In this document: in pieces, positions 1-64,000 of the stretch
How the letters are laid out: each line of letters opens with the position of its first letter
Position numbering within the stretch: the stretch's first letter is position 1
Assembly (NCBI GenBank): GCA_048940645.1
Contig: JBHLOI010000004.1
Coordinates: forward strand, 1 to 64,000
Reading direction: 5' to 3'
Length of the DNA: 64,000 nt
Source: Promethearchaeota archaeon
GTDB taxonomy: Archaea; Asgardarchaeota; Lokiarchaeia; Sigyniarchaeales; SOKP01
The notes under the pieces: generated by a model
Database searches by the model: none
Told to the model about the DNA's origin: nothing
The model's input: only the letters and a program-made list of their open reading frames with translations
Position numbers and translations under genes: made by a program

Positions 1-189
1 GTCGATAATCCCTCTTTTACTTTCTCAGCCGCTAAAGAGGTAGGTGCAGGTATGCTTTTTGGTGAAGTAGATGCCACTAGCGCTTATATGGCTGGGGATA
101 TTACAGTGGAAGGAAATCTTCAAGATGCTATGGCTTTTCAAGAAATTATCGAGCTTGCCTTAGAAGCATATGACGATTTAATTGATTAG
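1..189 (+). CDS. SCP2 sterol/lipid-binding domain protein (3' part, truncated by window edge)
   Basis: Frame 1 reads VDNPSFTFSAAKEVGAGMLFGEVDATSAYMAGDITVEGNLQDAMAFQEIIELALEAYDDLID*. The 'G..D...AYM.G.I.VEG.L..AM' pattern is typical of SCP2 domains. Not in the ORF track. Confidence 0.8.
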   Translation, partial: VDNPSFTFSAAKEVGAGMLFGEVDATSAYMAGDITVEGNLQDAMAFQEIIELALEAYDDLID

Positions 190-347
190 TATTACTAAAT
201 TGTAGATTTAATTCAAAATTTCTACAAAATATCCCTAATACTAATTTTTTTTAATTATTTTTAAATTTATTATTAAAAAATTTTACAGTTTCTAAAGTCA
301 TCCATAAATCAGGTGATAAACATGAGGCTTGAATTATCCAAAAAAAA

Positions 348-1592
348 TTATTTCAGCTTGAATATTTTATCATTTTTCTTTACAGGCTTATCAACAGTGA
401 TTCCAACCGTAATTCGGTCTTTGTTAGCTGACACTGATGGTGTTTCAGTTAAGTTTTTTTTCTGTTTAATTTGAAGAGATTTAACTTTTTGCCTGATATA
501 AGTTTCAGTATGAGTACCAATAATAAAAATTTCATCGTTAATTTTTAATTTATCAGCAGTTAGGAGGATTTTTGCGGCTTTTTTTTCTGGATAATAATTT
601 AAAACTTTACCAATTTCAAATTTTTTGTATTGAGAGATGTTTCCATCAAAATCTCTTTGAATTTCAATACCGGTAGGCAATCCAAAGTAAAAACCTGTTG
701 AAAAACCCCTATTGTAAACTCTGCTCAGTCTTTTTAGCCAATTTTTAATTTTTTCTTGAGTGAGTGTATTTTCATAGTAGGCGTTAATAGCTTCTCGGTA
801 ACATGCTGTAGTTTCTTCAATATAGATTGGATCTCTCATTCTTCCCTCAATTTTAAAAGCGTCTATCTTAGCTTCGATCAATTTAGGTATATGTTCAATC
901 ATACAAAGATCTTTAGCATTGATAAAGAAAACGCCATCATAGAGCAATTCGTTATTCTGATCGTCAATAACTCGCCACTTTCTTCGACAGGGTTGGACAC
1001 ATCTACCTCGATTAGCTGAATAATCTTGAGATTGACACAATTCAGCAGAAAAATAGCATCTTCCAGAAATAGAAGTACATTGAGCTCCATGAATAAATGT
1101 TTCTATTTCTACGACCTTTAGTCTATTTTTTATCTCTTTAATTTGCTTTAAGGACAATTCTCGTGCTAAAATTAATCTTTTTGCCCCTATGGATTCGTAA
1201 AATCTTGCTGAGTGAGAATTAGAAATATTGGCTTGCGTCGAAATGTGGAATGCAAGCCCCTTTTCTTTAACTAATTGAATTGCTCCGACATCGTGGATGA
1301 TAACTGCATCAATATTAGCATCTAAAGCTTTATCTAAAATTGAATCTAATATTTCAATCTCATTTTCGTAGATTATTACATTGGTAGTTAGATAAGCATT
1401 AATATGATTATCATGACACACTCTTACTACTTTCTTTAGGTCTGCTAATTTGAAATTATCACTGAACATTCTCATATTCAAGGATTCAACACCAAAGTAA
1501 ACAGCATCAGCTTTACCAATTACCGCATTTAAAGATTTGAAATTCTTTAGTGGGGCCATTAACTCAACATTCTTATTATTAGAAACTGTCAT
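348..1592 (-). CDS. Peptidase U32 family protein (TrhP/PrtC-like, Fe-S dependent hydroxylation)
   Basis: ELMAP, GKADAVYFG, HISTQAN, LARELSL, FIHGAQCTSISGRC, NRGRCVQPCR and KIEGRMR motifs. Confidence 0.9.
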   Translation of the reverse strand: MTVSNNKNVELMAPLKNFKSLNAVIGKADAVYFGVESLNMRMFSDNFKLADLKKVVRVCHDNHINAYLTTNVIIYENEIEILDSILDKALDANIDAVIIHDVGAIQLVKEKGLAFHISTQANISNSHSARFYESIGAKRLILARELSLKQIKEIKNRLKVVEIETFIHGAQCTSISGRCYFSAELCQSQDYSANRGRCVQPCRRKWRVIDDQNNELLYDGVFFINAKDLCMIEHIPKLIEAKIDAFKIEGRMRDPIYIEETTACYREAINAYYENTLTQEKIKNWLKRLSRVYNRGFSTGFYFGLPTGIEIQRDFDGNISQYKKFEIGKVLNYYPEKKAAKILLTADKLKINDEIFIIGTHTETYIRQKVKSLQIKQKKNLTETPSVSANKDRITVGITVDKPVKKNDKIFKLK

Positions 1593-1689
1593 TTTTCATA
1601 TTGATTAATTCAATTTAATATTTTAAGAACTTGTTGTAATAAATATTTAAATTTTTAAAAATAAAAAAGAATAAAAAATTTGGATTAAT

Positions 1690-3408
1690 TTAAAAGAAGA
1701 AAGTGGTAAACCAGTAGTAGAAGATTAATGCACTTATAATGAAAAATACAACAGCAAGGATATATGTCATATGCTTAGAATAGTTTCTGTAGCGTTTACC
1801 AGTTTCAGTTTCTAGTGTATCAATCTGCAGATACGGCATAGGTCCTCTGCGATACCATCCTTTAATTCTAACTCGTTGTCCTATTAGTCTATCAACTTTG
1901 GTAAGTGCCCAAAAGAAATCGACAATGCTTAAACCGAATCTATAATCTATATACAGTAATCCGGTATCGTCCAGAAATTTTAAATCGTCGCTAAGCCAAT
2001 AGCCCGGTACCCCCTTTCCAATGATTTTTCCTTCAATAATGGCAGGGATAGGGCGTACAGGCGAAACGTTAATTACTGTTACTAAATCAAGTACAGTAGC
2101 AGGTTCAAAACCCTTTCTATACATAAATGCGGTTCTAAGTATGGAACCGACGCCCATTACAAAAAATCCAGTAGCCCACATAAGGGTTAGATTGCTAAGA
2201 GTTGCTAATGTTCCAATATTTAGCCATCCTATGTAATCAAATAACCAAACCGCACTTAATGCGATTAAAACTAGGAAAATGATTGTGGGTAAGGATTTAA
2301 TAAATATATCTGTAAGAAATTCGCCAATCAGAGATTTACCAACTTGTTCCTCTTTAATTTTTCTGGCTTGAGAAAAATCTATTTCGACAGATTTTCCATA
2401 GATTGCACATTGATCGTTTAATCGTTGGATTCTTTTTGCTGGTAAGGGATGTGTACTGTATATTTGAAAATATTTAGCCCAGGGATTAAATAAATCCCAA
2501 GCTGCCGCAGCTTGAATAGTTTCTTTAGAATACTTTCCTGAAGGACCAATACCTTGAGCTGCAAAATGATGTGCTTTTTTTGGATCAAAGATACCTAACC
2601 CCCGAAGTGCCCATACTCTAGATTTTTTTTTCTCGACAACTTCTTCCTTTGATTCACCTATTAATCCATAAGCTATTTTTACCAATGCTGTAGATAAGGT
2701 ATTAGGATCCTCTGTGAGTTCTGCAGAATGTTGATCGGCATAATATTCTCTGATTCGACTTACCAATAAGGAGACCAAATAACCTATGTAATACGAAATA
2801 TAGGATATCACAGCAATGACAATTAGGGCCAAAAATATATAACTTCCTTCATCTTTTTTACCTGAACCTCTGCCAGAAAAGCGTGCAGCATAATATGACC
2901 ATCTTGCAATTGTTAATAGAATTAATGGAATAGCAAAAACGATAGTCATTAATATAAAATCACTATGTACTATATGTCCTAATTCGTGTGCTACTACTGC
3001 TGTCTGTTCATCCTCGTCAAGAAAATGTAAGATACCATCAGTAATTACTAATCTTGCGTTGTTTTTTGTGTGACCAAACGTGAATGCGTTTGGATTTAAA
3101 TCATGAATAATCCCCATTCTTGGATATTTAATTCCTTGAATTGCAACTACTTTCTCCACTGCAGTACCTAAATGAGGATACATTGAAATAAATTTTTCGT
3201 ATGGAATCCAATCTATTCGATAAATCCACTGTATGATATATGGTGATACTCCATATTGAAACAGTACAATCAAAATAGTAAAACCAACCATTAATAATAA
3301 TCCTGTCCAATCAGAAGGTAGGAACCAAATCCCAATCGCAAACACTACAGCATAAATAAGCGCAAATAAGAAAATTATAGCCATTGACGAAGCTAATTTC
3401 AATCCCAT
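1690..3408 (-). CDS. htpX: HtpX-like M48 zinc metalloprotease with C-terminal membrane/OB-like extension
   Basis: PNAFTFG, HELGH (HEXXH), SRIREYYAD and STHP motifs; multiple TM segments. Confidence 0.88.
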   Translation of the reverse strand: MGLKLASSMAIIFLFALIYAVVFAIGIWFLPSDWTGLLLMVGFTILIVLFQYGVSPYIIQWIYRIDWIPYEKFISMYPHLGTAVEKVVAIQGIKYPRMGIIHDLNPNAFTFGHTKNNARLVITDGILHFLDEDEQTAVVAHELGHIVHSDFILMTIVFAIPLILLTIARWSYYAARFSGRGSGKKDEGSYIFLALIVIAVISYISYYIGYLVSLLVSRIREYYADQHSAELTEDPNTLSTALVKIAYGLIGESKEEVVEKKKSRVWALRGLGIFDPKKAHHFAAQGIGPSGKYSKETIQAAAAWDLFNPWAKYFQIYSTHPLPAKRIQRLNDQCAIYGKSVEIDFSQARKIKEEQVGKSLIGEFLTDIFIKSLPTIIFLVLIALSAVWLFDYIGWLNIGTLATLSNLTLMWATGFFVMGVGSILRTAFMYRKGFEPATVLDLVTVINVSPVRPIPAIIEGKIIGKGVPGYWLSDDLKFLDDTGLLYIDYRFGLSIVDFFWALTKVDRLIGQRVRIKGWYRRGPMPYLQIDTLETETGKRYRNYSKHMTYILAVVFFIISALIFYYWFTTFFF

Positions 3409-3628
3409 TTTTTTTCACTTAATTTTATTTAATTCTATTTAAAATTGAACTTGGATATGATTTGTATTTTTAGAAATAATTTATTAATGATATACATGTA
3501 ACATTTTCTAATTAATATTATTGTAGAGAATTATAACCAATAGAAATATTAGATCTTTTCGCTATCAAAAAAATTAAATCAGTGAATTAAGATTATAATT
3601 TTAGGAAATATATCCGACAAAACTGGAA

Positions 3629-4279
3629 ATGAGTTATGTGAGTGTTTTAAAAAAAGATATGAATTTAAAAAAACTATACAACGCTACGGATAACCTTATA
3701 GAGCAACAATTTTATTTAGGTGGTAGTGATACTATTATTGGGAGAACTTCCGAGGTATCATTAAAAATAAAAAATTCAGGTTTAATAGTTAAAAGGTTTA
3801 AAGATTTATTCATCAAAAATATCCATCTATTTTTAGAGCAAAAGTATTTAAAATTCTTTAATCCTTTCAAGGATATAAAGGGTTTAGATGAGAACCATCT
3901 ACAAGAAATATATCAAGAAATTCAATTAAGGCTCACTGCATTACATGATACCAAGTTTGATGTCGTTATACTCTATACGATTGTTTTAAGTGCTTTAATA
4001 TCAAGTATTCGAAATATTAATTTTAATGATTCTATAAAAGAAATTATTAAAAGAGTAAAACAAAAATCCGATAGGATGAATAATAATCAAATTCAAGTAG
4101 AATTGGATAAATTATTTATGAAAAATAATAAAAACGTTTCGATTTTATACAATATCTCATATTTAGATGCTTTAGCTGAATCTTTCAATTTCAATAAAGT
4201 TGCTCGAACTTGTAAAATTCAAAAAGGCAAGTATATTAATCGTATTGTTAATTTAATTCTTAATTCAAGATATTTTTAG
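3629..4279 (+). CDS. Hypothetical protein
   Basis: 216-aa ORF filling the gap between genes; no motif recognised. Confidence 0.7.
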   Translation: MSYVSVLKKDMNLKKLYNATDNLIEQQFYLGGSDTIIGRTSEVSLKIKNSGLIVKRFKDLFIKNIHLFLEQKYLKFFNPFKDIKGLDENHLQEIYQEIQLRLTALHDTKFDVVILYTIVLSALISSIRNINFNDSIKEIIKRVKQKSDRMNNNQIQVELDKLFMKNNKNVSILYNISYLDALAESFNFNKVARTCKIQKGKYINRIVNLILNSRYF

Positions 4280-4405
4280 AATTTGGTAAAATATTACTCT
4301 ATTATAAGATCAAACATATTGGTTTATAGTTAGATATAGTAGCTATATTTAAAATGATTCAAATCCTATTCATAAATGTGAAGATCAAATAAGTCAGGTG
4401 ATTTA

Positions 4406-6316
4406 TTGTCAATTTTAGGTAATGAAGATGTCAAAATTTTCTTGAATAAGTATAGTAAAAAGAAAGTATCATTAAATCAAGCTATTAAAAAGTATATAAA
4501 ACCTGGAGATAGAATTTTTATTGATTCTGGGTGTGCTGAACCTATAGATTTGACTAAAAAATTGATAGAACTTGGTCCAGAGTTACCAGATGTAGAGATA
4601 ATGCATTTTTTAAGCCTAAGTGATCTTGATTATTATGAGACTGCAGGTGGTATTGAAGATTTATTTAGACATAATGCTTTTTTTATAGGAAAATCGCTTC
4701 GCAAATATATTAAAAAAGGCCAGGCAGATTACACTCCCATGCTTTTATCAGAAATTCCTAGGTTATTTAAGCTTGGTAAAATGCATTTAGACACTGCTTT
4801 AATTCAAGTAAGTCTTCCAGATCGATATGGATTCTGTAGCTATGGAATTAATGTAGACATTGTCAAACCTATAGCTGAGGCAGCTGATTTTGTAGTTGCT
4901 GAAATAAATCCAAAAATGCCCCGTACTCTTGGAGACTCTTTTATCCATATGGATGATATAGACGCTTTCATACTTTCTGACCATGACATTATTGAATTTG
5001 ATTACGGACCTCCAGGTGAAACGGAAACTAAAATTGCAGAATTCGTCGCTTCATTAATAGAAGATGAATCAACGATCCAAATGGGAATTGGGACAATCCC
5101 AAATGCAGTAACTATGGAATTGGAAAGCAAAAAAGATTTGGGAGTACACAGTGAAGTATTTTCAGATGGCATTGTAGATCTTGTAGAAAAAGGAGTTGTC
5201 ACGTGTAAAAAGAAAACAATTCATAAAGACAAGATTCTATGTTCATTTGTAATGGGGACGAGAAGATTATACGATTTTTGTGATGACAATCCCATGGTTG
5301 AATTTCATCCCTGTGAATACACGAATGATCCCTTTATAATTTCTCAAAATAGGAAACAAGTTGCAATTAACGCAGCTCTTACAGTAGATCTTACGGGGCA
5401 AGTGAACGCGGATTCTTTAGGTCACCAATTCTATAGTGGAATTGGTGGACAAGTCGATTTCGTAAGAGGAGCGGGTAGAGCTAAAGATGGAAAACCTATA
5501 ATGGTAGTCTCCTCAACAGCAACATTACCAGATGGTAAAATTGTCTCCAGAATAGTTCCTCATCTTAAATCAGGTTCAGGAGTGGTTATAACACGAGGTG
5601 ATGTACACTATATTGTTTCTGAATGGGGTATAGCCTATCTCTATGGAAAAAGTGTAAGAGAAAGAGTCTTAGAAATGATAAATATTGCACACCCTGATTT
5701 TCGGGAAGAATTGTTAGAGCATGCTAAAAAGTGGAAATATATATATTCAGATCAAAAGTTACCCATTTCAATTGATGGGAGAATCGCTATTTACCCAGAA
5801 AAATATGAAACTTCCTTAGCTTTAAAAAATGGTAAAATAGTAAAAATAAGACCTGTAAAACCGACTGATGAGAGAGGGATTCAAGAACTTCACTATTCCT
5901 TGGACGAAAAAGATAGATATTATCGATTTTTCATACCTGTACATGATTTTCGTCATAAAAAAATCCAACCAATGGTAAATATTGATTATACTACGGATAT
6001 GATTTTAGTTGGAGAAATAAAAGAAGAAGAAGAATCAAAAATTATAGCGTTAGGTGCTTTCTTCAAAACTAATAAACCCACATTGGCAGAACTTGCGTTT
6101 GTTACTCATGAAGATTATAGAGGGCTAGGAATTACAAGATTTTTATTGAATTATTTAGTGAAAATTGCTAGGGAATTGAATTATAAAACATTTGGAGGCA
6201 CAATTTTGTTTGAAAACAAAGCCATGCTTCACATAATTGATACTTCTGGTTTTAATTTAACTTTAAAGAAAATTGAAGGGGGAGTAACTGAATTTGCTTT
6301 TGATATTACTAAGTAA
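4406..6316 (+). CDS. Acetyl-CoA hydrolase/4-hydroxybutyrate CoA-transferase fused to C-terminal GNAT acetyltransferase
   Basis: TIQMGIGTIP, LGVHSE, SGIGGQVDFVRGA and VSEWGIA motifs; C-terminal AELAF..YRGLGI GNAT motif; TTG start after AGGTGA. Confidence 0.9.
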   Translation: MSILGNEDVKIFLNKYSKKKVSLNQAIKKYIKPGDRIFIDSGCAEPIDLTKKLIELGPELPDVEIMHFLSLSDLDYYETAGGIEDLFRHNAFFIGKSLRKYIKKGQADYTPMLLSEIPRLFKLGKMHLDTALIQVSLPDRYGFCSYGINVDIVKPIAEAADFVVAEINPKMPRTLGDSFIHMDDIDAFILSDHDIIEFDYGPPGETETKIAEFVASLIEDESTIQMGIGTIPNAVTMELESKKDLGVHSEVFSDGIVDLVEKGVVTCKKKTIHKDKILCSFVMGTRRLYDFCDDNPMVEFHPCEYTNDPFIISQNRKQVAINAALTVDLTGQVNADSLGHQFYSGIGGQVDFVRGAGRAKDGKPIMVVSSTATLPDGKIVSRIVPHLKSGSGVVITRGDVHYIVSEWGIAYLYGKSVRERVLEMINIAHPDFREELLEHAKKWKYIYSDQKLPISIDGRIAIYPEKYETSLALKNGKIVKIRPVKPTDERGIQELHYSLDEKDRYYRFFIPVHDFRHKKIQPMVNIDYTTDMILVGEIKEEEESKIIALGAFFKTNKPTLAELAFVTHEDYRGLGITRFLLNYLVKIARELNYKTFGGTILFENKAMLHIIDTSGFNLTLKKIEGGVTEFAFDITK

Positions 6317-6365
6317 TCGTTTTATTATAGATATGCTAATCTATAAGAAAAATAGGTGCTAAAAA

Positions 6366-7223
6366 ATATTTATTCATGATTTTTTTAAGCTTTACAAGAA
6401 AGAAGGGTTAACAGAAAAAGTAATACGAACTTTCCAAGAAATAATTCATTTATATTATAAAAAATCTGGGAGAGATTTTCCTTTTAGAAAAAATATTAAT
6501 CCTTATAGAGTTTTAGTCTCAGAGGTAATGCTTCAGCAAACTCAAACGAGTAGAGTATCTGAAAAATTTATGGAATTTATAAAAAAGTTTCCAGATTTTA
6601 AAGCATTAGCAAAAGCCCCACTTGAGGCTGTTTTAAAAGTTTGGCAGGGATTAGGTTATAATCGAAGAGCAATTGCCTTGAAAAATATTGCTGAAATAAT
6701 TGTTAGTAATTATAATGAAAAATTACCTAATGATCTTGAAACTCTCAAATCTTTTCCACAAATTGGAAATAACACTGCTTCATCAATATTAGCTTTTGCT
6801 TTTAATATTCCTACTTATTTTATAGAGACAAATATTAGAAGAGTGTATATACATTTTTTTTTTCAAGACAAAAAAATAGTATATGATAAAGACATATTAA
6901 AGATAGCCAAAAAAACACTAGATATTTTAAATCCTAGAGAATGGTATTACGGTTTAATGGATTATGGAGTGATGCTTAAAAAGACTCATCCAGAATTAAA
7001 TAAGAAGAGTGCTCATTACCAAAAACAATCTAAATACAAAGGATCTAATCGAGAGATAAGAGGAGAAATTTTAAAAATACTACTTAAAGAAAAGGCATTG
7101 AAGGAAATGGATTTAATTCAAAAAATTGATAAAAATTCAGAAAGAGTGAAAAAAATTTTAAATACAATGTCGAAAGAAGGATTTATTAAAAAAAGTAATC
7201 AAAATTATACTATTTCAGGCTAA
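6366..7223 (+). CDS. mutY: A/G-specific adenine glycosylase (MutY-like, HhH-GPD); N-terminus extended beyond the track ORF
   Basis: SEVMLQQT, WQGLGYNRRA and ETNIRRV motifs. The frame is open from 6363 and encodes YYKKSGRDFPFR..NPYRVLVSEV ahead of Met 6528, so an ATA start at 6366 after AGGTG is inferred. Confidence 0.8.
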   Translation: MFIHDFFKLYKKEGLTEKVIRTFQEIIHLYYKKSGRDFPFRKNINPYRVLVSEVMLQQTQTSRVSEKFMEFIKKFPDFKALAKAPLEAVLKVWQGLGYNRRAIALKNIAEIIVSNYNEKLPNDLETLKSFPQIGNNTASSILAFAFNIPTYFIETNIRRVYIHFFFQDKKIVYDKDILKIAKKTLDILNPREWYYGLMDYGVMLKKTHPELNKKSAHYQKQSKYKGSNREIRGEILKILLKEKALKEMDLIQKIDKNSERVKKILNTMSKEGFIKKSNQNYTISG

Positions 7224-8507
7224 ACCATTAATATTTTGGGATTTTAAATATTTAGTAATTTTAATAGCCAGTTTTTCTTGCTGTTTCCATTCTCCATATG
7301 CTAAACCTTTTGAATTTAATTCAGTGATTACTTTTATAATTTTCTTGTTGACTTTTTGAAAAGGTTTCGTAGCAAATAAGGTTTGAGGTAAGGGCATAAA
7401 TGTATGGGTGTGAATTCTTGCTCCCATATCTGATAAATCTTTCATCACCTTTATAGTTAAATCCACATCTTCTTCACTTTCATAAGGTAATCCGAATATG
7501 AAATCCACGTTAGCTTTTAAATCACTTTTGATGGTTAATTCAACCGCTTTATATATATCTTCTACAGTATGACCTCTATTGCATGAATCTAAAAGTTTTT
7601 GGCTTCCTGACTGAGCTCCAATGACAATATTATCATTTGCCGCATATTTTAAAACTAATCCCAAAGTTTCTTTATTCACATGTTCTGGACGGACTTCTGA
7701 AGGAAATGAGCCTAAAAATAATCTTCCATTTGGTTTTATAATATGATTTATTTGTTTTAATAAATCTTCTAACTTAGTAAGATTCAGTGTTTTACCGTCT
7801 AGAGATCCATAAGAGAAAGAATTTGGTGAAATAAATCTTATATCAGTTTTCTCATATTTTTTCATAAACTTCACAGCATTACAAATAGATTCAATGCTTC
7901 TATGTCTTGGATTAGTGCCTAAAAGATAAGGAGTTTGACAAAAATAGCATACGTATGGACATCCTCTCGTTATTTCAATTGCTCCAAACCTAATGTTTTT
8001 CATAGGTAAAGGAGGATATTTATCTAAATCTATGGGTTGCCTTTTTCCATTATAAACGTAGTTATTATCTTTATTAAAGAAAGATATTCCTTTTATTTTA
8101 AAGATATCTTCATCATGCTTAATCTTATTAAGAATATCAACGATAGTTTCCTCGCCTTCACCTACAACAACAAGATCAAAACCCATTTTAAGAGTTCCAA
8201 ATGGATCTCCAGAAGGATGAGGGCCACCAGCTATAAGAAATACTTTTTTTGAGTATTTTCTTCTCAAATTTTTAATTAAATTTTTTATTTCCCATAATTG
8301 AGTGGTAAAAAAAGAAATTCCGACTATTATCCTATCATTATTTTCTATAATCTTTTTTAATTCATCTATTAGATTATCATAACCCCTAATAAAATGAATT
8401 TTGATATCATTTAATAACTCTTCAGTTTCAATTGCTCCGATTAAAGCATTAAAACTATATATATTTTGTTTCTGATAAAATGCAACAAATGCAATTCTCC
8501 TTTGCAA
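7215..8507 (-). CDS. B12-binding domain radical SAM protein (TIGR04013-like)
   Basis: IAGGPHPSG, GEGE, EITRGCPYVCYFCQTP (CxxxCxxC), SEVRPE and GAQSGS motifs. Confidence 0.88.
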   Translation of the reverse strand: MQRRIAFVAFYQKQNIYSFNALIGAIETEELLNDIKIHFIRGYDNLIDELKKIIENNDRIIVGISFFTTQLWEIKNLIKNLRRKYSKKVFLIAGGPHPSGDPFGTLKMGFDLVVVGEGEETIVDILNKIKHDEDIFKIKGISFFNKDNNYVYNGKRQPIDLDKYPPLPMKNIRFGAIEITRGCPYVCYFCQTPYLLGTNPRHRSIESICNAVKFMKKYEKTDIRFISPNSFSYGSLDGKTLNLTKLEDLLKQINHIIKPNGRLFLGSFPSEVRPEHVNKETLGLVLKYAANDNIVIGAQSGSQKLLDSCNRGHTVEDIYKAVELTIKSDLKANVDFIFGLPYESEEDVDLTIKVMKDLSDMGARIHTHTFMPLPQTLFATKPFQKVNKKIIKVITELNSKGLAYGEWKQQEKLAIKITKYLKSQNINGLA

Positions 8508-8600
8508 ATACTAACACGACTTAAAATTAAATTCATTAAATATTATTATATTTTTAAAATGAATTTTAAAATAAAATTATAATATAATTACTGGATAAAA

Positions 8601-9050
8601 ATGCTGTTTGTAGATCTTTTCGCATCTGATCCAAGTCAAGTAGGTCTTGCTTGGTTTGACTTTTATTCGATAGGACACCTATGTTTTGGTATAGGTGTTT
8701 TTCTCTTCTTCTCCCTTTTTTATACTGTCCCAAAGAACAAAGGACATACACCTATTTTCTCTCTCCTATTCGTTTTCATATGTACTATGATTATAATAAT
8801 TCTTTGGGAAGTATTAGAAAATACATTGTTTATTGAAATTGGTTGGAAATTTGAAGGTAGAGCTGATAGCTGGCAAAATATCACCACAGATATTTTGATG
8901 GGTGCTGTAGGAAGTCTTGGATCTTGGTTATTTTGTTATATAATATTTGTAAAAGAGAAAAGCATCTGGGCTTACTATATTTTCGGTATAATTGGATTTG
9001 CTTTATGGTTAGTTGTTTTTATCATACTTCGAATTTATACAATAACTTAA
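8601..9050 (+). CDS. Small membrane protein (DUF2585-like)
   Basis: D.YS.GH, WE..EN and DS..N..TD motifs with hydrophobic helices. Confidence 0.6.
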   Translation: MLFVDLFASDPSQVGLAWFDFYSIGHLCFGIGVFLFFSLFYTVPKNKGHTPIFSLLFVFICTMIIIILWEVLENTLFIEIGWKFEGRADSWQNITTDILMGAVGSLGSWLFCYIIFVKEKSIWAYYIFGIIGFALWLVVFIILRIYTIT

Positions 9051-9137
9051 TTCTTTTCATTATAAATTTGAATCTATAATTTTAATTTTTTTATTTTACT
9101 CTACTTAATTTAGCAGATTAGTTAATTATTTTATAAA

Positions 9138-9905
9138 ATGAAAGTTTCAAATAAGTACATAAAATTTCACAAAGGCAATATTCCTCTCCTTATTTCAGTT
9201 CCTCATGGTGGTACAACAAAATATAATAAAATCCCTACTAGGAAAGAAGGTGTACTTGGAACTGATAAAGGAACTATTGAATTAGCTTTCCAATTAATTG
9301 ATAGAGTAGAGAAATTATTTAGATCGAAATATTCATTACAAAAAACACCTTCATATATTATATCACAGATACATAGAAGTAAAATCGATTTAAATAGAAG
9401 TGAATCAAAAGCTTATAATCATAATTCTATACTAGCAAGCAGGATTTACCAATACTATCATAAGAAAATAAAAGAACTAATTGAATACAATATCAAATCC
9501 TTTAATCATTCGTTATTAATTGATATTCATGGATTTGAGAAAAATAAAAAGCCTCAAGGTTTTCGTGATGTTGAAATAGTTTTAGGTACCAATAACTTAG
9601 AATCCATTTTTTCGAGTACTATACCTAAAAAATATTGGGACGGAAATTTACGTGGAAGAATTATACGTAAATTTATTGAATTAAATATACCCATTGCCCC
9701 TGGACATCAAAGAAGGAGAGAATATATCCTAACTGGAGGCTTTATAATAAAGAATTATGGTGCAAGTAAAATAGCAAATAGTCAAGCACTACAAATTGAA
9801 ATTTCGGATAGAGTTAGAATTTTTGACAAAAAACTTAGAAATAAAGTTGTTTTGACACTTGCTGAATTACTAGTTAATGAATTTGCATTAATTTTCCGTA
9901 AATAA
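9138..9905 (+). CDS. N-formylglutamate amidohydrolase family protein
   Basis: LLISVPHGG, DLNR, YH, LIDIHGF, IVLGT and ALQIE motifs. Confidence 0.75.
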   Translation: MKVSNKYIKFHKGNIPLLISVPHGGTTKYNKIPTRKEGVLGTDKGTIELAFQLIDRVEKLFRSKYSLQKTPSYIISQIHRSKIDLNRSESKAYNHNSILASRIYQYYHKKIKELIEYNIKSFNHSLLIDIHGFEKNKKPQGFRDVEIVLGTNNLESIFSSTIPKKYWDGNLRGRIIRKFIELNIPIAPGHQRRREYILTGGFIIKNYGASKIANSQALQIEISDRVRIFDKKLRNKVVLTLAELLVNEFALIFRK

Positions 9906-9989
9906 TAATAAAACAAAACATAAAGAAATATATATAGTAAAAATCCTTCTAGGATATAAGGATATTAACTCACTGTGTTTTTTTAATAA

Positions 9990-10325
9990 ATGACAGATGA
10001 TGATATAGAGATCAGGGATTTAGAAGCGTTTATTGATGGATTACAGACATCTTTAGATATGCTTGATGGCACTGATCTTTCTGAATCTAAAGGTTTTCAA
10101 GCACAATTAGCAAAAACTATCTCAAGTTTAAGAGTAAAGCGAAAAGAAAAATTTGAACCTTTACCGAAACTATTAGGACACGTAACTAAGGAAGATATCA
10201 AGAATTATTTAATGCAGGAATTAGAAAAACTAATGCATTATCTGGACACTAAAGAGTATCCAAGAGGAAAATTTAAATTAGTAAAAAAAATAGTAGATTT
10301 AAGAGCCGAAATAAGCCGAATGTGA
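9990..10325 (+). CDS. Hypothetical helical protein
   Basis: 111-aa ORF with ATG; no motif recognised. Confidence 0.65.
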   Translation: MTDDDIEIRDLEAFIDGLQTSLDMLDGTDLSESKGFQAQLAKTISSLRVKRKEKFEPLPKLLGHVTKEDIKNYLMQELEKLMHYLDTKEYPRGKFKLVKKIVDLRAEISRM

Positions 10326-10368
10326 GAATTAACTAATTTTATTATTTCTAATTATAATTTTTTTATAG

Positions 10369-11139
10369 GTGATTGTTATTTTAATAGATGTTCATTGTCA
10401 TGCTAATCTCTACTTAACACTTGAAGATATTATCAAAGAGGCTTTAGATTCAGGGATAAAGAAAATAATAGCAGTTGCGATGAGTGCGTTGAGCCAAGAA
10501 AGTATTGTGAATATTTCAAATCGATTTGATATTATTTACCCTGCACTTGGTATACACCCAGAAGAGGTAAGAATGAATAAAAATATTGAAAATAAATTAG
10601 ATTTAATAATAGATTATATTAAACTAAATAAAGAAAAGCTTTGTGCAATAGGAGAAATTGGATTAGATCACCATTTCATTAAAAATGAAGAACTTTATCC
10701 GTTACAAAAGAAAATATTTGAACAGATGTTACAACTAGCTCAAGATCTAAAATTGCCAGTAAATATCCACACAAAGGGTGCTGAAAAAATTGTATTTGAT
10801 ATACTTCCATCATATCAGATTCCTAATGTCAATATACATTGGTATTCAGGTCCTGAAGATATTTTAAAACTAGGAATTGAAAGAGGTTATTACTTCTCAA
10901 TAACTCCTGCTGTATTTTATTCTCCCGCAGTTAAAAAAACAGTAATGATGGTTGATTTAAAGCATTTGCTTTTAGAGAGTGATGGACCTGTCGAATACAG
11001 GGGTAAAACTGGAACCCCGGCAATGATTAGAAATTCCCTTAACTCTATTGCAAAAATAAAAAACATACCAGCTAAACAACTGGAAGAACAAATACTTATT
11101 AACACAAAAATGATTTTTCCGAAAATTTTTGATAATTAA
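10369..11139 (+). CDS. tatD: TatD family hydrolase/nuclease
   Basis: IDVHCH, GIHP, AIGEIGLD, NIH, HWY and LLLESDGP motifs; true start possibly ATT at 10378. Confidence 0.92.
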   Translation: MIVILIDVHCHANLYLTLEDIIKEALDSGIKKIIAVAMSALSQESIVNISNRFDIIYPALGIHPEEVRMNKNIENKLDLIIDYIKLNKEKLCAIGEIGLDHHFIKNEELYPLQKKIFEQMLQLAQDLKLPVNIHTKGAEKIVFDILPSYQIPNVNIHWYSGPEDILKLGIERGYYFSITPAVFYSPAVKKTVMMVDLKHLLLESDGPVEYRGKTGTPAMIRNSLNSIAKIKNIPAKQLEEQILINTKMIFPKIFDN

Positions 11140-12152
11140 GAATCTAAATATTTTTCAAGAAGAATTTCAACTTCTGAAGGAAATTTTTCCCCCCTCTTTT
11201 TCATTCGGTACAGCATATCTTTAACTTCTGAAATGGTATTTCCATATATATGTAAAGAGTTGCTAAAATCTAAATAGTGACCCATTTCTACACCAAGTTC
11301 ATTAGCTATAAATTTTTGAATTCTTATCATTCCATTTACATTAGCCTCCCATGCTCTAAATAGATCTCTACTTCTCCAAGTTGTTTGCATCAAAAGCTTT
11401 CCATCCTTTATTCGCATATAAATTCTTTGAAGACAAGGAGGATCAATATGAAATGGATCTACGAGAGGTCTCCAGGTAATTGCTTGAGCTCTACGTGAAT
11501 ATGGTTTTTTTCTCAATTTTTGAATGATGTATTCAATCTGATTGATTCGTGGAAAATTTAGAACACCAATTGGTATTTTTTCTACTCCAACTTGGTCAGA
11601 AATCTTTTTATCTAACTTAAAATCAACAAGATTTTTTAGTTTCCATATATTAGAATCAGGGGTTTTTACAATTTTATCAGCCTTAATTAATTTTTTATGT
11701 GTTCTAACAAAATCATTATTAACAATATCTAAATCATAATCAACATGTATAGTGTCTTCAAGGGAAAAGGGAGTATAATTAAAGATTCTATCATGGTAAG
11801 AATAAGGAAAACTTACATCTGATTCCCAGATATAATGATCATTTACCCCCTCCAAAATCTCTTCTATATACCCACTCTGTATTGATCCGATTAAGTATGT
11901 ATCAGCTATACAACCATAAACTTCATATGATTTTCCATATTTTGTCTTAATTTTCATTATTTTATCTTTTCTCATAATTGGATCTTTCATTGGATCCTTA
12001 ATCTCTACCAATACCGTTGCATCTTTTGATGGAAGATCCTTCGCCTTATCATATTCTGTTTTAATATCATCTCCATTAAACAGGACTTGAGTTAAGGCAG
12101 AAAGCCAAGCATCACGTACATTTTCTTTTGAAATAAAAAATACTCGAGCCAT
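11136..12152 (-). CDS. thyA: Thymidylate synthase (archaeal ThyA type) with internal insertion
   Basis: SRRAQAITW, PPCL (catalytic Cys), WRSRD and SLHIY motifs. Confidence 0.85.
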   Translation of the reverse strand: MARVFFISKENVRDAWLSALTQVLFNGDDIKTEYDKAKDLPSKDATVLVEIKDPMKDPIMRKDKIMKIKTKYGKSYEVYGCIADTYLIGSIQSGYIEEILEGVNDHYIWESDVSFPYSYHDRIFNYTPFSLEDTIHVDYDLDIVNNDFVRTHKKLIKADKIVKTPDSNIWKLKNLVDFKLDKKISDQVGVEKIPIGVLNFPRINQIEYIIQKLRKKPYSRRAQAITWRPLVDPFHIDPPCLQRIYMRIKDGKLLMQTTWRSRDLFRAWEANVNGMIRIQKFIANELGVEMGHYLDFSNSLHIYGNTISEVKDMLYRMKKRGEKFPSEVEILLEKYLDS

Positions 12153-12351
12153 TTCAAAACCTCTTCAATTACATTTAACTATTCATCTTCTATAATTTTA
12201 TAATCTACTTGTTAAAAATTTAATAAAAATTCCTAATATTTTATGAATACTTTTCTTGTTTAAATGATAAGACTTGGATAAATTTGTATTAAATTAAATT
12301 TAAAAGGCTCGAGTTTATTTTTTAGTTACTAAATCAATCACGTGAGTTAAA

Positions 12352-12558
12352 TTGGGAGGTTTTGGTAAAAAGTTAAAGAAGGGTTTAGCAAAAGTATCAG
12401 GCGGCATAGTTGAAGATATAACTGGTAGTGAAGCCGTTGGAAAAGGAGTTGAAAAAGGGGTAAAGAAAGGGAGTGTTAAAAAAGGGATAAAGAAAACAAT
12501 AAAAGAAGGAAAAGAAGAAATCGGTGATAATGTAAAAGATACATTGGAAGATGTTTAA
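12352..12558 (+). CDS. Small Gly/Lys-rich low-complexity protein
   Basis: 68 aa with TTG start; purine-rich coding-like composition; repeated (K)G(V/I)(E/K)K units; T-rich tract downstream. Confidence 0.55.
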   Translation: MGGFGKKLKKGLAKVSGGIVEDITGSEAVGKGVEKGVKKGSVKKGIKKTIKEGKEEIGDNVKDTLEDV

Positions 12559-12659
12559 TATTTAAAAATTCTATTTTTATTTTTTATTTTCATTAAAAAT
12601 TTATAATTTTAATTATTTTAAATTCTTAAGATTTAGTCAATTTAATAAGGTAAGATTAT

Positions 12660-12953
12660 ATGATTTCATTAAGTCTTCGCTTTGAACCTCCATTTAATGA
12701 GGTTACTAAAAAAACTAACGAAATTGTTAAGATTGAGAAAGAACTTACTTTAAAAGAATTATTAGAATACTTTTATAAAAAATATGGGGAAAAATTCAAA
12801 GATCTCCTATGGGATAAAAAAAAACCCGAAGAGTTTAGCTCATTCTTATCAATAATTATTAATGGTAAGAGTTATCGTCATGACAAATTTCTTGATACTA
12901 TTTTGAAAGATGGAGATGACATAGCTTTTTTATATCTCTATTTTGGTGGGTAA
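12660..12953 (+). CDS. MoaD/ThiS/SAMP-type ubiquitin-like protein
   Basis: Beta-grasp pattern IIINGK...LKDGDDIAFL ending in C-terminal GG. Confidence 0.88.
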   Translation: MISLSLRFEPPFNEVTKKTNEIVKIEKELTLKELLEYFYKKYGEKFKDLLWDKKKPEEFSSFLSIIINGKSYRHDKFLDTILKDGDDIAFLYLYFGG

Positions 12954-12964
12954 TTATTACTTTC

Positions 12965-13996
12965 TTATAATAAATAGATTAACCACATTCCAAAACCAGT
13001 TAGAACTGGATTTAAAATATTGTCAGAAATAAATTTTGCAAACATATCAATAAGTAAAAATATAATTGTGGCAGTTACCGCCATCAAAAATATTTTTATT
13101 ATACCTACTGGCATCCAGGTATGATATAAATTCATAATAATTATAACTATCAAAAAGGTAGTTATTCCTCCAGCAATAAATCCTTCTATGGTTTTCTTTG
13201 AATTTTTTCGAAGGGCATGCTTTCCATACTTTTTTCCTATAACACATGCCATAGCATCTGCTCCCGTAGTGATCAAGGCTACAGCAGCAAATATCGGGAA
13301 CGGAGTAAAAATAAAAGGCACAAAAGATAAAACCAAAGGTGTAGAAGCCAAAAAAGTTTCCAACTCTTCTTGTCTCATAGAAAAATACCACTTTCGAGCC
13401 CAATTGGGCAATATATAAAATTTAGTCAAACGAGCAAGATCTGCTATTTGAAACATGAATATAAAACCAAATCCAACTATAATTATAAGCCAATATGAAA
13501 AGCTATAATTATCGAGATTAAGTTTATCTAATATTCCAAAATTATCAAGGATGGTTCCTAAACTCCAAAAAATAAAAATAACTGAGCATGTAAATAGATG
13601 CAATAGTTTCCTTCCATACTCACTTTTTAAGTCATCAGTCCAGTTCCGATTAAATTCTTCGCAATATTTAATATAATCCCTTTCAGCCATGGTTTTTGGA
13701 TTCCTTTTGGAAATTATTGAATTATAAATTAAAATTATAAACCAAATCCCCATTTCAATTAAAAAGATAATTGAAGTAGATAGCCATAAGAAATCTAGAG
13801 TTTCTAAAGGAATTGAGATTGAGTGAAATCGGTACATGAAAGGAAATAATACTCCTGCTATTAGAAATAGCAATCCAACTGTAATTTCATTGGCAACTAA
13901 TCCTTTCTCAACTTTTTGTTTCCAATTTGAAATTATATAAACTAATGTAATGATTGAATATCCTATTAAAATAATGCTTGTTGGTAGATAAAACAT
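12965..13996 (-). CDS. CTP-dependent polyprenol/diacylglycerol kinase (SEC59/DGK1/VTE5 family), paralog 1
   Basis: RKLLHL, ADAMACVIGKKYGK, KKTIEG and SDN motifs; many TM helices. Confidence 0.8.
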   Translation of the reverse strand: MFYLPTSIILIGYSIITLVYIISNWKQKVEKGLVANEITVGLLFLIAGVLFPFMYRFHSISIPLETLDFLWLSTSIIFLIEMGIWFIILIYNSIISKRNPKTMAERDYIKYCEEFNRNWTDDLKSEYGRKLLHLFTCSVIFIFWSLGTILDNFGILDKLNLDNYSFSYWLIIIVGFGFIFMFQIADLARLTKFYILPNWARKWYFSMRQEELETFLASTPLVLSFVPFIFTPFPIFAAVALITTGADAMACVIGKKYGKHALRKNSKKTIEGFIAGGITTFLIVIIIMNLYHTWMPVGIIKIFLMAVTATIIFLLIDMFAKFISDNILNPVLTGFGMWLIYLL

Positions 13997-14059
13997 GTTT
14001 TAATCATTAAAGTTGAATAATTTAAAAATTTTTATAAAAAAATCACTCAAAAAAACCCT

Positions 14060-15157
14060 TTATATAATAATAGTGTAGTAATTCAAATTAAATATGAATC
14101 TTATGAAGAAATAAATAATTGATAATAAAATTGGATTAACCAAGTTATCTGATACATTTATTGGTCTATTTGTTAAAATATCTATAAATATAAATACAAG
14201 AATGAACATAATTGCCCATATCAAGCCCAAAAAAAGAAAAGTTATAAAAAAGGTAGCAATAGACCCCGCTATGGTTCCCTCCCATGTTTTCTTTTTATTA
14301 AACTTTATAGTAGTTCTTCCATATCTTATTCCAATTTGACTCGCGACTAGATCTGCAATGGAGCTGATCCCTAAAATTGAAAAAAAAACCATAGGAGGGC
14401 ATAGAAAAGCTGCAAACATATGGCCAATTCCAAAATATAAATAAGTACCATATCCTTGTTTTTCCTCTTTATTTAGAAAAATTGTACACAAAATGTTAAA
14501 AGGGAAGCTGAAATACTGAGATTTCCTGGTAAATTCATTTATTAACATTAATATAGCAAAACCATAAAAAAAGAAAAATAATAGGTAATAAAACCAGCCA
14601 AGAGCAAATAAAATATTACGAATTTCATTCGGTGTTCCTATAAGTTGTAAGTATAAATAAAGCATATTATTCTCATAGGGGATCATACCTTCATTAGATC
14701 CTGTTGTTAAATAGATAATATAAACCCCAATTAGCCATAAAATAAAAATTCCTATAAAAATTAGAACATGAGGAATTTTGCGATATAAATCGTTTTTTGA
14801 CCTACTTCTTTCTTTAACTTTTTGCTCCATTTTAATTATAAAACTGTTTAGATTCTTTGACTTAAATAAAACTTTATAAGAATATCCTAAAAGAGATGAT
14901 ATTAGTGCAACAAAACCAAAAACTAATATTGGTAATCCTAAAGTTAAAGTCCACAATGGCATCAAATCTAAATGAGAGCTAAGATCTTGAAAAATTAGAA
15001 TTAAGATTAATAATAAATGCATAAAAACAAAGAACAATGCAGCAAACCCTACAATATTATTATATTTTTCTTTTCTATTCGAAAAACCCAAAAATAAAAA
15101 TAAAATTAGGAAATACGAGCTAGCTAAAAAAATGAACCATATAGAAAATTCAATCAT
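14060..15157 (-). CDS. CTP-dependent polyprenol/diacylglycerol kinase (SEC59/DGK1/VTE5 family), paralog 2
   Basis: RKIPH, ADLVASQIGIRYG, KKTWEG and SDNL motifs; many TM helices. Confidence 0.8.
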   Translation of the reverse strand: MIEFSIWFIFLASSYFLILFLFLGFSNRKEKYNNIVGFAALFFVFMHLLLILILIFQDLSSHLDLMPLWTLTLGLPILVFGFVALISSLLGYSYKVLFKSKNLNSFIIKMEQKVKERSRSKNDLYRKIPHVLIFIGIFILWLIGVYIIYLTTGSNEGMIPYENNMLYLYLQLIGTPNEIRNILFALGWFYYLLFFFFYGFAILMLINEFTRKSQYFSFPFNILCTIFLNKEEKQGYGTYLYFGIGHMFAAFLCPPMVFFSILGISSIADLVASQIGIRYGRTTIKFNKKKTWEGTIAGSIATFFITFLFLGLIWAIMFILVFIFIDILTNRPINVSDNLVNPILLSIIYFFIRFIFNLNYYTIII

Positions 15158-15318
15158 AAATCGATCTATATAATTTTAATGTTCTATTAAGTAAATTTAT
15201 TTGAAGAATAATTTAAAACTTTAATATCATTTAACAGAAGTATTTTATTAAATTAAATATAACAAATTGCAAAAGTATAGAAAAAAAATAGCCTTAATTT
15301 TATTTAAGCTGAAAAATC

Positions 15319-15957
15319 TTGAGGATCTACCAAATTTTGAAGAAAAAAATTATTTTAGCCTCAAAATCAATCGACAGATGTGAAATTTTAAAGAGAGCGA
15401 AGATTTCATTTGATACAATAAGTGCTAACATTAATGAGAATGAATTTAAGGATAGGATTAATAATCCAATCCAATTAGTTAAAGAGTTAGCTAAAGCAAA
15501 AGTATTATACGCTAAAAAAAAAGTATTGGAAAAGAATATTGATGCCATAATTATAGGGGCCGACACTATTGTAGAATTCAAAGGAGAAATAATCGGAAAA
15601 GCAAATAACGAAGATCAAGCTTTTCGTATATTAAAGAAATTACAGAATGAATCACATAATTTATTAACAGGATTAGCGATTACTGAAACCTTCTACCAAA
15701 AATTGATAGTTGATTATGAAAATACAGTTGTTTATTTTGCCCATTTATCAGATCAAGAAATTTTGACTTATGTAAAATCAGGTGAATGGAAGGGAAGAGC
15801 TGGAGCATATTCAATTAGAGATAAAGCGAGCTTATTTGTAAAGTCTATCAATGGCTCTTTTTCTAATGTAGTAGGTTTGCCATTATTTAAAATAAATGAA
15901 ATTTTAAATAAGGAATTTAATTTTAATCTATTTGAGAGGAATAAATTTCTTAATTAG
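15319..15957 (+). CDS. maf: Maf family nucleoside triphosphate pyrophosphatase
   Basis: IILASKS..R, IIGADTIV, GRAGAY and NVVGLP motifs. Confidence 0.92.
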   Translation: MRIYQILKKKIILASKSIDRCEILKRAKISFDTISANINENEFKDRINNPIQLVKELAKAKVLYAKKKVLEKNIDAIIIGADTIVEFKGEIIGKANNEDQAFRILKKLQNESHNLLTGLAITETFYQKLIVDYENTVVYFAHLSDQEILTYVKSGEWKGRAGAYSIRDKASLFVKSINGSFSNVVGLPLFKINEILNKEFNFNLFERNKFLN

Positions 15958-16246
15958 ATGATATTTATTATTATTTATCTGAAATTTCATTCCAGATCTT
16001 CAAATTCTCATAAAATTTTAACAATTTTTCGAGTTTTATGCTTACTTGTTCATAATATTCTTGATTAGCATGCCTATTTCTTGCTAATTTTTTTGCCAAT
16101 ACCAAATCATTTCTATATTTCATAATTTTGTCGTCAATCACACATAAATAACTAAAAAAACCATATTTTAAAATAAAAAATATCGTAATATTATCTCCAT
16201 AATATTGAATTAAAGTAGAGAGTTCAAAATGAAAAACATATCTAGT

Positions 16247-17104
16247 TTACTTTTTTAAATTTAATATGTATCTATAAACAGATCCCCACATGTATTCATC
16301 TTCCCTTTCTTTAACTTCAAAATTATTTGTGCCTAACCAGTCTCTCAAGGCATCTTTGGTTTTTTTATCATACAAATCATCGATTTCTCCCATATAAAAA
16401 CCGTCAGTTTTTAACCTTTCTTTTACAATTTTCATTACATCACCTTCTAATTTTATAATATCCTTAGGATCGTCTCTAAGTAGGATGCACATATCATAAA
16501 TCTCAAAAACTTTACGTAATTCTTTAATTGGTCTTGGATGTTCGTCTACTCTTATATCAATATACCTATCAGTCCCACCGTCATATGCTCCTTTTTCTTT
16601 TACTATGAGGATTGCAGCGGATTCCCTTCCTCTTCTGTCTCCTCCTTTTTTTTGACCTGCTTCTAATGCTGCAAATAATTTCTCTACTAAATCATTTTCA
16701 GTATTTTCAAAAGCTTCTGCCATTGCTTTTACAACATCTTCAGAGGCTAATATATTTCCTTGACAAGAGAAATTTTTTCCAATTAAATGACCTGCCCAAT
16801 CGAAACATTTCTTTCCTGTAAACGCTGCAGTATTTCCATAGGAATCTACAATCCCGATTTGCCTTTCTTCCCTCTGTTCATCATCTTTGATTAATTCCTT
16901 AATAGTTTCTTCAGCACTTAAACCTTTTTCAAGTAATGACAAACCTTTAGGACCATAACTTGTATTAGCATATGCTTGTGTAGCTATACCTCCGGCATTA
17001 ACCTTAGCAAAAGGAACGACTGCACCAACCGCAACAAATTTGGATTGAACCGCAACACCCCATTCCTTTTTTTTTGGCTCATAAGCTACTATTGAAAATG
17101 TCAT
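16247..17104 (-). CDS. DUF1028 family Ntn-hydrolase-like protein
   Basis: MTFSIVA, GVAVQS, ATQA, GGDRRG.ESAA and DIRVD.H motifs. Confidence 0.88.
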   Translation of the reverse strand: MTFSIVAYEPKKKEWGVAVQSKFVAVGAVVPFAKVNAGGIATQAYANTSYGPKGLSLLEKGLSAEETIKELIKDDEQREERQIGIVDSYGNTAAFTGKKCFDWAGHLIGKNFSCQGNILASEDVVKAMAEAFENTENDLVEKLFAALEAGQKKGGDRRGRESAAILIVKEKGAYDGGTDRYIDIRVDEHPRPIKELRKVFEIYDMCILLRDDPKDIIKLEGDVMKIVKERLKTDGFYMGEIDDLYDKKTKDALRDWLGTNNFEVKEREDEYMWGSVYRYILNLKK

Positions 17105-17254
17105 ATTAATTAGATTGTTTTAAATATCAAATAAAGTTTTGTTTGGAAAATCAATTTTAATGATTATAGTTAATCTTTCTGTATAGAAAATAGTAAATTC
17201 TTTTATAATTTAAAAACTTAATAAAAAATATTATTTCAAAAGAGATGATAGAAA

Positions 17255-17593
17255 ATGGTAAAGAAACACTATAAAAACGAAGGAATAATGAAATTCTTAA
17301 CAATTATAGGAGCCCTAATAGGAATAGTTTACTTAATACTTCGATTAACTGAAATAGGTACTCGATATCAATTATTTCCAATAGATATTGGCCTTCATTT
17401 TGTCGTAGCAATTATAATTGGCTTTGCGGTCGCAATAATAACACTTTTAGCTGGTATCAAACCAAATAATCCCATTCCTTTTAATTGGATTATGTTATTT
17501 ATCCTAGCAGTATTGATGATTATCTTTGTAGATATCTTAGCAGGTATATTGGTGCTTATAGCCTTTTTAATAGGATTAATCGAAGATTTATAA
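17255..17593 (+). CDS. Small membrane protein
   Basis: 112 aa with 3-4 hydrophobic segments. Confidence 0.7.
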   Translation: MVKKHYKNEGIMKFLTIIGALIGIVYLILRLTEIGTRYQLFPIDIGLHFVVAIIIGFAVAIITLLAGIKPNNPIPFNWIMLFILAVLMIIFVDILAGILVLIAFLIGLIEDL

Positions 17594-17640
17594 CTTGAAA
17601 TATCAAATAAGATTCATATAAAATTTAATTTTTTTAAACT

Positions 17641-18516
17641 CTATTTTTTGGTTTCCGTGTTTGTTAAAAAATACCTTATCATTTCTTCAGCAATATTAAT
17701 GTCTGTCACTTTTTGGAGGGCAGTAAATCCTGGGATTGAATTCACTTCTAATACTAATAAACCTTTTTCACTTTCTATTATATCCACGCCAGCTATTTCA
17801 GTTTTTGTAGTTTGCGCTGCCTTAATAGCCAACTTTTCTAATTTTGTCGTCATTTTTAAAGGTTCCATTGTTGCTCCCGCATGTATATTAGTTTTCCAAT
17901 TATCACTTACTCTGTACATGCCTGCTATGGCTTTATCTCCTAATACCAAGATTCTAATGTCTCTGTTAAAATGTTCGATAAATTCTTGTAAATAAAAAAT
18001 CTCATTTAGACGGCTTAATCCATATATTACATTTTCAGCAAAAGCCCTATCATTTATTCGTGTAACTCCTATTCCTTTAGATCCATAAAGTGGCTTTAAA
18101 ACCATATCTCCACCAAGTTCTTCAAAGGATGCTAGAGCATCATCTGGACTTTCACAGATTATAGTTTTTGGTGTAGGTATATTGTTCTTTTCTAAATAAA
18201 GTGAAGTTAAGAATTTATCACTGGCAATTTCTAATGATTCTCGTGAATTAATTAGTTTAACACCATACCCTTCAATGGCACTTAATAGATCTAATCTAAA
18301 AAATATTTTTTGAGTTGGAGCTGCTCCAAAACCTCTAACTAGAGCTGCTCTAGGCTCAAGATTTTCAAATTCTTTTTGAAACTGCTTAATATTAATTTTT
18401 GCAACAAATTTAGATGGTATAAAATATTGTACTTTATAACCTAGTTTCTTAAATTCTTCTGAAAGAAGTTGTACTTCTGAATCAGCAGGGTTTGGAGTAA
18501 TGATCATTGAATGCAT
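17641..18516 (-). CDS. RimK/MptN family ATP-grasp alpha-L-glutamate ligase
   Basis: DKF, VLKPLYGS.G.GV, YLQEFI, DIR, WKTN, AGVD and EVNS.PG motifs. Confidence 0.88.
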   Translation of the reverse strand: MHSMIITPNPADSEVQLLSEEFKKLGYKVQYFIPSKFVAKINIKQFQKEFENLEPRAALVRGFGAAPTQKIFFRLDLLSAIEGYGVKLINSRESLEIASDKFLTSLYLEKNNIPTPKTIICESPDDALASFEELGGDMVLKPLYGSKGIGVTRINDRAFAENVIYGLSRLNEIFYLQEFIEHFNRDIRILVLGDKAIAGMYRVSDNWKTNIHAGATMEPLKMTTKLEKLAIKAAQTTKTEIAGVDIIESEKGLLVLEVNSIPGFTALQKVTDINIAEEMIRYFLTNTETKK

Positions 18517-18595
18517 TCTAATCCCTTTGAGAAAAAATTACTTAATAGAACTAGCACTAAATAAATAAATAAATTTATTTTATCTTTAAATATAT

Positions 18596-19180
18596 ATGAA
18601 CACAATGGGTTCTATAGATAATGAGAAGGAGACGGAGAAATTAACTAGAATACTTTCAGTACTTCGAAGTATTTACCATAAGAAACAAGAGCAATTAGAA
18701 GAATTGCAGTTAGAAATAAAAGACCTTCATGAAATTATAAATCACTTGAATTCTGTAATTTCTAATCAGTCCTTTACTAGTGCTGATGAAATTTATTCCA
18801 AATTATTGAGTGAGGATTATTTTAAAGAAGGTATATCTGAGGAGAAATTTAAAGGTACAAATATTAAGAGAAAAATCTTTTCAGCTGATGAAGAAGATTT
18901 ACTATGTGTCCTTAATTTCTATGATTTTAAAAGGTTAGAAATTAAATTTATAGACCCTGATATGAGATCTATAAAAGAAACCTCTGAAGATTTTATAAAC
19001 ATCTTCTTAAAAGGTGCATTAATAAAAATTAAAGAACAATATCCAAATTTAAGCGTTAATTATAATTTTTATAAAAATACAGATAAAATAGAGTATATAC
19101 ATATCTCTAATCTAAATTCCATTAAAGATTATGATCTCATTACAGAAAAAATTAGAGAATTATTAGCTAGTCAAGATTAA
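18596..19180 (+). CDS. Hypothetical protein with N-terminal coiled coil
   Basis: Heptad-rich QLEELQLEIKDLHEIINHL segment; SF.SAD linker. Confidence 0.7.
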   Translation: MNTMGSIDNEKETEKLTRILSVLRSIYHKKQEQLEELQLEIKDLHEIINHLNSVISNQSFTSADEIYSKLLSEDYFKEGISEEKFKGTNIKRKIFSADEEDLLCVLNFYDFKRLEIKFIDPDMRSIKETSEDFINIFLKGALIKIKEQYPNLSVNYNFYKNTDKIEYIHISNLNSIKDYDLITEKIRELLASQD

Positions 19181-19254
19181 TTAACCATCATTTTTTGAAA
19201 TGAATACTTTTTTTGAATAAATTTTAAATAATAAAAAAAGAAATAAAATTTAAA

Positions 19255-19977
19255 ATGATTAAAAGAAAAATTTTTTCATTATTTTTACTCTGTTTTATTT
19301 TATTTATAATTTCATTCCAATATATTCCTGTAGCTAAAGGACTTACAGAGAGTTTCACCGATCCTCAAAACGATATTTTTAAAGTAGAACTTGCTACTGG
19401 TAATGTTGAAATAGTAAGTAGCCATGATGAAATTGATATTGTTAATATAGCTCTTGATGGGCAATATACGAATGTAACTTTTGCAGGTAATATAACTGGA
19501 CATGATATGAATTGTAATATTTATTTCTTTGAACATTATAATCCAAATAACGTAATAGTAGAGTATATGATTAATTACTCTAACTTTACGGGAAAGGGAT
19601 TTATTGTGATTTTTATCAAATATACCCTTTCTAATGATACTTATGATCTTGAATTTTGGAATAATACTATTGGGTGGACTTCTTCCAATATTTCTGCTGA
19701 TATTGTTGGAACTTCTTCAGATTATGTAATTGAAGCTACAATTCCTATCTCAGCACTTTTAATTCATGATAATATCACATGGTTCGCTGTTTCTACTTAT
19801 GAAATAGGGAGTTATGGATATTTAGACTGCGCACCAGATTCTTATTGTCAAACCGACGAAACTGGATTACCTATCAATGAAATTATCTTGTTTATAGCAA
19901 TTGCTGCATTTGTTGGAATTGGTGCAATTTATTTATATAAGAAAAGAAAGCCTAAGAAAGATTCTTTTCCATTGTAA
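19255..19977 (+). CDS. Secreted/surface protein with C-terminal membrane anchor
   Basis: Signal-peptide-like N-terminus; DP..D motif; several NxT/S sequons; C-terminal TM followed by KKRKPKK. Confidence 0.75.
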   Translation: MIKRKIFSLFLLCFILFIISFQYIPVAKGLTESFTDPQNDIFKVELATGNVEIVSSHDEIDIVNIALDGQYTNVTFAGNITGHDMNCNIYFFEHYNPNNVIVEYMINYSNFTGKGFIVIFIKYTLSNDTYDLEFWNNTIGWTSSNISADIVGTSSDYVIEATIPISALLIHDNITWFAVSTYEIGSYGYLDCAPDSYCQTDETGLPINEIILFIAIAAFVGIGAIYLYKKRKPKKDSFPL

Positions 19978-20162
19978 ATCTACTTTTTAAATTTAAATTG
20001 TAAACAACTGTGAAATGAAAATCATTAAAAACACTCAATAATTCGTCTAGAATATTTCCAAAAAATTATATTATGATAATATATTGTTTAATAAATATAG
20101 AATAAAATAAATATACAGCAAATTATATTACTTTTAATAAAAAGAAGAGAAGTGGCGCAAGT

Positions 20163-20975
20163 TTGGCAAAAAAAAAGAAATGGCTAATTATGCCAGTGAT
20201 TCACTCAAAATTTAATGATAGTAGTCTAGAAGAACTGCTAATTAATAAATCGAGAGACCTATTAACTAAAGAAAAAGGTTTTGTGCCTTCATTCATTTTT
20301 CTTTCTGGAAGTTTTTTCGATATAAAAGGTTTTGTATATACGGGCCTTCGAGCATGGAAAGGAGCTGTTAAACCTTCCACATCGGATGAAGGTAGAAGAC
20401 CTTTATTAGAAGCTACTTTTGCTTCTTTATCGGTATACTTGAGTTCTCTATTAGCATTACAATCAGATTTTTATTTTGCTTATGATGAGATTAAAGATAT
20501 TCTTTTAGAAAAGCATCGCGAAGATCTCTGGACAATAGTATCTGAAAAATTACCATTCATTTCATTACCACCAAAAGAGATGTATGGGAATCAAGTTTCA
20601 CCTATTTCACCATATTTTGTTATTGAACAAGACGATGAGTTAATATTAGGGGAAATTTACCCCTCAGCATATCTAACTAAAATTATTTCATCAATTAAAA
20701 CAAGATTTTTCGTATTTTTTCAGTATCAAGGATATTCTGCTTTTGGATTTTTTGATTCATTACCTGAACGAACCAATTTTGGGTTTGAAGAAAAAGCAAA
20801 AGATTTTGACAACGACCCTTCAGCTGAAAATCTTGTAAAATATGCCAAAAATGCTAAAAACTTAAAAGAAGTTTTAATAGCATTGATAGAGGCACATAAT
20901 AACGCGTATTTAGAACAATTCTTAATTCCAGATTATGAATTGTTATTAAATAAATTATTGGAAGGTGAAGTATAG
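20163..20975 (+). CDS. Hypothetical protein, translationally coupled to the downstream GTPase
   Basis: 270-aa ORF whose TAG stop overlaps the GTG start of the next gene by 1 nt. Confidence 0.7.
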   Translation: MAKKKKWLIMPVIHSKFNDSSLEELLINKSRDLLTKEKGFVPSFIFLSGSFFDIKGFVYTGLRAWKGAVKPSTSDEGRRPLLEATFASLSVYLSSLLALQSDFYFAYDEIKDILLEKHREDLWTIVSEKLPFISLPPKEMYGNQVSPISPYFVIEQDDELILGEIYPSAYLTKIISSIKTRFFVFFQYQGYSAFGFFDSLPERTNFGFEEKAKDFDNDPSAENLVKYAKNAKNLKEVLIALIEAHNNAYLEQFLIPDYELLLNKLLEGEV

Positions 20976-21610
20976 TGGTCAATATTGGATTATTAGGGGA
21001 TATTAGTGTTGGTAAAACTTCTATTCTTCGCTTATTCGTTCGATATATAAATCGAGGAGAAATTGAAAAAGTTGAGGGTGGAATCTCCGCCAGTGTAGTT
21101 AAAACAGATTTCTCAGGCGAGGCTACGGTACCAAGAGGTAATAAAGCGGATACTCTTGATGAAAAAGAAACTAAAACCATCCATCCTAATCGAGTAGTAT
21201 TTAGAGAGGACTCTTCGGGAAAAGCTCATACAATTTTCGCTCCTGGAGGAGATCGCTCTCGTGCCGTAGTGAAAATGGGTATTATTACCATATCTCGTAT
21301 AGCTACTCAAATCATTGCTGTTTTTTCTTTAGACCGTGAATTAGATAGGCAGTTTGAGTTCTTTAATGATGTGAGGTTTTTCCCGGAAAAAATATATGTT
21401 TGTATAAATAAAATTGATTTATTAGAAGGAGACAAGGAGAAAGAACTTGAGAAGCTAATAAAGAAAATCAATGATTTTTTCAATAAAAGAAAAATAAACA
21501 TAAATGAAATTTTTGTCACTTGTGGTGAAACTGTTGATGATTTTGAAGATATTGAAGAATACAATAACCATGTTGCTGAAATGATCCTTAAAATCACTAC
21601 TTCCCACTAA
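20975..21610 (+). CDS. Small GTPase (Ras superfamily; MglA/Arf-like) with atypical G3
   Basis: G1 GDISVGKT; putative G2 TKTI; G3 replaced by FAPGG; G4 NKID. Confidence 0.8.
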   Translation: MVNIGLLGDISVGKTSILRLFVRYINRGEIEKVEGGISASVVKTDFSGEATVPRGNKADTLDEKETKTIHPNRVVFREDSSGKAHTIFAPGGDRSRAVVKMGIITISRIATQIIAVFSLDRELDRQFEFFNDVRFFPEKIYVCINKIDLLEGDKEKELEKLIKKINDFFNKRKININEIFVTCGETVDDFEDIEEYNNHVAEMILKITTSH

Positions 21611-21627
21611 TAACTTGAAAAGATAAA

Positions 21628-22155
21628 TTAATTCTCTTCTACTTCTTTTAATTTTAATGATAATTTTATAAATAACTTTTCCATATCTAATTGATAGCCT
21701 ATTAACGGAGTAAGAGAAATATGGTCTCGATTTTTATTATAGTTAACATAACCTTTTTTCTCCAACTCTCGAATATCGTCAAGAATTGTTTTCTTTTTTC
21801 TTAATTTTTGAATTTCCTGAACTGTAGTATAACCTGAGTTCTTTAGGCAACATGCAATTATACTGAATAAAGTTGCTGCTAAACTTGGTTTATTTCCAAA
21901 GGGATTTGATTTTACATGATCCGAGATTTCAGGTTCAAATATGATGAACCAATGCGAATCTAAAGGATTAAATCTTATTTGAAGTCCTAAGGGTTCAATA
22001 ATTCGAGATAATTCGGTAATTAGCATTTGAAAATATACTGTTTTATTCTTAATTGTTAAATTTAAAGCTTTTAATATCTGTTTTTTTGTAGCTCCAATTT
22101 GATATAAATCCTTTTTATTACTTAATAAATGCATTAGTATTGAAATTTCATTCAT
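21628..22155 (-). CDS. Kite subunit (ScpB/Nse1/Nse3-like tandem winged helix)
   Basis: Two WH-like halves (..LSRIIEPLGLQIRF.. and ..IRELEKKGYV...ISLTP); last gene after SMC and kleisin. Confidence 0.7.
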   Translation of the reverse strand: MNEISILMHLLSNKKDLYQIGATKKQILKALNLTIKNKTVYFQMLITELSRIIEPLGLQIRFNPLDSHWFIIFEPEISDHVKSNPFGNKPSLAATLFSIIACCLKNSGYTTVQEIQKLRKKKTILDDIRELEKKGYVNYNKNRDHISLTPLIGYQLDMEKLFIKLSLKLKEVEEN

Positions 22156-22167
22156 TTTAAGAATTCC

Positions 22168-22818
22168 TCACAAATATAAAGTTTTTGTCTCTTTTTGATA
22201 TTTTATTTTACCTAATTGAAGTAAATGCAATAAATATACAAAATTTTCAAATATTTGAATTTGATCTTTATCATCTTCAAAAATATCCTCAAAACGGCAA
22301 GGTAATTTTGATTTAATTTTATTAAAATAAATTAGTATCCTATCAGCGTAATTCTTGTTAGGAATTTCTACTAAAAATTCTCTATCTATATATTGCTTTT
22401 TTAAATGTTCAAGATGGATTGCTGTAACTTTTTCCTTTGAAAATTTCTGATTGCTATCTTCCAAAAATTTAATGGAAGTATTTTCGATATAGAAAACATG
22501 TCTCCAACAACCTTTGAATAAATCTGAAATTTCAGAATCACTATATTTCGAATTTAAAAAATTAAAAAATATTTTATCACTTTCCAATAATTTTAAAAAA
22601 CCTTTTAATTCTTCAAACTTCTGATTTAATAAGAAGCAAGCTTCTTTATATAGCCCAGAGTATCTATCTAAATTGAAAACATTAAGCGAATCCTTTAAAT
22701 CTTGAAAAATGGGACTGAGTTCTAAATTTAATAGGGAAATTTTTCCCGATAAAACTTCTTTTTTTAAATTTTCGATTTTTTGATTTATTTCTGCAGAAAG
22801 GTCTGTAAATTCAATCAT
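22168..22818 (-). CDS. Kleisin subunit (ScpA/Nse4-like)
   Basis: N-terminal helical kleisin pattern (GKISLLNLEL...ACFLLNQK); C-terminal WH FEDIF...QIFENFVYLLHLLQLGKI; 4-bp overlap with the SMC stop. Confidence 0.8.
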   Translation of the reverse strand: MIEFTDLSAEINQKIENLKKEVLSGKISLLNLELSPIFQDLKDSLNVFNLDRYSGLYKEACFLLNQKFEELKGFLKLLESDKIFFNFLNSKYSDSEISDLFKGCWRHVFYIENTSIKFLEDSNQKFSKEKVTAIHLEHLKKQYIDREFLVEIPNKNYADRILIYFNKIKSKLPCRFEDIFEDDKDQIQIFENFVYLLHLLQLGKIKYQKETKTLYL

Positions 22819-25800
22819 TTATTTCTTCTTTTTATTATTTTTGGATTAAATATTGTAGAAACTTCTTTCTTTCCAACCCTAGCTACGCCTATTAGTTTGT
22901 CTGCTAAAAGAAACAAACTACTTGAGGATTTTGGTAAGAACATAAGTAGTTGTATGGGATTCTGTTCGAGTGTCGTTTTTATCATTTGATAAGAGGCCTC
23001 TGCATTTTTATCGTCTAAAAACATACCAGCTTCATCAAACATACATAATGGTGATGCCTTGATTTCTTGCAAAGATAGAATAAGACAAATGGAAATCATA
23101 GAAATTTGTCCCCCACTAAGTGCTTTACAAGATTTTAATTGCTCTTTTGTTGTCGCAGCTTTGATATCTATCCCTAATTCTTCAAAATTACCAATTAAAT
23201 TAAGAGAACAATATGATTTAATATTAGCAGATTTGAATTTTTGGTTAATTCTTAACTCTAAATCATTTAGTGTTGATTTAAACTTTTGATAATACGTGTC
23301 CTCTAATTTATTCTCAGTTTTAATAGCAGCATTTATGTCTTTTTGCAAACTGTTTTGATTTTTTGTAATTTCTTTCATACTTGATAAGATTTGCTCTTTT
23401 TCAATTAAAATTGAGTCATCTACATCTAAATATCTCAATAAATCTTTGTCTATTCTTAAAATATCTTCTTTAATCTCATTTATACTACGCATCTCAAATT
23501 CTTTTGATGCCAAGACAGAACCTATCTCAAAATTGATTCTTTCTAAATCACTTTCATTGGCCATTAATTCTTGTTCTAGGGCAGTATTCTTTAATATTTC
23601 TTGCTCTAATTTTATTTTAACCTCTATATGCTCTTTATCAAGAATTATTCTTTCTTTCTGGATTTCTAATTTATTTTTTTTTAACTTAGCGATATCTTCT
23701 TCTATTCGATCAATTTCATCATCAACTAACTCTAAATTTTGGTAAATTTCAAAAGCATTTTTATCTGATTTTTGAAAAATTTGCTTTTTCAGTTCATACT
23801 CTTGTTTTAAAGTATTGAGTTTCTCTTTATAACCATTTAATTTTTCATTAACTTCATGCTTTTGCTCTACATTTTCGCTGAGTTTAATTTCCCATTTTTT
23901 TAAGTCTTCATTGTGAATATTTAATTCATCAGGTATTTCTTTAATCCTTTCACTCAATCTAAAAATCTCAGGATCTCTCTGAGATTCTAAATATTGTATT
24001 TTCTTTTCAATATCAATTATGTTATTTTGAACTATAACGCTATTATCTTCAAGGTTGTGTATAATTTCATAGAGCCTATTCTTTTTTGTAGTTAATCTTT
24101 GTTTTTGATTAAAATTGTATAAAAGATCATTAAATGCTTCTTTCTTCTCATATAGTTCCTTTTGGTTTGAATCAATTTTAGATTGTTCAACTCTTAATTC
24201 AGAGATTTGTTCATTTAAAGAATTGATTTCTGACTCTAAATTATTCAATTGTTCTTTTAGTGTACCCGTGCTGAGAAATCCTTTTAGACGTTTTTGATAA
24301 GGTGTTTCATAAACATATCTATAAGAGATTAACTGTTCTCCTTTTAAAGTCACACACTTGCCTTTAAAATTATAATTTTTATAGATTTGAATACCCGAAT
24401 GGTAATCTTCAACAACTAAGCAGTTTTTTACCTTAGAATAAATTACTTTTTTAATATCAATATCATCATTAACAACTTTTATTAACTCTGCTAAATAACC
24501 TAAAACATTTTCAGCGAAAAATTCCAGTAAAGGGCGAATATTTAGATTTTTAGTAATATAGATATTGCAATAAGCATTGTATTTATTCTTTAATCTATTT
24601 AAAAGATTTAATGTATCCCAATCACTTACAATGAAGCTATATAGCAACCTTTCTCCTAGAACAGATTCGATTGCATAACTTAGCTTATCATCATATTTTA
24701 AAAAGTCGATAATTGGGCCCTTTACCTTCCTATCTAATTCCCTTTTTTCAATTTCTTCTTTTAAAATATTAATGCTAGACGGTAAAACGACTCTGCGTTC
24801 TCTTAAGGATATTTGTAAATTTTTATATTTATTTATTAAATTTGTTCGTTCAAATTGCGATTTGTTTAACTGATTCCCTAGTTCAAATAAATCTTTAGAG
24901 TTTTTTCTAAGCTCATTATCGATATGCATGAGTAAGTTTGTTGTTGGATTCTCAAGAAACCATTTATTTTTTTCCAATTTATGTTCAATATCTTTAAAAC
25001 TTTGAAAAATCTCATTAATTTCAGAATTTAAGTCTTTTATTTCATTTTTATTTCCTTCGATTTTAGTTAAGCACTTTTGTTTTCTATGAATCAATTGATT
25101 ATAATCTTTTAAAAAGTCTTCATTTTGCTTGATCCTTTTTGCTATTGTATTTTGTTCTTTTATTAAATCATCTATTTTTAATTTTAAAGTCCTTTTCTCC
25201 TTTTTAATTGTACTAATTTCGGTGTCTAAAGTTTTATTTTGGCTCTCAACATTTCTTAGTCTTTTTTCTAATGTAATTATCTCTTGATTCAAAATATCTA
25301 ATTCTTTTTTTGCTTGTATCTTCTCCTTTTCCCAAGTCTTAATTTTTTCAATTAAATTTTTCTTTTTATAGATTAATTTCCCTAGCTCTTTTGAAAAATC
25401 ATTAATCTTTACTTCAATCCTATTTATTTTCGAATCCTTCTCTAGAAGTAGCTTTTCATTATTATCTGAATCTTTTTTAATCTCAGCGATTACTATTTGA
25501 AGGTTTTTAATTTTTTCCTTTAAAACTAGTATTTTTTCTTCTAATTCATTCTTGTTCGCATATAACAATTCATCTTCATACACTTTCTTTAAATCTAGTA
25601 AATTGTGTTTTTGTTTTAATCGTTTAAGTTTGGGTTGTAGAAGGTTTAAGCTGATGTTTAAGGTATTTCTTCTACTTACTAATGATTGAAAATCTCGATT
25701 TAAATGATTTATGTTTCCCTTTTGTTGTATAATTTCATCTCTCAATCCTTTAAGTCCAATACCCTCTTCTAAAAAGATGCAAAGTTCAATTGGCTTCAAA

Positions 25801-26285
25801 TTTTTAATAGCATCGATTTTTCCTTGACTTACAAAAGCAAATTGATTATCTGGATTGATTTTTAGATTTGAAATTAGCTTTTGAATCTCAATGGCATGCG
25901 CTCGCTTAAAACCTTTATTAGTTTCTCTTTCAATCTCAAAAAATGGTGATTGCCCTCTTATCACTAGTCTTCTTATTTTAATTACATCATTACTGTCTTG
26001 AATATGAAGCTCAACCATTGCATGATCTTGTCCATTTCTGATAAAGTCAGACCACTTTTTGTATCGCTCATCTCTTTCATTACTTCCTAATGCAAATCTG
26101 ATTGCCTGAAATATTGATGTTTTTCCTGACCAATTAGGGCCAATTATTATGATGAATTTGGCATTATCCAAGTCAACCTCATCTCTTTGAAAACTTAAGA
26201 AATTTTCAAGAATTACTTTCTTAAGAGATATATTATTTGTTTCTGTAGCGATGATTTCACCAACCTCCTTCTTATTATTTACCAA
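22815..26285 (-). CDS. smc: SMC ATPase, Smc5/6-related
   Basis: LENFLSF; Walker A GPNWSGKT; Q-loop INPDNQFAFVSQGK; long coiled coils; hinge GPI...AIESVLG; signature LSGGQ; Walker B PLCMFDE..MFLD. Confidence 0.92.
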   Translation of the reverse strand: MVNNKKEVGEIIATETNNISLKKVILENFLSFQRDEVDLDNAKFIIIIGPNWSGKTSIFQAIRFALGSNERDERYKKWSDFIRNGQDHAMVELHIQDSNDVIKIRRLVIRGQSPFFEIERETNKGFKRAHAIEIQKLISNLKINPDNQFAFVSQGKIDAIKNLKPIELCIFLEEGIGLKGLRDEIIQQKGNINHLNRDFQSLVSRRNTLNISLNLLQPKLKRLKQKHNLLDLKKVYEDELLYANKNELEEKILVLKEKIKNLQIVIAEIKKDSDNNEKLLLEKDSKINRIEVKINDFSKELGKLIYKKKNLIEKIKTWEKEKIQAKKELDILNQEIITLEKRLRNVESQNKTLDTEISTIKKEKRTLKLKIDDLIKEQNTIAKRIKQNEDFLKDYNQLIHRKQKCLTKIEGNKNEIKDLNSEINEIFQSFKDIEHKLEKNKWFLENPTTNLLMHIDNELRKNSKDLFELGNQLNKSQFERTNLINKYKNLQISLRERRVVLPSSINILKEEIEKRELDRKVKGPIIDFLKYDDKLSYAIESVLGERLLYSFIVSDWDTLNLLNRLKNKYNAYCNIYITKNLNIRPLLEFFAENVLGYLAELIKVVNDDIDIKKVIYSKVKNCLVVEDYHSGIQIYKNYNFKGKCVTLKGEQLISYRYVYETPYQKRLKGFLSTGTLKEQLNNLESEINSLNEQISELRVEQSKIDSNQKELYEKKEAFNDLLYNFNQKQRLTTKKNRLYEIIHNLEDNSVIVQNNIIDIEKKIQYLESQRDPEIFRLSERIKEIPDELNIHNEDLKKWEIKLSENVEQKHEVNEKLNGYKEKLNTLKQEYELKKQIFQKSDKNAFEIYQNLELVDDEIDRIEEDIAKLKKNKLEIQKERIILDKEHIEVKIKLEQEILKNTALEQELMANESDLERINFEIGSVLASKEFEMRSINEIKEDILRIDKDLLRYLDVDDSILIEKEQILSSMKEITKNQNSLQKDINAAIKTENKLEDTYYQKFKSTLNDLELRINQKFKSANIKSYCSLNLIGNFEELGIDIKAATTKEQLKSCKALSGGQISMISICLILSLQEIKASPLCMFDEAGMFLDDKNAEASYQMIKTTLEQNPIQLLMFLPKSSSSLFLLADKLIGVARVGKKEVSTIFNPKIIKRRNK

Positions 26286-27534
26286 AAGCTTGTTTGATAT
26301 GATCCATTCTTTTCTTAGCCTTCTCTAAATTGATTTGTGCTCTACTGGGAGAATCATTTAAAATAAAAGGATATTTTGCTAACAGTCTTCTTTCATTTTC
26401 CTCAAGGATTTCCTTTTTATTTAATTTATCGATAATAATAACAAGTTCTGTATAATTTTTTGAAGCCGCATTTTCATATAGTTGATTCAACATAAATTCG
26501 GAAATAGGTTGATTTTGGATGTGTTCTTGTATAGATTGAAGTTCATTAAAGTTAATCTTTTGATAATCCTGTGATTTTTGAATTTGACCAATTTTGGAAG
26601 CGAACTTATAATTTTCATTATATTTATCTTGGATTTCTTTACTTTTATCTGATAAAGATGGGATAAATTCACCTGATTCAATTAAATTAACAATAACAGC
26701 AGTTATTTCATTCGAAGTTTCATTTAATTCAGAATTAAGAAAATGTTTGAAAACTGCTGTTTTTAATAAATATTTTAGTTCTTGAATTTCCCAATTCTGC
26801 GTATAATTAACGATTTGATTAATATCAAATACTATTTTTTGATTCTTTTCTGAAAAATTTTTCAATACTATTTCCCTTTCATTATTGCTTAATAAAGGGA
26901 TTTTAATGAAAAGATCAAATACTTGAAATATATCTTTTGAATTTTGCTCTACTTCATTCAGGTTTTTATTTATCCATATTAGAATAATGTTATTTTCCAA
27001 GAAATGGATTTCATAATTTTTGAGGGTATTAATAAAGAGTTTCAATAAATTCTTTTCATTAAATAAAGCTTCTTTTAATTCTACTTGATCAATTAAAAAC
27101 AATTTGTTTGGTTTGTTTTTTTCATTAACATCATCATAACTATTTTTATTTTCATTTAGATTATTGACTTTAAAAGCCAATTCCTCTACAATTTTTTCGA
27201 GAATGATATTAAAATTTTTAAAGAATTTCTCAGGTTCTTTTGAAATTTCTAAATAGTTTAATTCTATAAAATCTAAATAATAATTTTTTGAAATTAATTT
27301 TAAGAAATCTAAGATATCTGTTCCAGAATTAATATTGATTAAAAGTAGGCCTTTAGGGATAAGGTATTGTTGAATTGTTGAATATTCATTGTTGGTTAAC
27401 ATTCCCTTTATATAATTAATTATATCGTTATACTTATCCCTATAAAATATGTCTTCTCTCTTGATATCAATTTCCGAAGGCGATATTACTTGATAATACT
27501 GATTATATTTTATATTTGCTTCTGGGTCTTCCAT
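26275..27534 (-). CDS. Degenerate (probably inactive) classical AAA+ ATPase-like protein
   Basis: PKGLLLININSGTD (eroded Walker A); LFLIDQ (eroded Walker B); FDLFIKIPLL...REIVLK; DINQIVNYTQNWEIQELKYLLKTA (lid pattern). Confidence 0.65.
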   Translation of the reverse strand: MEDPEANIKYNQYYQVISPSEIDIKREDIFYRDKYNDIINYIKGMLTNNEYSTIQQYLIPKGLLLININSGTDILDFLKLISKNYYLDFIELNYLEISKEPEKFFKNFNIILEKIVEELAFKVNNLNENKNSYDDVNEKNKPNKLFLIDQVELKEALFNEKNLLKLFINTLKNYEIHFLENNIILIWINKNLNEVEQNSKDIFQVFDLFIKIPLLSNNEREIVLKNFSEKNQKIVFDINQIVNYTQNWEIQELKYLLKTAVFKHFLNSELNETSNEITAVIVNLIESGEFIPSLSDKSKEIQDKYNENYKFASKIGQIQKSQDYQKINFNELQSIQEHIQNQPISEFMLNQLYENAASKNYTELVIIIDKLNKKEILEENERRLLAKYPFILNDSPSRAQINLEKAKKRMDHIKQAFGK

Positions 27535-27771
27535 TGGGAAATCAAATCCTATCTTTTATCCTATTTTTAAACATAATCTACATAGGAATTTACACATATA
27601 TATTTAGCGGTAGCCATAGTTTTGAATAATTAAGCAAACGACAGAAATCTTAAAGTTTATAATATCGTAAATTAAGGTAAAGATATTTAATTAATTATAA
27701 TGGAAATTTTTATAGAATCCTGATTTATAGTAAAACTAGTATTTAACTTTATAAGAAGTATAAAATTGCTC

Positions 27772-28173
27772 TTATGTAATACTAAATTCATGATTTATAA
27801 TATTTAATTGCTCTTTAAATTCATCCTTCATAAGGCTATAATATGTAAACTTCCCCTTTTTCCAACCCTTTATCAAATTAGCTTTCTCTAATTCTCGTAA
27901 ATGGTGAGATATTGAAGGTTGAGATTTATCTAAGATTGCCTCCAATTCACATACACAACGATCTTTCTCTTTTAACGCGTTTATTATAGTTATTCTTTCT
28001 TTATTTCCCAAAGCATTTAAAAAAGCTAAAATTGAATTTAATTTCTCATCAAATCTTAAATTTTTTCCTAATTGTTGTAAATTTTTAAAATATTTGTCGC
28101 TATCAAAACATTCGTCACAACTACAAAGCATTTCTTTGATTTCAGATTCCCGATCAATTTTTATAAAAATCAC
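27772..28173 (-). CDS. arsR: ArsR/SmtB family metalloregulator
   Basis: ALGNKERI, CVCEL and SQPSISHHLREL motifs; extra N-terminal CSCDEC; divergent from the acr3 operon. Confidence 0.92.
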   Translation of the reverse strand: MIFIKIDRESEIKEMLCSCDECFDSDKYFKNLQQLGKNLRFDEKLNSILAFLNALGNKERITIINALKEKDRCVCELEAILDKSQPSISHHLRELEKANLIKGWKKGKFTYYSLMKDEFKEQLNIINHEFSIT

Positions 28174-28314
28174 CTATTATAGGTAATAACCTTCTTCATT
28201 ATATTAGAAGCTATTAAATTATAAAAATTTTATTCAAATCGAGTCATCTAGATTCACATCGAAATCTTTTTATTTGAAACATTCTATTAATATCTTAAGC
28301 TCTAACCATATAGA

Positions 28315-28328
28315 ATTCATTAATGAAT
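28315..28328. promoter_or_regulatory. Candidate ArsR operator: 14-bp palindrome ATTCATTAATGAAT at the start of the ars/hgc operon
   Basis: Perfect palindrome overlapping the first ATG; AT-rich, so it could be chance. Confidence 0.35.
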
Positions 28329-29075
28329 AAAATGGAAAACAATAAAAAACTAAAGATTGGAATAATTTCAGACGGTAAGTACGGAGATAGAGCATATGAA
28401 AATATAAAAAAGAAATTTGAAACCCGCTGGATACTCCTCCCAGAGATACCACAAAACGTTATATTAGATAATGAGTATAATTTTGAAATTCCTGAATGTG
28501 ACCTTTATATTTCATATATTAGACACCCAGATATAATGCTGCAGTTAGCAGAACTTCAAAAACCATTGATTTTAGGGATACTTCCGGGAATTGGGTTATA
28601 TTTACAAGCCAGAAAAATAAATCCTAAAGTTATATCTGCTCCTACTATGTGTTCATTGGAAAATAATACTGGGATTCCTGAAATTGACCTATTTACTAGT
28701 TTTTTTGGCCGACCTATTTATCAGGTTAATATAAATGAAGATAGGGTTATTAATAGGGTTGAAGTACGCCGTTCTTCACTATGTGGGTCTTCTGAAGCTG
28801 GAGCGAAATACCTACTGAATAAAACTTTCAATAAAGAAAATCTTCAAAATTTTGCTTTAAGTGTTTGTTATGAATGTCGTGCTCCTCGTTTTGGGCATAC
28901 ATGTGATAAAGAAGTAGCGGGAATTATTCATTTGGTTTCAATTTTTGAGAGTATACCTAATGAAATTTCAAATAAATTTGATAAAAATTCGCAATCCTTT
29001 ATTGAAGATATTGGAAAGGAATATAAAAGAAGAAATAAAAATTCAGAGTTATTACTAAAAGAGGTAATATATTAA
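28323..29075 (+). CDS. DUF166 family protein
   Basis: DGKYGDRA, DLYISY..HPD, MCSL, FGRP, V.RSS.CG, CRA and AG.IH motifs. Confidence 0.7.
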   Translation: MNKMENNKKLKIGIISDGKYGDRAYENIKKKFETRWILLPEIPQNVILDNEYNFEIPECDLYISYIRHPDIMLQLAELQKPLILGILPGIGLYLQARKINPKVISAPTMCSLENNTGIPEIDLFTSFFGRPIYQVNINEDRVINRVEVRRSSLCGSSEAGAKYLLNKTFNKENLQNFALSVCYECRAPRFGHTCDKEVAGIIHLVSIFESIPNEISNKFDKNSQSFIEDIGKEYKRRNKNSELLLKEVIY

Positions 29076-29078
29076 ATT

Positions 29079-30158
29079 ATGCAAGAAGGAGAATTAAATG
29101 AAGCTGGAAAGGAAGCTTTAGACACTATCGAAGTTAAGGAGGAAAAGGGTAAAGAAATTAGTTTTTTTGAAAAATTCCTTCCTCTTTGGGTGGCTTTATG
29201 CATCTTTATAGGAATTTTGTTATCACAGATTTTTCCGGGGATAAGTATAGCGATTGAAGCTTTTAAAATTGGTGAGATTTCTATACCAATTGGAATTTGT
29301 TTATTCTTAATGATGTATCCGGCAATGTTAAATCTACAAACTTCTGAATTAAAAAAATTGGGTAGAGATCCTAAGCCAATTATCTTAACAATAATATCTA
29401 ATTGGCTCATTGCTCCTTTTGTGGGTTTAGCAATGGTTAGGTTATTTTTACAAGGAAATCCGCAGTTATCAGTTGCTATAATTTTACTTTCAAGTTCACC
29501 TTGTACTGCTATGGTTCTCGTCTGGGGCTGGATGGCAAAAGGCAATCAAGAACAGAATGTAATAAATACCAGCTTAAATACAATTACAATCATATTTGGT
29601 TATGCTCCTATGGTAACATTATTAACAGGTATTCAAGCCATACCAGTTGATTGGATTCTTCTGTTAATATCAACATTTGTTTTTATCGGGCTTCCTCTAG
29701 TATTTGGAATAGTAAGTAAAAGATTATTAATTTCTTCTAAAGGAGAAAAATGGTTTAATAACACTTATCGACCAATCGTAGGAAAAGTTTCCATAGTAGC
29801 CTTATTAACAACATTAATAGTACTTTTTTCATTGAATGGAAATGTTATGATCAATCATCCGGATTTATTGCTACTTGTTTCAATTCCACTCCTATTAGGA
29901 TTTCTAATCGTAGTTGGTTATAACATTTTAATTACTAAACTTTTCAAGTTGAAGTACAAAGAAGCTGTAATTACTGTCATTATTGGATCTTCTAGCCATT
30001 TTGAAATCGCGATTGCTACTGCTATCGCTATGTATGGAATTGGTTCATTTGCTGCTTTGGGTACAACAATGGGTTTATTTTGGGAGGTTCCAGTAATGTT
30101 ATCGATAGTCTATCTTGGAAGATATCTAAAAAAACGTGGATTTTGGAAATCTGAATAA
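29079..30158 (+). CDS. acr3: ACR3 family arsenite efflux transporter
   Basis: FEKFLPLWV, MMYP, NWLIAPF, PCTAMVLVW, HFEIAIATA and EVPVM motifs. Confidence 0.93.
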   Translation: MQEGELNEAGKEALDTIEVKEEKGKEISFFEKFLPLWVALCIFIGILLSQIFPGISIAIEAFKIGEISIPIGICLFLMMYPAMLNLQTSELKKLGRDPKPIILTIISNWLIAPFVGLAMVRLFLQGNPQLSVAIILLSSSPCTAMVLVWGWMAKGNQEQNVINTSLNTITIIFGYAPMVTLLTGIQAIPVDWILLLISTFVFIGLPLVFGIVSKRLLISSKGEKWFNNTYRPIVGKVSIVALLTTLIVLFSLNGNVMINHPDLLLLVSIPLLLGFLIVVGYNILITKLFKLKYKEAVITVIIGSSSHFEIAIATAIAMYGIGSFAALGTTMGLFWEVPVMLSIVYLGRYLKKRGFWKSE

Positions 30159-30191
30159 TTTAAAATTTAATTATTATTAGGTGAGAAATTA

Positions 30192-31856
30192 ATGGCCGTC
30201 GTGTATATGCGAAAATTGGAGCAAGAACCAGAGACGTATGACTCAGAGTTTACTACCCTAACAAAGGGAGTAAATATGGAAGTTCAAGATTGGATTCTTA
30301 ATCGAATAAATTCTTCAGAGTCAATATTAGATGTTGGTTGTGGAACTGGTGCCCTTTCAGCTAAACTTGCGTTGAAAGGAAACGATGTTGTTGCCATTGA
30401 TAATAATTTTCAAATGATTAATTATGCTATGCAAAATTACCCTCAAAAAGAAAATTTACATTTATTATTTCAAATAGGATCGTTCTCTAACCTCCAAGCC
30501 GAGCACCATTCGAAAGACATAATAGTGAGTACATTCATGTTATCAGAATTACGACCATTTGAGCAACAAATTTTCCTTCGAAATGCATGGAAAGCATTAA
30601 AACCAGAGGGGCGATTAATTATAGCTGCAGAGTTTATCCCTTCTGGATTTTGGAAACTAATTTTTAAAATTAAGAGATGGCGGTATAAAAAAAAGCTTAG
30701 AAGACTTCGATTAAGAAGTACTTTTCTATTGAAATGGTTTTTTAATTATCTAGAACCGATAGGATTTAAAATCATTGCTCAAAAAAAATGGAAACATGGT
30801 GCTATTCAGGTAATGGAACTAAAAAAAATAAATTTCACCCAAACTGAGGAGCCTGGTTATTATCGTCCTATACCAAAAAAATTTAAGGGAGTGCGTTCCC
30901 AATTAAGGATTTACCGATGCATTTTTACTGGACAAGTTGATCATGTTCCTATTGAACCAGGAATTTACCAAGCTGGTAAGCCTGATAAAAATTCTCCGAT
31001 TACTGTTACAGCTAATTATGAGTATACTTACATTAAAGTGATGCGAGATTTAAAAGGTATTGATGCATGGGTATTATGTGTGGATTCTAATGGGATTAAT
31101 GTATGGTGTGCCGCTCGTGGTAGCAACTTTGGCAATGCACAACTACTTGAAGCAATAGAAGCAACCGGCATTCAAAATTATACAAATAAAAAAACCTTAA
31201 TACTCCCTCAACTCTCTGCTGGGGGAGTAGCTATTCCAGATTTACCAATAAATTCAGAACAGTTCCCATTTAAAGTAAAATACGGTCCAATTTGGTCGAA
31301 ACATATACCAACCTACTTAAAGAATCAACCTTCTAAAAAACCAGAAAAAATGAGGCTTGCCAAATTTACAATACCTCATCGCATTCGCGCTGGAATAACG
31401 CATACAACATTCTTATTCCGTAAAATATTCATCTTACCTATAATAGCTTTATTAATGCTATTTTTAGGCCTATACATCTTTACAGTTTTTGATAAATTAT
31501 GGTGGATTGGTGAACTGTGTATCTGGATTTTATTCGCAAATGTGATCATATTTTTCTTATTTCCACTTTCTAAATTTACTCAAAAATTTGTAAATAAAGG
31601 ATTTTTCTTTGGATTTATTAATATAGTTATTTTAGGGGGATTGACATGGTTAATTCATCGTTCTATTTTTTATACATTGATTAATTTACCTTTTTTCTTT
31701 TGGATCACTTTCTTTTCAACGATGTCATTTAGTGGCTACACAATGGCAACAAGTCCAAGAAAAATTGAAAATGAATATCCAATTTTTAAAAAATTAAATA
31801 AAATTTTATTAATAATAAGTTTGGTTTCTTTAGCAATTGGAATTATATTTTATTAA
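30192..31856 (+). CDS. hgcA: Class I SAM methyltransferase fused to an HgcA-like corrinoid protein
   Basis: N-terminal ILDVGCGTG; then PG.Y..G.P...SP..VTANY, GINVWCAARG (cap helix with Cys), ILPQLSA, YGP and a C-terminal TM bundle. Confidence 0.85.
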   Translation: MAVVYMRKLEQEPETYDSEFTTLTKGVNMEVQDWILNRINSSESILDVGCGTGALSAKLALKGNDVVAIDNNFQMINYAMQNYPQKENLHLLFQIGSFSNLQAEHHSKDIIVSTFMLSELRPFEQQIFLRNAWKALKPEGRLIIAAEFIPSGFWKLIFKIKRWRYKKKLRRLRLRSTFLLKWFFNYLEPIGFKIIAQKKWKHGAIQVMELKKINFTQTEEPGYYRPIPKKFKGVRSQLRIYRCIFTGQVDHVPIEPGIYQAGKPDKNSPITVTANYEYTYIKVMRDLKGIDAWVLCVDSNGINVWCAARGSNFGNAQLLEAIEATGIQNYTNKKTLILPQLSAGGVAIPDLPINSEQFPFKVKYGPIWSKHIPTYLKNQPSKKPEKMRLAKFTIPHRIRAGITHTTFLFRKIFILPIIALLMLFLGLYIFTVFDKLWWIGELCIWILFANVIIFFLFPLSKFTQKFVNKGFFFGFINIVILGGLTWLIHRSIFYTLINLPFFFWITFFSTMSFSGYTMATSPRKIENEYPIFKKLNKILLIISLVSLAIGIIFY

Positions 31857-31903
31857 AATAATAAAAAAAATTAAAAAGTATAAAAAGATAGGAGGTTATA
31901 AAG

Positions 31904-32218
31904 ATGACAGAAATAGATTTTAAAACTTTTAATTTTACCGAAATCATAAAGAATATTCGAATATTTATTGATCGAGATGCTTGTACTGGATGTGGATTGT
32001 GTGGAGAGATATGTCCTTTTGGATTACCTCAACCTAGCACTAATGGAAAATTTGAAATAACAAACCCAGATCTTTGCACAGAATGTAGCGCTTGTAAAAG
32101 AAATTGTCCAACTCAAGCCATTATCATGCAAGAACAAGCGGGATGTGGATGTTTGTGGAATGTTAGGAATAGAGTAAAAAGCTCAAATCAATCGAATCAA
32201 TCGTGTAATTGTGGGTAA
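31904..32218 (+). CDS. hgcB: HgcB-like 2x[4Fe-4S] ferredoxin
   Basis: CTGCGLCGEICP and CTECSACKRNCP clusters, then GCGC and a C-terminal CNCG tail; immediately after hgcA. Confidence 0.8.
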   Translation: MTEIDFKTFNFTEIIKNIRIFIDRDACTGCGLCGEICPFGLPQPSTNGKFEITNPDLCTECSACKRNCPTQAIIMQEQAGCGCLWNVRNRVKSSNQSNQSCNCG

Positions 32219-32236
32219 AATAGTTGGTTAATAATC

Positions 32237-32509
32237 ATGAAACAAAATAATAAATTAGAAGTTGATATTTACGTTCCATTAGATGCATGTGCCTGTGAAT
32301 GGGATAAGTTTATGAATCGGGTTTTTATAGTTTTAACACCTTATATAAAATACATTAATTATAATACGAAAAATCTTAATTCGGAGGAAGCAAGAAACCT
32401 AGATTTACATGGAAATACAATTGTTGTTGACAATAAGAAAAAGTATACTGCTTCCTATTCATTAAAAAAAGATTTACCCAATTTACTAAGAGAAAAAGGT
32501 TTGATTTAA
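32237..32509 (+). CDS. Small thioredoxin-fold/ArsD-like protein with CxC motif
   Basis: VDIYVPLDACACEW resembles the 'V.DP..CC' start of ArsD-type metallochaperones; context supports it. Confidence 0.55.
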   Translation: MKQNNKLEVDIYVPLDACACEWDKFMNRVFIVLTPYIKYINYNTKNLNSEEARNLDLHGNTIVVDNKKKYTASYSLKKDLPNLLREKGLI

Positions 32510-32539
32510 GCAAATTTATTAAATTGGGGTGGTCAAAAA

Positions 32540-32896
32540 ATTAAAAAAATAGAATTTGAAATTAGTATTCCAATAAAAGGACTCCAGCAAGGTAAAAAAT
32601 ATACACTTAATGTCGAAGATGATACTACCTTCATAGAAACATTAGCATTAGTGGATAAAATCGAGATGATAGAGACCAAGACCAGTATTTTTCCAGTGTA
32701 TGAAGGCTATATTCATAGTTATCTTCAGCTTTTTATAAATCTTGAAGAAGCTTCAATATACGATGATGTTGGAGTGTATGCATATGCGCCTGATGACCAT
32801 GGAATTATGCGAAAATTTAATCCTATTAGGGAAAATATTGAATTTAATCTATATCCTGATAGTTTGATTCAATTACAACCAGATGTAGGATGTTGA
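32540..32896 (+). CDS. Putative beta-grasp (ubiquitin-like) protein ending in Gly-Cys; N-terminus extended beyond the track ORF
   Basis: Frame open upstream of GTG 32651 (IKKIEFEISIPIKGLQQGKKYTLNVEDDTTFIETLALVD); GGGGTGGT RBS before ATT 32540; ends LYPDSLIQLQPDVGC. Confidence 0.6.
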   Translation: MKKIEFEISIPIKGLQQGKKYTLNVEDDTTFIETLALVDKIEMIETKTSIFPVYEGYIHSYLQLFINLEEASIYDDVGVYAYAPDDHGIMRKFNPIRENIEFNLYPDSLIQLQPDVGC

Positions 32897-32917
32897 TGAG
32901 AAAAGGTGAAAGAAAGA

Positions 32918-33001
32918 GTGGATAATGAAACACTCAAAATAAAACTTAGGCAAAAATATGGCAAAAATAATAAATATTTTCTCCATTATTTTCAAATTTA
33001 A
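32918..33001 (+). pseudogene. Possible truncated gene remnant (arsM-like N-terminus)
   Basis: AGGTGA RBS then GTG-DNETLKIKLRQKYGKNN..., stopping after 27 codons; resembles the 'I...VR..YGK' start of arsenite methyltransferases. Confidence 0.3.
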
Positions 33002-33150
33002 TTTTTTGGATGAAATCTTTCAAGAAATAGTAGTGAAAGATTGACAAAGGGATTGCTTCCTATATATTATAAGAATAAAAATTAAAATTATTAATCATCA
33101 TTAAAAAAAAAAGTAAATAATTCTTGAAAATATAAAAGCAACTATTATCA

Positions 33151-33582
33151 ATGGAGAAATCAAAAGTAATTTTTCTTTGCACTGAAAATTCGGTACGTAG
33201 TCAAATGGCAGAAGCATTTCTTAAAAAACAGGCAGGTGAGCATTTTGAAGTATATAGTGCTGGGTTCGATCCTCAACCTATACATCCTTTTACAATAAAA
33301 GTAATGGAAGAATTAGACTATGATTTAAAAGATCAATATTCTAAAGAATTAAAGGAATTCCTAGGAAAAGTACACTTCGAGATTGTTATAACTGTGTGTG
33401 AAAAAGCTGAAAAGACCTGTCCTATTATTCCTGGAGTAAGTACTAGGTTATTTTGGTCATTTGAAGACCCTGCTGCATTTGAAGGAACAAGACAGGAAAA
33501 ACTGGATAAATTTCGACAAGTCAGAGACCAAATTTATGAACAAATTCAAGTTTGGTTAAAAAATAGAGCAATTTTAAAGTAA
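33151..33582 (+). CDS. arsC: Arsenate reductase, LMW-PTPase/thioredoxin-coupled type
   Basis: FLCTENSVRSQMAE, ITVC......CP, W.FEDPA and FR.VRD motifs. Confidence 0.93.
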   Translation: MEKSKVIFLCTENSVRSQMAEAFLKKQAGEHFEVYSAGFDPQPIHPFTIKVMEELDYDLKDQYSKELKEFLGKVHFEIVITVCEKAEKTCPIIPGVSTRLFWSFEDPAAFEGTRQEKLDKFRQVRDQIYEQIQVWLKNRAILK

Positions 33583-33693
33583 AACATCTTTTATCGATTC
33601 CAAGTAAACTTTTATTTATTTTAATTTATCTACTCCTTTATTTTAAAATCTATAACTTAAAAAATAATTATTTATTTAAACTTTCTACCAGTC

Positions 33694-34641
33694 ATGGATA
33701 TTTTCACTCACTTTATAATCGGAATACTCGCTAGTGTTTATGGCCTTAAATCTTTACCATTTAGCCTTGTAATTTATGCGTCTATAATGTCAGTAATTAG
33801 TGATTTCGATATATTTCTAGCACCATTACGTTTGATTAAAAAGTCAAATTTTTTATCCCATAAAGGATTATCCCATTCATATTTCACTGCTTTGATATTT
33901 TCGTTTTTTACAGCAATATTATTTGCTTTTATTACCAATGAGAATTTCTTGATTGCTTGGCTTATTGGATTTCTTTTTTATAGTCTGCATGTTACACTGG
34001 ATCTAATCACAGCATCAAAAATTCCGATATTCTACCCTTTTTCAAAGAAAAGATATAGATTTTTCATAGATAGAGCTATTAATTTATTTTTAGCTGTAAT
34101 CTCTGGACTTGTTGTTTTATCCTATTTTTTAATGTTTTTTTATTTACCAGAAGTATTCTTTTCAGATTTATATCATTATATTTTTGGATTTTATCTCGTA
34201 TATTTCTCCTATCGATTCATTTCCAAAATCTGGATTCAATTCAAATTACCAGAAAATTCTCTTTATATCCCCGGTATTCTTCCTTTTGTCTACTTTATTT
34301 ATGAAAATATCTCCTTGGAAAAATCTAATTTGTATAAATTTTCAAAAAAAATTCAATTTTTAAACAAAAATTCTCTTATTTTACAATCAGAGATATCTAT
34401 AAACTCCGATGATATGAAGTTCTATGAAAAAGCTATAAAAATCTCGAAAGATTATGTATTTTTTAATAAGTGGGAAGCAGTTATTCCAATTATAGAAAAA
34501 GATTTTGATAAATATACTATACTTTTAATATTAACAGAAAGTTATTTTTCTGGCTCAACCTACTCACTCAAAGTAGTGTTTAATAGAAAAGCAGATACGA
34601 TTGATAATATATCTGACGGCTTTAACTTGTTTAAAGTATAA
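33694..34641 (+). CDS. Membrane metal-dependent hydrolase (YdjM/DUF457-like)
   Basis: MD.FTH, SDFD, HKGLSHS and HVTLD motifs. Confidence 0.8.
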   Translation: MDIFTHFIIGILASVYGLKSLPFSLVIYASIMSVISDFDIFLAPLRLIKKSNFLSHKGLSHSYFTALIFSFFTAILFAFITNENFLIAWLIGFLFYSLHVTLDLITASKIPIFYPFSKKRYRFFIDRAINLFLAVISGLVVLSYFLMFFYLPEVFFSDLYHYIFGFYLVYFSYRFISKIWIQFKLPENSLYIPGILPFVYFIYENISLEKSNLYKFSKKIQFLNKNSLILQSEISINSDDMKFYEKAIKISKDYVFFNKWEAVIPIIEKDFDKYTILLILTESYFSGSTYSLKVVFNRKADTIDNISDGFNLFKV

Positions 34642-34826
34642 AACCTTTTACTGCAGTTAAAAATTACGTAAGTAAATCTAAAGATAAATCAAGTTTAAAT
34701 CTCTTTTTCAATGAAAGATTTTCTATTTATGATAAATATTTAAATATATGTTTATCTGAAACACTAATTGTCAAATCTAATTTGAACAAAAAATTAAACT
34801 CAAAAATATATAGAAGTGATTAAAAT

Positions 34827-36302
34827 ATGGAACGAACAACAAAAAGAATACTTGCAATAGTTCTTGTAATAGCAATCGCAGGTGCTGGAATAGGCATCGG
34901 TGTTTGGTATTTAACCCAAGAGGTTGGAGAAGCAGGATGGGAGACCCCAGGAGTTTCAGGTGTACCAAGCGATAACTGGATTAGATGTGGATATCTTGGT
35001 GGCTTGAGAGGGATACAAGGTGATGGAGGTTGGAAAGGTGCTTGGTTAGCGGCATATGATATAAATACTAAAGATGGTGGTATTCAGGTTGGCAATGAGA
35101 CATATTACATAGCAGTTAAGGCACGAGATACTAATGAACATGATCCTCAAATACCTATCTCTACAGGGTTGGCTGCAGCTGAGCAAATGATATACGTGGA
35201 TGAAGCAAGATACCTCTTTGGTGGATTTAGAACAGAGGTCACAAGAGCGATTGTAGAAGTAGCAATGGATGAAGACTTAATTTATTATGGTTGCGGTGCT
35301 TCTACAGATGAATTTTGTGTTAATGTGTACAACAACTATCCAAGATATAAATCTTACTTCAGGCAAACTCCCATTTCAAGTACTTTCCTCGCATTAGAAA
35401 TAATTAAAGGCTTTTGTCATGTAATAAATGTAATGGAAGCTAACTTGTCAAGAAGAGTAAACAAAATTGCAATCTTTCGAGAACAGCTAGATTGGACTGT
35501 AGGTATGTCAGGTCTTTTAAATGGTCTCGCCGCTGCTGTTAATTACACTGTAGTATACGAAGTAGCTTATGACATTGCTAACCCTGATTTTGAGACATAT
35601 TGGGATCTAGCTGAGGCGGCAGGTGCTCAAATAGTTGTACCCGTTGTTTCGGGAGATACAGGAATAACCATGATGAAACAATATGGAATTACGAGACCTC
35701 ACTGTCTTGTATTTGGTATTGATGTTGAAGGGCAGATGACCACCTATTGGTCGACTACGGGTGGAGCTTGTAATTACCAAATCTTTTTAACAACTCTTAC
35801 TCCTAATTGCCCCGTAACACCTTATTCCACAACATTTTACAATGATTATCTCACGAGGTATGGTATTGGACCTACGATCTACACAGCACCAGGTACTTAC
35901 GACGCGGTTAACACTTTAGCATGGGCAATTAACCAGTCTCAATCATTGGATGAGCTAGACATTATTGCTCAACTAGAAACGTTAAATAGAAGTGCTGGGG
36001 TTTACCTTTCAGGTCCTAGAGCTGTAGCTGCCAGAAGATTGTCCTATACTCAAGTTGGTGGTGGATTCCCTCCAAGCAACCCTACAGCGCATGATGTTGA
36101 AGAGGGCTGGCCATGGGGTTGTACCAGATTTGGTCAGTGGCAAGGTGGGACTATAGTATGTATACCCACTGGAAATGGGACCTTATATACCCGTGGATAT
36201 CCAGCTGGTCCATATGGAGATTTTTCAAATTTAGCTCTTGGAGTATATCCAAATTCATTAGCGACTGGAAATATTTTCCTGCCATATTGGGGTATAAATT
36301 AG
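34827..36302 (+). CDS. ABC transporter substrate-binding protein (LivJ/K-type), N-terminally anchored
   Basis: N-terminal TM; LAA.DIN..GG, GGFRTE, YFR and YDAV.TL..AI motifs; precedes livHMGF. Confidence 0.85.
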   Translation: MERTTKRILAIVLVIAIAGAGIGIGVWYLTQEVGEAGWETPGVSGVPSDNWIRCGYLGGLRGIQGDGGWKGAWLAAYDINTKDGGIQVGNETYYIAVKARDTNEHDPQIPISTGLAAAEQMIYVDEARYLFGGFRTEVTRAIVEVAMDEDLIYYGCGASTDEFCVNVYNNYPRYKSYFRQTPISSTFLALEIIKGFCHVINVMEANLSRRVNKIAIFREQLDWTVGMSGLLNGLAAAVNYTVVYEVAYDIANPDFETYWDLAEAAGAQIVVPVVSGDTGITMMKQYGITRPHCLVFGIDVEGQMTTYWSTTGGACNYQIFLTTLTPNCPVTPYSTTFYNDYLTRYGIGPTIYTAPGTYDAVNTLAWAINQSQSLDELDIIAQLETLNRSAGVYLSGPRAVAARRLSYTQVGGGFPPSNPTAHDVEEGWPWGCTRFGQWQGGTIVCIPTGNGTLYTRGYPAGPYGDFSNLALGVYPNSLATGNIFLPYWGIN

Positions 36303-36339
36303 GAACTGCGAATATTTGAATATTTTAAAATATTAAGTC

Positions 36340-36350
36340 TTTTTTTTTTT
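36340..36350 (+). terminator. Poly-T archaeal terminator after the substrate-binding protein gene
   Basis: T11 run about 38 nt after the stop codon. Confidence 0.5.
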
Positions 36351-36490
36351 AATATTTGTGTATAAGTTTTTAGGAAAAATAGAATTATAGAAAAATTAGT
36401 ACAAATTATAGATTAATTTTAAATATAATGAGGTAGAAATAACATAATAAAAATCAGAACAAAATAACTTTATTTAAAGATTATTGAATA

Positions 36491-37543
36491 TTGAGGGATT
36501 GTTTTATTATGATAGTAGAATTAGAAAAAGATATGAAAGATAATGAAATCGTTAAAAAAACGAAAAAGTTGAGTAAAAGACTACAAATTACCTTAGGAAC
36601 AGCTGGTATAATTGCAATTGTTATCATATTATTATCTTTAAGTTATTATTTTTTCAAGGTACCAGAGGGGTTACCTCAGATAATAATTTTTGGCACAACG
36701 CATGGAGCTATTATTTCCCTACTTGCAATCGGGCTCTCATTAGTGTATGGTGTAGGAGGAGTTATGAACTTAGCTCATGGGGGATTCTATTTAATGTCAG
36801 GATATATTTTTTACTGGACGGTAACGGCTACGAAAGTATTCATGCCATTTGGGGGAATAATATTAGGTATAATTATAGTATTGATAGCTATAACGATTAT
36901 TGGAGCTGCTTCATACCTCTTATTTATTAAACCTTTGATGAATTCTCCTATAGGTGTATTAATGGTTACATTTGCTATTGCTTATTTCTTTCAAGCATTG
37001 ATTCTGCTGATAGTTCAAGTATCCCACCCATTATTAATGGATGAATTAATTCCAGGTAGTATTACAATTTTTGACGTTACATTCGGCGCTCAAAATATCT
37101 TAATCATTATTCTTTCATTATCAATTGTAATCGGTGTTACAATATTTATTAGTAAAACTAAACTTGGGAAATCTATTAGAGCAGTTGCTCAAGATAGAGA
37201 GGCAGCAATGCTTATGGGTATAAATGCTGATAGAATCCTTATGTATGTTGTAATGATCTCTGCTTTTTTAACAGGTGTAGCAGCAATCCTCAATGTACCC
37301 AAAGAATATATATCACCCTATGTGGGTTGGGGCATTTTAGCAGAGTCATTTGCAGTTGTTGTTCTTGGAGGATTGGGAAGTTTACCTGGTAGTGTTGCTG
37401 GATCATTCATCCTTGGCTATGCAACTTCTATCTGTAATTATCTGATCGACCCCTCTTTTGCTGCTTTAATCCCTGGTATTGTGATCGTGGTAACCCTTGT
37501 ACTAAGACCTCAGGGCTTATTTGGAAAAAAAGAAATTGATTAA
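36491..37543 (+). CDS. livH: HAAT ABC permease LivH-like
   Basis: GLSLVYGV.GVMNLAHG, TKLGKSIRAVAQD.EAA.LMGIN, VLGGLGS and RPQGLFG motifs. Confidence 0.9.
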   Translation: MRDCFIMIVELEKDMKDNEIVKKTKKLSKRLQITLGTAGIIAIVIILLSLSYYFFKVPEGLPQIIIFGTTHGAIISLLAIGLSLVYGVGGVMNLAHGGFYLMSGYIFYWTVTATKVFMPFGGIILGIIIVLIAITIIGAASYLLFIKPLMNSPIGVLMVTFAIAYFFQALILLIVQVSHPLLMDELIPGSITIFDVTFGAQNILIIILSLSIVIGVTIFISKTKLGKSIRAVAQDREAAMLMGINADRILMYVVMISAFLTGVAAILNVPKEYISPYVGWGILAESFAVVVLGGLGSLPGSVAGSFILGYATSICNYLIDPSFAALIPGIVIVVTLVLRPQGLFGKKEID

Positions 37544-37585
37544 TTTATTAAAAAGATAGTAATAATTAAAGGTGTTTATATAAAA

Positions 37586-38611
37586 GTGTCAAAATTAAAG
37601 GAAATTATAGGAAATTACATTAGGATTAAAAGTAAACCTTCTCGTCGTCTAATATCTTGGGTAAAAACCTTTAAGGGTAGTTTAACATTACTCTGTTTAC
37701 TTGGACTATTTGCTTTACCATTGCTTACTGATAATCCATATTATTTGGGAATATTTATTAATGCAGCGATTTTTTCAATTTTTGCTGCAAGCTGGAACTT
37801 TTTAGGGGGGTATACCGGACAAGTAAGTTTTGGACATGCAATATTTTTGGGCATGGGTGGTTATATAACTGCATCTTTAGTTCGTTATTTTAATGTCGCA
37901 TGGTCCATTTCACTTATTGTGGGTGGGCTCTTTTCTGTATTAATTGCCTTTTTCATTGGTATTATTTGTTTACGATTAAAAGGCCCCTACTTAGCTTTAG
38001 GAACCATGGCTTTAGGTCTTTTTACAATGGCTTTATTCAATAATGAGTTACTGGGAACAGCTAGTGACTGGCTATTTTTCGGATCACAGGGAATTGATAG
38101 AGTCCCTCGCATCTCTAGAGATGTAGTAGAAATATTTTATGTTTATCTGATTATTATGATAGTTTCAGTTATAATAATGATTCTTATTGGTGATTCTAAA
38201 ATGGGTACAATTTTCAAATCCATTCGAGATGATGATACTGGAGCCGAAGCCTCAGGTATTAATTTAACTAAATATAAAGTTATTGCATTCATGATAAGTG
38301 GCTTTTTTGCAGGAATTGCTGGAGGCCTTCTCGCTATGCAATCTAGGAATGTAGCTCCTGCATTTTTTCAGCCTCTTTATTCATTTTACGCAATAATTAT
38401 GACTGCTATCGGAGGAATAGGTTTAATATCTGGATCAGTCCTTGGAGGCTTTATTTTCTTTGGGTTAGAAGCATTATTAAGTGACGTATGGGATCCAGTA
38501 TTTTTATTTTCTATCATCTTAATTTTAATCATTCGATTTGCTGAAATGGGACTTTTAAGACCTGTCTTAGAACACTTAAGAGATCTCTGGGATTTGGTAT
38601 TAGGAAAATAA
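37586..38611 (+). CDS. livM: HAAT ABC permease LivM-like
   Basis: GYTGQVSFGH, LRLKGPYLAL, IRDD..AEASGIN and IGGIG motifs. Confidence 0.9.
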   Translation: MSKLKEIIGNYIRIKSKPSRRLISWVKTFKGSLTLLCLLGLFALPLLTDNPYYLGIFINAAIFSIFAASWNFLGGYTGQVSFGHAIFLGMGGYITASLVRYFNVAWSISLIVGGLFSVLIAFFIGIICLRLKGPYLALGTMALGLFTMALFNNELLGTASDWLFFGSQGIDRVPRISRDVVEIFYVYLIIMIVSVIIMILIGDSKMGTIFKSIRDDDTGAEASGINLTKYKVIAFMISGFFAGIAGGLLAMQSRNVAPAFFQPLYSFYAIIMTAIGGIGLISGSVLGGFIFFGLEALLSDVWDPVFLFSIILILIIRFAEMGLLRPVLEHLRDLWDLVLGK

Positions 38612-38638
38612 AAAAAAATATAATAATAATTAAAAAAT

Positions 38639-39391
38639 GTGAATTATAATATGGGAATAATTTTAGAAGTAAAGAATCTAACAAAAAAATTTGGCGGATT
38701 AACAGCGGTTAATGATTTTAGTTTTGAAATTCATCAAGGAGAATTTCTTGGACTAATTGGTCCAAATGGTGCTGGAAAAACTACTGTTTTTAATTTAATA
38801 TCTGGTTTTGAAAAGCCAAGTGCGGGGACTATTAGATTTGATGGTATTGATATCACAGGTAAAAAACCTCATAAAATTGTAAATTTTGGAATCGCTCGAA
38901 CCTTTCAACTAGTTAGATCGTTTAAATTTCTCAATCTGCTTGATAATGTTACCGTTTCATGTCTTTCTCCTAGAGGAAAAAAAGTTGCAAGACATGTTGG
39001 ATTTGAGGAATATGCTAGTTCAATTCTTGCTTCTGTTGGACTTGTAGATAGAGCTAGAATCCCTCCTGTTATTTTACCGCATGGTGATTTAAGGAAATTG
39101 CAAATTGGTAAAGCTGTTGGTACTAATCCTAAATTACTTCTTCTAGATGAACCATTTAGCGGTCTTACGCATGAAGAACAGGAAGTTATTACAGATTTAA
39201 TTATAAAATTACATGATGATGGGGTAACCGTTTTTCTTACAGGACATGTGCTAAGAGAATTAATGCAGTTAGTCCCAAGAGTAATTGCTATGCATCAAGG
39301 TAAATTTATTGCTGAAGGTTCTCCATTAGAAGTCGCAAATAATAAAATAGTACTTGAAGCATATTTAGGGAGAGGTGAAGAATTTGCTTGA
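38639..39391 (+). CDS. livG: HAAT ABC ATPase LivG-like
   Basis: FGGLTAV, GPNGAGKTT, GIARTFQ, LLLDEP and EAYLG motifs. Confidence 0.92.
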   Translation: MNYNMGIILEVKNLTKKFGGLTAVNDFSFEIHQGEFLGLIGPNGAGKTTVFNLISGFEKPSAGTIRFDGIDITGKKPHKIVNFGIARTFQLVRSFKFLNLLDNVTVSCLSPRGKKVARHVGFEEYASSILASVGLVDRARIPPVILPHGDLRKLQIGKAVGTNPKLLLLDEPFSGLTHEEQEVITDLIIKLHDDGVTVFLTGHVLRELMQLVPRVIAMHQGKFIAEGSPLEVANNKIVLEAYLGRGEEFA

Positions 39392-40088
39392 ATTAAAAAA
39401 AATTTATCATTATTATGGAAAAGCTAAATCTCTTGAAGAGATAAATTTAAAAGTGGAACAAAAATCCTTAGATTCCGTTATAGGACCCAATGGTGCTGGA
39501 AAATCAACTCTTCTTAGAGTAATTTCCGGATTAGAAGAGCCTGATAGAGGTAAAATCATCTTCGAAGGAGTGAGAATTGATGAAGAAAAACCTTATAGAA
39601 TTGCGAGAATGGGAATCGCCCATTGTCCAGAACGCCGAAGACTTTTTTATGATATGAGCGTTGAGGAAAATCTTAGCATGGGGGCATATTCACTAAAGGA
39701 TAAATCAAAATTAAAGGGATTATTACAATTTATATTTGAAATTTTTCCTCGTCTTAAGGAAAGAAAGAAACAAAGAGCTGGAACTCTCAGTGGTGGTGAA
39801 CAACAAATGCTTGCTATAGCACGTTCTCTTATGTCAAACCCAAAATTACTCTTAATGGATGAACCTTCGTTAGGACTTGCACCTAAAATTAAAAACAAAA
39901 TATTTGAAGCCATCCAAAAAGTTAAAGAAGAAGGTACTACAACACTTTTAATTGAACAAGATGCTGTCTTAGCTATGGATATAGCAGATTATATTCATGT
40001 ACTAGAAGAAGGAAAAATCGAAATGAGAGGTACAAAACAAGAATTAAATCGAGAACCTAGAATTAAACAAGTATATTTAGGGATTTAG
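39375..40088 (+). CDS. livF: HAAT ABC ATPase LivF-like
   Basis: GPNGAGKST, PERRRLF, LSGGEQQMLA and DEPSLGLAP motifs; real start probably TTG 39384. Confidence 0.92.
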   Translation: MKNLLELKKIYHYYGKAKSLEEINLKVEQKSLDSVIGPNGAGKSTLLRVISGLEEPDRGKIIFEGVRIDEEKPYRIARMGIAHCPERRRLFYDMSVEENLSMGAYSLKDKSKLKGLLQFIFEIFPRLKERKKQRAGTLSGGEQQMLAIARSLMSNPKLLLMDEPSLGLAPKIKNKIFEAIQKVKEEGTTTLLIEQDAVLAMDIADYIHVLEEGKIEMRGTKQELNREPRIKQVYLGI

Positions 40089-40098
40089 GTGGGTTAAA

Positions 40099-41598
40099 AT
40101 GTCAGCAACATTAGAAAAATTATTAAGAGATGCAAGAATAGATTTGGTTTTATCAAGAATCGAGAAAGATTCCTCTGTGTTAAATGAAGTGATTGAATAT
40201 TTAGATAGTGAAATAAGATCAATTAAATTTAATGCTATATTTATATTAGGGGAATTAGGTCAGAAATCTGTAAATGGAATTCCTAAATTAATAAATTGTT
40301 TAGATAGTGAGGATTGGAGCATAATACGTGAAGCCGTCCGATCATTGGGAAAAATAGGACCACTAGCAAACGAATCAATTCCGAAATTAACAGGATTATT
40401 AACCAGCAAGGAAGATACAATTCGGAAAGAAACGGCTATAGCTTTAGGAAATATTCAAAAACTTTCTATTGACGCCATTAAAGGATTAACTAGTGCTTTA
40501 AAAGACAACAATGAAGAGGTTCGAGCTGAAACAGCAAAAGCTCTTGGAAAGATGGGACCTGAAGGTTACGAAATTGTTCCAGAATTGATAAAAAGTCTTA
40601 AGGATATAAGCTGGTTAGTTAGAACCACATCTGCTCAATCGATAAGTCAAATTGGGAAAGTATCTCCAAAAGCAATTCCTACCTTAATTAGTGCCTTGGA
40701 AGATAAGGATTGGAGAGTTCGTTATAGAGTTATAAATACTCTAGCACAAATAGGAGGAGATGAAATAGTTTCTAATCTTTTAAAATATTTAAACCATAAT
40801 AAATCACAAGTTAGAAAGGAAGCAGTTGATGCTTTAGGAGAACTTAAACAATCTGATCCTGTAGTTCTTGAAAGTTTATATCCATTATTAGAAGATGGAA
40901 ATGAAGCTGTTAGAGGTAAAACAGCTGATACACTCCGAAGTATTGGAAAAAAAGCAATCCCACCCTTAATTAAATCCTATGATGATAATTTGAAATTTCC
41001 AATTGATTGGGTTCTTTACTGGGTCTTAATTTTCTTAGCTGTACCTTATTGGCTGCTTTTTGGAGGGATTTATATCTTAATCTTGCCATTACTTATTTCA
41101 TTTATTCTCACGCTCAGAAGGTTAATACTTCATATTATGGCCAATCAAAGAAAAAAAATAATGATTATTTCTAGTCTTGGAGGAATGGGCCCAGATGCTA
41201 TAGAGGCAGTTCCATTTATTATAGATTTATTAAAGACAAAGGTTAATGCAAAAATTCGAGCTGAAATGGCTAGAACATTAGGAAAAATTGGAATTAATTC
41301 TGAGCAAGCGGTTTTAGCATTGGAAGGCACCCTTAATGATCCAAAAAGCATTGTAAGACGTGAGGCAGCACTAGCTTTAGGAAAAATTGGTTCTCTAGCC
41401 ACTAGAGCAGTTCCTACGTTAGTAAAATCATTACAAGATAAGAATGCAGATGTTAGATGGAGAGCTTCTGAAGCATTAGGTTTTATTGGAGTTAATACAA
41501 ACGAAGTCATTTCTAATTTAAATAGCTTAATCCATGACGAATGCGATTATGTCTGTGAATCTGCCATCAATGCTATAGATAGTTTAACAGAAGAGTGA
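40099..41598 (+). CDS. HEAT/PBS-lyase repeat protein interrupted by a transmembrane hairpin
   Basis: Roughly a dozen L..L.D....VR..AA.ALG.IG repeats; hydrophobic WVLYWVLIFLAVPYWLLFGGIYILILPLLISFILTL insertion. Confidence 0.85.
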   Translation: MSATLEKLLRDARIDLVLSRIEKDSSVLNEVIEYLDSEIRSIKFNAIFILGELGQKSVNGIPKLINCLDSEDWSIIREAVRSLGKIGPLANESIPKLTGLLTSKEDTIRKETAIALGNIQKLSIDAIKGLTSALKDNNEEVRAETAKALGKMGPEGYEIVPELIKSLKDISWLVRTTSAQSISQIGKVSPKAIPTLISALEDKDWRVRYRVINTLAQIGGDEIVSNLLKYLNHNKSQVRKEAVDALGELKQSDPVVLESLYPLLEDGNEAVRGKTADTLRSIGKKAIPPLIKSYDDNLKFPIDWVLYWVLIFLAVPYWLLFGGIYILILPLLISFILTLRRLILHIMANQRKKIMIISSLGGMGPDAIEAVPFIIDLLKTKVNAKIRAEMARTLGKIGINSEQAVLALEGTLNDPKSIVRREAALALGKIGSLATRAVPTLVKSLQDKNADVRWRASEALGFIGVNTNEVISNLNSLIHDECDYVCESAINAIDSLTEE

Positions 41599-41684
41599 TT
41601 TTAAGTTTAATCAAAATATTTTTATTTAATATTAAATCATTTGAATTTATATGAGTTACTAAATATTTGAGGTATTTATGAAAA

Positions 41685-43373
41685 ATGAGTGAAGAAAATC
41701 CATATGCATCAAAACCTTGGTTAAAACATTACGATGAGGGAGTACCTCCTCACATAGATTATCCTGAAATAAATATCTATGAATTTTTAGATAATGCCAC
41801 AAAAGATTTTGGTGGTCGTACAGCAATATGGTTTATGAAAAATAAAATTTCTTATAAGAAATTAAAAGATATAGCCGACAGATTAGCAACTGCTCTTGTT
41901 GACTTAGGAGTTAAGAAGGGTGACGCTGTGGCAATAATGATACCTAATTTTCCGCAATTCATAATGAGTTACTATGGAATATTAAGAGCTGGTGGAGTAG
42001 TTACTTGCTGTAGCGTACTCCATACGGAACATGAACTAGCTTACCAATTAAACGATTCTGGAGCAGAAATAATTATTGCTTGGGATAATCAAGTAGATAA
42101 AATTAATAAGATTCGGGATAGAACGCGTTTAAGGCATGTTATAATTACAAATGTGCTAGATTATTCTCCAATGGCTCCTCGTAATCCTCCTGAAATATCA
42201 GGAACGAAGCAATTCTTAAACTTAATTGACAGTACAAAATCAAATCCCCCTAAGTTTGAAACCAACGCGAAAGAAGATGTTGCCAGTCTTCAATATACCG
42301 GAGGTACAACTGGAGTGCCTAAAGGCGCTATGTTAACCCATTACAATTTAGTTTCAAATTGTCTTGCAACGCTTTCTTGGATTGGTCAAGAATCGAACAG
42401 AGGAAAGGAAACCATCTTGACAAATTTACCACTGTTTCATATTTATGGACAAACTGTTTGTATGAACATACATGTTTATAATGCCTCGACAATAGCTTTA
42501 AATCCAGATCCTCGTGATCAAAAATCTTTATTTGAAATAATAAAAGCAACACAGCCTTCAATGTTTCCAGGAGTTCCAACAATGTATATGCGTTTATTAG
42601 AAAGAGATGATTTAGAAGATTATGCTAAAGATCTTAAATCTATAAGAGTTTGCAATACAGGTGCAGCTCCAATGCCTCCTGAAGTTCTTAAGGAATTTGA
42701 AGAAAGAACTGGTGGAAAAGTGATAGAAGGATACGGAATGACAGAAACTTCGCCAGTAACACATAGTAATCCTATAGCTGGAGAAAGAAAGATCGGCTCT
42801 GTGGGAATGCCTATACCTGATACTGAAGTAAAAATAGTCGATATTGAGGATTATACAAAAATAATTCCTCTTGGAGAAGCAGGAGAAATAATGATAAAAG
42901 GACCACAAGTAATGAAAGGTTATTGGAATAAGCCAGAGGAAACAGCGAATCAATTGAAAGGTGAGTGGGTACTGACAGGAGATATTGGAAAAATGGATGA
43001 GGATGGCTATTTTTACATTGTTGATCGAAAGAAAGATATGATAAATGTAAGTGGTTTTAAAGTTTATCCTCGAGAACTTGAGGATGTTTTGTTTGAATAT
43101 GAAGCAATAGAAAATGTTGCGATTATAGGAATTCCTGACCCAGATCTCCGCGGAAGTGAAAAAGTAAAAGCATATGTTGTATTAAAAGATGGATATAAAG
43201 AAAGTGAAGAAATTAAAAGTGAAATTAAGGAATTCTGTAGGCAAAATGTTGCCCCATATAAAATTCCAAAATTCATCGAATTTAGAAAAGAACTTCCAGA
43301 AACCTTAGTTGGTAAAGTTCAAAGGAAGGAATTAAAAGATATTGAAGCAAAAAGAAGAGGAGAAGAAGTTTAA
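41685..43373 (+). CDS. fadD: Long-chain fatty acid-CoA ligase
   Basis: YTGGTTGVPKG, EGYGMTE, TGDIG, DRKKD and LP.T.VGK motifs. Confidence 0.93.
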   Translation: MSEENPYASKPWLKHYDEGVPPHIDYPEINIYEFLDNATKDFGGRTAIWFMKNKISYKKLKDIADRLATALVDLGVKKGDAVAIMIPNFPQFIMSYYGILRAGGVVTCCSVLHTEHELAYQLNDSGAEIIIAWDNQVDKINKIRDRTRLRHVIITNVLDYSPMAPRNPPEISGTKQFLNLIDSTKSNPPKFETNAKEDVASLQYTGGTTGVPKGAMLTHYNLVSNCLATLSWIGQESNRGKETILTNLPLFHIYGQTVCMNIHVYNASTIALNPDPRDQKSLFEIIKATQPSMFPGVPTMYMRLLERDDLEDYAKDLKSIRVCNTGAAPMPPEVLKEFEERTGGKVIEGYGMTETSPVTHSNPIAGERKIGSVGMPIPDTEVKIVDIEDYTKIIPLGEAGEIMIKGPQVMKGYWNKPEETANQLKGEWVLTGDIGKMDEDGYFYIVDRKKDMINVSGFKVYPRELEDVLFEYEAIENVAIIGIPDPDLRGSEKVKAYVVLKDGYKESEEIKSEIKEFCRQNVAPYKIPKFIEFRKELPETLVGKVQRKELKDIEAKRRGEEV

Positions 43374-43466
43374 TCCTCTTAAAAAACTAATATTTTTTAT
43401 CGACTCCCTTTTATTCTTTTTTTTTTACAGAAATTATCATTAAAAGTTAAAATTATAAAATAAAGC

Positions 43467-44042
43467 ATGTTGGAAGCAATTCGTAAATTTGCGAGAGAAA
43501 ATTCCGAATCTGATGATATTCATGGATTTCCTCACGTTGAAAGAGTATATAATTTGTGTCTTAAAATAGGAAAAAAATTAGATGCTGATATTAAAATATT
43601 AAATATTGCAGCATTACTTCATGATATCGGAAGAAATAAAGAAGGAGTAAACACCTTTAACAGAAATCATGCTGAAATTTCTGCAGAATTAGCAATTAAC
43701 TTTTTAACTAACGTAGATATTGGACTCCCTAAAGAGAGTTTTGAGAATATTATTCATTGTATAAAAGCTCATTCTTTTTCAAACAAGTTAAAGCCTAAAA
43801 CTCTGGAAGCAAAAATTTTGTCTGATGCAGACAAACTGGATGCATTAGGAGCTATTGGTTTATATCGTACAATAGGATTTACAGTTAAAAGTAGGGGTGG
43901 AGTTGATCAGGTGATTGAACATTTGGAGAACAAAATAATGAAATTGAAAAGTCAGATTTATTTAGACATTTCAAAAGAAATTGCAATAAAACGTGAAAAA
44001 ATAATAGTGAAGTTTTATCATCAAATTATTGATGAAAGATAA
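43467..44042 (+). CDS. HD domain phosphohydrolase
   Basis: HG..HV.RV, AALLHDIG, H and SDADKLDALGAIG motifs. Confidence 0.9.
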   Translation: MLEAIRKFARENSESDDIHGFPHVERVYNLCLKIGKKLDADIKILNIAALLHDIGRNKEGVNTFNRNHAEISAELAINFLTNVDIGLPKESFENIIHCIKAHSFSNKLKPKTLEAKILSDADKLDALGAIGLYRTIGFTVKSRGGVDQVIEHLENKIMKLKSQIYLDISKEIAIKREKIIVKFYHQIIDER

Positions 44043-44258
44043 AGAAAAAGAATTTTCCTTCTGTTCTTAAAGAATTTACCTTGGTATAATCAAGTTTTGG
44101 AGAAGCTTGCGGATCATTTTCACAAATCATTAGATGATGCGAGAAGGTGGATTAAAGATCCTGATGAATTAGAAACTGCACTTAAAGCTTTAAGTAATCG
44201 AGAGAAATCGGTGCTAACTTTAATTTCTAACCTTGATCAAGTAGAAGGTATTATGTAA
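44043..44258 (+). pseudogene. Possible gene fragment or small CDS in frame after the HD gene stop
   Basis: 72-codon open frame (RKRIFLLFLKNLPWYNQVLEKLADHFHKSLDDARRWIKDPDELETALKALSNREKSVLTLISNLDQVEGIM*) with protein-like composition but no RBS or ATG start. Confidence 0.4.
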
Positions 44259-44280
44259 AACAAATTTTTATTTTTATTTT

Positions 44281-45483
44281 TTAACTAATTCTCAATATTA
44301 TACTTAACAAGATTGGAAATTTTTCTTCAGACCCCCAAATCACATAGATTTTATCATCAATTGGTATAGCAACATGCTTTGCCGCAACAATCCAATCTGT
44401 TCCAATATTATTCGCCGTTTTAGTATCTTCTTTAAATTTTAGATGCATAATTGCTCCAAAATAATCACTTATTGTTGTATGAGTGATTTTAATATCCTTT
44501 AAATCTGGATTTGTGAATTCTTCTTTTATTGGATCTGGCTGTAAATGTCCTTTTAGTTTCTCGTACGACAGTTGTAAAGCTGCTTGAATGATGACTTCTT
44601 CTTTCACAGCTTTATCATATTCAAATATAATAAGCCCACAATCTTTTTCAACTCCAATTATTCCTAAAGCGTTATATTCTTTTGAAACATCAATCCAACC
44701 ATTTTCTGAACTCTCACCCATTATATATCTAAAAGATTTTAGAATCTTTAACTCATCTTCCCTTTCACTAATTATATTATCAATAACTTCATTGAGAGGT
44801 CTAGCAACATAGATCATTGTACCTGTTGGGCGTTCCATGACTTTATCAACCCATCTTTTATTAATTAACCGTTCAATGATCCTATAAATTGTCGTTCTCT
44901 TGATATTCAGTTTTTTATTAAGATTTCCGACCTTTTCTCCTTTTTCACCAATCTGAAGTAGAGTCAAATACACCTTTGCCTCTTCAAGTGTTAATCCAAC
45001 CTTCAATAAACCTAATCTTTGTAAGTTCTGAGTGTCATCTAGCAAAACTTTTGGAGTAGCCCATTTAATCTCTTTAATTTTACCTAAACTTGTATGGGGA
45101 TCTAAATAAGGATCCTTTTTACGTAGTTCTCCTAAAGTCCTTGAAGCATCCATTAAACCTAATAGTATTGTATCTCCAGGCTCTATTCTACAGATAATTC
45201 TCCTCTCATCATCCTTAAATCCAATGATACTACCTCTTTTTTCTAAATTCATAGCAACAAGCCTTTCATATGAAACTTGTATAATTTTGTATTTAATTTT
45301 ATCAATAAGAAGCTCTCCGAGTTCTTGTGAATCCCATAAAGAATTAATTTCTTCTAAATCATCAGTAATATCCCAATTATCAGATGAATAGACTATTTTA
45401 CTATTTCCTTCAATAATGATTGTTGAGATAATTCTAGATTCAGGTGTAAGAAATTTATCTAACCTGTTGATAATTTTTTCCAA
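44281..45483 (-). CDS. Profilin-like domain + TrmB-type winged-helix DNA-binding domain + C-terminal alpha/beta domain fusion
   Basis: aa 1-120 match the Asgard profilin pattern (IIIEG..IVYSSDNWDI..D...W......I..IKY.I.Q...ERLVA.N....G.IIG). aa ~152-250 GLT.EEAKVY..LL......V..L...L.I.RTTIY.I..RL....WV is a TrmB HTH. Strong GGAGG RBS with TTG start. Confidence 0.8.
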   Translation of the reverse strand: MEKIINRLDKFLTPESRIISTIIIEGNSKIVYSSDNWDITDDLEEINSLWDSQELGELLIDKIKYKIIQVSYERLVAMNLEKRGSIIGFKDDERRIICRIEPGDTILLGLMDASRTLGELRKKDPYLDPHTSLGKIKEIKWATPKVLLDDTQNLQRLGLLKVGLTLEEAKVYLTLLQIGEKGEKVGNLNKKLNIKRTTIYRIIERLINKRWVDKVMERPTGTMIYVARPLNEVIDNIISEREDELKILKSFRYIMGESSENGWIDVSKEYNALGIIGVEKDCGLIIFEYDKAVKEEVIIQAALQLSYEKLKGHLQPDPIKEEFTNPDLKDIKITHTTISDYFGAIMHLKFKEDTKTANNIGTDWIVAAKHVAIPIDDKIYVIWGSEEKFPILLSIILRIS

Positions 45484-45543
45484 TTCTCCTTAACCTCCTT
45501 TTTAAAATGGAATAAAAAAAATTGAAAATATTAAAATATTTCA

Positions 45544-46680
45544 TTAAAAACACCTATGTATTATTTTAGGGCCAAATTCTTTATATTCACGTCGAGTAAT
45601 CCACATCCTATGAAATGTCTTTAATGATCCTAAAATTGAGCCTCCAATCCACACTGAATACATACGTTCTGGTGGACTGATAATTCTTACTTCTACGGAT
45701 TCAGAAATCATTTCCTTTATCTCTTTTGTTAATCTTTCCTTAATACCTGGAAACATAGTAGAACCACCTGACAATACAATATTGCTATAAAGGTCTCTTC
45801 GAAGGTCAACATCACATTCAGATATAGCGCTTACAATAAGATCATCAATTGGGTCTAACTCTTTTCCTATCACTGATGGATTGAAAAAACATTCAGGAGC
45901 TAAGAATCTCTCTATTCCTAAGCTAACAGTTTCTCCATCCGGAAGCATAAATAATTTTTCCATTCCAGCAACTTTCTTAGAAAGTAATAATTCTTTTTCT
46001 GGATCTATTGCAACATAACATAGCTTTTCTTTAATATCTCTTACAATTTCAATTTCAGCAGTTGAGGTGAATGAATAACCTTTTTGTCTTAGCAACCTTT
46101 GTAAATATTTTGTAACGTCTCTTCCTGCTAGATCTATTCTTTGTATAGCATGGCTCAATGCAAATCCTTCATATATCGGAACAATATGAGACACTCCATC
46201 GCCAATATCTATTACAGTTCCTGTTGTTCTTCCTGAAGCATATAAAGATAACACTGCTTGCATTGCAATGTACAATGCAGGTACATTAAATGTCTCAAAC
46301 ATGATTTCTGCCATTTTCTCTCTATTTTGTCGCGGATTCAATGGTGCTTCTGTAAGGAGTATCGGATGTTCTGAAGGATCAATTCTTAGGTCAGTATAAT
46401 ATGTATAATGCCATAATTTTTCCATAGCAGGCCAATCTTCTACAATACCATGTTCGATCGGAAATTTAAGACTTAAAAGACCTCTAAGTTCCATTGCCTC
46501 TTCTCCAATATAATAATCTCTAGAAAAATGTTTTACATCTGGCATCACAGTTCCATATTTTGGAGTACCAATCATGGTAGGAAAAACCGATCGTGGTTGA
46601 TCTTCTCCACCAAAACCGTTTTTGGAAATTCCTGTTCCATTATCTAAAATAATAGCCCTATTAAATTTTAATTCTTCCAT
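45544..46680 (-). CDS. Actin (Asgard/Lokiactin-type, eukaryote-like)
   Basis: [105 protein letters not shown] and C-terminal IHRCF. Confidence 0.98.
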
Positions 46681-46861
46681 AATTTATTCCTCCACCAATT
46701 TTTTTTCGAAATTATATGCTAATTTTTCACAATAGAAATTTAAAATAATGGAATATAAAAATAAATTGGTTTATAGTTAAATCCAAGAACTATTTTAGTA
46801 TCTATTGATGAATTACAGCATATAATTATAATATGATAAAATAAATTTAACTATTTAAATG

Positions 46862-46908
46862 TTGTCACAATATTGTCGCATCATTGCGACAAATGAATAT
46901 ATATTCAT
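46862..46908. promoter_or_regulatory. Palindrome cluster upstream of actin (TTGTCGCA-N4-TGCGACAA, extra TTGTCACA half-site, ATGAATATATATTCAT)
   Basis: Perfect 8-bp inverted repeat at 46873-46880/46885-46892; related half-site at 46862-46869; perfect 16-bp palindrome at 46893-46908. Confidence 0.5.
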
Positions 46909-46917
46909 AAACTAGAT

Positions 46918-47532
46918 TTAGTTATATTTTTTAAGAAATTTTTCAGCTGATTTTCTAGTTTTAAGGCTTTTACATTCCAGTTGAGCTTTTACAAATTCAA
47001 TGACTTCTTCCTTATTTTCTATTTCATTAAAGAATTCATTGAAAGATTCAATAATATATGCTTTTATTAAGTCTTTACGGCTAATTTCGTGATGTGTCTC
47101 ATCTATACTTAATAATACTTTAGTTAGCTTATCTCTTAGGTGCGGTTTTGCTTTAGCAATGGTGCCAAGATTCGCTGCTAGATGCCCAGCTGTCATTACA
47201 CTTTTAGCATCAATTAAATTACAATAAATATCAAAAATATCTTCAAACTTATTTTTAGTATCAATTCTGGCAAGGTTGGCGAGAATTTGAATTCCAATAA
47301 CTTTATGGAAATTGTTTTGACTTTTTAGCAAATCAATAAAAAAATCCCAATGTGGATAAAGGACTTCTGGTTTATTCTGGCTTATAATTAATAAGACTTT
47401 ATGGCTATTATATCGAATAATTTCAGCTTTAGCTATAAGATTATTTATCAATTCAACTAATATTTTAGGATCTTCTATTGCTTTATTAATAAGGCTTTCA
47501 GGTTCAAAATCTTTCTTATTTAGATTATGCAA
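46918..47532 (-). CDS. HEAT/ARM-repeat helical protein (AlkD-like fold possible)
   Basis: All-helical pattern (IRYNSHKVL..IS...PEVLYP.WD.F..LL); no catalytic motif recognised. Confidence 0.65.
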   Translation of the reverse strand: MHNLNKKDFEPESLINKAIEDPKILVELINNLIAKAEIIRYNSHKVLLIISQNKPEVLYPHWDFFIDLLKSQNNFHKVIGIQILANLARIDTKNKFEDIFDIYCNLIDAKSVMTAGHLAANLGTIAKAKPHLRDKLTKVLLSIDETHHEISRKDLIKAYIIESFNEFFNEIENKEEVIEFVKAQLECKSLKTRKSAEKFLKKYN

Positions 47533-47599
47533 ATTTTATCCCTACATAATTTAATTTTAATAAAAGAAAATTAAAAAAAAGTTAAGAATAGATATACTT

Positions 47600-48730
47600 T
47601 TAGCTTCGCTTTCTTTTATCACGCGCTTTCTTTTTTTCATCAATAAATACCCAGATTATTAATGAACTTGCACCAACAATTCCAATTGTTACCAAAGAGA
47701 TTATTAAAATAGTCTTTTCATCCATAATTATTCTATAAATTGGCTCGGTTTTAAACAAATCAGCAATTGGAATCATCTTACCAATAATTCCACTTTCATT
47801 CCCACTGGGATAGATTCTACCATGTGTAAATCCGAAATATTGAACTCCAGGAGCTCCAGGTACGATTTTGGCTAATTCGTCATCCAAATTCAGTTTAACA
47901 ACTTTGCTAAAATCGTGATGATAATAAATATAAATATCACGACTAACAGGATCAAAAATATTGCTATACCATGTTTGATACATAGCTACAGCATTTAAAA
48001 CCTCCCGACAAATGTCAACGGTGAGGACTTCTTCAGAATTAACATCGTCAAGTATAGAACAGGCGGCATCATAGCGCTCACATGGATACCATCCATTTGA
48101 TGGATTTGCTAAGTTAAAATTAGTTGAAACTAGATAATTTGAATCATTTATACGTGTATATGCGAATTCTCCATCAATTCCCGCACTCACAACTACAGCA
48201 TCACCTGTAGCATCAGCATAGTGCATCTGTGCTGCAACTGCTGTACCAAAATAATAATTTTCAAAAAAATCAATAGCATCCTCAACATTACTTAATTCCC
48301 ATAACCATTGAAACCCAACGTGTATTTCTGGGTAAGTATCATTCCGTTCGGGGTGGTCATTCAGGGGAGCGACTGGTAATCCATTTGCATCATAACACAA
48401 GCCTTGATCATTCATCCCGCCCTGTGGCACTCCATCACCTATAAAATAATTATTGTAAAATCCAAAAAATATCATTCCATGCATAAGTTGCTTTCCTTCA
48501 GGAGTTCCCGGGTCAATTTCTTGACTTGGAATAAGCCATATGTATACTCCTTCCATATCGTAATCTTCACTATTTCCAAAGAAGACTTTATCACCTAACT
48601 TAGCTGTAAATATTGTACAGGATTGAGCAATAGGATGAGGGGGATGGATACTAACAATGTTAATAATTTGGATATTTGTAAAGAGACAAGAAAAAATAAA
48701 AAAATATAATAAAAGTCTTTTAGATTTCAT
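47600..48730 (-). CDS. Membrane-anchored Ntn hydrolase (peptidase C45/C59-like)
   Basis: Signal peptide, then CTIF...VFFGNSED (Cys nucleophile); GGMNDQGL, ADATG, TNF and C.RY motifs; C-terminal TM with basic tail. Confidence 0.82.
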   Translation of the reverse strand: MKSKRLLLYFFIFSCLFTNIQIINIVSIHPPHPIAQSCTIFTAKLGDKVFFGNSEDYDMEGVYIWLIPSQEIDPGTPEGKQLMHGMIFFGFYNNYFIGDGVPQGGMNDQGLCYDANGLPVAPLNDHPERNDTYPEIHVGFQWLWELSNVEDAIDFFENYYFGTAVAAQMHYADATGDAVVVSAGIDGEFAYTRINDSNYLVSTNFNLANPSNGWYPCERYDAACSILDDVNSEEVLTVDICREVLNAVAMYQTWYSNIFDPVSRDIYIYYHHDFSKVVKLNLDDELAKIVPGAPGVQYFGFTHGRIYPSGNESGIIGKMIPIADLFKTEPIYRIIMDEKTILIISLVTIGIVGASSLIIWVFIDEKKKARDKRKRS

Positions 48731-48867
48731 GAGATAATCCCAGATTAAGAAAAATTTATGTTATTCTATTATATATTGGATGCTTTTTAAATTATTATCT
48801 CAATACTCGTATCAAAATGAACTTATGTTACACATTGTGAACAGATTTGTACAAAAGGATAAATGAA

Positions 48868-51372
48868 TTAACTCATTTTTAGATAAGCCGCTGTTATAGA
48901 CTCCTTAGATTTTATTATTTCTTCTGGATTACCTTTAGCAATAACTTTTCCACCCTTTGGCCCTCCTTCAGGTCCTAGCTCAATGATATAGTCAGTATAA
49001 GCAAGGATTTGAGGATCATGTTCAATTATAATGACACTATTTCCCTCTTTAACAAGTTGTTCGAGTAATTCCATTAACTTTACAGCATCATAGAATGATA
49101 AACCAACCGTTGGTTCATCTAATATATACAGTGAATCACCTTTGCGTGCTTTTCCTAATTCTTTCGCTAGTTTGATACGCTGAGCCTCACCTCCACTCAA
49201 TGTCGGAGCTGGTTGTCCAAGTGTGACATACCCCATACCGATCCTATCAAGGATTTTTAGTACATTCGAAATATTTACTTGGGATTTAAATAATTCTAAT
49301 GCCTCACTTACTGTCATGTTCAACACTTCTGAAATCGTCTTGTCTTTATATTTAACTTCTAGGATTTCTGGCTTATATCTCATACCTTTACATTCCTTGC
49401 AAGGGATTGTGAAGCTACTAAGAAATGATATTTGTAAATCCTGAACACCATTTCCTTTACATGCTGGACATCTTCCACTATCAGAATTATAAGAGAAATG
49501 TCCTGCTTTATAATTTCTCTTTTTTGCCTCAGGAGTTTTAGCAAAGATATTTCTAATTTTTTCCCAAATCCCGATAAAAGAACAAGGTGTCGAGGTTCTT
49601 ACCCTAGAAATTGGCTTTTGGTTGACAACAATGACTCCATCCAAATTTTCCCATCCTTCTATAATTCCAGAGTACTCTAACAGATCTTTATCATTTTCCT
49701 CGTTTTCATCCTCCTCCTCCTTTTTCATTTGTTTTATTTCAACACCTCTTTTAAAAAATGGTTTTATCAGTGGTACAAGACTATCCAATATTAGAGAACT
49801 TTTCCCAGACCCTGAAACCCCGGCAATACCTACCATCATTCCCAATGGAATTTTAACCGTAATATTTTTTAGGTTATTAGTTTTTACATTCCTAATTGTA
49901 ATGTATTTAGTGTTTTCATTAATAACCTTATTTTCCTCAATGAGTTTTTCAGGCAATTTAATATTACCAGCTAAAAATTGACCAGTATATGAATTTTCTA
50001 CATTTATTATTCCATCAATCGAACCTTGATAAACTATCTCACCACCATTCACGCCCGCTCCTGGACCTATATCTATTATTTCATCAGCAATATCTATAAA
50101 ACGTTTATCGTGCTCAACAATAATTACTGTATTTCCTAAATCTTTTAATTGTTTTAATACTTCAATTAAGGAATCCTTCTCTTTTTCATGTAAACTCATG
50201 CTGGGTTCATCTAATATATAGACAAGAGAATCAAGGCCAGAATCTAAATGGGTCATGAGAGTTAATCGTTGAAGTTCACCACCACTTAATGTAGGTAAAG
50301 AACGATTTAAATGTAAGTATGAAAGACCAACATTAATCATACGTTTTAATCCTTCTAATAAGCTATCTAACATTGATTTACCTTGCGGACTTATTACATG
50401 TTCTTCACTAATGCTTTCTAAAAATACAATCAATTCATCAATAGTCATCATAGCTAACTCACCAATATGTTTTTCAGCGACTTTAACTTCTCTCGCATGT
50501 TCATTTATTCGATAACCATCACATTCTTCACATTTTTTCATTGACATGAAATTTTCATGAATCTTATGCCTTCTATAAGTACTCTTTGACTCTGTGAGAG
50601 CACGCTTCACATGGGGAATAATTCCTTCAAACACTCTTTCTAATATTCCTGTAAATGTCTTAGAGTCCCACTCAAAAGGTAATTTTTTACCACTACCATA
50701 TAAAAATACCTGTCTTATATCATCCGGTAAATCTTTATACGGTGTTTTAATGTCAAAATCGTAAAATCTTGGCAATTGTTCAACAAAACGAATTTGATCA
50801 GCAAAAACAGCTGAACCTGCTTTTGTTATTTGAACTAAGTTTCTATTAGTATCTTGAACGATTAAATCCTCAGTAATGTGCATGGTATATCCTCTACCCT
50901 TGCAAGATAAGCACATACCTGAGGGTTCATTAAATGAAAAATGTTTAATTTGTTTCCTTTCCACGACCATCCCGCACAAATCACATTCTAGATTATTATT
51001 AACTGGTTCCTTGCAAATAGGGCATATCAAAATACCTTCAGTGGCATATAGCATTCTGAGTAATCCATAAATTCCTGTTTTAGTTCCTACTGTAGAGCGA
51101 GGATTAAATATACGTGTAGTTCGTTGTTCCACTGCTACTGTGGGACTTAACCCCTCAATTAAATCAAAAGGCTTCTCATCTTCAAATTTAGGTGGAAAAC
51201 CGATGGATTGAAGGTATCTATTCATCCCCTCATCAAATATAATATCAAATGCCAAGCTCGATTTACCTGAACCTGAAACTCCTGTGATAAGAATTATTTT
51301 TCTTTTTGGAATATTAACATTTATGTTCTTTAAATTATGGATTCTTGCTCCAACAACTTTTATTACATCCAT
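48868..51372 (-). CDS. uvrA: UvrA-like protein, class II (DrrC/UvrA2 type)
   Basis: GARIHNLKN, two GVSGSGKSS, LSGGE..R and YILDEP pairs, zinc fingers; only 834 aa, and the UvrB-binding insertion appears absent. Confidence 0.9.
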   Translation of the reverse strand: MDVIKVVGARIHNLKNINVNIPKRKIILITGVSGSGKSSLAFDIIFDEGMNRYLQSIGFPPKFEDEKPFDLIEGLSPTVAVEQRTTRIFNPRSTVGTKTGIYGLLRMLYATEGILICPICKEPVNNNLECDLCGMVVERKQIKHFSFNEPSGMCLSCKGRGYTMHITEDLIVQDTNRNLVQITKAGSAVFADQIRFVEQLPRFYDFDIKTPYKDLPDDIRQVFLYGSGKKLPFEWDSKTFTGILERVFEGIIPHVKRALTESKSTYRRHKIHENFMSMKKCEECDGYRINEHAREVKVAEKHIGELAMMTIDELIVFLESISEEHVISPQGKSMLDSLLEGLKRMINVGLSYLHLNRSLPTLSGGELQRLTLMTHLDSGLDSLVYILDEPSMSLHEKEKDSLIEVLKQLKDLGNTVIIVEHDKRFIDIADEIIDIGPGAGVNGGEIVYQGSIDGIINVENSYTGQFLAGNIKLPEKLIEENKVINENTKYITIRNVKTNNLKNITVKIPLGMMVGIAGVSGSGKSSLILDSLVPLIKPFFKRGVEIKQMKKEEEDENEENDKDLLEYSGIIEGWENLDGVIVVNQKPISRVRTSTPCSFIGIWEKIRNIFAKTPEAKKRNYKAGHFSYNSDSGRCPACKGNGVQDLQISFLSSFTIPCKECKGMRYKPEILEVKYKDKTISEVLNMTVSEALELFKSQVNISNVLKILDRIGMGYVTLGQPAPTLSGGEAQRIKLAKELGKARKGDSLYILDEPTVGLSFYDAVKLMELLEQLVKEGNSVIIIEHDPQILAYTDYIIELGPEGGPKGGKVIAKGNPEEIIKSKESITAAYLKMS

Positions 51373-51397
51373 ATTCTAATTCATCACTTTTTTTAGT

Positions 51398-52063
51398 TTA
51401 TTTTTGAAAAATATAGAATGCACAATCAAATTCTTTAGGATTTTTCTTAACCATGTTGATTTCTTCTTCATAAGGCTTCAAACTTTTAATCTCTTTATAT
51501 TTTTTATATTTAGAACGTAATTCCTTGATCTTTTTTTCCATCGGTAAATAATATTCTTTCCACCAACATTCTTCTGGTAATAAGAACTTATTTAAGAGAT
51601 TAAAACCGTATTCAGGAAAGACTTCTAAGTTCTTGTTAATCCATTTTATTCCTTCTCCCACTACCAAAAACCCATTTGGCTTTAATACTCGGTGACATTC
51701 CACTAAACTTTTCTTGATATTAAGGAGATGTAATACTCCTTCATCCCAAATAAGATTAAAACTCTCCGCTGAGAAGTCTGTATTATATACAGAACGATTT
51801 AATATTCTTATACGAGTTGAAAGACCTTCTTTTACAATTTTTAATTTAAATCTATCTAAAGCAGTTTGATTTATATCAATTCCAGTGATCTCACCATCGC
51901 TAAGCCTTGCTAATTCGATTGTTGGGGCACCAGACCCGCAACCAATATCTAAAATACTTGGATTTTCCATTTTAGGAAGCATATTAAATGTTTTCCTTGT
52001 ATATTTTAAGAAGACCTCGCGCATTTTTTCAACATCTAATTCATTCGAAATATCTAACGACAT
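51398..52063 (-). CDS. Class I SAM-dependent methyltransferase
   Basis: ILDIGCGSG, GID, F.LIW.EG and VLKPNG motifs. Confidence 0.9.
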   Translation of the reverse strand: MSLDISNELDVEKMREVFLKYTRKTFNMLPKMENPSILDIGCGSGAPTIELARLSDGEITGIDINQTALDRFKLKIVKEGLSTRIRILNRSVYNTDFSAESFNLIWDEGVLHLLNIKKSLVECHRVLKPNGFLVVGEGIKWINKNLEVFPEYGFNLLNKFLLPEECWWKEYYLPMEKKIKELRSKYKKYKEIKSLKPYEEEINMVKKNPKEFDCAFYIFQK

Positions 52064-52073
52064 TTTCTTTTTT

Positions 52074-53243
52074 TTAAATTGATTTTTTTATTGTTTCCCA
52101 TGCATTAATTTCTAATTCTGCCCATTCTTGAATACCCTTATCTATATGGGGGATACGGTCTCTCCATGCATCTAATTCCTTTTTAGCCCCATTTGTAACT
52201 TCTTCAGTTTCATCATCAAGCTTTTTCAACTGCTTCTGATAATTACTACCTCCTTCTTCCGTAATCTCATTGCTTTTTAGGAATAATCCTCTTAATTTTC
52301 CAATGTTAGGAAGGTCATCCGGCAACATAATAGTTTCTAATTCTCGAATTTTATAAACAATTTCATCAAACATATATGAAGCTTTAAGAAGCCCATTATT
52401 ACTTAATAAATTTCCTGCTTCTTTTAAGAAATCCCGATATAAAATTCGAAACATTGCACCACCAGTCCCCCCCGTCTCCATGTAAATAAACACAGAAACT
52501 ATACCAAACAATAGATTATCATCATTAAAGTTGGTAGCCCACGTCGGAAGCATCTTTCTCCATTTCTCAAAACCAGTCAATCCCATATTACGGATTGGAG
52601 GATTGTACATATAATTCACATTAGCCTTTATAGCAGTGGGAATAATTTCCTTTAAATTCTTAACCTTTTTTGGTAAGATTAATTCAACTAATTTATTCTT
52701 GGCTGGAAAAGGTGCGTGTTTACTCCCCCTTGCTGCCTTTAATTGCTCATAGGACATTATATGGGGATTAGCATATCGATCAGAAATATAAACTTCATTT
52801 TTTTCCTCATCAATTCCATATGTTACAAATGTATGGGCGCCAAAATGACCCGATTGTTCATTAGGGATGGGGGTGCCCTCTGCAAAAAAGAAAGGCAGAT
52901 ACGCAAAATCAACAAATGTTATAGCGGGTTTTCCTTTCTCTAATAATGCAATTAGATTATTATGGGCAGCATTTTCTGATGCTGTCTCTGTAACTTTTAT
53001 ACTTCCTCCTAGAATGCTTAAAACCCTTTCAAAAACCTCGGTTTTCTTCACTGCTAGTCCTAAAACCATTGGAAAGGGCATTCTTTTCATGTAGAAATAG
53101 AAAAAACCTAACCCTGAGCACAATCCAATTATCATTGGTTCGGAAAGTTCAATGCCATAATAAGCGAGGACTTTTCTTAAACTTGAAGTCTGGCAATTTG
53201 CACCTGCCATATGTTTAAAATCATCTATTATTATTCTAACCAT
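52074..53243 (-). CDS. BtrH-N/DUF4872 family papain-like protein, paralog 2
   Basis: NCQTSSLR, LSEPMIIGL.SGLGF, LPFF, HFGAH, ISD and ETGGTGGAMFRILY motifs. Confidence 0.8.
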   Translation of the reverse strand: MVRIIIDDFKHMAGANCQTSSLRKVLAYYGIELSEPMIIGLCSGLGFFYFYMKRMPFPMVLGLAVKKTEVFERVLSILGGSIKVTETASENAAHNNLIALLEKGKPAITFVDFAYLPFFFAEGTPIPNEQSGHFGAHTFVTYGIDEEKNEVYISDRYANPHIMSYEQLKAARGSKHAPFPAKNKLVELILPKKVKNLKEIIPTAIKANVNYMYNPPIRNMGLTGFEKWRKMLPTWATNFNDDNLLFGIVSVFIYMETGGTGGAMFRILYRDFLKEAGNLLSNNGLLKASYMFDEIVYKIRELETIMLPDDLPNIGKLRGLFLKSNEITEEGGSNYQKQLKKLDDETEEVTNGAKKELDAWRDRIPHIDKGIQEWAELEINAWETIKKSI

Positions 53244-53255
53244 TTTTTTCCCCTT

Positions 53256-53693
53256 CTACTTTATATTTGGATTAATTTTATTACCACAATCATAGCATTC
53301 TGCATCGTGAATGCAAATTTCACCCTTACATTTGGGGCATGTATAGAGTTTTTCTTGCTCCTGGAGCCACAATTCAACTCCAATTTCTTCAATTCTTCTT
53401 AAATTATTAATCATATTGACGGAATACCTTTCTTGATAAAGACTATCCATTTTTTGTAGCTTTTGACAAGGGAAGCTATCACATTCATAACAAAATTCTA
53501 ATTCTTTTTTTCTCAATGCCGGACAATCTTTTCTTATAAATGCACAATTTTTATTTCTTATTCGACAACCTTTACAACCTATTTTATACCCTCTTTCTTC
53601 TAATAAATCTTTTTTCCAGAGGAGATACTGCCTGCAAGCACCACAATATATACCGCAGGGTGCTGCTAAATTATTATCAACCATTTTTTCCAC
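53256..53693 (-). CDS. DUF3795 family Cys-rich protein
   Basis: APCGIYCGAC, CKGCR, C.FI..C, FCYEC..FPC and terminal CPKC....C..C motifs. Confidence 0.82.
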   Translation of the reverse strand: MEKMVDNNLAAPCGIYCGACRQYLLWKKDLLEERGYKIGCKGCRIRNKNCAFIRKDCPALRKKELEFCYECDSFPCQKLQKMDSLYQERYSVNMINNLRRIEEIGVELWLQEQEKLYTCPKCKGEICIHDAECYDCGNKINPNIK

Positions 53694-53723
53694 TACTCAT
53701 GCTTTTATTTTTATGTATTTATT

Positions 53724-54740
53724 TTAACTATAATATCGTTTTAACACTCTTAAGGCAAATAATGTAATCCATTTACTTTCCTTTCCTTTTTGTTCGATAT
53801 TTGCCTGCATTCGCCCATTAAAAGATTTCTCTAATATCCATCGACCATTCTCATTTTGCTTTGATACAATTAAATCAATGGCTTCTGTCATTCTATCGTC
53901 TTTACAGCCTAATTTTGTTAAGATATCTGAAACTTCTAAAGAATCGATTTTCCAAAATAAAGGAAAACCAAATTCAACCCATTCTTGCTTCGCAACAGCT
54001 TCCAAATTATGACTTTGCTTATAAATATGATGATTAAGCATAAATTCAGTTGCTTTATTTATTGTATCTCTTACATCATTTGATCTTTTATCTGGGGGTA
54101 TCTCCGCCAGTGCCTTTAAATTTTTCACAACCGCCATATGACATGTGTGTGTTCCCCAACAAGCTTCACCTTTCTTAGAGCCTACAGTATAAGGCCATTC
54201 TTCTGGAGGCCTTTTTCCACCATCATCAAAGCGTTGATATTTGGTAATCCAGTCTATCCCTTGTTGGATTCTAGAATCCCCCAAATATCCAAATCTAATC
54301 AAACTCCAGAGCATATTACCGGTTAAACAAGCTAATACTTTATTATGATCACCACCATTTTCTCCACTATAATAAGCAAATGCTCCACTTAACTTATCTT
54401 GAGAATTCTGAAGGATAAATTCACAAGTCTTCATAATCTTTTCATCATTACCATCAGCATGAAGTTCAGATAATACTATGAACTGCCAAATTGTTCCTTT
54501 ATATTTTGTTCTAATGTAAAAATTTTCAGCAATTTCCCAAAATCCATCGGTTTTTTGCTTACTCAAAATTTTAGGAACAACACCAACCGTCATAATTTTT
54601 TCTTGTGTCTTTTTAACCTTATCATCGTTCGGGTTCTTATCTAAAAGATCTGTTAGCGTAAAATAACGAACTGAAGGATTATTTTCTTCTAATAACCATT
54701 CAATTGGATCTGATTTCAAATATGATTTCCAATTTCTCAT
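53724..54740 (-). CDS. Prenyltransferase/squalene-cyclase repeat (alpha/alpha barrel) protein
   Basis: WLLE..NPSVRY..L.DLL; QW-like repeats ILSKQ..DG.W, YQR.DDGG and SKQ..NGRW; SKWIT..AL.VL. Confidence 0.75.
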   Translation of the reverse strand: MRNWKSYLKSDPIEWLLEENNPSVRYFTLTDLLDKNPNDDKVKKTQEKIMTVGVVPKILSKQKTDGFWEIAENFYIRTKYKGTIWQFIVLSELHADGNDEKIMKTCEFILQNSQDKLSGAFAYYSGENGGDHNKVLACLTGNMLWSLIRFGYLGDSRIQQGIDWITKYQRFDDGGKRPPEEWPYTVGSKKGEACWGTHTCHMAVVKNLKALAEIPPDKRSNDVRDTINKATEFMLNHHIYKQSHNLEAVAKQEWVEFGFPLFWKIDSLEVSDILTKLGCKDDRMTEAIDLIVSKQNENGRWILEKSFNGRMQANIEQKGKESKWITLFALRVLKRYYS

Positions 54741-54759
54741 TCTCTCAAACTCCTATAAA

Positions 54760-55896
54760 TTAAATTTTAATTTTGGATAATTTCTTAAAGAGCTGTTCCT
54801 CTTCTGACAATATTTCTAAAGTAAGATTATGTAGTTCATTTAGATTTACGTGCTTTAAACATTCATTTTTATATTCATCAGCAGCATTTTTTAAAGTCTC
54901 TGCTAAAAGCGTCCATTTTTGAGCAGATGCAGTCAAGTGTGGAAGAGAAGCCTTTAAAATTTCCAATTCATCAATTTTCCATGCTCTTTGACCCTCTTTT
55001 AACTCCGGGTGATCTACAAGCTCTTCGATGAAGGATTTATACAAATTTCGAAAACTTGCTCCACCAGTCCCCCAAGTTTCAATATACCCATGTATTAATT
55101 CAAAGGTTAATCTAGCAGATGATTCTTCTTTTCCATTATAGGGATTAATAATTTGACCCTTTAATGTCTCATTCCAGTTTAATATTGCATTTGCGAAGCG
55201 TTTGAATCCTTGAATTCCAACATTATTCATTGATGGCCTTAACATATGATTTACAACTTTCTGGATTGCTAGCTTTACCCCTGCAGCGAATGGAGGATGT
55301 TTTCCGTCCACACGTCGTTGCATTGAATATTGGGTATTGTTAGGGTGTAAGAATTTTGGACCATGTCTAGAATTTCGTGCTTTTTTCAAATCTTCAATAA
55401 AAATTTCTTGAAAACCTTCAAATTCGGTATCTCCCACATACGCAAATCCTTTATCTTCATTGTATCCAGCAAGAGTTATTGCATGCCCCCCAAAATGGAT
55501 CTCTTCCTCTTCTTCAAAATAAGGCAAGAAACCTAAATCAACTTGAATTAATAATGGAACATCTTGCATGAGAAGCTTTTTAGATTCCTCCCATGCTTTA
55601 TCTGCACTTGTAAATGATTGCTTTCTTAAAGTAATACCTAAAAGCCGACAGGCTAAGGAATTTGGTGTGATTGTATCTTGTTTTCCACCAACAAAAATAG
55701 CCATATCTGAGGGTTCTGATCCAGCTGTTCTAGTGGAGCTATCAAAATATGCAAATCCCATTGTTCCATCAAGTCCAAATGCCATTGGTTCCGACATGGG
55801 AAATCCATAAAATTCAAACATATCTCTCATTGCAGAAGATTCACAATGGGAGCCAATTTTGTGAATAAAGTTATTTACCAAATGATTCTGAGTCAA
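54760..55896 (-). CDS. BtrH-N/DUF4872 family papain-like protein, paralog 1
   Basis: HCESSAMR, MSEPMAFGL, LPYF, HFGGH...AGY, VGDT and ETWGTGGASFRNLY motifs. Confidence 0.82.
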   Translation of the reverse strand: MTQNHLVNNFIHKIGSHCESSAMRDMFEFYGFPMSEPMAFGLDGTMGFAYFDSSTRTAGSEPSDMAIFVGGKQDTITPNSLACRLLGITLRKQSFTSADKAWEESKKLLMQDVPLLIQVDLGFLPYFEEEEEIHFGGHAITLAGYNEDKGFAYVGDTEFEGFQEIFIEDLKKARNSRHGPKFLHPNNTQYSMQRRVDGKHPPFAAGVKLAIQKVVNHMLRPSMNNVGIQGFKRFANAILNWNETLKGQIINPYNGKEESSARLTFELIHGYIETWGTGGASFRNLYKSFIEELVDHPELKEGQRAWKIDELEILKASLPHLTASAQKWTLLAETLKNAADEYKNECLKHVNLNELHNLTLEILSEEEQLFKKLSKIKI

Positions 55897-56452
55897 TTTG
55901 GCCTCCTCCTTTCTTAATTTCTTCTAAAACCCATTTCAAAAATTCAATATCAGTTCCTAATATCCTAATAGGATGTTCAAAAAGACCTCTAACATTCAAT
56001 GGCATATGAGAATTCTGCTTTAACATCCACTCTAATCCCTTTTTATGTTTTTTTATTTTGGCTAATGAATGATTAATTGCCTTAATTTGTTCTTCTCTTG
56101 ATAATAAAGGAAGCATTGAAAAGGCAACATAGAAATCCTCATCTTTCTTCCCCATAAATTCAGATAATACATTAATCATCTTTTTCTTTAACGCTTTAAA
56201 TCCAAGATCAGTTATAGTGTAAACCTTTCGAACTCTATTATCTACTTCTTCTTCATAAAACTCTACAAATTCGGCGTCTTCCAATTCACCTATAACCCGG
56301 TAAATTGAAGACTTCCCAATTGCAGTCCAAGCTCTCATACCTCTCTCTTCTATTCTCTGATTTATATTATAAGCATGGCTAGGAAATTCTGCGACTAAAC
56401 CTAGTAAAACAAATTGCTTATGAGTTAATCCATTTTCTGAGTTTTCAGACAT
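55871..56452 (-). CDS. PadR family transcriptional regulator
   Basis: VLLGLV.E.P.HAY.I, SSIY..I..LE and RKVYTITD.G motifs; C-terminal helical dimerisation region. Confidence 0.9.
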   Translation of the reverse strand: MSENSENGLTHKQFVLLGLVAEFPSHAYNINQRIEERGMRAWTAIGKSSIYRVIGELEDAEFVEFYEEEVDNRVRKVYTITDLGFKALKKKMINVLSEFMGKKDEDFYVAFSMLPLLSREEQIKAINHSLAKIKKHKKGLEWMLKQNSHMPLNVRGLFEHPIRILGTDIEFLKWVLEEIKKGGGQIDSESFGK

Positions 56453-56478
56453 CCTAATCTTAATTTTTTAAAAAATCG

Positions 56479-56514
56479 AATATTCTCATTTGAGAATATT
56501 CTCATATGAGAGTA
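56479..56514. promoter_or_regulatory. Tandem nested palindromic operator upstream of padR
   Basis: AATATTCTCA-TT-TGAGAATATT (56479-56500) overlapping TATTCTCA-TA-TGAGAGTA (56497-56514); lies between a minus-strand TTTAAATA box (~56528-56535) and the start codon. Confidence 0.75.
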
Positions 56515-56612
56515 TATGTTAATTTTATATTTAAATCTTTTCATCAAGTTAGAGTAGATAAAATTGAAGACTACAAAAATCTATTATTAAAAATAAAAAA
56601 AAGTTTTATGTA

Positions 56613-57419
56613 TTAACCTTGAAATCTTTTTTCCAGTGTTTTTTGATGTATTGCAAAGGCTAAAAATAGAAAACCAAATCCAAATCCTAATAAAACTAAA
56701 ATGTCAATTATTAATCCAAAAGGTCCGAATGCACTAACTTCTCCTAACCCTACATTTATTATATCAAGAGAATATGTAAGTGGAGATATTATCGCAGTTG
56801 GCAGTGAAGTAATAGGCATAAAAAGCGGGCTAATAAATAGCAATGGAAATTTAATGAAGATTTGTAAAATCATTGTATTTCCAGGATTTTTTGTTGGTGG
56901 AGCAGAGATAATCAAACTAAAACTAGAAAAGACTAGTGCCGAAATAATCATACCAGCAATAATTAGAAAATAATTAATAAGCAATCCACTTGAGAGAAAT
57001 ATTACTCCTAAGACTAAAGGAATTGATGAGAATAACAAGCCATATATAAATGAACCCCAAATACTACCAATTAATATAGTTTTAATTGAAACTGGACAAG
57101 TAGTTAAACGCTCAAAAGTACCACGCATAGTCTCCCATGGAAAGATGATTGGGCCCAGAGAAGTTGAAGTCAAGAAAAGAACCATTGCTATTATTCCAGA
57201 AATAAGATAAACGGGTGATATAGTTCTTCCTATTGTAAAAGCAAGAAATAAAATTATCGGAAAAAATATTCCTTGAATTAATACAGGGGGTTTATTATAA
57301 TAAATTTTCAAATCTTTTTTAGTTATTGTAAAAGATCTTTTTAATTGTGTTTTAAAATTTCTAAACTTGGATTTTTTAGTAATTAAGTACTCCTTATTAA
57401 TTTTTACCACCCCTTTCAA
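56613..57419 (-). CDS. ABC-2 type exporter permease
   Basis: E...GTFERL...PV and SPLTY motifs; six TM helices. Confidence 0.88.
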   Translation of the reverse strand: MKGVVKINKEYLITKKSKFRNFKTQLKRSFTITKKDLKIYYNKPPVLIQGIFFPIILFLAFTIGRTISPVYLISGIIAMVLFLTSTSLGPIIFPWETMRGTFERLTTCPVSIKTILIGSIWGSFIYGLLFSSIPLVLGVIFLSSGLLINYFLIIAGMIISALVFSSFSLIISAPPTKNPGNTMILQIFIKFPLLFISPLFMPITSLPTAIISPLTYSLDIINVGLGEVSAFGPFGLIIDILVLLGFGFGFLFLAFAIHQKTLEKRFQG

Positions 57420-58386
57420 TGATTTTTAAAAATGCATCCTCTAATTTTGGTTGATGTGTATTTAATTGTTTTATAATTAGATGATTCTGCTTTATGAAAT
57501 CTATTATTTCGCATATACTTTCATGAACGTCTTCTACAATTATGTGAAAACCTTCTCTTACCTCTTGAACTTCTCTCACTGTGCTTAATTCTTCAATTTG
57601 GTTTTTATTTACTCCATTGGCAAAATAAAAATCGATTGCTTTATATTCCTGAGTTAAATTTTTCAAGTTTTTAGGAGTATCCAAACTTATGATTTTACCA
57701 TGATGAATAATTGCAATCCTATGGCATAATTCGTTTGCTACCTCCATATCATGAGTCGTAAGGAAGATTGTCACACCTTTTTCATTATATTCTCTAATCA
57801 ATTGCTTAATAATGCGAGCAGATTGTACATCCAATCCACTTGTCGGTTCATCCAGAAATAAAATTTCTGGATCACTCATTAATGCCATACATAGCAATAA
57901 TCTTTGTTTCATTCCCTTCGAATATTTCATTGATTTCATATTACGCTTTTCATATAATTCGAATTTCTTAAGTAGAGCCTCTGCTCGTTTTAAGCGGACT
58001 TTTTTAGAAACACCATATATTTCTCCAATAAACATTAAATTTTGTAAACCTGACATTTCAAAATATACGTTTGCCTCCTCAGGAACATTTCCAGTAATCT
58101 GTTTGACGAGAATTTGATTCTTCCATACATCCAGTCCAAATATAGATACATTTCCTTTAGTAGGGTTTAATACTCCTGTCATCATACGAATCGTGGTTGT
58201 TTTTCCAGCACCATTAGGACCTAGAAATCCAAAGATTTCCCCCTTTTTCACCTCAAAGTTAATATTATCAACTGCTCGAATTATACCCTGCGTTCTTTGC
58301 GGACTATTTGGTCCCCTTTTCCCATTTTTCCCTTTTTTTGGGGATTTAAAATGTTTGGTTAGATTATTTACAATTATTGCGCTCAT
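57397..58386 (-). CDS. ABC exporter ATPase (DrrA-like); start revised to ATG 58386
   Basis: GPNGAGKTT, YSKGMKQR, LFLDEPTSGLD and TTHDM motifs; GAGGT RBS precedes MSAII. Confidence 0.9.
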   Translation of the reverse strand: MSAIIVNNLTKHFKSPKKGKNGKRGPNSPQRTQGIIRAVDNINFEVKKGEIFGFLGPNGAGKTTTIRMMTGVLNPTKGNVSIFGLDVWKNQILVKQITGNVPEEANVYFEMSGLQNLMFIGEIYGVSKKVRLKRAEALLKKFELYEKRNMKSMKYSKGMKQRLLLCMALMSDPEILFLDEPTSGLDVQSARIIKQLIREYNEKGVTIFLTTHDMEVANELCHRIAIIHHGKIISLDTPKNLKNLTQEYKAIDFYFANGVNKNQIEELSTVREVQEVREGFHIIVEDVHESICEIIDFIKQNHLIIKQLNTHQPKLEDAFLKIIERGGKN

Positions 58387-58396
58387 TTTAATACCT

Positions 58397-58555
58397 CTAC
58401 TTCTCTTCTTCATCTAATTGAATGTGCTTTAAAAGCTCATTGATAGGTTGATCACCATGACATTTGATAATTTGATTTAGAGAACACCCGTGTGGATGCT
58501 TATCTTTTATTTCAGGCTTATCGCAAGCACATTCTTCTGTTTCCTTTATTTTCAT
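58397..58555 (-). CDS. Unannotated 52-aa Cys/His metal-binding microprotein
   Basis: MKIKETEECACDKPEIKDKHPHGCSLNQIIKCHGDQPINELLKHIQLDEEEK*; AAGGT RBS upstream; first gene of the ABC operon. Confidence 0.75.
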   Translation of the reverse strand: MKIKETEECACDKPEIKDKHPHGCSLNQIIKCHGDQPINELLKHIQLDEEEK

Positions 58556-58735
58556 TTTGTAATTACCTTCAATTCTTTATTTTTGGTTTTTCTTAATACT
58601 TGGAACAAGTACAACTATCACAATAGAGTTTTATAAAAATTTTTTAATTAGTTAAATGATAGATTGAACTAATCAAACCATATATTTAAATATTCCTAAA
58701 ATTTCTATATTATAGGATTTTGAAGGTTTAAGGAT

Positions 58736-59083
58736 ATGACAAAAGAAATAGATCTTGAAAATATGGGTGATTATATAAAAGCACTGCATTGTGAAATTCG
58801 TTGGGTTTTAATAGACATTTTACGAGATGGTCCAAAATCTTCTGATGAGATTTTTAACCATCTTAAAAGTGTTAGTGGAAAAATTAACGATAATATAAAA
58901 TGCCATGGTATGTGTGGTAAAGGAGATTTTAAGGATTTAAAGAAACCATCTTTATATTATCATCTTAGGGAATTAGAAAACGTAGGTATTATTAAAGCAG
59001 ATTACAAGCCAAGCGAAAGTAAAAGAGCCCCTGAAAAAGTATGGAAATTGAATTTGGAAAAACTAACAATAAATTTAAAATAA
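58736..59083 (+). CDS. ArsR-like winged-helix regulator with a Cys/His insertion
   Basis: KAL....RW.LI..L, LYYHL.ELE..GII and RAPEKVW motifs; KCHGMCG insert. Confidence 0.8.
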   Translation: MTKEIDLENMGDYIKALHCEIRWVLIDILRDGPKSSDEIFNHLKSVSGKINDNIKCHGMCGKGDFKDLKKPSLYYHLRELENVGIIKADYKPSESKRAPEKVWKLNLEKLTINLK

Positions 59084-59169
59084 ATTTAATCATATCCTTT
59101 CTCAACTCTAAATATAACATTAACCTTTCGAGCAACATTAACAAACTGGATTAAAAAAAAAAAGAATTT

Positions 59170-59973
59170 TTAAGTGTATTTTTCATGTAAGCTTTTTATA
59201 AAATCATCAAGTTCCTTCATAGACTTTTTTTCTGTATCATATGCAACTATCCCGCACTCATCTTCTAAATCAAAAAATGATTTAATATATCTTTTATTCA
59301 TGATGGCTAACATTGATTTTATAAAGAATAAAAATTCTGTCTGGTATTTTGTTAATTGCTTCACAAAAGTAAGAGTTTCTTCTTCAAGTTTATCCGGTGG
59401 AAACACCCGTGTTGGAAAATTAATATTTTGCAATTCTTGTATCCCTACTTTATCAGTAGTAAAAAGAAGATTTTTTGCGTAAGTTAATCCAAATGCTATT
59501 AAAGGCAGGAATGTAGCTCCAGTCTGCGGAAAAGCGGATATAGCTATTTCCGGAAGCCTTAAATACAACTCATCCTTAGGTCTATTCGCAAACACTCGTA
59601 AGTCTGACGCCAAGGTTATTAATACTCCAAAACCAACGGCAATACCTTGGACTTGGACTATCACAGGCTTCTTTAGTAGAACAATACTCTCATTAACGTT
59701 TCTTCCCCATTCTTGGATCATTTTTGCCTTTTCAGGAGATCCTTGAATCTCTTTTAGGTCATATCCCGCAGAAAAGAACCTATCCCCTGTACTCTTAATT
59801 AAGATACATTTAACTTTCTCATTTTTATCAGCGTCAATTAAACTCTCGTGAATCTTTTTCAACATTGCAACATTACAAGAGTTAGCCTTATCGGGTCTAT
59901 TAATTGTAATAATAGCAATTCGTCCTTTTATTTCGTATAAAATCAAATCTTGGCTACTCATAAGAATTGACAC
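59170..59973 (-). CDS. Enoyl-CoA hydratase/isomerase family protein
   Basis: ITINRP.KAN, FFSAGYDL, KPVI..V.G.AVG.G and PE motifs. Confidence 0.88.
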   Translation of the reverse strand: MSILMSSQDLILYEIKGRIAIITINRPDKANSCNVAMLKKIHESLIDADKNEKVKCILIKSTGDRFFSAGYDLKEIQGSPEKAKMIQEWGRNVNESIVLLKKPVIVQVQGIAVGFGVLITLASDLRVFANRPKDELYLRLPEIAISAFPQTGATFLPLIAFGLTYAKNLLFTTDKVGIQELQNINFPTRVFPPDKLEEETLTFVKQLTKYQTEFLFFIKSMLAIMNKRYIKSFFDLEDECGIVAYDTEKKSMKELDDFIKSLHEKYT

Positions 59974-60114
59974 TTAAAATTTAATTAAAGATGTAAATGG
60001 AATGATTTTTAGATTACTAATGAACTATCAATCTATTATATAATAAATATTTTAACTATTAAGGTTTATATAGACTATTATCTGAGATAAAAACATTCAA
60101 ACAATAATCGATAG

Positions 60115-60591
60115 GTGATAAATATAGAAAATATAATTATGATTAAAGAAGAATTTAATTGTGACGTACCTACAGCTTTTAAAATGTTTACAGAAAATAA
60201 TTTAATCGAATCTTGGTTAACCGAGAAGGCTGATGTAGAAGCAAAAATTAGAGGTAAGTATGAGCTTTTCTGGGACCCTAACAATCCCAAAGATAATAGT
60301 ACTATTGGGTGTAAAGTTACTGGAGTTGAGCCTAACAAATTTATTTCATTTGATTGGAAGGGACCTGTACAATTTAAATCCTTTATGAATTCTGCTGATC
60401 CGTTAACTCACATTATTGTATTTTTTTCTGTTAATGATCATCTGAACCAGAATAACACTAATATTTACCTTTTCCATACTGGGTGGAGAAAAACCCAAGA
60501 ATGGCAAGATGCTCGTAATTTCTTTGAAAAAGCCTGGAAAAAAGCTTTCAAGGAATTAAAAGAAAGAATTAGTGAAGGAATAAATATTTGA
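60115..60591 (+). CDS. SRPBCC/AHSA1 ligand-binding domain protein
   Basis: F......SW, A.VE...GGKY.LFW, ISF.W, L.HTGW and AW...F..L motifs. Confidence 0.85.
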   Translation: MINIENIIMIKEEFNCDVPTAFKMFTENNLIESWLTEKADVEAKIRGKYELFWDPNNPKDNSTIGCKVTGVEPNKFISFDWKGPVQFKSFMNSADPLTHIIVFFSVNDHLNQNNTNIYLFHTGWRKTQEWQDARNFFEKAWKKAFKELKERISEGINI

Positions 60592-60607
60592 TGAGATTAA
60601 CCCTTTT

Positions 60608-61603
60608 TCACTTATTCGTAGTAAGTACACTTTTAGGGATATGGATTGCGAATTTACATTCCAGGGCACCATTTAAAGCAGTCTGCACAGGTTCAACTTT
60701 AATGGATTGCTCGAAAAGTTGATCCCAATAAAGCTTATACCAACCCGCACTACAATGACAGAAATCTTCTGTAATTTCTTTTTCAGTACCATTTTTTATT
60801 GCTCCTCTAATCCAAGGACAATAACAAATAAAAAATTTCTTCATTCGATCATCTTTAGCATCTAAAAACTTCCTCATTTGGTAAGGAAGTTTTGATACAT
60901 ATATGATATTTTTATCTCTAATCCCTTCAGCAATCATCTGATTATTTTTTACATATTGTATTATCTCATCATCTATTTTCTGTGCAAATTCTAAAGTACC
61001 TTCATCTCTATGTTTCTCAAGTCTTGCTATTAGATCTTGATGTTTCTTCACTAAAAAACGATCTATCCCTACTTCCTTTAGGAGTTTTTTATCACCCTCA
61101 ATATCATCTGGAGGTCGTCCATGAAGGCATGGTGAAAGTAGATCAACAACTTTTTCCTTCCCAATTTTTTTTTCCAGTCTTTTTAAAATAACCTTTGTAA
61201 ATTCGGGTTTCTTTTCAGGATGAATACCAAGCGGGGGAATAATTAAATCTTGGAAGATTTCATCCCTTAAAGGTTCGCTATAAAATTCTGCTACTCTCGA
61301 GTACAAGTTATCCATTGCGTTATAAGATTCACTAATATCTATTACTTTAGTAATAAATTCATATCTCTTAGTAAAATTAGCATAGTACATTATTGCTCTT
61401 AGGAAATCTAAAACAAATTCTCCATCCAGCGAGACGAGATATTCAGAATATTCCATAATCTTTTCAGGTAAACTTATTTCAAGGGTTAGGTTATCGTTAG
61501 AGAGAAATTTTTCATAATTCTTAATTTGTTCAATTAATTTTGTAATGATTTGACTCTCAACTTTTCTTTCTTTCAAATACTTTTTAAATTTAGCTTCATT
61601 CAT
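60608..61603 (-). CDS. DUF6144-like Cys-rich protein (V4R-like C-terminus)
   Basis: CYCPW, FCHCSAGW and V.......G...CKFAI motifs. Confidence 0.6.
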   Translation of the reverse strand: MNEAKFKKYLKERKVESQIITKLIEQIKNYEKFLSNDNLTLEISLPEKIMEYSEYLVSLDGEFVLDFLRAIMYYANFTKRYEFITKVIDISESYNAMDNLYSRVAEFYSEPLRDEIFQDLIIPPLGIHPEKKPEFTKVILKRLEKKIGKEKVVDLLSPCLHGRPPDDIEGDKKLLKEVGIDRFLVKKHQDLIARLEKHRDEGTLEFAQKIDDEIIQYVKNNQMIAEGIRDKNIIYVSKLPYQMRKFLDAKDDRMKKFFICYCPWIRGAIKNGTEKEITEDFCHCSAGWYKLYWDQLFEQSIKVEPVQTALNGALECKFAIHIPKSVLTTNK

Positions 61604-61863
61604 GACTATTCTATTAATGAGTTATTTTGGGAAAAATATATATATTTTCAATTTCAACCTAAAAACCCTTAAATGTTATTTATATTGAAAGTGACCCACA
61701 TGAGATATTTTAGGATAATCTATTCATAAATAAAAAAAAATAGGAATTACTCCAAGTAGATTTTTCAGATTCATTTGTCGAATACTTTTTCGGAAAAATT
61801 TAGATACCAATGACAATAATTTAGCATTAATAGAATAGACAGCAAAATCAGAATGTAAAAAAA

Positions 61864-63357
61864 ATGAAGGAATATAGTATTACTGAAATTCAAGCCTTAA
61901 TGAAAAAAGGTGAACTTTCTGCTAGAAAACTAACTGAAATGTATCTAACTCGCATTCATGAAATCGATAAATTGGGTCCCAAAATAAATGCTGTAATTGA
62001 AATTAATCCAGAAGCATTAAAAGTTGCAGAAAATTTAGATGAGGAATGGAAAAACAACAAAGTTCGTGGACCTTTACATGGTATTCCGGTTATTATTAAA
62101 GATAACATTAACACTGCGGATAAGATGCAAACAACTGCGGGATCTTTAGCCCTTGAAGGGAACATTGCTTCGGAAGATGCCTTTATTGTTAAAAAGTTAC
62201 GAGATGCAGGAGCAATAATTCTCGGAAAAGCAAATTTAAGTGAATGGGCAAATTTTCGTTCAACTCGTTCTACTAGTGGTTGGAGCAGTCGAGGAGGACA
62301 AACTCTTAACCCATATTCATTAGATAGAAGTCCATGTGGCTCTAGCTCTGGATCCGCTGTTGCTGTAGCAGCTAATTTATGTTCAGTTGTCATAGGAACT
62401 GAAACCGATGGTTCGATAATATGTCCTTCACATGTTAGTTCAATTGTAGGAATTAAACCAACAATTGGATTAGTTAGCCGAACTGGAATTATACCAATTT
62501 CACATAATCAAGATACTGCTGGACCTATGGCAAGAACCGTTCGAGATGCAACGATTCTACTGGGTATAATAGCAGGGGTTGATCCTGATGATACAAGCAC
62601 TATAAAGCATAACAATGAAATTCCTTCAGATTATACGAAATTGTTAGATTCTAATGGTTTGAATGGAGCAAGAATTGGTGTTGCTCGAAACTATTTTGGT
62701 AAAAATGATCATATAGATAAAATTATAGAGGGAGCCATTAAAAAAATGAAAGCACTAGGAGCAGAAATAATAGATCCTGTTGAAATTAAAGCTATTGATG
62801 ATTTAGAGGACCCTGAATTTGAAGTCCTTTTATTTGATTTTAAACATGATTTGAATGAGTATTTAGCCAAATATGGACCTGTTAATTCTATGAAGAATAT
62901 AGATGATATTATCCAGTTTAACAAAGAACATCAAGAGAAAGTTATGCCTTATTTTGGACAAGAAATATTCATTATGGCAAGTGAAAAAGGCCCCCTAACG
63001 AGTGATGAGTATGAAGAAGCGTTAAAAAAATGTCATCGCTTAGCTCGAGATGAAGGAATTGATGCAGTTTTGGAAGAGCATCAATTAGATGCTATTATAG
63101 CTCCAAGTGGAGGAGCTGCTTGGCCAATAGATTATGTCAATGGAGATCATTTCACTGGGGGAAGTTCTTCTGCTGCAGCAATTGCAGGATATCCCAATAT
63201 AACAGTTCCAGTAGGTTATGTGTTTGGTTTACCAGTTGGTATTTCATTTTTTGGTGGTGCTTTTCAGGAGCCAAAATTACTAAAAATTGCGTATTCTTTT
63301 GAGCAATCAACCCAAATACGCAAATCACCTAAATTTTTACCAAAATTAGATTTATAG
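61864..63357 (+). CDS. Amidase signature family enzyme
   Basis: GPLHGIPV.IKDNI, GKANLSEW, GSSSGSA and GTETDGSI..P motifs. Confidence 0.93.
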   Translation: MKEYSITEIQALMKKGELSARKLTEMYLTRIHEIDKLGPKINAVIEINPEALKVAENLDEEWKNNKVRGPLHGIPVIIKDNINTADKMQTTAGSLALEGNIASEDAFIVKKLRDAGAIILGKANLSEWANFRSTRSTSGWSSRGGQTLNPYSLDRSPCGSSSGSAVAVAANLCSVVIGTETDGSIICPSHVSSIVGIKPTIGLVSRTGIIPISHNQDTAGPMARTVRDATILLGIIAGVDPDDTSTIKHNNEIPSDYTKLLDSNGLNGARIGVARNYFGKNDHIDKIIEGAIKKMKALGAEIIDPVEIKAIDDLEDPEFEVLLFDFKHDLNEYLAKYGPVNSMKNIDDIIQFNKEHQEKVMPYFGQEIFIMASEKGPLTSDEYEEALKKCHRLARDEGIDAVLEEHQLDAIIAPSGGAAWPIDYVNGDHFTGGSSSAAAIAGYPNITVPVGYVFGLPVGISFFGGAFQEPKLLKIAYSFEQSTQIRKSPKFLPKLDL

Positions 63358-63498
63358 TAAAGAAAGATAGAGATAAAAAATTTAGTTCATAGAAATTTGT
63401 TTGAAAGTTAATATACCAATTGAATCTATATAGATTAACTTTTTTTAAAATAGAGATAATAATTACTATATTACTAATTATATTAAAATGAAAAAATT

Positions 63499-64000
63499 AT
63501 GATAACTTGGATTTTAGGTGTAATACTAATTATTTGGATAATAATAATGCGTTTTAGTAAAGAGGGAAAAATTGAGGGAGAACCGTTATCTTTACCACGT
63601 GGTACAATAAGAGCATTAATTACTTTATTAATTGTATCTTTTCCATTGAATAATTTAATTCAAGGTAAAGAAATTCCACCTATAATTATTAATGCTGTTT
63701 TTATATTAGTTGCTTTTTACTTTGAAGCCAGAAAAGGTATTAAAGAAGAATTAAAAAAGATTATCAAGCATATCAAAAGTCCTGAAAAATTGGAATTAGA
63801 AACAAAAACACAAAAATATCCTTTATATTTACCAAAATACTCAGTGAGAATTACATTAATAATTATTTTAGCATTCACATTAGTTTATAATCTACTAGGA
63901 CCTATGGTCCCTTTTGTAACAACGAACACTCTTCAAGATATTTTGATTATTATTGTATTATTCATAATTGGAGCTATATTTAGAGCAATTGGAATTGCAC
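63499..64000 (+). CDS. Membrane protein with internal PLxLP repeat (5' part, truncated)
   Basis: Open frame from ATG 63499 to the window end; PLSLPRGTIRALI and PLYLPKYSVRITL repeats each precede TM helices. Confidence 0.7.
   Translation, partial: MITWILGVILIIWIIIMRFSKEGKIEGEPLSLPRGTIRALITLLIVSFPLNNLIQGKEIPPIIINAVFILVAFYFEARKGIKEELKKIIKHIKSPEKLELETKTQKYPLYLPKYSVRITLIIILAFTLVYNLLGPMVPFVTTNTLQDILIIIVLFIIGAIFRAIGIA

Follow-up and report, generated by a model that had tools for sequence, protein, structure and literature searches.

The window analyzed here is a stretch of 64,000 nucleotides from a Promethearchaeota archaeon. It carries an operon built around a gene in which a CpaM-like SAM methyltransferase is joined in frame to an HgcA-like corrinoid protein with a membrane domain (Table 1). 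The gene order is arsR / DUF166 - acr3 - fusion - hgcB-like - CxC - Cys-Sec-Sec (with its SECIS) - arsC. From the DUF166 gene to the Cys-Sec-Sec gene, all genes lie on one strand with spacings of 3-47 bp, behind the divergent arsR and before arsC. The fusion gene begins 33 bp after the end of acr3, with an ATG preceded by a GGTGA-like ribosome-binding site.

Table 1. Features of the operon in the window (nucleotide positions; aa numbering refers to the encoded protein)
Feature	Position	Strand	Remarks
ArsR/SmtB-type regulator	27772..28173	-	divergent from operon; HTH_5, HTH_metalloreg
DUF166 protein, first operon gene	28323..29075	+	Pfam DUF166 108.3 bits
ACR3-type arsenite efflux permease	29079..30158	+	TIGR00832 274.7 bits
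Fusion gene (CpaM-like SAM methyltransferase + HgcA-like corrinoid + 5-TM domain)	30192..31856	+	554 aa
Class I SAM methyltransferase domain	30192..30866	+	aa 1-225; motif I DVGCGTG (aa 47-53, nt 30330-30350)
Corrinoid-binding domain, homologous to CFeSP large subunit C-terminal domain	30903..31331	+	aa 238-380; Pfam CdhD
Cap-helix motif NVWCAARG	31098..31121	+	aa 303-310; presumed Co-ligating Cys306
Membrane domain, five predicted TM helices	31371..31853	+	aa 394-553; AF2 and hydropathy scan
HgcB-like 2x[4Fe-4S] ferredoxin	31904..32218	+	HgcB NF040864 56.3 bits
CxC protein, conserved D-A-C-x-C-x-W	32237..32509	+	90 aa; possibly thioredoxin fold
Gly-Cys-Sec-Sec protein	32540..33001	+	153 aa; TGA TGA at 32894-32899
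SECIS-like hairpin	33008..33046	+	ATGA 33010-33013; stem 33015-33022/33034-33041; GA 33043-33044
LMW-phosphatase-type (thioredoxin-coupled) ArsC-like arsenate reductase	33151..33582	+	LMWPc 71.1 bits

Architecture of the fusion protein and its ferredoxin

The N-terminal domain of the fusion matches Pfam Methyltransf_25 (aa 45-140, E 3.8e-16), and its Foldseek matches are small-molecule class I methyltransferases. Among the NCBIfam methyltransferase families, CpaM is by far the best match (aa 3-211), the runner-up being UbiG at 52 bits. CpaM (NF043040) is a hypothetical equivalog named "corrinoid protein-associated methyltransferase"; the domain covers 209 of its 216 profile positions and scores 140.7 bits, below the cut-off of 180. 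The HgcA-like corrinoid partner that characterizes CpaM is present in the window as an in-frame extension of the same chain. Across 73 fusions, E10, G51, D70, A79, E119, and E147 are invariant, and at least 90% of the fusions have G49 and G53. The only conserved Cys of the domain is Cys50 in motif I. ArsM is likewise a SAM-dependent class I methyltransferase of ars operons. However, the window domain lacks the conserved As(III)-binding cysteines of ArsM, the ArsM profile (NF008823) gives the fusion 35.8 bits against a cut-off of 263, and the methyl group would travel via cobalt.

The corrinoid-binding domain matches CdhD (aa 238-343, E 6.5e-16), and a profile search aligns aa 242-378 with 2h9a_A and 4djd_C. 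The CFeSP large subunit (AcsC/CdhE) contains the homologous domain and likewise depends on an Fe-S partner for reduction. It lacks a TM domain, a Cys lower ligand, and a SAM methyltransferase, however, and receives its methyl group from a methyl-pterin. The CdhE of the window's genome is encoded elsewhere, on C116. NCBIfam HgcA and HgcAB-like matches extend over aa 253-547 and 252-501 of the fusion, respectively. In the cap helix, N303, V304, and C306 are invariant among the 73 fusions, and W305, A307, and A308 are conserved in at least 90%. The interdomain linker is also conserved, with a near-invariant Cys243. The AF2 model of the whole chain is confident (pLDDT 91.4, pTM 0.88) and places the membrane helices at 394-430, 437-462, 466-489, 492-516, and 522-553. 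Foldseek ranks the HgcAB model 9a0b_A first (TM 0.63 on the target).

The ferredoxin encoded next carries two CX2CX2CX3CP motifs followed by GCGC and a terminal CNCG. Its Asgard homologues conserve GCGCLW and a C-terminal Cys pair (CCG, CNCG, or CNCS), which in most relatives is CCG. Canonical HgcB instead has GVGCA, with a single Cys, and a terminal CC, so that all HgcB cysteine features are present in modified form. HgcB is the top NCBIfam match, at a score below the cut-off of 99 bits. The initial annotation had described the fused ORF, a cap helix that keeps the Co-ligating Cys, and an HgcB-like two-cluster ferredoxin with GCGC and CNCG. All three descriptions hold, and the motif position it gave, NVWCAARG at 31098-31121, is exact to the base.

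Distribution, module combinations, and relation to HgcA

The full-length fusion is present in 144 of 400 Asgard genomes and in 72% of those from the window's own family. More than 120 full-length proteins with 64-91% identity come from independent assemblies. Within the same order, a single-contig 4.3-Mb genome carries an orthologue at 55% identity, and a Promethearchaeum sp. orthologue at 54% lies behind arsR-acr3 (L029). Thorarchaeota, Chloroflexota, and Poribacteria have remote fusions. The fusion is therefore real, old, and widely conserved. An assembly artefact, which the initial annotation had named as a possible refutation, or a gene-calling error has a negligible probability and is effectively ruled out. 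No supporting point was found for it; the frame is uninterrupted in all 144 genomes, which include many independent assemblies and single-contig genomes, and both the conserved linker with its Cys243 and the confident single-chain model speak against it.

The same three modules, a class I methyltransferase, an HgcA-like corrinoid/TM protein, and a 2x[4Fe-4S] ferredoxin, recur in other arrangements. In the window, methyltransferase and corrinoid protein share one chain, while the ferredoxin has its own gene. In the HgcAB-like family (NF043039), as in what the literature calls "fused HgcAB" (Pyrococcus furiosus, for example), the ferredoxin forms the C-terminus of the corrinoid protein. CpaM is found beside HgcAB-like both at locus L051 and on C17 of the window's own genome, where the pair scores 243 and 371 bits, both above the cut-offs. 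Unlike the window fusion, the C17 pair does not lie in an ars operon. All three modules form one chain in two triple fusions (P0144 and P0160). CpaM scores reach 218-264 bits in triple fusions and 211 bits in a remote fusion (P0131). Among 144 genes neighbouring 21 remote fusions, a Pfam tally found the ferredoxin to be the sole recurrent neighbour. Because fused, split, and triple-fused arrangements all occur, the methyltransferase, corrinoid protein, and ferredoxin are, judging from gene organization, parts of one machine.

The CpaM and HgcAB-like families are already defined in NCBIfam, and both SAM as methyl donor and the ars-hgcAB linkage have been published. A literature search on CpaM or on methyltransferase-HgcA fusions found nothing, and we know of no activity for any methyltransferase-linked HgcA paralogue. 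The NCBIfam definitions were absent from the initial annotation, which had treated the fusion as a Rosetta-stone link identifying a SAM-dependent enzyme as the methyl donor. Such a link does argue that the modules work as one machine. On the methyl donor it agrees with earlier work and is not the first identification: purified HgcAB was shown biochemically to have its Cys-ligated cob(I)alamin methylated by SAM, with no extra methyltransferase needed (Zheng 2024; PMC11588087).

The window pair resembles HgcA/HgcB of Pseudodesulfovibrio mercurii ND132 in a corrinoid domain whose cap helix bears a Cys, five TM helices, a ferredoxin with extra cysteines, and the frequent arsR, acr3, and arsC neighbours; the SAM methyl source is that shown for HgcAB. 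The window protein differs by its N-terminal methyltransferase and by NVWCAARG in place of NVWCAAGK. The helix ends in RG, GG, or GA in methyltransferase-fused forms, whereas GK is typical of canonical HgcA and found in nearly all standalone HgcA representatives. The fusion scores 168.2 bits with HgcA (NF040863, cut-off 275), compared with 429 and 389 bits for two canonical representatives (P0164 and P0167). With HgcAB-like it scores 177.2 bits (cut-off 285), matching only profile positions 14-249 of 350.

In the phylogeny, the canonical HgcA clade excludes the fusion with 100 SH-aLRT support, and the fusion belongs to a separate clade (99 SH-aLRT), distinct from CpaM-paired HgcAB-like forms as well. 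In AU tests (IQ-TREE, LG+F+G4, 56 rows), forcing the fusion into the canonical clade was 134 lnL units worse (p-AU 0.002). The tests did not discriminate between the fusion as sister of canonical HgcA, which was not rejected, and as sister of HgcAB-like; monophyly of the methyltransferase-linked forms was not rejected either (p-AU 0.46). The initial annotation had called the gene hgcA and proposed profile scores and phylogeny as the check. That name is not sustained: HgcA, HgcAB-like, and CpaM scores all fall below their cut-offs, the cap helix ends in RG rather than GK, and canonical placement is rejected. By sequence and tree, the fusion appears related to mercury-methylating HgcA but distinct from it. 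In a quick tree, canonical HgcA is nested inside the methyltransferase-linked forms, which may hint at an ancestral methyltransferase link, although the AU test leaves monophyly of the linked forms equally acceptable.

The arsenic operon and its small Cys and putative Sec proteins

The operon combines an ArsR-type regulator, an arsenite pump, and an arsenate reductase, with ArsR above its cut-offs and ACR3 slightly and ArsC clearly below their equivalog cut-offs. ArsR scores 58.2 bits with HTH_5 (cut-off 22) and 78.3 bits with HTH_metalloreg (cut-off 55). Its recognition region contains CVC and its N-terminus CSCDEC, and it is kept at the same position in most related loci. A search for an operator palindrome in 28150-28340 returned only AT-rich chance repeats. 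The ACR3 match is full-length and just under the cut-off of 282.8 bits. The ArsC-like protein scores 124.9 bits with TIGR02691 (cut-off 174.3) and carries the catalytic CX5R(S) at C10 and the Cys pair C83/C90. The DUF166 protein reaches 49 bits with the DfsP model (cut-off 200). Its gene is found in about half of related loci and adjoins the fusion even where acr3 is missing (L013 and L030). The embedding of the fusion-ferredoxin pair among arsR, acr3, and arsC had not been mentioned in the initial annotation. Pfam and NCBIfam profiles detected no mer genes in the operon.

Of 20 close loci, approximately 17 keep this gene order. Conservation extends to the SMC genes on the flanks of the operon, so part of the synteny is simple vertical inheritance. 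Thorarchaeota fusions, at 31% identity and in otherwise different surroundings, have an ArsR with ACVCE (CVC-type) directly upstream. A sister Asgard subclade (62-65% identity) has a MarR regulator and FMN reductases beside the fusion, the context in some clades is thioredoxin/DsbD, and the neighbourhoods of the Chloroflexota and Poribacteria fusions contain no ars genes. A universal ars context is thus rejected for methyltransferase-HgcA fusions, given the MarR/FMN-reductase subclade and remote fusions that share only ferredoxins. Among canonical hgcAB loci, about 11 of some 52 sampled adjoin acr3 or arsC, in line with published ars-hgcAB linkage (McDaniel 2020; Gionfriddo 2022; PMC7438021). 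In ND132, an As- and SAH-responsive ArsR controls hgcAB, and loss of hgcAB did not clearly reduce arsenic resistance (bioRxiv 10.1101/2022.10.17.512643).

Two small genes separate the ferredoxin from arsC. The CxC protein has no Pfam or NCBIfam match; an Atlas match to Thioredoxin_3 (0.88-0.89) is a lead only toward a thioredoxin fold. Its gene is conserved downstream of hgcB-like in related loci and lies beside an ArsR-like gene at L030. The Cys-Sec-Sec gene probably starts at an ATT; the N-terminal extension is conserved, with an ATG at the same column in L023 and L041. In all 11 loci, TGA TGA follows GC, and the 33 codons beyond are conserved as protein. The downstream hairpin is also conserved in the 11 loci, with eight pairs, two of them showing compensatory changes. 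An Rfam scan of the window returned no riboswitch family and no SECIS family. The genome encodes tRNA-Sec, SepSecS, and SelD. On comparative grounds, the gene therefore qualifies as a putative selenoprotein gene, combining conserved TGA codons, a coding tail, a SECIS-like element, and Sec machinery. The AF2 model (pLDDT 85.6) has weak Foldseek matches to SAMP1 and other ubiquitin-like folds, and the N-terminal part may be beta-grasp-like.

A candidate methyl relay and its alternatives

The tentatively preferred reading, to which we give not quite an even chance, is a self-contained methyl relay from SAM to cobalt to a soft metal(loid), with As(III) or Sb(III) as the likeliest acceptor. It builds on the observed domain architecture, conservation, linkage of the three modules, operon context, and Sec-decoding capacity. 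The fusion and the HgcB-like ferredoxin, probably with the two small Cys/Sec proteins, would form a membrane relay that is switched on together with arsenic detoxification. Binding of a soft metal(loid) to the ArsR cysteines would release the operon, ArsC would reduce arsenate, and ACR3 would export arsenite. Electrons from the ferredoxin would bring the corrinoid in the HgcA-like domain to the Co(I) state. By analogy with HgcAB chemistry, the CpaM-like domain would bind SAM and methylate this Co(I), whose lower ligand would be Cys306. The acceptor of the methyl group would be a metal(loid) bound to thiols or selenols, As(III) or Sb(III) being the likeliest, and it would be presented either by the ferredoxin through its GCGC/CNCG cysteines or by the CxC and Cys-Sec-Sec proteins. 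The product may exit through the TM domain or ACR3.

The relay is favoured by the coexistence of all three module arrangements, the invariant cap-helix Cys and SAM-binding motifs within a confidently modelled chain, and the methylation of HgcAB cob(I)alamin by SAM (PMC11588087). The order of the ars operon, the recurrence of a CVC-type ArsR in Thorarchaeota, and the proximity of canonical hgcAB to acr3/arsC argue for it as well. Against it stand the non-universal ars context, synteny that is partly vertical inheritance, and the lack of a clear drop in arsenic resistance after hgcAB loss in ND132. In addition, the genome encodes a canonical ArsM on C6 (356 bits, cut-off 263), which makes another arsenic methylase dispensable, and the idea that the fusion replaces a missing ArsM is rejected. 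The fused methyltransferase domain could also serve another purpose, since purified HgcAB takes SAM without one.

A serious though unlikely alternative is that the fusion is loaded by SAM but methylates some other acceptor, or that it is a corrinoid enzyme of reductive type; the ars placement seen in one Asgard lineage would then be secondary. Candidate acceptors are a different metalloid (Se, Te, or Bi), a thiol or selenol, and a halomethane-type substrate. The unit that stays constant across phyla is only the methyltransferase, HgcA-like protein, and ferredoxin, with contexts that vary by clade, and the Cys-Sec-Sec protein hints at selenium chemistry. HgcAB was reported to dechlorinate CCl4 in a 2026 preprint, but a fused SAM methyltransferase suits methyl transfer rather than dehalogenation, and linkage to ars genes reappears both in distant lineages and at canonical hgcAB loci. 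It is improbable that the fusion is a true mercury methylase, in which case it would be a form of HgcAB that leaves methyl loading to the fused domain, with ars neighbours that only reflect shared regulation by a thiophilic-metal sensor. Its fold, domain order, and Co-ligating Cys are those of HgcA, the ferredoxin retains equivalents of HgcB C73 and of the C-terminal Cys pair that Hg methylation requires, the ArsR cysteines could also bind Hg, Cd, or Pb, and the sister placement to canonical HgcA survives the AU test. However, the HgcA and HgcB scores fall short, the protein lies outside the canonical clade, and the cap helix is altered at two positions constant in canonical HgcA. P. furiosus fused HgcAB, the one tested non-canonical relative, was reported not to methylate Hg. 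The arsR-acr3-arsC embedding, with no mer genes, makes an arsenic-like target more likely than mercury.

Quite improbable, too, is a repair role in which the methyltransferase domain uses SAM and ferredoxin electrons to re-methylate accidentally oxidized Co(II), the catalytic donor being something else. The activation domain of MetH is a precedent for Co(II) repair with SAM, the ferredoxin is always present, and canonical HgcAB is active without such a domain. But the domain that activates MetH does not belong to the class I methyltransferases, and no pterin- or methylamine-type methyltransferase is found in the operon or recurs near the remote fusions. In HgcAB, moreover, SAM is the catalytic donor (PMC11588087).

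Building on the preferred relay, a speculative and rather unlikely extension takes the fusion for an ArsM-independent, corrinoid-dependent methyltransferase of arsenite and antimonite, in which a dedicated fused domain would load the cobalt from SAM and cysteines together with two selenocysteines would hold the metalloid. Methyltransferase-coupled metalloid methylation of this kind would have been the original job of the entire HgcA family, and Hg methylation by canonical HgcAB a later side activity of a lineage in which the loading domain was lost.

The locus bears on two questions of mercury and arsenic biogeochemistry, what the HgcA family natively does and why hgcAB is so frequently adjacent to arsenic genes. 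Here the SAM-using step and the corrinoid protein share one chain, which lies between genes for arsenite export and arsenate reduction, an arrangement found in about a third of sampled Asgard genomes. As genomic evidence, the fusion independently backs SAM as methyl source in the HgcA family, and it yields the testable hypothesis of a B12-dependent route of metalloid methylation aided by a Cys-Sec-Sec protein. If the acceptor is arsenic, anoxic sediments would harbour an uncounted arsenic-methylating guild, and surveys that score Asgard "hgcA-like" genes as mercury methylators would need correcting.

Domain architecture and family placement

The fusion gene lies in a window of low G+C content (about 30%) and encodes a SAM methyltransferase, an HgcA-like corrinoid domain, and transmembrane helices. 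Class I methyltransferase models match aa 45–140 and CdhD matches aa 238–343 (Pfam). Three NCBIfam models score below their curated cut-offs: CpaM, the corrinoid protein-associated methyltransferase (aa 3–211; 140.7 bits vs. 180), HgcA (aa 253–547; 168.2 vs. 275), and the HgcAB-like corrinoid/ferredoxin fusion protein (177.2 vs. 285). With an input alignment of 73 homologues, AlphaFold2 modelled the protein confidently as a single body (pLDDT 91.4, pTM 0.88), with a Rossmann-type methyltransferase, joined by a linker helix to an alpha/beta corrinoid domain, and then five long helices at the C-terminus. The top Foldseek match in the PDB is the deposited HgcAB model 9a0b_A, and the others are small-molecule SAM methyltransferases; a profile search of PDB sequences retrieved the C-terminal domain of the CFeSP large subunit. 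The domain joining proposed in the initial annotation is thus borne out by one ORF, the family matches, and the model, and its cap-helix coordinates match the ORF exactly.

The name HgcA is not applicable to this protein, although the initial annotation used it. The cap helix ends in RG, GG, or GA in methyltransferase-linked forms, and reads NVWCAAGK in nearly all standalone HgcA representatives. In a tree of 82 corrinoid/transmembrane domains, rooted on the CdhE of the same genome, canonical HgcA forms one clade (SH-aLRT 100), HgcAB-like forms a second (87), and fusions, including the window protein, a third (99). Placing the fusion clade inside canonical HgcA is rejected by the AU test (delta lnL 134, p-AU 0.002). 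The test accommodates a sister relationship to canonical HgcA (p-AU 0.56) or to HgcAB-like forms (p-AU 0.38), as well as a single clade of all methyltransferase-linked forms (p-AU 0.46). The HgcA label therefore fails on score, on RG in place of GK, and on phylogeny. Asgard sequences have been placed within the fused-HgcAB subtree (Lin et al., 2023).

The adjacent gene, annotated initially as hgcB, does encode a two-cluster ferredoxin with GCGC and CNCG motifs, but its best family, HgcB, also scores below cut-off (56.3 bits vs. 99). In Asgard HgcB-like proteins, the second cluster is followed by a conserved GCGCLW, and the C-terminus retains a pair of cysteines, CCG in most and CNCG in the window protein. 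At these positions canonical HgcB has GVGCA and a terminal CC, whose cysteines are reported as necessary for Hg methylation (PMC11588087).

Features of the fusion operon and related loci in the same genome
Feature	Position	Remarks
arsR	27772-28173	divergent from operon
DUF166 gene	28323-29075	before acr3
acr3	29079-30158	between DUF166 gene and fusion
Fusion ORF	30192-31856 (+)	554 aa
DVGCGTG motif	starts aa 47	fusion sequence
NVWCAARG cap helix	31098-31121	aa 303-310 of fusion
hgcB-like gene	31904-32218	directly after fusion
CxC protein gene	32237-32509	90 aa; after hgcB-like gene
Cys-Sec-Sec gene	32540-33001	putative; stop 32999-33001
TGA TGA	32894-32899	after Gly-Cys
SECIS-like hairpin	33008-33046	3' of stop; AUGA/GA flanks, conserved
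arsC	33151-33582	LMW-phosphatase type; last in operon, after Cys-Sec-Sec gene
CpaM + HgcAB-like pair	C17:7378-9167	bona fide; without ars neighbours
tRNA-Sec + SepSecS	C101:14409-15873	tRNA-Sec directly ahead of SepSecS
SelD	C76:31444-32298	own in-frame TGA

Distribution and arrangement of the modules

More than 120 full-length relatives (64–91% identity) occur in many assemblies, all Asgard-labelled (Promethearchaeota and relatives); their only name at NCBI is ‘methyltransferase domain-containing protein’. An uninterrupted fusion is present in 144 of 400 genomes of the phylum and in 97 of the 134 from the window’s own family; an assembly artefact, raised as a concern in the initial annotation, is ruled out by these relatives. 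Two remote families of the phylum carry copies at 32–38% identity. A single in-frame TGA interrupts one remote Asgard copy (G326:C95:2174-3928), possibly a Sec variant or an error. Among cluster representatives, full-length fusions reach down to 26–33% identity, with remote loci in Thorarchaeota, Chloroflexota/Anaerolineae, Poribacteria, and others. One contig titled Candidatus Nanopelagicaceae bacterium (DATKTW010000069.1) holds the whole Asgard SMC-arsR-acr3-fusion block at 58–72% identity and is very likely mis-binned.

All ways of linking the three modules occur: two-part fusions, split forms, and triple fusions. On contig C17 of the same genome, a separate CpaM (243 bits) immediately precedes an HgcAB-like fusion (371 bits); each exceeds its cut-off, so two paralogous SAM-corrinoid-ferredoxin systems coexist; locus L051 has the same split form. 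Proteins P0144 and P0160 combine methyltransferase, corrinoid protein, and ferredoxin in one chain and exceed both cut-offs. Near 21 remote fusions (144 neighbouring ORFs), 4Fe-4S ferredoxins are the only recurrent Pfam partner, which identifies methyltransferase, HgcA-like protein, and ferredoxin as the constant unit. Each HgcA-like locus has, no more than a few kb away, a gene for a YdjM-like membrane protein of about 315 aa (window 33694-34641; C17:4865-5809), which in relatives is conserved behind the ars operon.

The ars operon and a putative selenoprotein

The initial annotation made no mention of the surrounding ars operon. Gaps of 3–47 bp separate the genes from DUF166 through the Cys-Sec-Sec gene, and about 17 of 20 close loci share the gene order. 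Upstream SMC genes are conserved too, so this order partly reflects vertical synteny. Independent support for an ars link comes from Thorarchaeota fusions (31% identity), which have different surroundings and, in three of four cases, an ArsR with ACVCE directly upstream. One Promethearchaeum-labelled locus has arsR, acr3, thioredoxin, and DsbD ahead of the fusion. In a sister Asgard subclade, FMN reductases and a MarR-type regulator take the place of ars genes, and no ars genes were seen near Chloroflexota and Poribacteria fusions; the link is lineage-restricted, not universal. For canonical hgcAB, acr3 or arsC adjoins about 11 of ~52 sampled loci, reproducing McDaniel et al. (2020; PMC7438021). 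Asgard ars genes were catalogued without mention of the fusion gene (Zhang et al., 2023). ArsC has the catalytic CX5R and Cys pair. Its score falls short of the TIGR02691 cut-off, and the gene may for that reason have been missed in a cold-seep MAG survey that reported arsC1/arsC2 absent from Asgard lineages (PMC10060404). In isolate LW40_45 (L041, identical to L023), an extra small methyltransferase-like ORF (7280-7678), 30% identical to fusion aa 17–145, lies between acr3 and the fusion.

The 90-aa protein has an invariant D-A-C-x-C-x-W, often with a third Cys, and may be a thioredoxin-fold metalloid carrier, as an Atlas lead suggests. At locus L030, its gene adjoins an ArsR-like gene apart from the fusion.

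The operon very probably also encodes a 153-aa Cys-Sec-Sec protein. The plain ORF call (32651-32896) is too short at both ends. Its conserved N-terminal extension probably begins at ATT 32540, which aligns with ATG in L023/L041. The TGA TGA is found in 11 of 11 loci, the 33 codons behind it are conserved at the protein level, and the hairpin has the form of a SECIS with two compensatory pairs, although without an Rfam match. Since tRNA-Sec, SepSecS, and SelD are present, the organism decodes selenocysteine, and together these features indicate the selenoprotein. Its N-terminal part is beta-grasp-like (pLDDT 85.6) with weak Foldseek matches to SAMP1; Pfam and NCBIfam gave no family match.

A candidate methyl relay and its acceptor

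A self-contained SAM-corrinoid-ferredoxin methyl relay is the best explanation of this architecture. The ferredoxin would reduce the corrinoid and the CpaM-like domain would load it from SAM; at the membrane, cysteines or selenocysteines would hold the soft metal(loid) that receives the methyl group. The linked modules of the relay proposed initially are real, but the SAM link is not new: purified HgcAB needs no extra methyltransferase to use SAM as its methyl source, with Cys-ligated methyl-cob(III)alamin as the intermediate (Zheng et al., 2024; PMC11588087). A literature search found no papers on CpaM or the methyltransferase-HgcA fusion.

From operon context, arsenite or antimonite appears the likeliest acceptor. 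The methyltransferase domain lacks ArsM’s arsenic-binding cysteines, so the fusion is not a disguised ArsM. An arsenic-linked native function has been raised as a possibility for hgcAB, which is under the control of an ArsR responsive to arsenic and S-adenosylhomocysteine in ND132; resistance was not clearly lost in the knockout (Gionfriddo et al., bioRxiv 10.1101/2022.10.17.512643). Against an arsenic acceptor count a real ArsM in the genome, the lineage-restricted ars link, and a family activity that is only predicted. The acceptor may be mercury, although the fused HgcAB of P. furiosus is reported not to methylate it (Lin et al., 2023), or something other than mercury, arsenic, or antimony; the methyltransferase domain may also have a repair-only role. 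Outside the window’s ars operon, at C6:6651-7878, the canonical ArsM follows a Cys-rich protein of 104 aa whose core is AbrB/SpoVT-like and which may serve as a dedicated regulator of ArsM.

The initial observation is thus confirmed and its interpretation partly supported. The fusion is of real interest, as it bears on the native function of the HgcA family.

Follow-up and report, generated by a model that had tools for sequence, protein, structure and literature searches.

A profilin domain fused to a TrmB-type DNA-binding protein, encoded behind a spare actin gene in Lokiarchaeia: a candidate actin-responsive autoregulator

The locus described here is best explained as a self-contained cassette, in which an operator and TATA box are followed by a spare actin gene and then by the gene of a regulator. 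The regulator carries a profilin domain in front of a TrmB-type winged helix, and the matches to profilin, TrmB and actin at this locus are not due to chance. We suggest tentatively that the protein regulates the spare-actin operon, and with it its own gene, in response to actin, a reading to which we give somewhat less than an even chance. All coordinates refer to the window, meaning the whole stretch of 64,000 nucleotides that was analysed. The features, in the direction of transcription, are as follows.

46873-46892, no strand assigned: candidate operator, a perfect 7-6-7 palindrome, TTGTCGC-N6-GCGACAA
46862-46870, minus strand: extra half-site TTGTGACAA, separated from the TATA box by 2 nt and corresponding to the arm of the ancestral palindrome that faces the TATA box in other genera
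46852-46859, minus strand: TATA box TTTAAATA, about 170 nt upstream of the spare-actin ATG, as read from the sequence only
45544-46680, minus strand: spare actin ("actin-2"), 378 aa, PF00022 with E 3.8e-130, a paralogue of the housekeeping Lokiactin
45484-45543, minus strand: spacer of 60 nt that holds an oligo-T run and the ribosome-binding site AGGAGG
45121-45483, minus strand: profilin domain, aa 1-121, assigned by sequence homology and fold, with predicted docking on the actin barbed-end cleft
45037-45120, minus strand: conserved linker, aa 122-149, with a near-invariant P125-Y126 and with L-G-K and K-W-x-T-P motifs
44800-45036, minus strand: TrmB-type winged helix-turn-helix, aa 150-228, PF01978 with E 1.8e-11
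44722-44799, minus strand: long helix of aa 229-254 behind the winged helix, where a coiled coil for dimerisation is expected
44284-44643, minus strand: C-terminal alpha/beta domain, aa 281-400, the best-conserved part of the protein

The regulator is encoded by an open reading frame of 400 residues (44281-45483, minus strand) with a TTG start, separated from the actin gene by exactly 60 nt and having AAGGAGGT (AGGAGG) about 8 nt ahead of the start. The gene calls and the ribosome-binding site agree with the same-strand arrangement given in the earlier note. No palindrome and no conserved TATA box is found in the 60-nt spacer. In other genera the spacer is some 280-340 nt long and contains a conserved reading frame of about 65 residues, which is absent from the short spacer here. 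An Rfam scan of 44000-47100 returned only microRNA and snoRNA rows at chance level. The contigs that carry the cassette are chromosomal and measure up to 1.05 Mb; leucine-biosynthesis genes adjoin it, and a CpXC gene is its conserved neighbour in several genera.

The earlier note spoke of the neighbour simply as the actin gene. Sequence comparison points instead to an accessory, faster-evolving second copy, the near-invariant housekeeping Lokiactin being located elsewhere. The spare actin and the housekeeping copy (G000:C50:8873-9850) share 83% identity, the two groups are separate in the actin tree, and mean identity is 83.9% among actin-2 sequences compared with 98.6% among the housekeeping ones. 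The position of the housekeeping copy and the tree rule out the main Lokiactin as the neighbour. The two isoforms differ mainly in residues 43-84, which we take to be subdomain 2 with its D-loop. In one genome (G233) about half of the actin gene with its promoter is deleted and the regulator gene is intact. A tandem second actin in another genome (G226) is a separate duplication with no regulator.

Within GTDB family f1, the cassette regulator occurs in 45 of 135 genomes (44 full-length and one cut by a contig end), and its distribution in the family is patchy; the fusion was found in none of the 266 other Asgard genomes. Of the 45, 43 have an actin gene immediately upstream in the same orientation. 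The survey thus upholds the expected linkage to actin, but only within a single family, and no actin gene adjoins either of two divergent fusions, P0148 and P0134. NCBI labels would spread the fusion across several Asgard phyla. This was rejected for the cases checked, where proteins labelled "Odinarchaeota" and "Hodarchaeota" come from genomes in the same GTDB genus as "Promethearchaeota" ones. A full-text literature search found no paper describing a profilin-DNA-binding fusion, as the earlier note had also believed.

The first 121 residues of the regulator are a true profilin homologue of the Asgard type. A phmmer search of the PDB with this segment finds Odin profilin 5ZZA (E 1.9e-6), and also Loki profilin-2 (5ZZB), 7PBH and Loki profilin-1 (5YED), while the family profile finds 5YED (E 3.6e-15), 5ZZB (5.7e-14), 5ZZA (1.9e-11) and 7PBH (3.5e-9). 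Foldseek, run on the AF2 model, ranks 5ZZB, 5ZZA and 5YED first, followed by more than 20 eukaryotic profilins, with E 3e-8 and TM scores of up to 0.72 by target against the Asgard profilin structures. Over aa 18-121 the block-mean pLDDT is about 60-87, mostly at least 80 through aa 100; the elements follow the order a-bb-a-bbbbb-a, and the model has the central antiparallel sheet, packed by N- and C-terminal helices, of the profilin fold. The Asgard profilin pattern noticed at the outset in roughly the first 120 residues is therefore borne out by sequence, profile and structure searches alike, including the fold comparison that had been proposed for it. Pfam PF00235 (Profilin), a model built mainly on eukaryotic profilins, gives no match to the domain even at E <= 5. 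The closest paralogue of the domain, a 202-residue long profilin of 39% identity present in most genomes of family f1, reaches only 21.9 bits with this model (cut-off 25). Three further profilin-like genes are found in this genome.

Prediction of the complex between the profilin domain and the neighbouring actin gave an ipSAE of 0.75, compared with 0.00 for the best control, a value which may arise because the predictor had learned the Asgard profilin-actin complexes already solved (5ZZA, 5ZZB, 5YEE) and which speaks for likeness rather than binding. In the benchmark, 58 of 80 solved complexes attained that ipSAE mark, as did 2 of 110 mismatched pairs. Three prediction runs share at least 88% of contacts, with partner pLDDT of at least 78. 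The profilin domain is predicted to sit at the canonical barbed-end cleft of the actin, with contacts to actin residues 170-177, 290-293, 355-359 and 366-378, which we take to be the canonical profilin site of profilin-actin structures. The earlier concern that the actin-binding surface might have been lost receives a divided answer: the core contacts Q69, T/S71, F89, P125 and Y126 are 85-96% conserved, but the predicted interface residues as a whole show no higher conservation than the remainder of the domain (0.57 vs 0.63, Mann-Whitney p 0.87). Linker residues P125 and Y126, together with residue 127, fall inside the predicted interface. The contacted actin residues are nearly identical between the spare and the housekeeping actin, so that the profilin domain could read the total monomer pool.

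The TrmB winged helix, placed in the earlier note together with a trailing coiled coil at residues 152-250 or so, is matched by PF01978 over aa 160-228 with 44.1 bits (cut-off 25.6). The recognition-helix block K-R-T-T-I-Y-R-I is invariant save for the second T. In the TrmB family a coiled-coil helix stands directly behind the winged helix (PMC4158304), and a long helix spans aa 230-254 of the AF2 model, with pLDDT below 50 from aa 242. The architecture first described, a profilin and a TrmB winged helix with a probable coiled coil, is real, yet it left out a third, highly conserved domain at the C-terminus. This domain is modelled with a pLDDT of 84 and a pTM of 0.76, and it is rare, being found in 34 clusters among 1.84 billion representatives. 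Its likenesses are faint in every search made: nothing significant in Pfam (best BofC_C, E 0.028, below its cut-off) or in a profile search of PDB sequences (best E 0.047), nothing at E <= 1e-3 with Foldseek against the PDB, only weak matches below the trusted level in the VIA wide structure search (best Z 6.3; Mog1, PsbP and class II aaRS-like), and in the Atlas search, beyond its own family, only rows with TM 0.44-0.58. It is probably the original sensor in profilin-less relatives, and it is the ancestral candidate sensor of the subfamily.

These relatives (P0135, P0138, P0140 and P0141) are proteins of about 290-300 residues that consist of winged helix, coiled coil and C-terminal domain. 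Their existence lends itself to a second reading, in which the regulator is an ordinary autoregulator that senses through its C-terminal domain, and its degenerate profilin head serves for dimerisation, stability or some other contact without binding actin. Mean column identity is 65% in the C-terminal domain against 49% in the N-terminal domain, and the relatives that share the former resemble normal one-component regulators; the absence of preferential conservation at the predicted interface, the failure of PF00235 and the divergent fusions unlinked to actin all fit such a head. On the other side, the domain has detectable homology to four solved profilins, of which the two Loki and the Odin proteins were crystallised with actin, and its predicted complex lies at the canonical site with the core contacts conserved. 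The near-absolute linkage to actin in family f1 would also have to be coincidence. We regard this second reading as unlikely, at about one chance in four.

The evidence for autoregulation comes from the promoter. The palindrome at 46873-46892 is the sole match in the 3.83-Mb genome at up to one mismatch. In 35 cassette genomes the linked actin is preceded by a TTGTCAC-N6-GTGACAA palindrome; away from linked-actin promoters, matches occur at about the rate of a reversed-pattern control, and the palindrome is absent from the 21 housekeeping-actin promoters examined. In almost all of 20 other genomes inspected, TTTAAATA or TTTATATA follows 2-3 nt past the palindrome. In the subclade of the present genome the full palindrome lies 11 bp farther upstream, and alignment on the TATA box shows GTGACAA-CA-TTTAAATA to be common to this locus and those of genus g12. 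Where one arm has changed from A to G in this subclade, the opposite arm shows the matching change, which indicates that dyad symmetry has been kept. Perfect palindromes were also seen in two genomes (G213 and G236) with no actin or fusion nearby.

Operators of the TrmB family are palindromes at the BRE/TATA, for example the TGM TATCAC-N5-GTGATA, and for some members autoregulation is known or proposed (PMC4158304). Comparative genomics places the candidate operator of the cassette in just this position. The same site recurs with the regulator subfamily, as TTGTCAx-N6-xTGACAA or TTGTCG-N8-CGACAA is found near the TATA box of the profilin-less paralogue's own gene at about 25 of 30 loci (also at L083 and L084). 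The occurrence of the same 7-6-7 palindrome at promoters of profilin-less paralogues ties the site to the subfamily, and its position against the spare-actin promoter leads to the prediction that an actin gene of a prokaryote may be under feedback from actin itself. Genes of the profilin-less paralogues often lie 1-7 kb from the cassette, and in genomes holding both, the paralogue could share the cassette operator; no further subfamily member is found in the present genome.

The actin-responsive autoregulator that we propose might have arisen and might work in the following way. A small TrmB subfamily acting on TTGTCxx-N6-xxGACAA palindromes at its own promoters would have gained an N-terminal profilin domain in this lineage, and the profilin-bearing regulator would then have come to sit behind a duplicated actin gene. 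From comparative genomics, a dimer of the regulator would control the spare actin from the palindrome abutting or overlapping the BRE/TATA, and its own gene through read-through. The profilin domain and P-Y linker are predicted to bind monomeric actin at the barbed-end cleft, and occupancy by actin might alter DNA binding or the contact with TBP/TFB, such that the output of the operon would track the monomer pool. Of the possible signs, negative homeostatic feedback is slightly favoured, the actin-bound form repressing or the actin-free form activating.

Much the same predictions of actin and operator binding would follow if the protein had two independent jobs, as a dedicated profilin of the spare actin and as a constitutive autorepressor of the operon, with actin binding leaving transcription unaltered. 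No sign of coupling between the two activities is seen in the data, and specialisation is plausible because of the other three profilin-like genes in the genome. The linker argues to the contrary. It has near-invariant alignment columns within aa 122-149, its first half being common to the 202-residue long profilin, and so near-invariant a connection between profilin and winged helix suggests communication between domains rather than a loose tether. A position second in the operon, past an oligo-T run, would also be an odd supply for a stoichiometric binder of actin monomers. We hold this division of labour to be improbable, at roughly one chance in eight.

Less probable again, at around one in twelve, is the tethering alternative of the earlier note, a coupler resembling ParMRC, in which the palindrome is a centromere-like anchor and the dimeric regulator ties DNA to the barbed ends of spare-actin filaments in order to position it. 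ParR autoregulates and binds the equivalent cleft of ParM. The order of site, actin and adaptor mirrors parC-parM-parR, there is one site per genome, and the cassette is accessory and patchy with a faster-evolving actin paralogue. However, there is a single palindrome (with one extra half-site in this subclade) and no iteron array, and the strict 2-3 nt phasing to the TATA box in most genera is what control of transcription would require. The same site also stands at the promoters of profilin-less paralogues, where actin plays no part, the large chromosomal contigs and conserved neighbours are not those of a plasmid or mobile replicon, and the 83% identity to the housekeeping actin makes an insulated filament system doubtful. 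The corresponding device by analogy, a chromosomal site coupled to growing barbed ends for segregation or positioning with autoregulation as a by-product and made of a eukaryote-type actin and a profilin, would be slightly less probable still.

Should the proposal of an actin-responsive autoregulator be true, this would be the first prokaryotic case of the actin cytoskeleton feeding back on transcription, found in the archaeal lineage closest to eukaryotes and built from the eukaryotic signature proteins actin and profilin. The age of cytoskeleton-to-gene signalling thereby becomes directly testable. Even if actin sensing fails, the locus defines a new TrmB subfamily, one whose operator can be recognised and whose sensor domain awaits characterisation. 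Some Lokiarchaeia, moreover, keep two actin isoforms, apparently under different control, which is relevant to the diversification of the Asgard cytoskeleton.

Among known systems, the stand-alone Asgard profilins (5YED/5YEE, 5ZZB, 5ZZA, Thor 7PBH, Heimdall 6YRR) share homologous sequence, the fold and the predicted actin site with the regulator's N-terminal domain. They are small proteins of about 120-150 residues, whereas here the profilin, which falls outside PF00235 and whose actin binding is a prediction, is the first domain of a 400-residue protein of DNA-binding type with a conserved P-Y linker. The TrmB regulators (P. furiosus TrmB and TrmBL1, T. kodakarensis Tgr, H. salinarum TrmB) combine PF01978, shared with the present protein, with a coiled-coil helix, an element expected here in the long helix behind the winged helix. 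Their winged helix is N-terminal and here it is internal, their sugar-binding effector domain is replaced by the rare alpha/beta domain with weak likeness to Mog1 and PsbP, and an extra domain of protein-binding type, the profilin, has been added; the predicted target is a cytoskeletal gene, in contrast to the sugar metabolism controlled by TrmB regulators. The profilin-less paralogues share the TTGTC...GACAA operator type but have no profilin domain and no actin directly upstream, and their operators mostly lie just downstream of the TATA box, which is the geometry of a repressor. ParMRC and regulators of the SlmA type have a DNA-binding protein that binds an actin-like or tubulin-like polymer, and the gene order is that of ParMRC, but the present locus has one TATA-phased palindrome on the chromosome, a eukaryote-like actin and a profilin module, with no iterons or multiple sites. 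Finally, the proposed logic is that of MRTF/SRF in animals, namely a monomer-binding module for the barbed-end cleft placed on a regulator, the coupling to transcription being a proposal in our case. MRTF works by RPEL motifs and nuclear import, a separate partner binds the DNA, and the targets include actin genes. The two systems are not homologous, and the archaeal protein would join profilin and DNA-binding domain in one chain.

The cassette genes and promoter elements lie in the window as follows:

45544-46680, minus strand: actin gene, 378 aa (PF00022, E 3.8e-130)
44281-45483, minus strand: regulator ORF with a TTG start, 400 aa
46852-46859, minus strand: TATA box of the actin gene
46873-46892: candidate operator, a 7-6-7 palindrome

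From the ORFs and a reading of the sequence, the gap between actin and regulator is exactly 60 nt and contains an oligo-T run and AAGGAGGT; the earlier note was right in its coordinates and its description of the pair. Directly upstream of the cassette (46918-47532, minus strand) is a gene for a helical, HEAT-like protein of 204 aa, for which Pfam gives only a weak, sub-threshold JetA-like match (E 0.0012). A divergent CpXC gene takes this upstream position in other genera.

The regulator was divided into five parts from an AF2 model (30 homologues), with the C-terminus also modelled by itself (pLDDT 84, pTM 0.76). All are encoded on the minus strand:

aa 1-121: profilin (phmmer, family profile, Foldseek)
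aa 122-149: near-invariant linker, with P125-Y126 and the motifs L-G-K and K-W-x-T-P
aa 150-228: TrmB winged helix (PF01978, 44.1 bits; cut-off 25.6)
aa 229-254: long helix at the position of the TrmB-family coiled coil
aa 281-400: alpha/beta domain, in the order b-a-bb-a-bb-a, after a disordered stretch

The proposal that the first 120 or so residues are profilin-like is borne out by sequence and by fold. Residues 1-121 match Odin profilin 5ZZA (E 1.9e-6), Loki profilin-2, 7PBH and Loki profilin-1 when searched against the PDB with phmmer, and a family profile strengthens the profilin matches to E values of 3.6e-15 through 3.5e-9. Foldseek, which had been expected to return a profilin, ranks 5ZZB, 5ZZA and 5YED/5YEE on top and places over 20 eukaryotic profilins next; PF00235, Pfam's profilin model, gives no match to these residues. 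The winged helix, which with its trailing coiled coil had been placed at about residues 152-250, is confirmed as TrmB-family by the Pfam score listed, and the long helix occupies the place equivalent to the coiled coil of that family (PMC4158304). The C-terminal domain is the best-conserved part of the regulator (mean column identity 65%) and is rare, occurring in 34 clusters among 1.84 billion representatives. No convincing structural relative was found for it, the best match being Mog1/PsbP-like (Z 6.3). Short frames matching this domain alone occur in three genomes (loci L089-L091; G225:C4, G249:C132 and G200:C1), two of the three with an in-frame stop, and may be remnants or stand-alone genes; in G225 and G249 a profilin-less paralogue (see below) lies only a few kb away.

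The survey covered 400 genomes of the phylum, with 135 genomes (the window's own included) representing f1, the GTDB family to which the window belongs, and 266 representing other families. Full-length fusions are present in 44 genomes, and one further copy is truncated at the end of its contig. Every one of these belongs to f1, where they are scattered within four genera; the other families, with 266 genomes, have none. Of these 45 genomes, 43 have a co-directional actin gene 50-350 nt upstream of the fusion, the exceptions being G171, at a contig end, and G278. The synteny with actin that was to be sought across Asgard genomes is upheld in part: it holds within f1, but the surveyed fusions do not extend beyond this family, and two divergent metagenome fusions (34% and 43% identity) have no adjacent actin gene, so that the linkage belongs to the f1 clade and not to the architecture itself. 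NCBI labels on some homologues ('Odinarchaeota', 'Hodarchaeota') had suggested a spread across phyla, which was rejected for the cases checked because GTDB puts those genomes with 'Promethearchaeota' in one genus. The 34% fusion is on an 88.7-kb metagenome contig (L092), where it follows a dehydroquinate synthase II gene and has an Snf7/ESCRT-III gene in its vicinity; three GTCA-containing repeats lie against its own TATA box.

Almost every f1 genome has an almost invariant 381-aa Lokiactin at a separate locus (in the window genome at G000:C50:8873-9850, cut by the contig end), and fusion genomes have a second actin directly upstream of the fusion, 77-99% identical to that of the window. The actin beside the regulator is a spare copy, distinct from this housekeeping Lokiactin. 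The two groups are split from each other in 100% of maximum-likelihood bootstrap trees, with mixed support on the branch dividing them (ultrafast bootstrap 11, SH-aLRT 99). Mean identity is 98.6% in the housekeeping group and 83.9% in the spare group. There are 16 fixed differences, of which three are residues missing at the spare N-terminus and nine fall within residues 43-84, a stretch that we read as subdomain 2, D-loop included. A different arrangement is seen in G226:C48 (L088:1021-2166 and 3734-4894, plus strand), where, unlike the cassette, a tandem duplication of Lokiactin occurs without a regulator; its second copy begins with a new proline-rich N-terminus, and the two are separated by a small histone-fold-like ORF.

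The cassette itself varies. In G233:C46 (L024:2832-3392, minus strand) only the C-terminal 186 aa of the spare actin remain, the 5' half and the palindrome-bearing promoter being deleted, yet the downstream regulator gene (413 aa) is intact; this cassette appears to be decaying. The genera g12 and g13 of f1 have a conserved ORF between spare actin and regulator, absent from the window's subclade:

L021:1235-1441, plus strand: ORF of about 65 aa (also in the spacers of L012, L014-L020, L022, L029, L032, L036 and L040)

It is followed by an oligo-T run, has no match in Pfam and may be a third component of the cassette.

The profilin head probably came from a 'long profilin'. The window genome encodes one of 202 aa (L003:1459-2067, plus strand, in G000:C43), in which a profilin domain is joined to a helical tail through the same S-K-x-x-Y-M...L-G-K linker as in the fusion; with the head of the fusion it shares 39% identity. 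A search with the fusion alignment matched 113 of 134 family genomes, most with a head-only match of this type.

A profile of the C-terminal domain retrieves proteins of about 290-300 aa that have the TrmB winged helix at their N-terminus and no profilin. Of the 134 f1 genomes, 32 contain such paralogues, as do three others; they are often 1-7 kb from the cassette and share with the fusion the recognition-helix block R-T-T-I-Y-x-I. Upstream of their own genes, also at L083 and L084, are sites similar in kind to the spare-actin palindrome described below: TTGTCAA/T-N6-A/TTGACAA about 10 nt after a TATA box, or TTGTCG-N8-CGACAA 4 nt before one. An operator type common to the paralogues, each at the promoter of its winged-helix gene, is the pattern expected of an autoregulating subfamily. 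No other member was found in the window genome, which leaves the fusion as the only candidate operator binder there.

At the spare-actin promoter, 20 other cassette genomes have TTGTCAC-N6-GTGACAA, followed 2-3 nt on by TTTAAATA or TTTATATA. Allowing at most one mismatch, a family-wide search places the palindrome at this promoter in 35 cassette genomes; matches elsewhere are about as common as those of a reversed control pattern, and the window genome has a single occurrence in 3.83 Mb. The window's subclade has TTGTCGC-N6-GCGACAA, with the identical substitution in each arm, so that the dyad is kept; here the full palindrome has undergone an 11-bp upstream shift, and the arm that ancestrally lay next to the TATA box persists as an extra half-site. 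The motif is absent from the 21 housekeeping-actin promoters inspected. Most of these (L063-L082, L007) have a conserved A-rich BRE and TTTATAAA box about 130-185 nt before the ATG, implying a long 5' UTR; that of the spare actin is roughly 55 to 190 nt. Perfect TTGTCAC-N6-GTGACAA palindromes also occur in two genomes without a detected fusion (G213:C428:855-874 and G236:C4:5623-5642), with no actin or regulator found nearby.

Fusion residues 1-128 and the window's actin were modelled together, using alignments for both chains. The predicted complex passed, with an ipSAE of 0.75 against 0.00 for the best control. Among solved complexes 58 of 80 attain that mark, as do 2 of 110 mismatched pairs; contact agreement between runs was at least 88% and partner pLDDT at least 78. 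The predicted contacts on actin (129, 152, 170-177, 290-293, 355-359, 366-378) match the barbed-end cleft known from profilin-actin structures, and are almost identical in spare and housekeeping actin. Asgard profilin-actin complexes have already been solved, so the pass may draw on these known structures, and the prediction is evidence of likeness to profilin-actin rather than of binding. Interface residues of the profilin domain show no excess conservation over the rest of the domain; the central contacts Q69, T/S71, F89, P125 and Y126 are conserved at 85-96%.

On the basis of these observations, we tentatively propose that a TrmB-subfamily autoregulator acquired a profilin head and would occupy the operator at the spare-actin operon promoter, as comparative genomics suggests; the head is predicted to bind actin, and operon output might then depend on the actin monomer pool, both the coupling and its sign being inferred. 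It is rather unlikely that the protein is an ordinary regulator carrying a degenerate head. Less plausible still are two uncoupled functions within one chain, a winged helix for the operator and a head for actin. A ParR-like coupler of DNA to actin is very improbable, since the site is single and keeps phase with the TATA box, recurs at promoters of paralogues without actin, and belongs to a chromosomal cassette.

The autoregulator proposed here can be compared with known systems. Its palindrome resembles the TrmBL1/Tgr motif, TATCAC-N5-GTGATA; in that family a site upstream of the BRE/TATA is associated with activation and one downstream with repression (PMC4158304). The cassette's palindrome has its TATA-proximal arm over the expected BRE, a placement that does not reveal the sign of regulation. 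A full-text literature search turned up no account of profilin fusion to a DNA-binding domain, nor of this cassette. In the paper on Ca. Lokiarchaeum ossiferum (PMC9834061), the only mentions are of stand-alone profilin-like proteins and one Lokiactin. We class the locus as a one-component regulator whose putative sensor module is without precedent.
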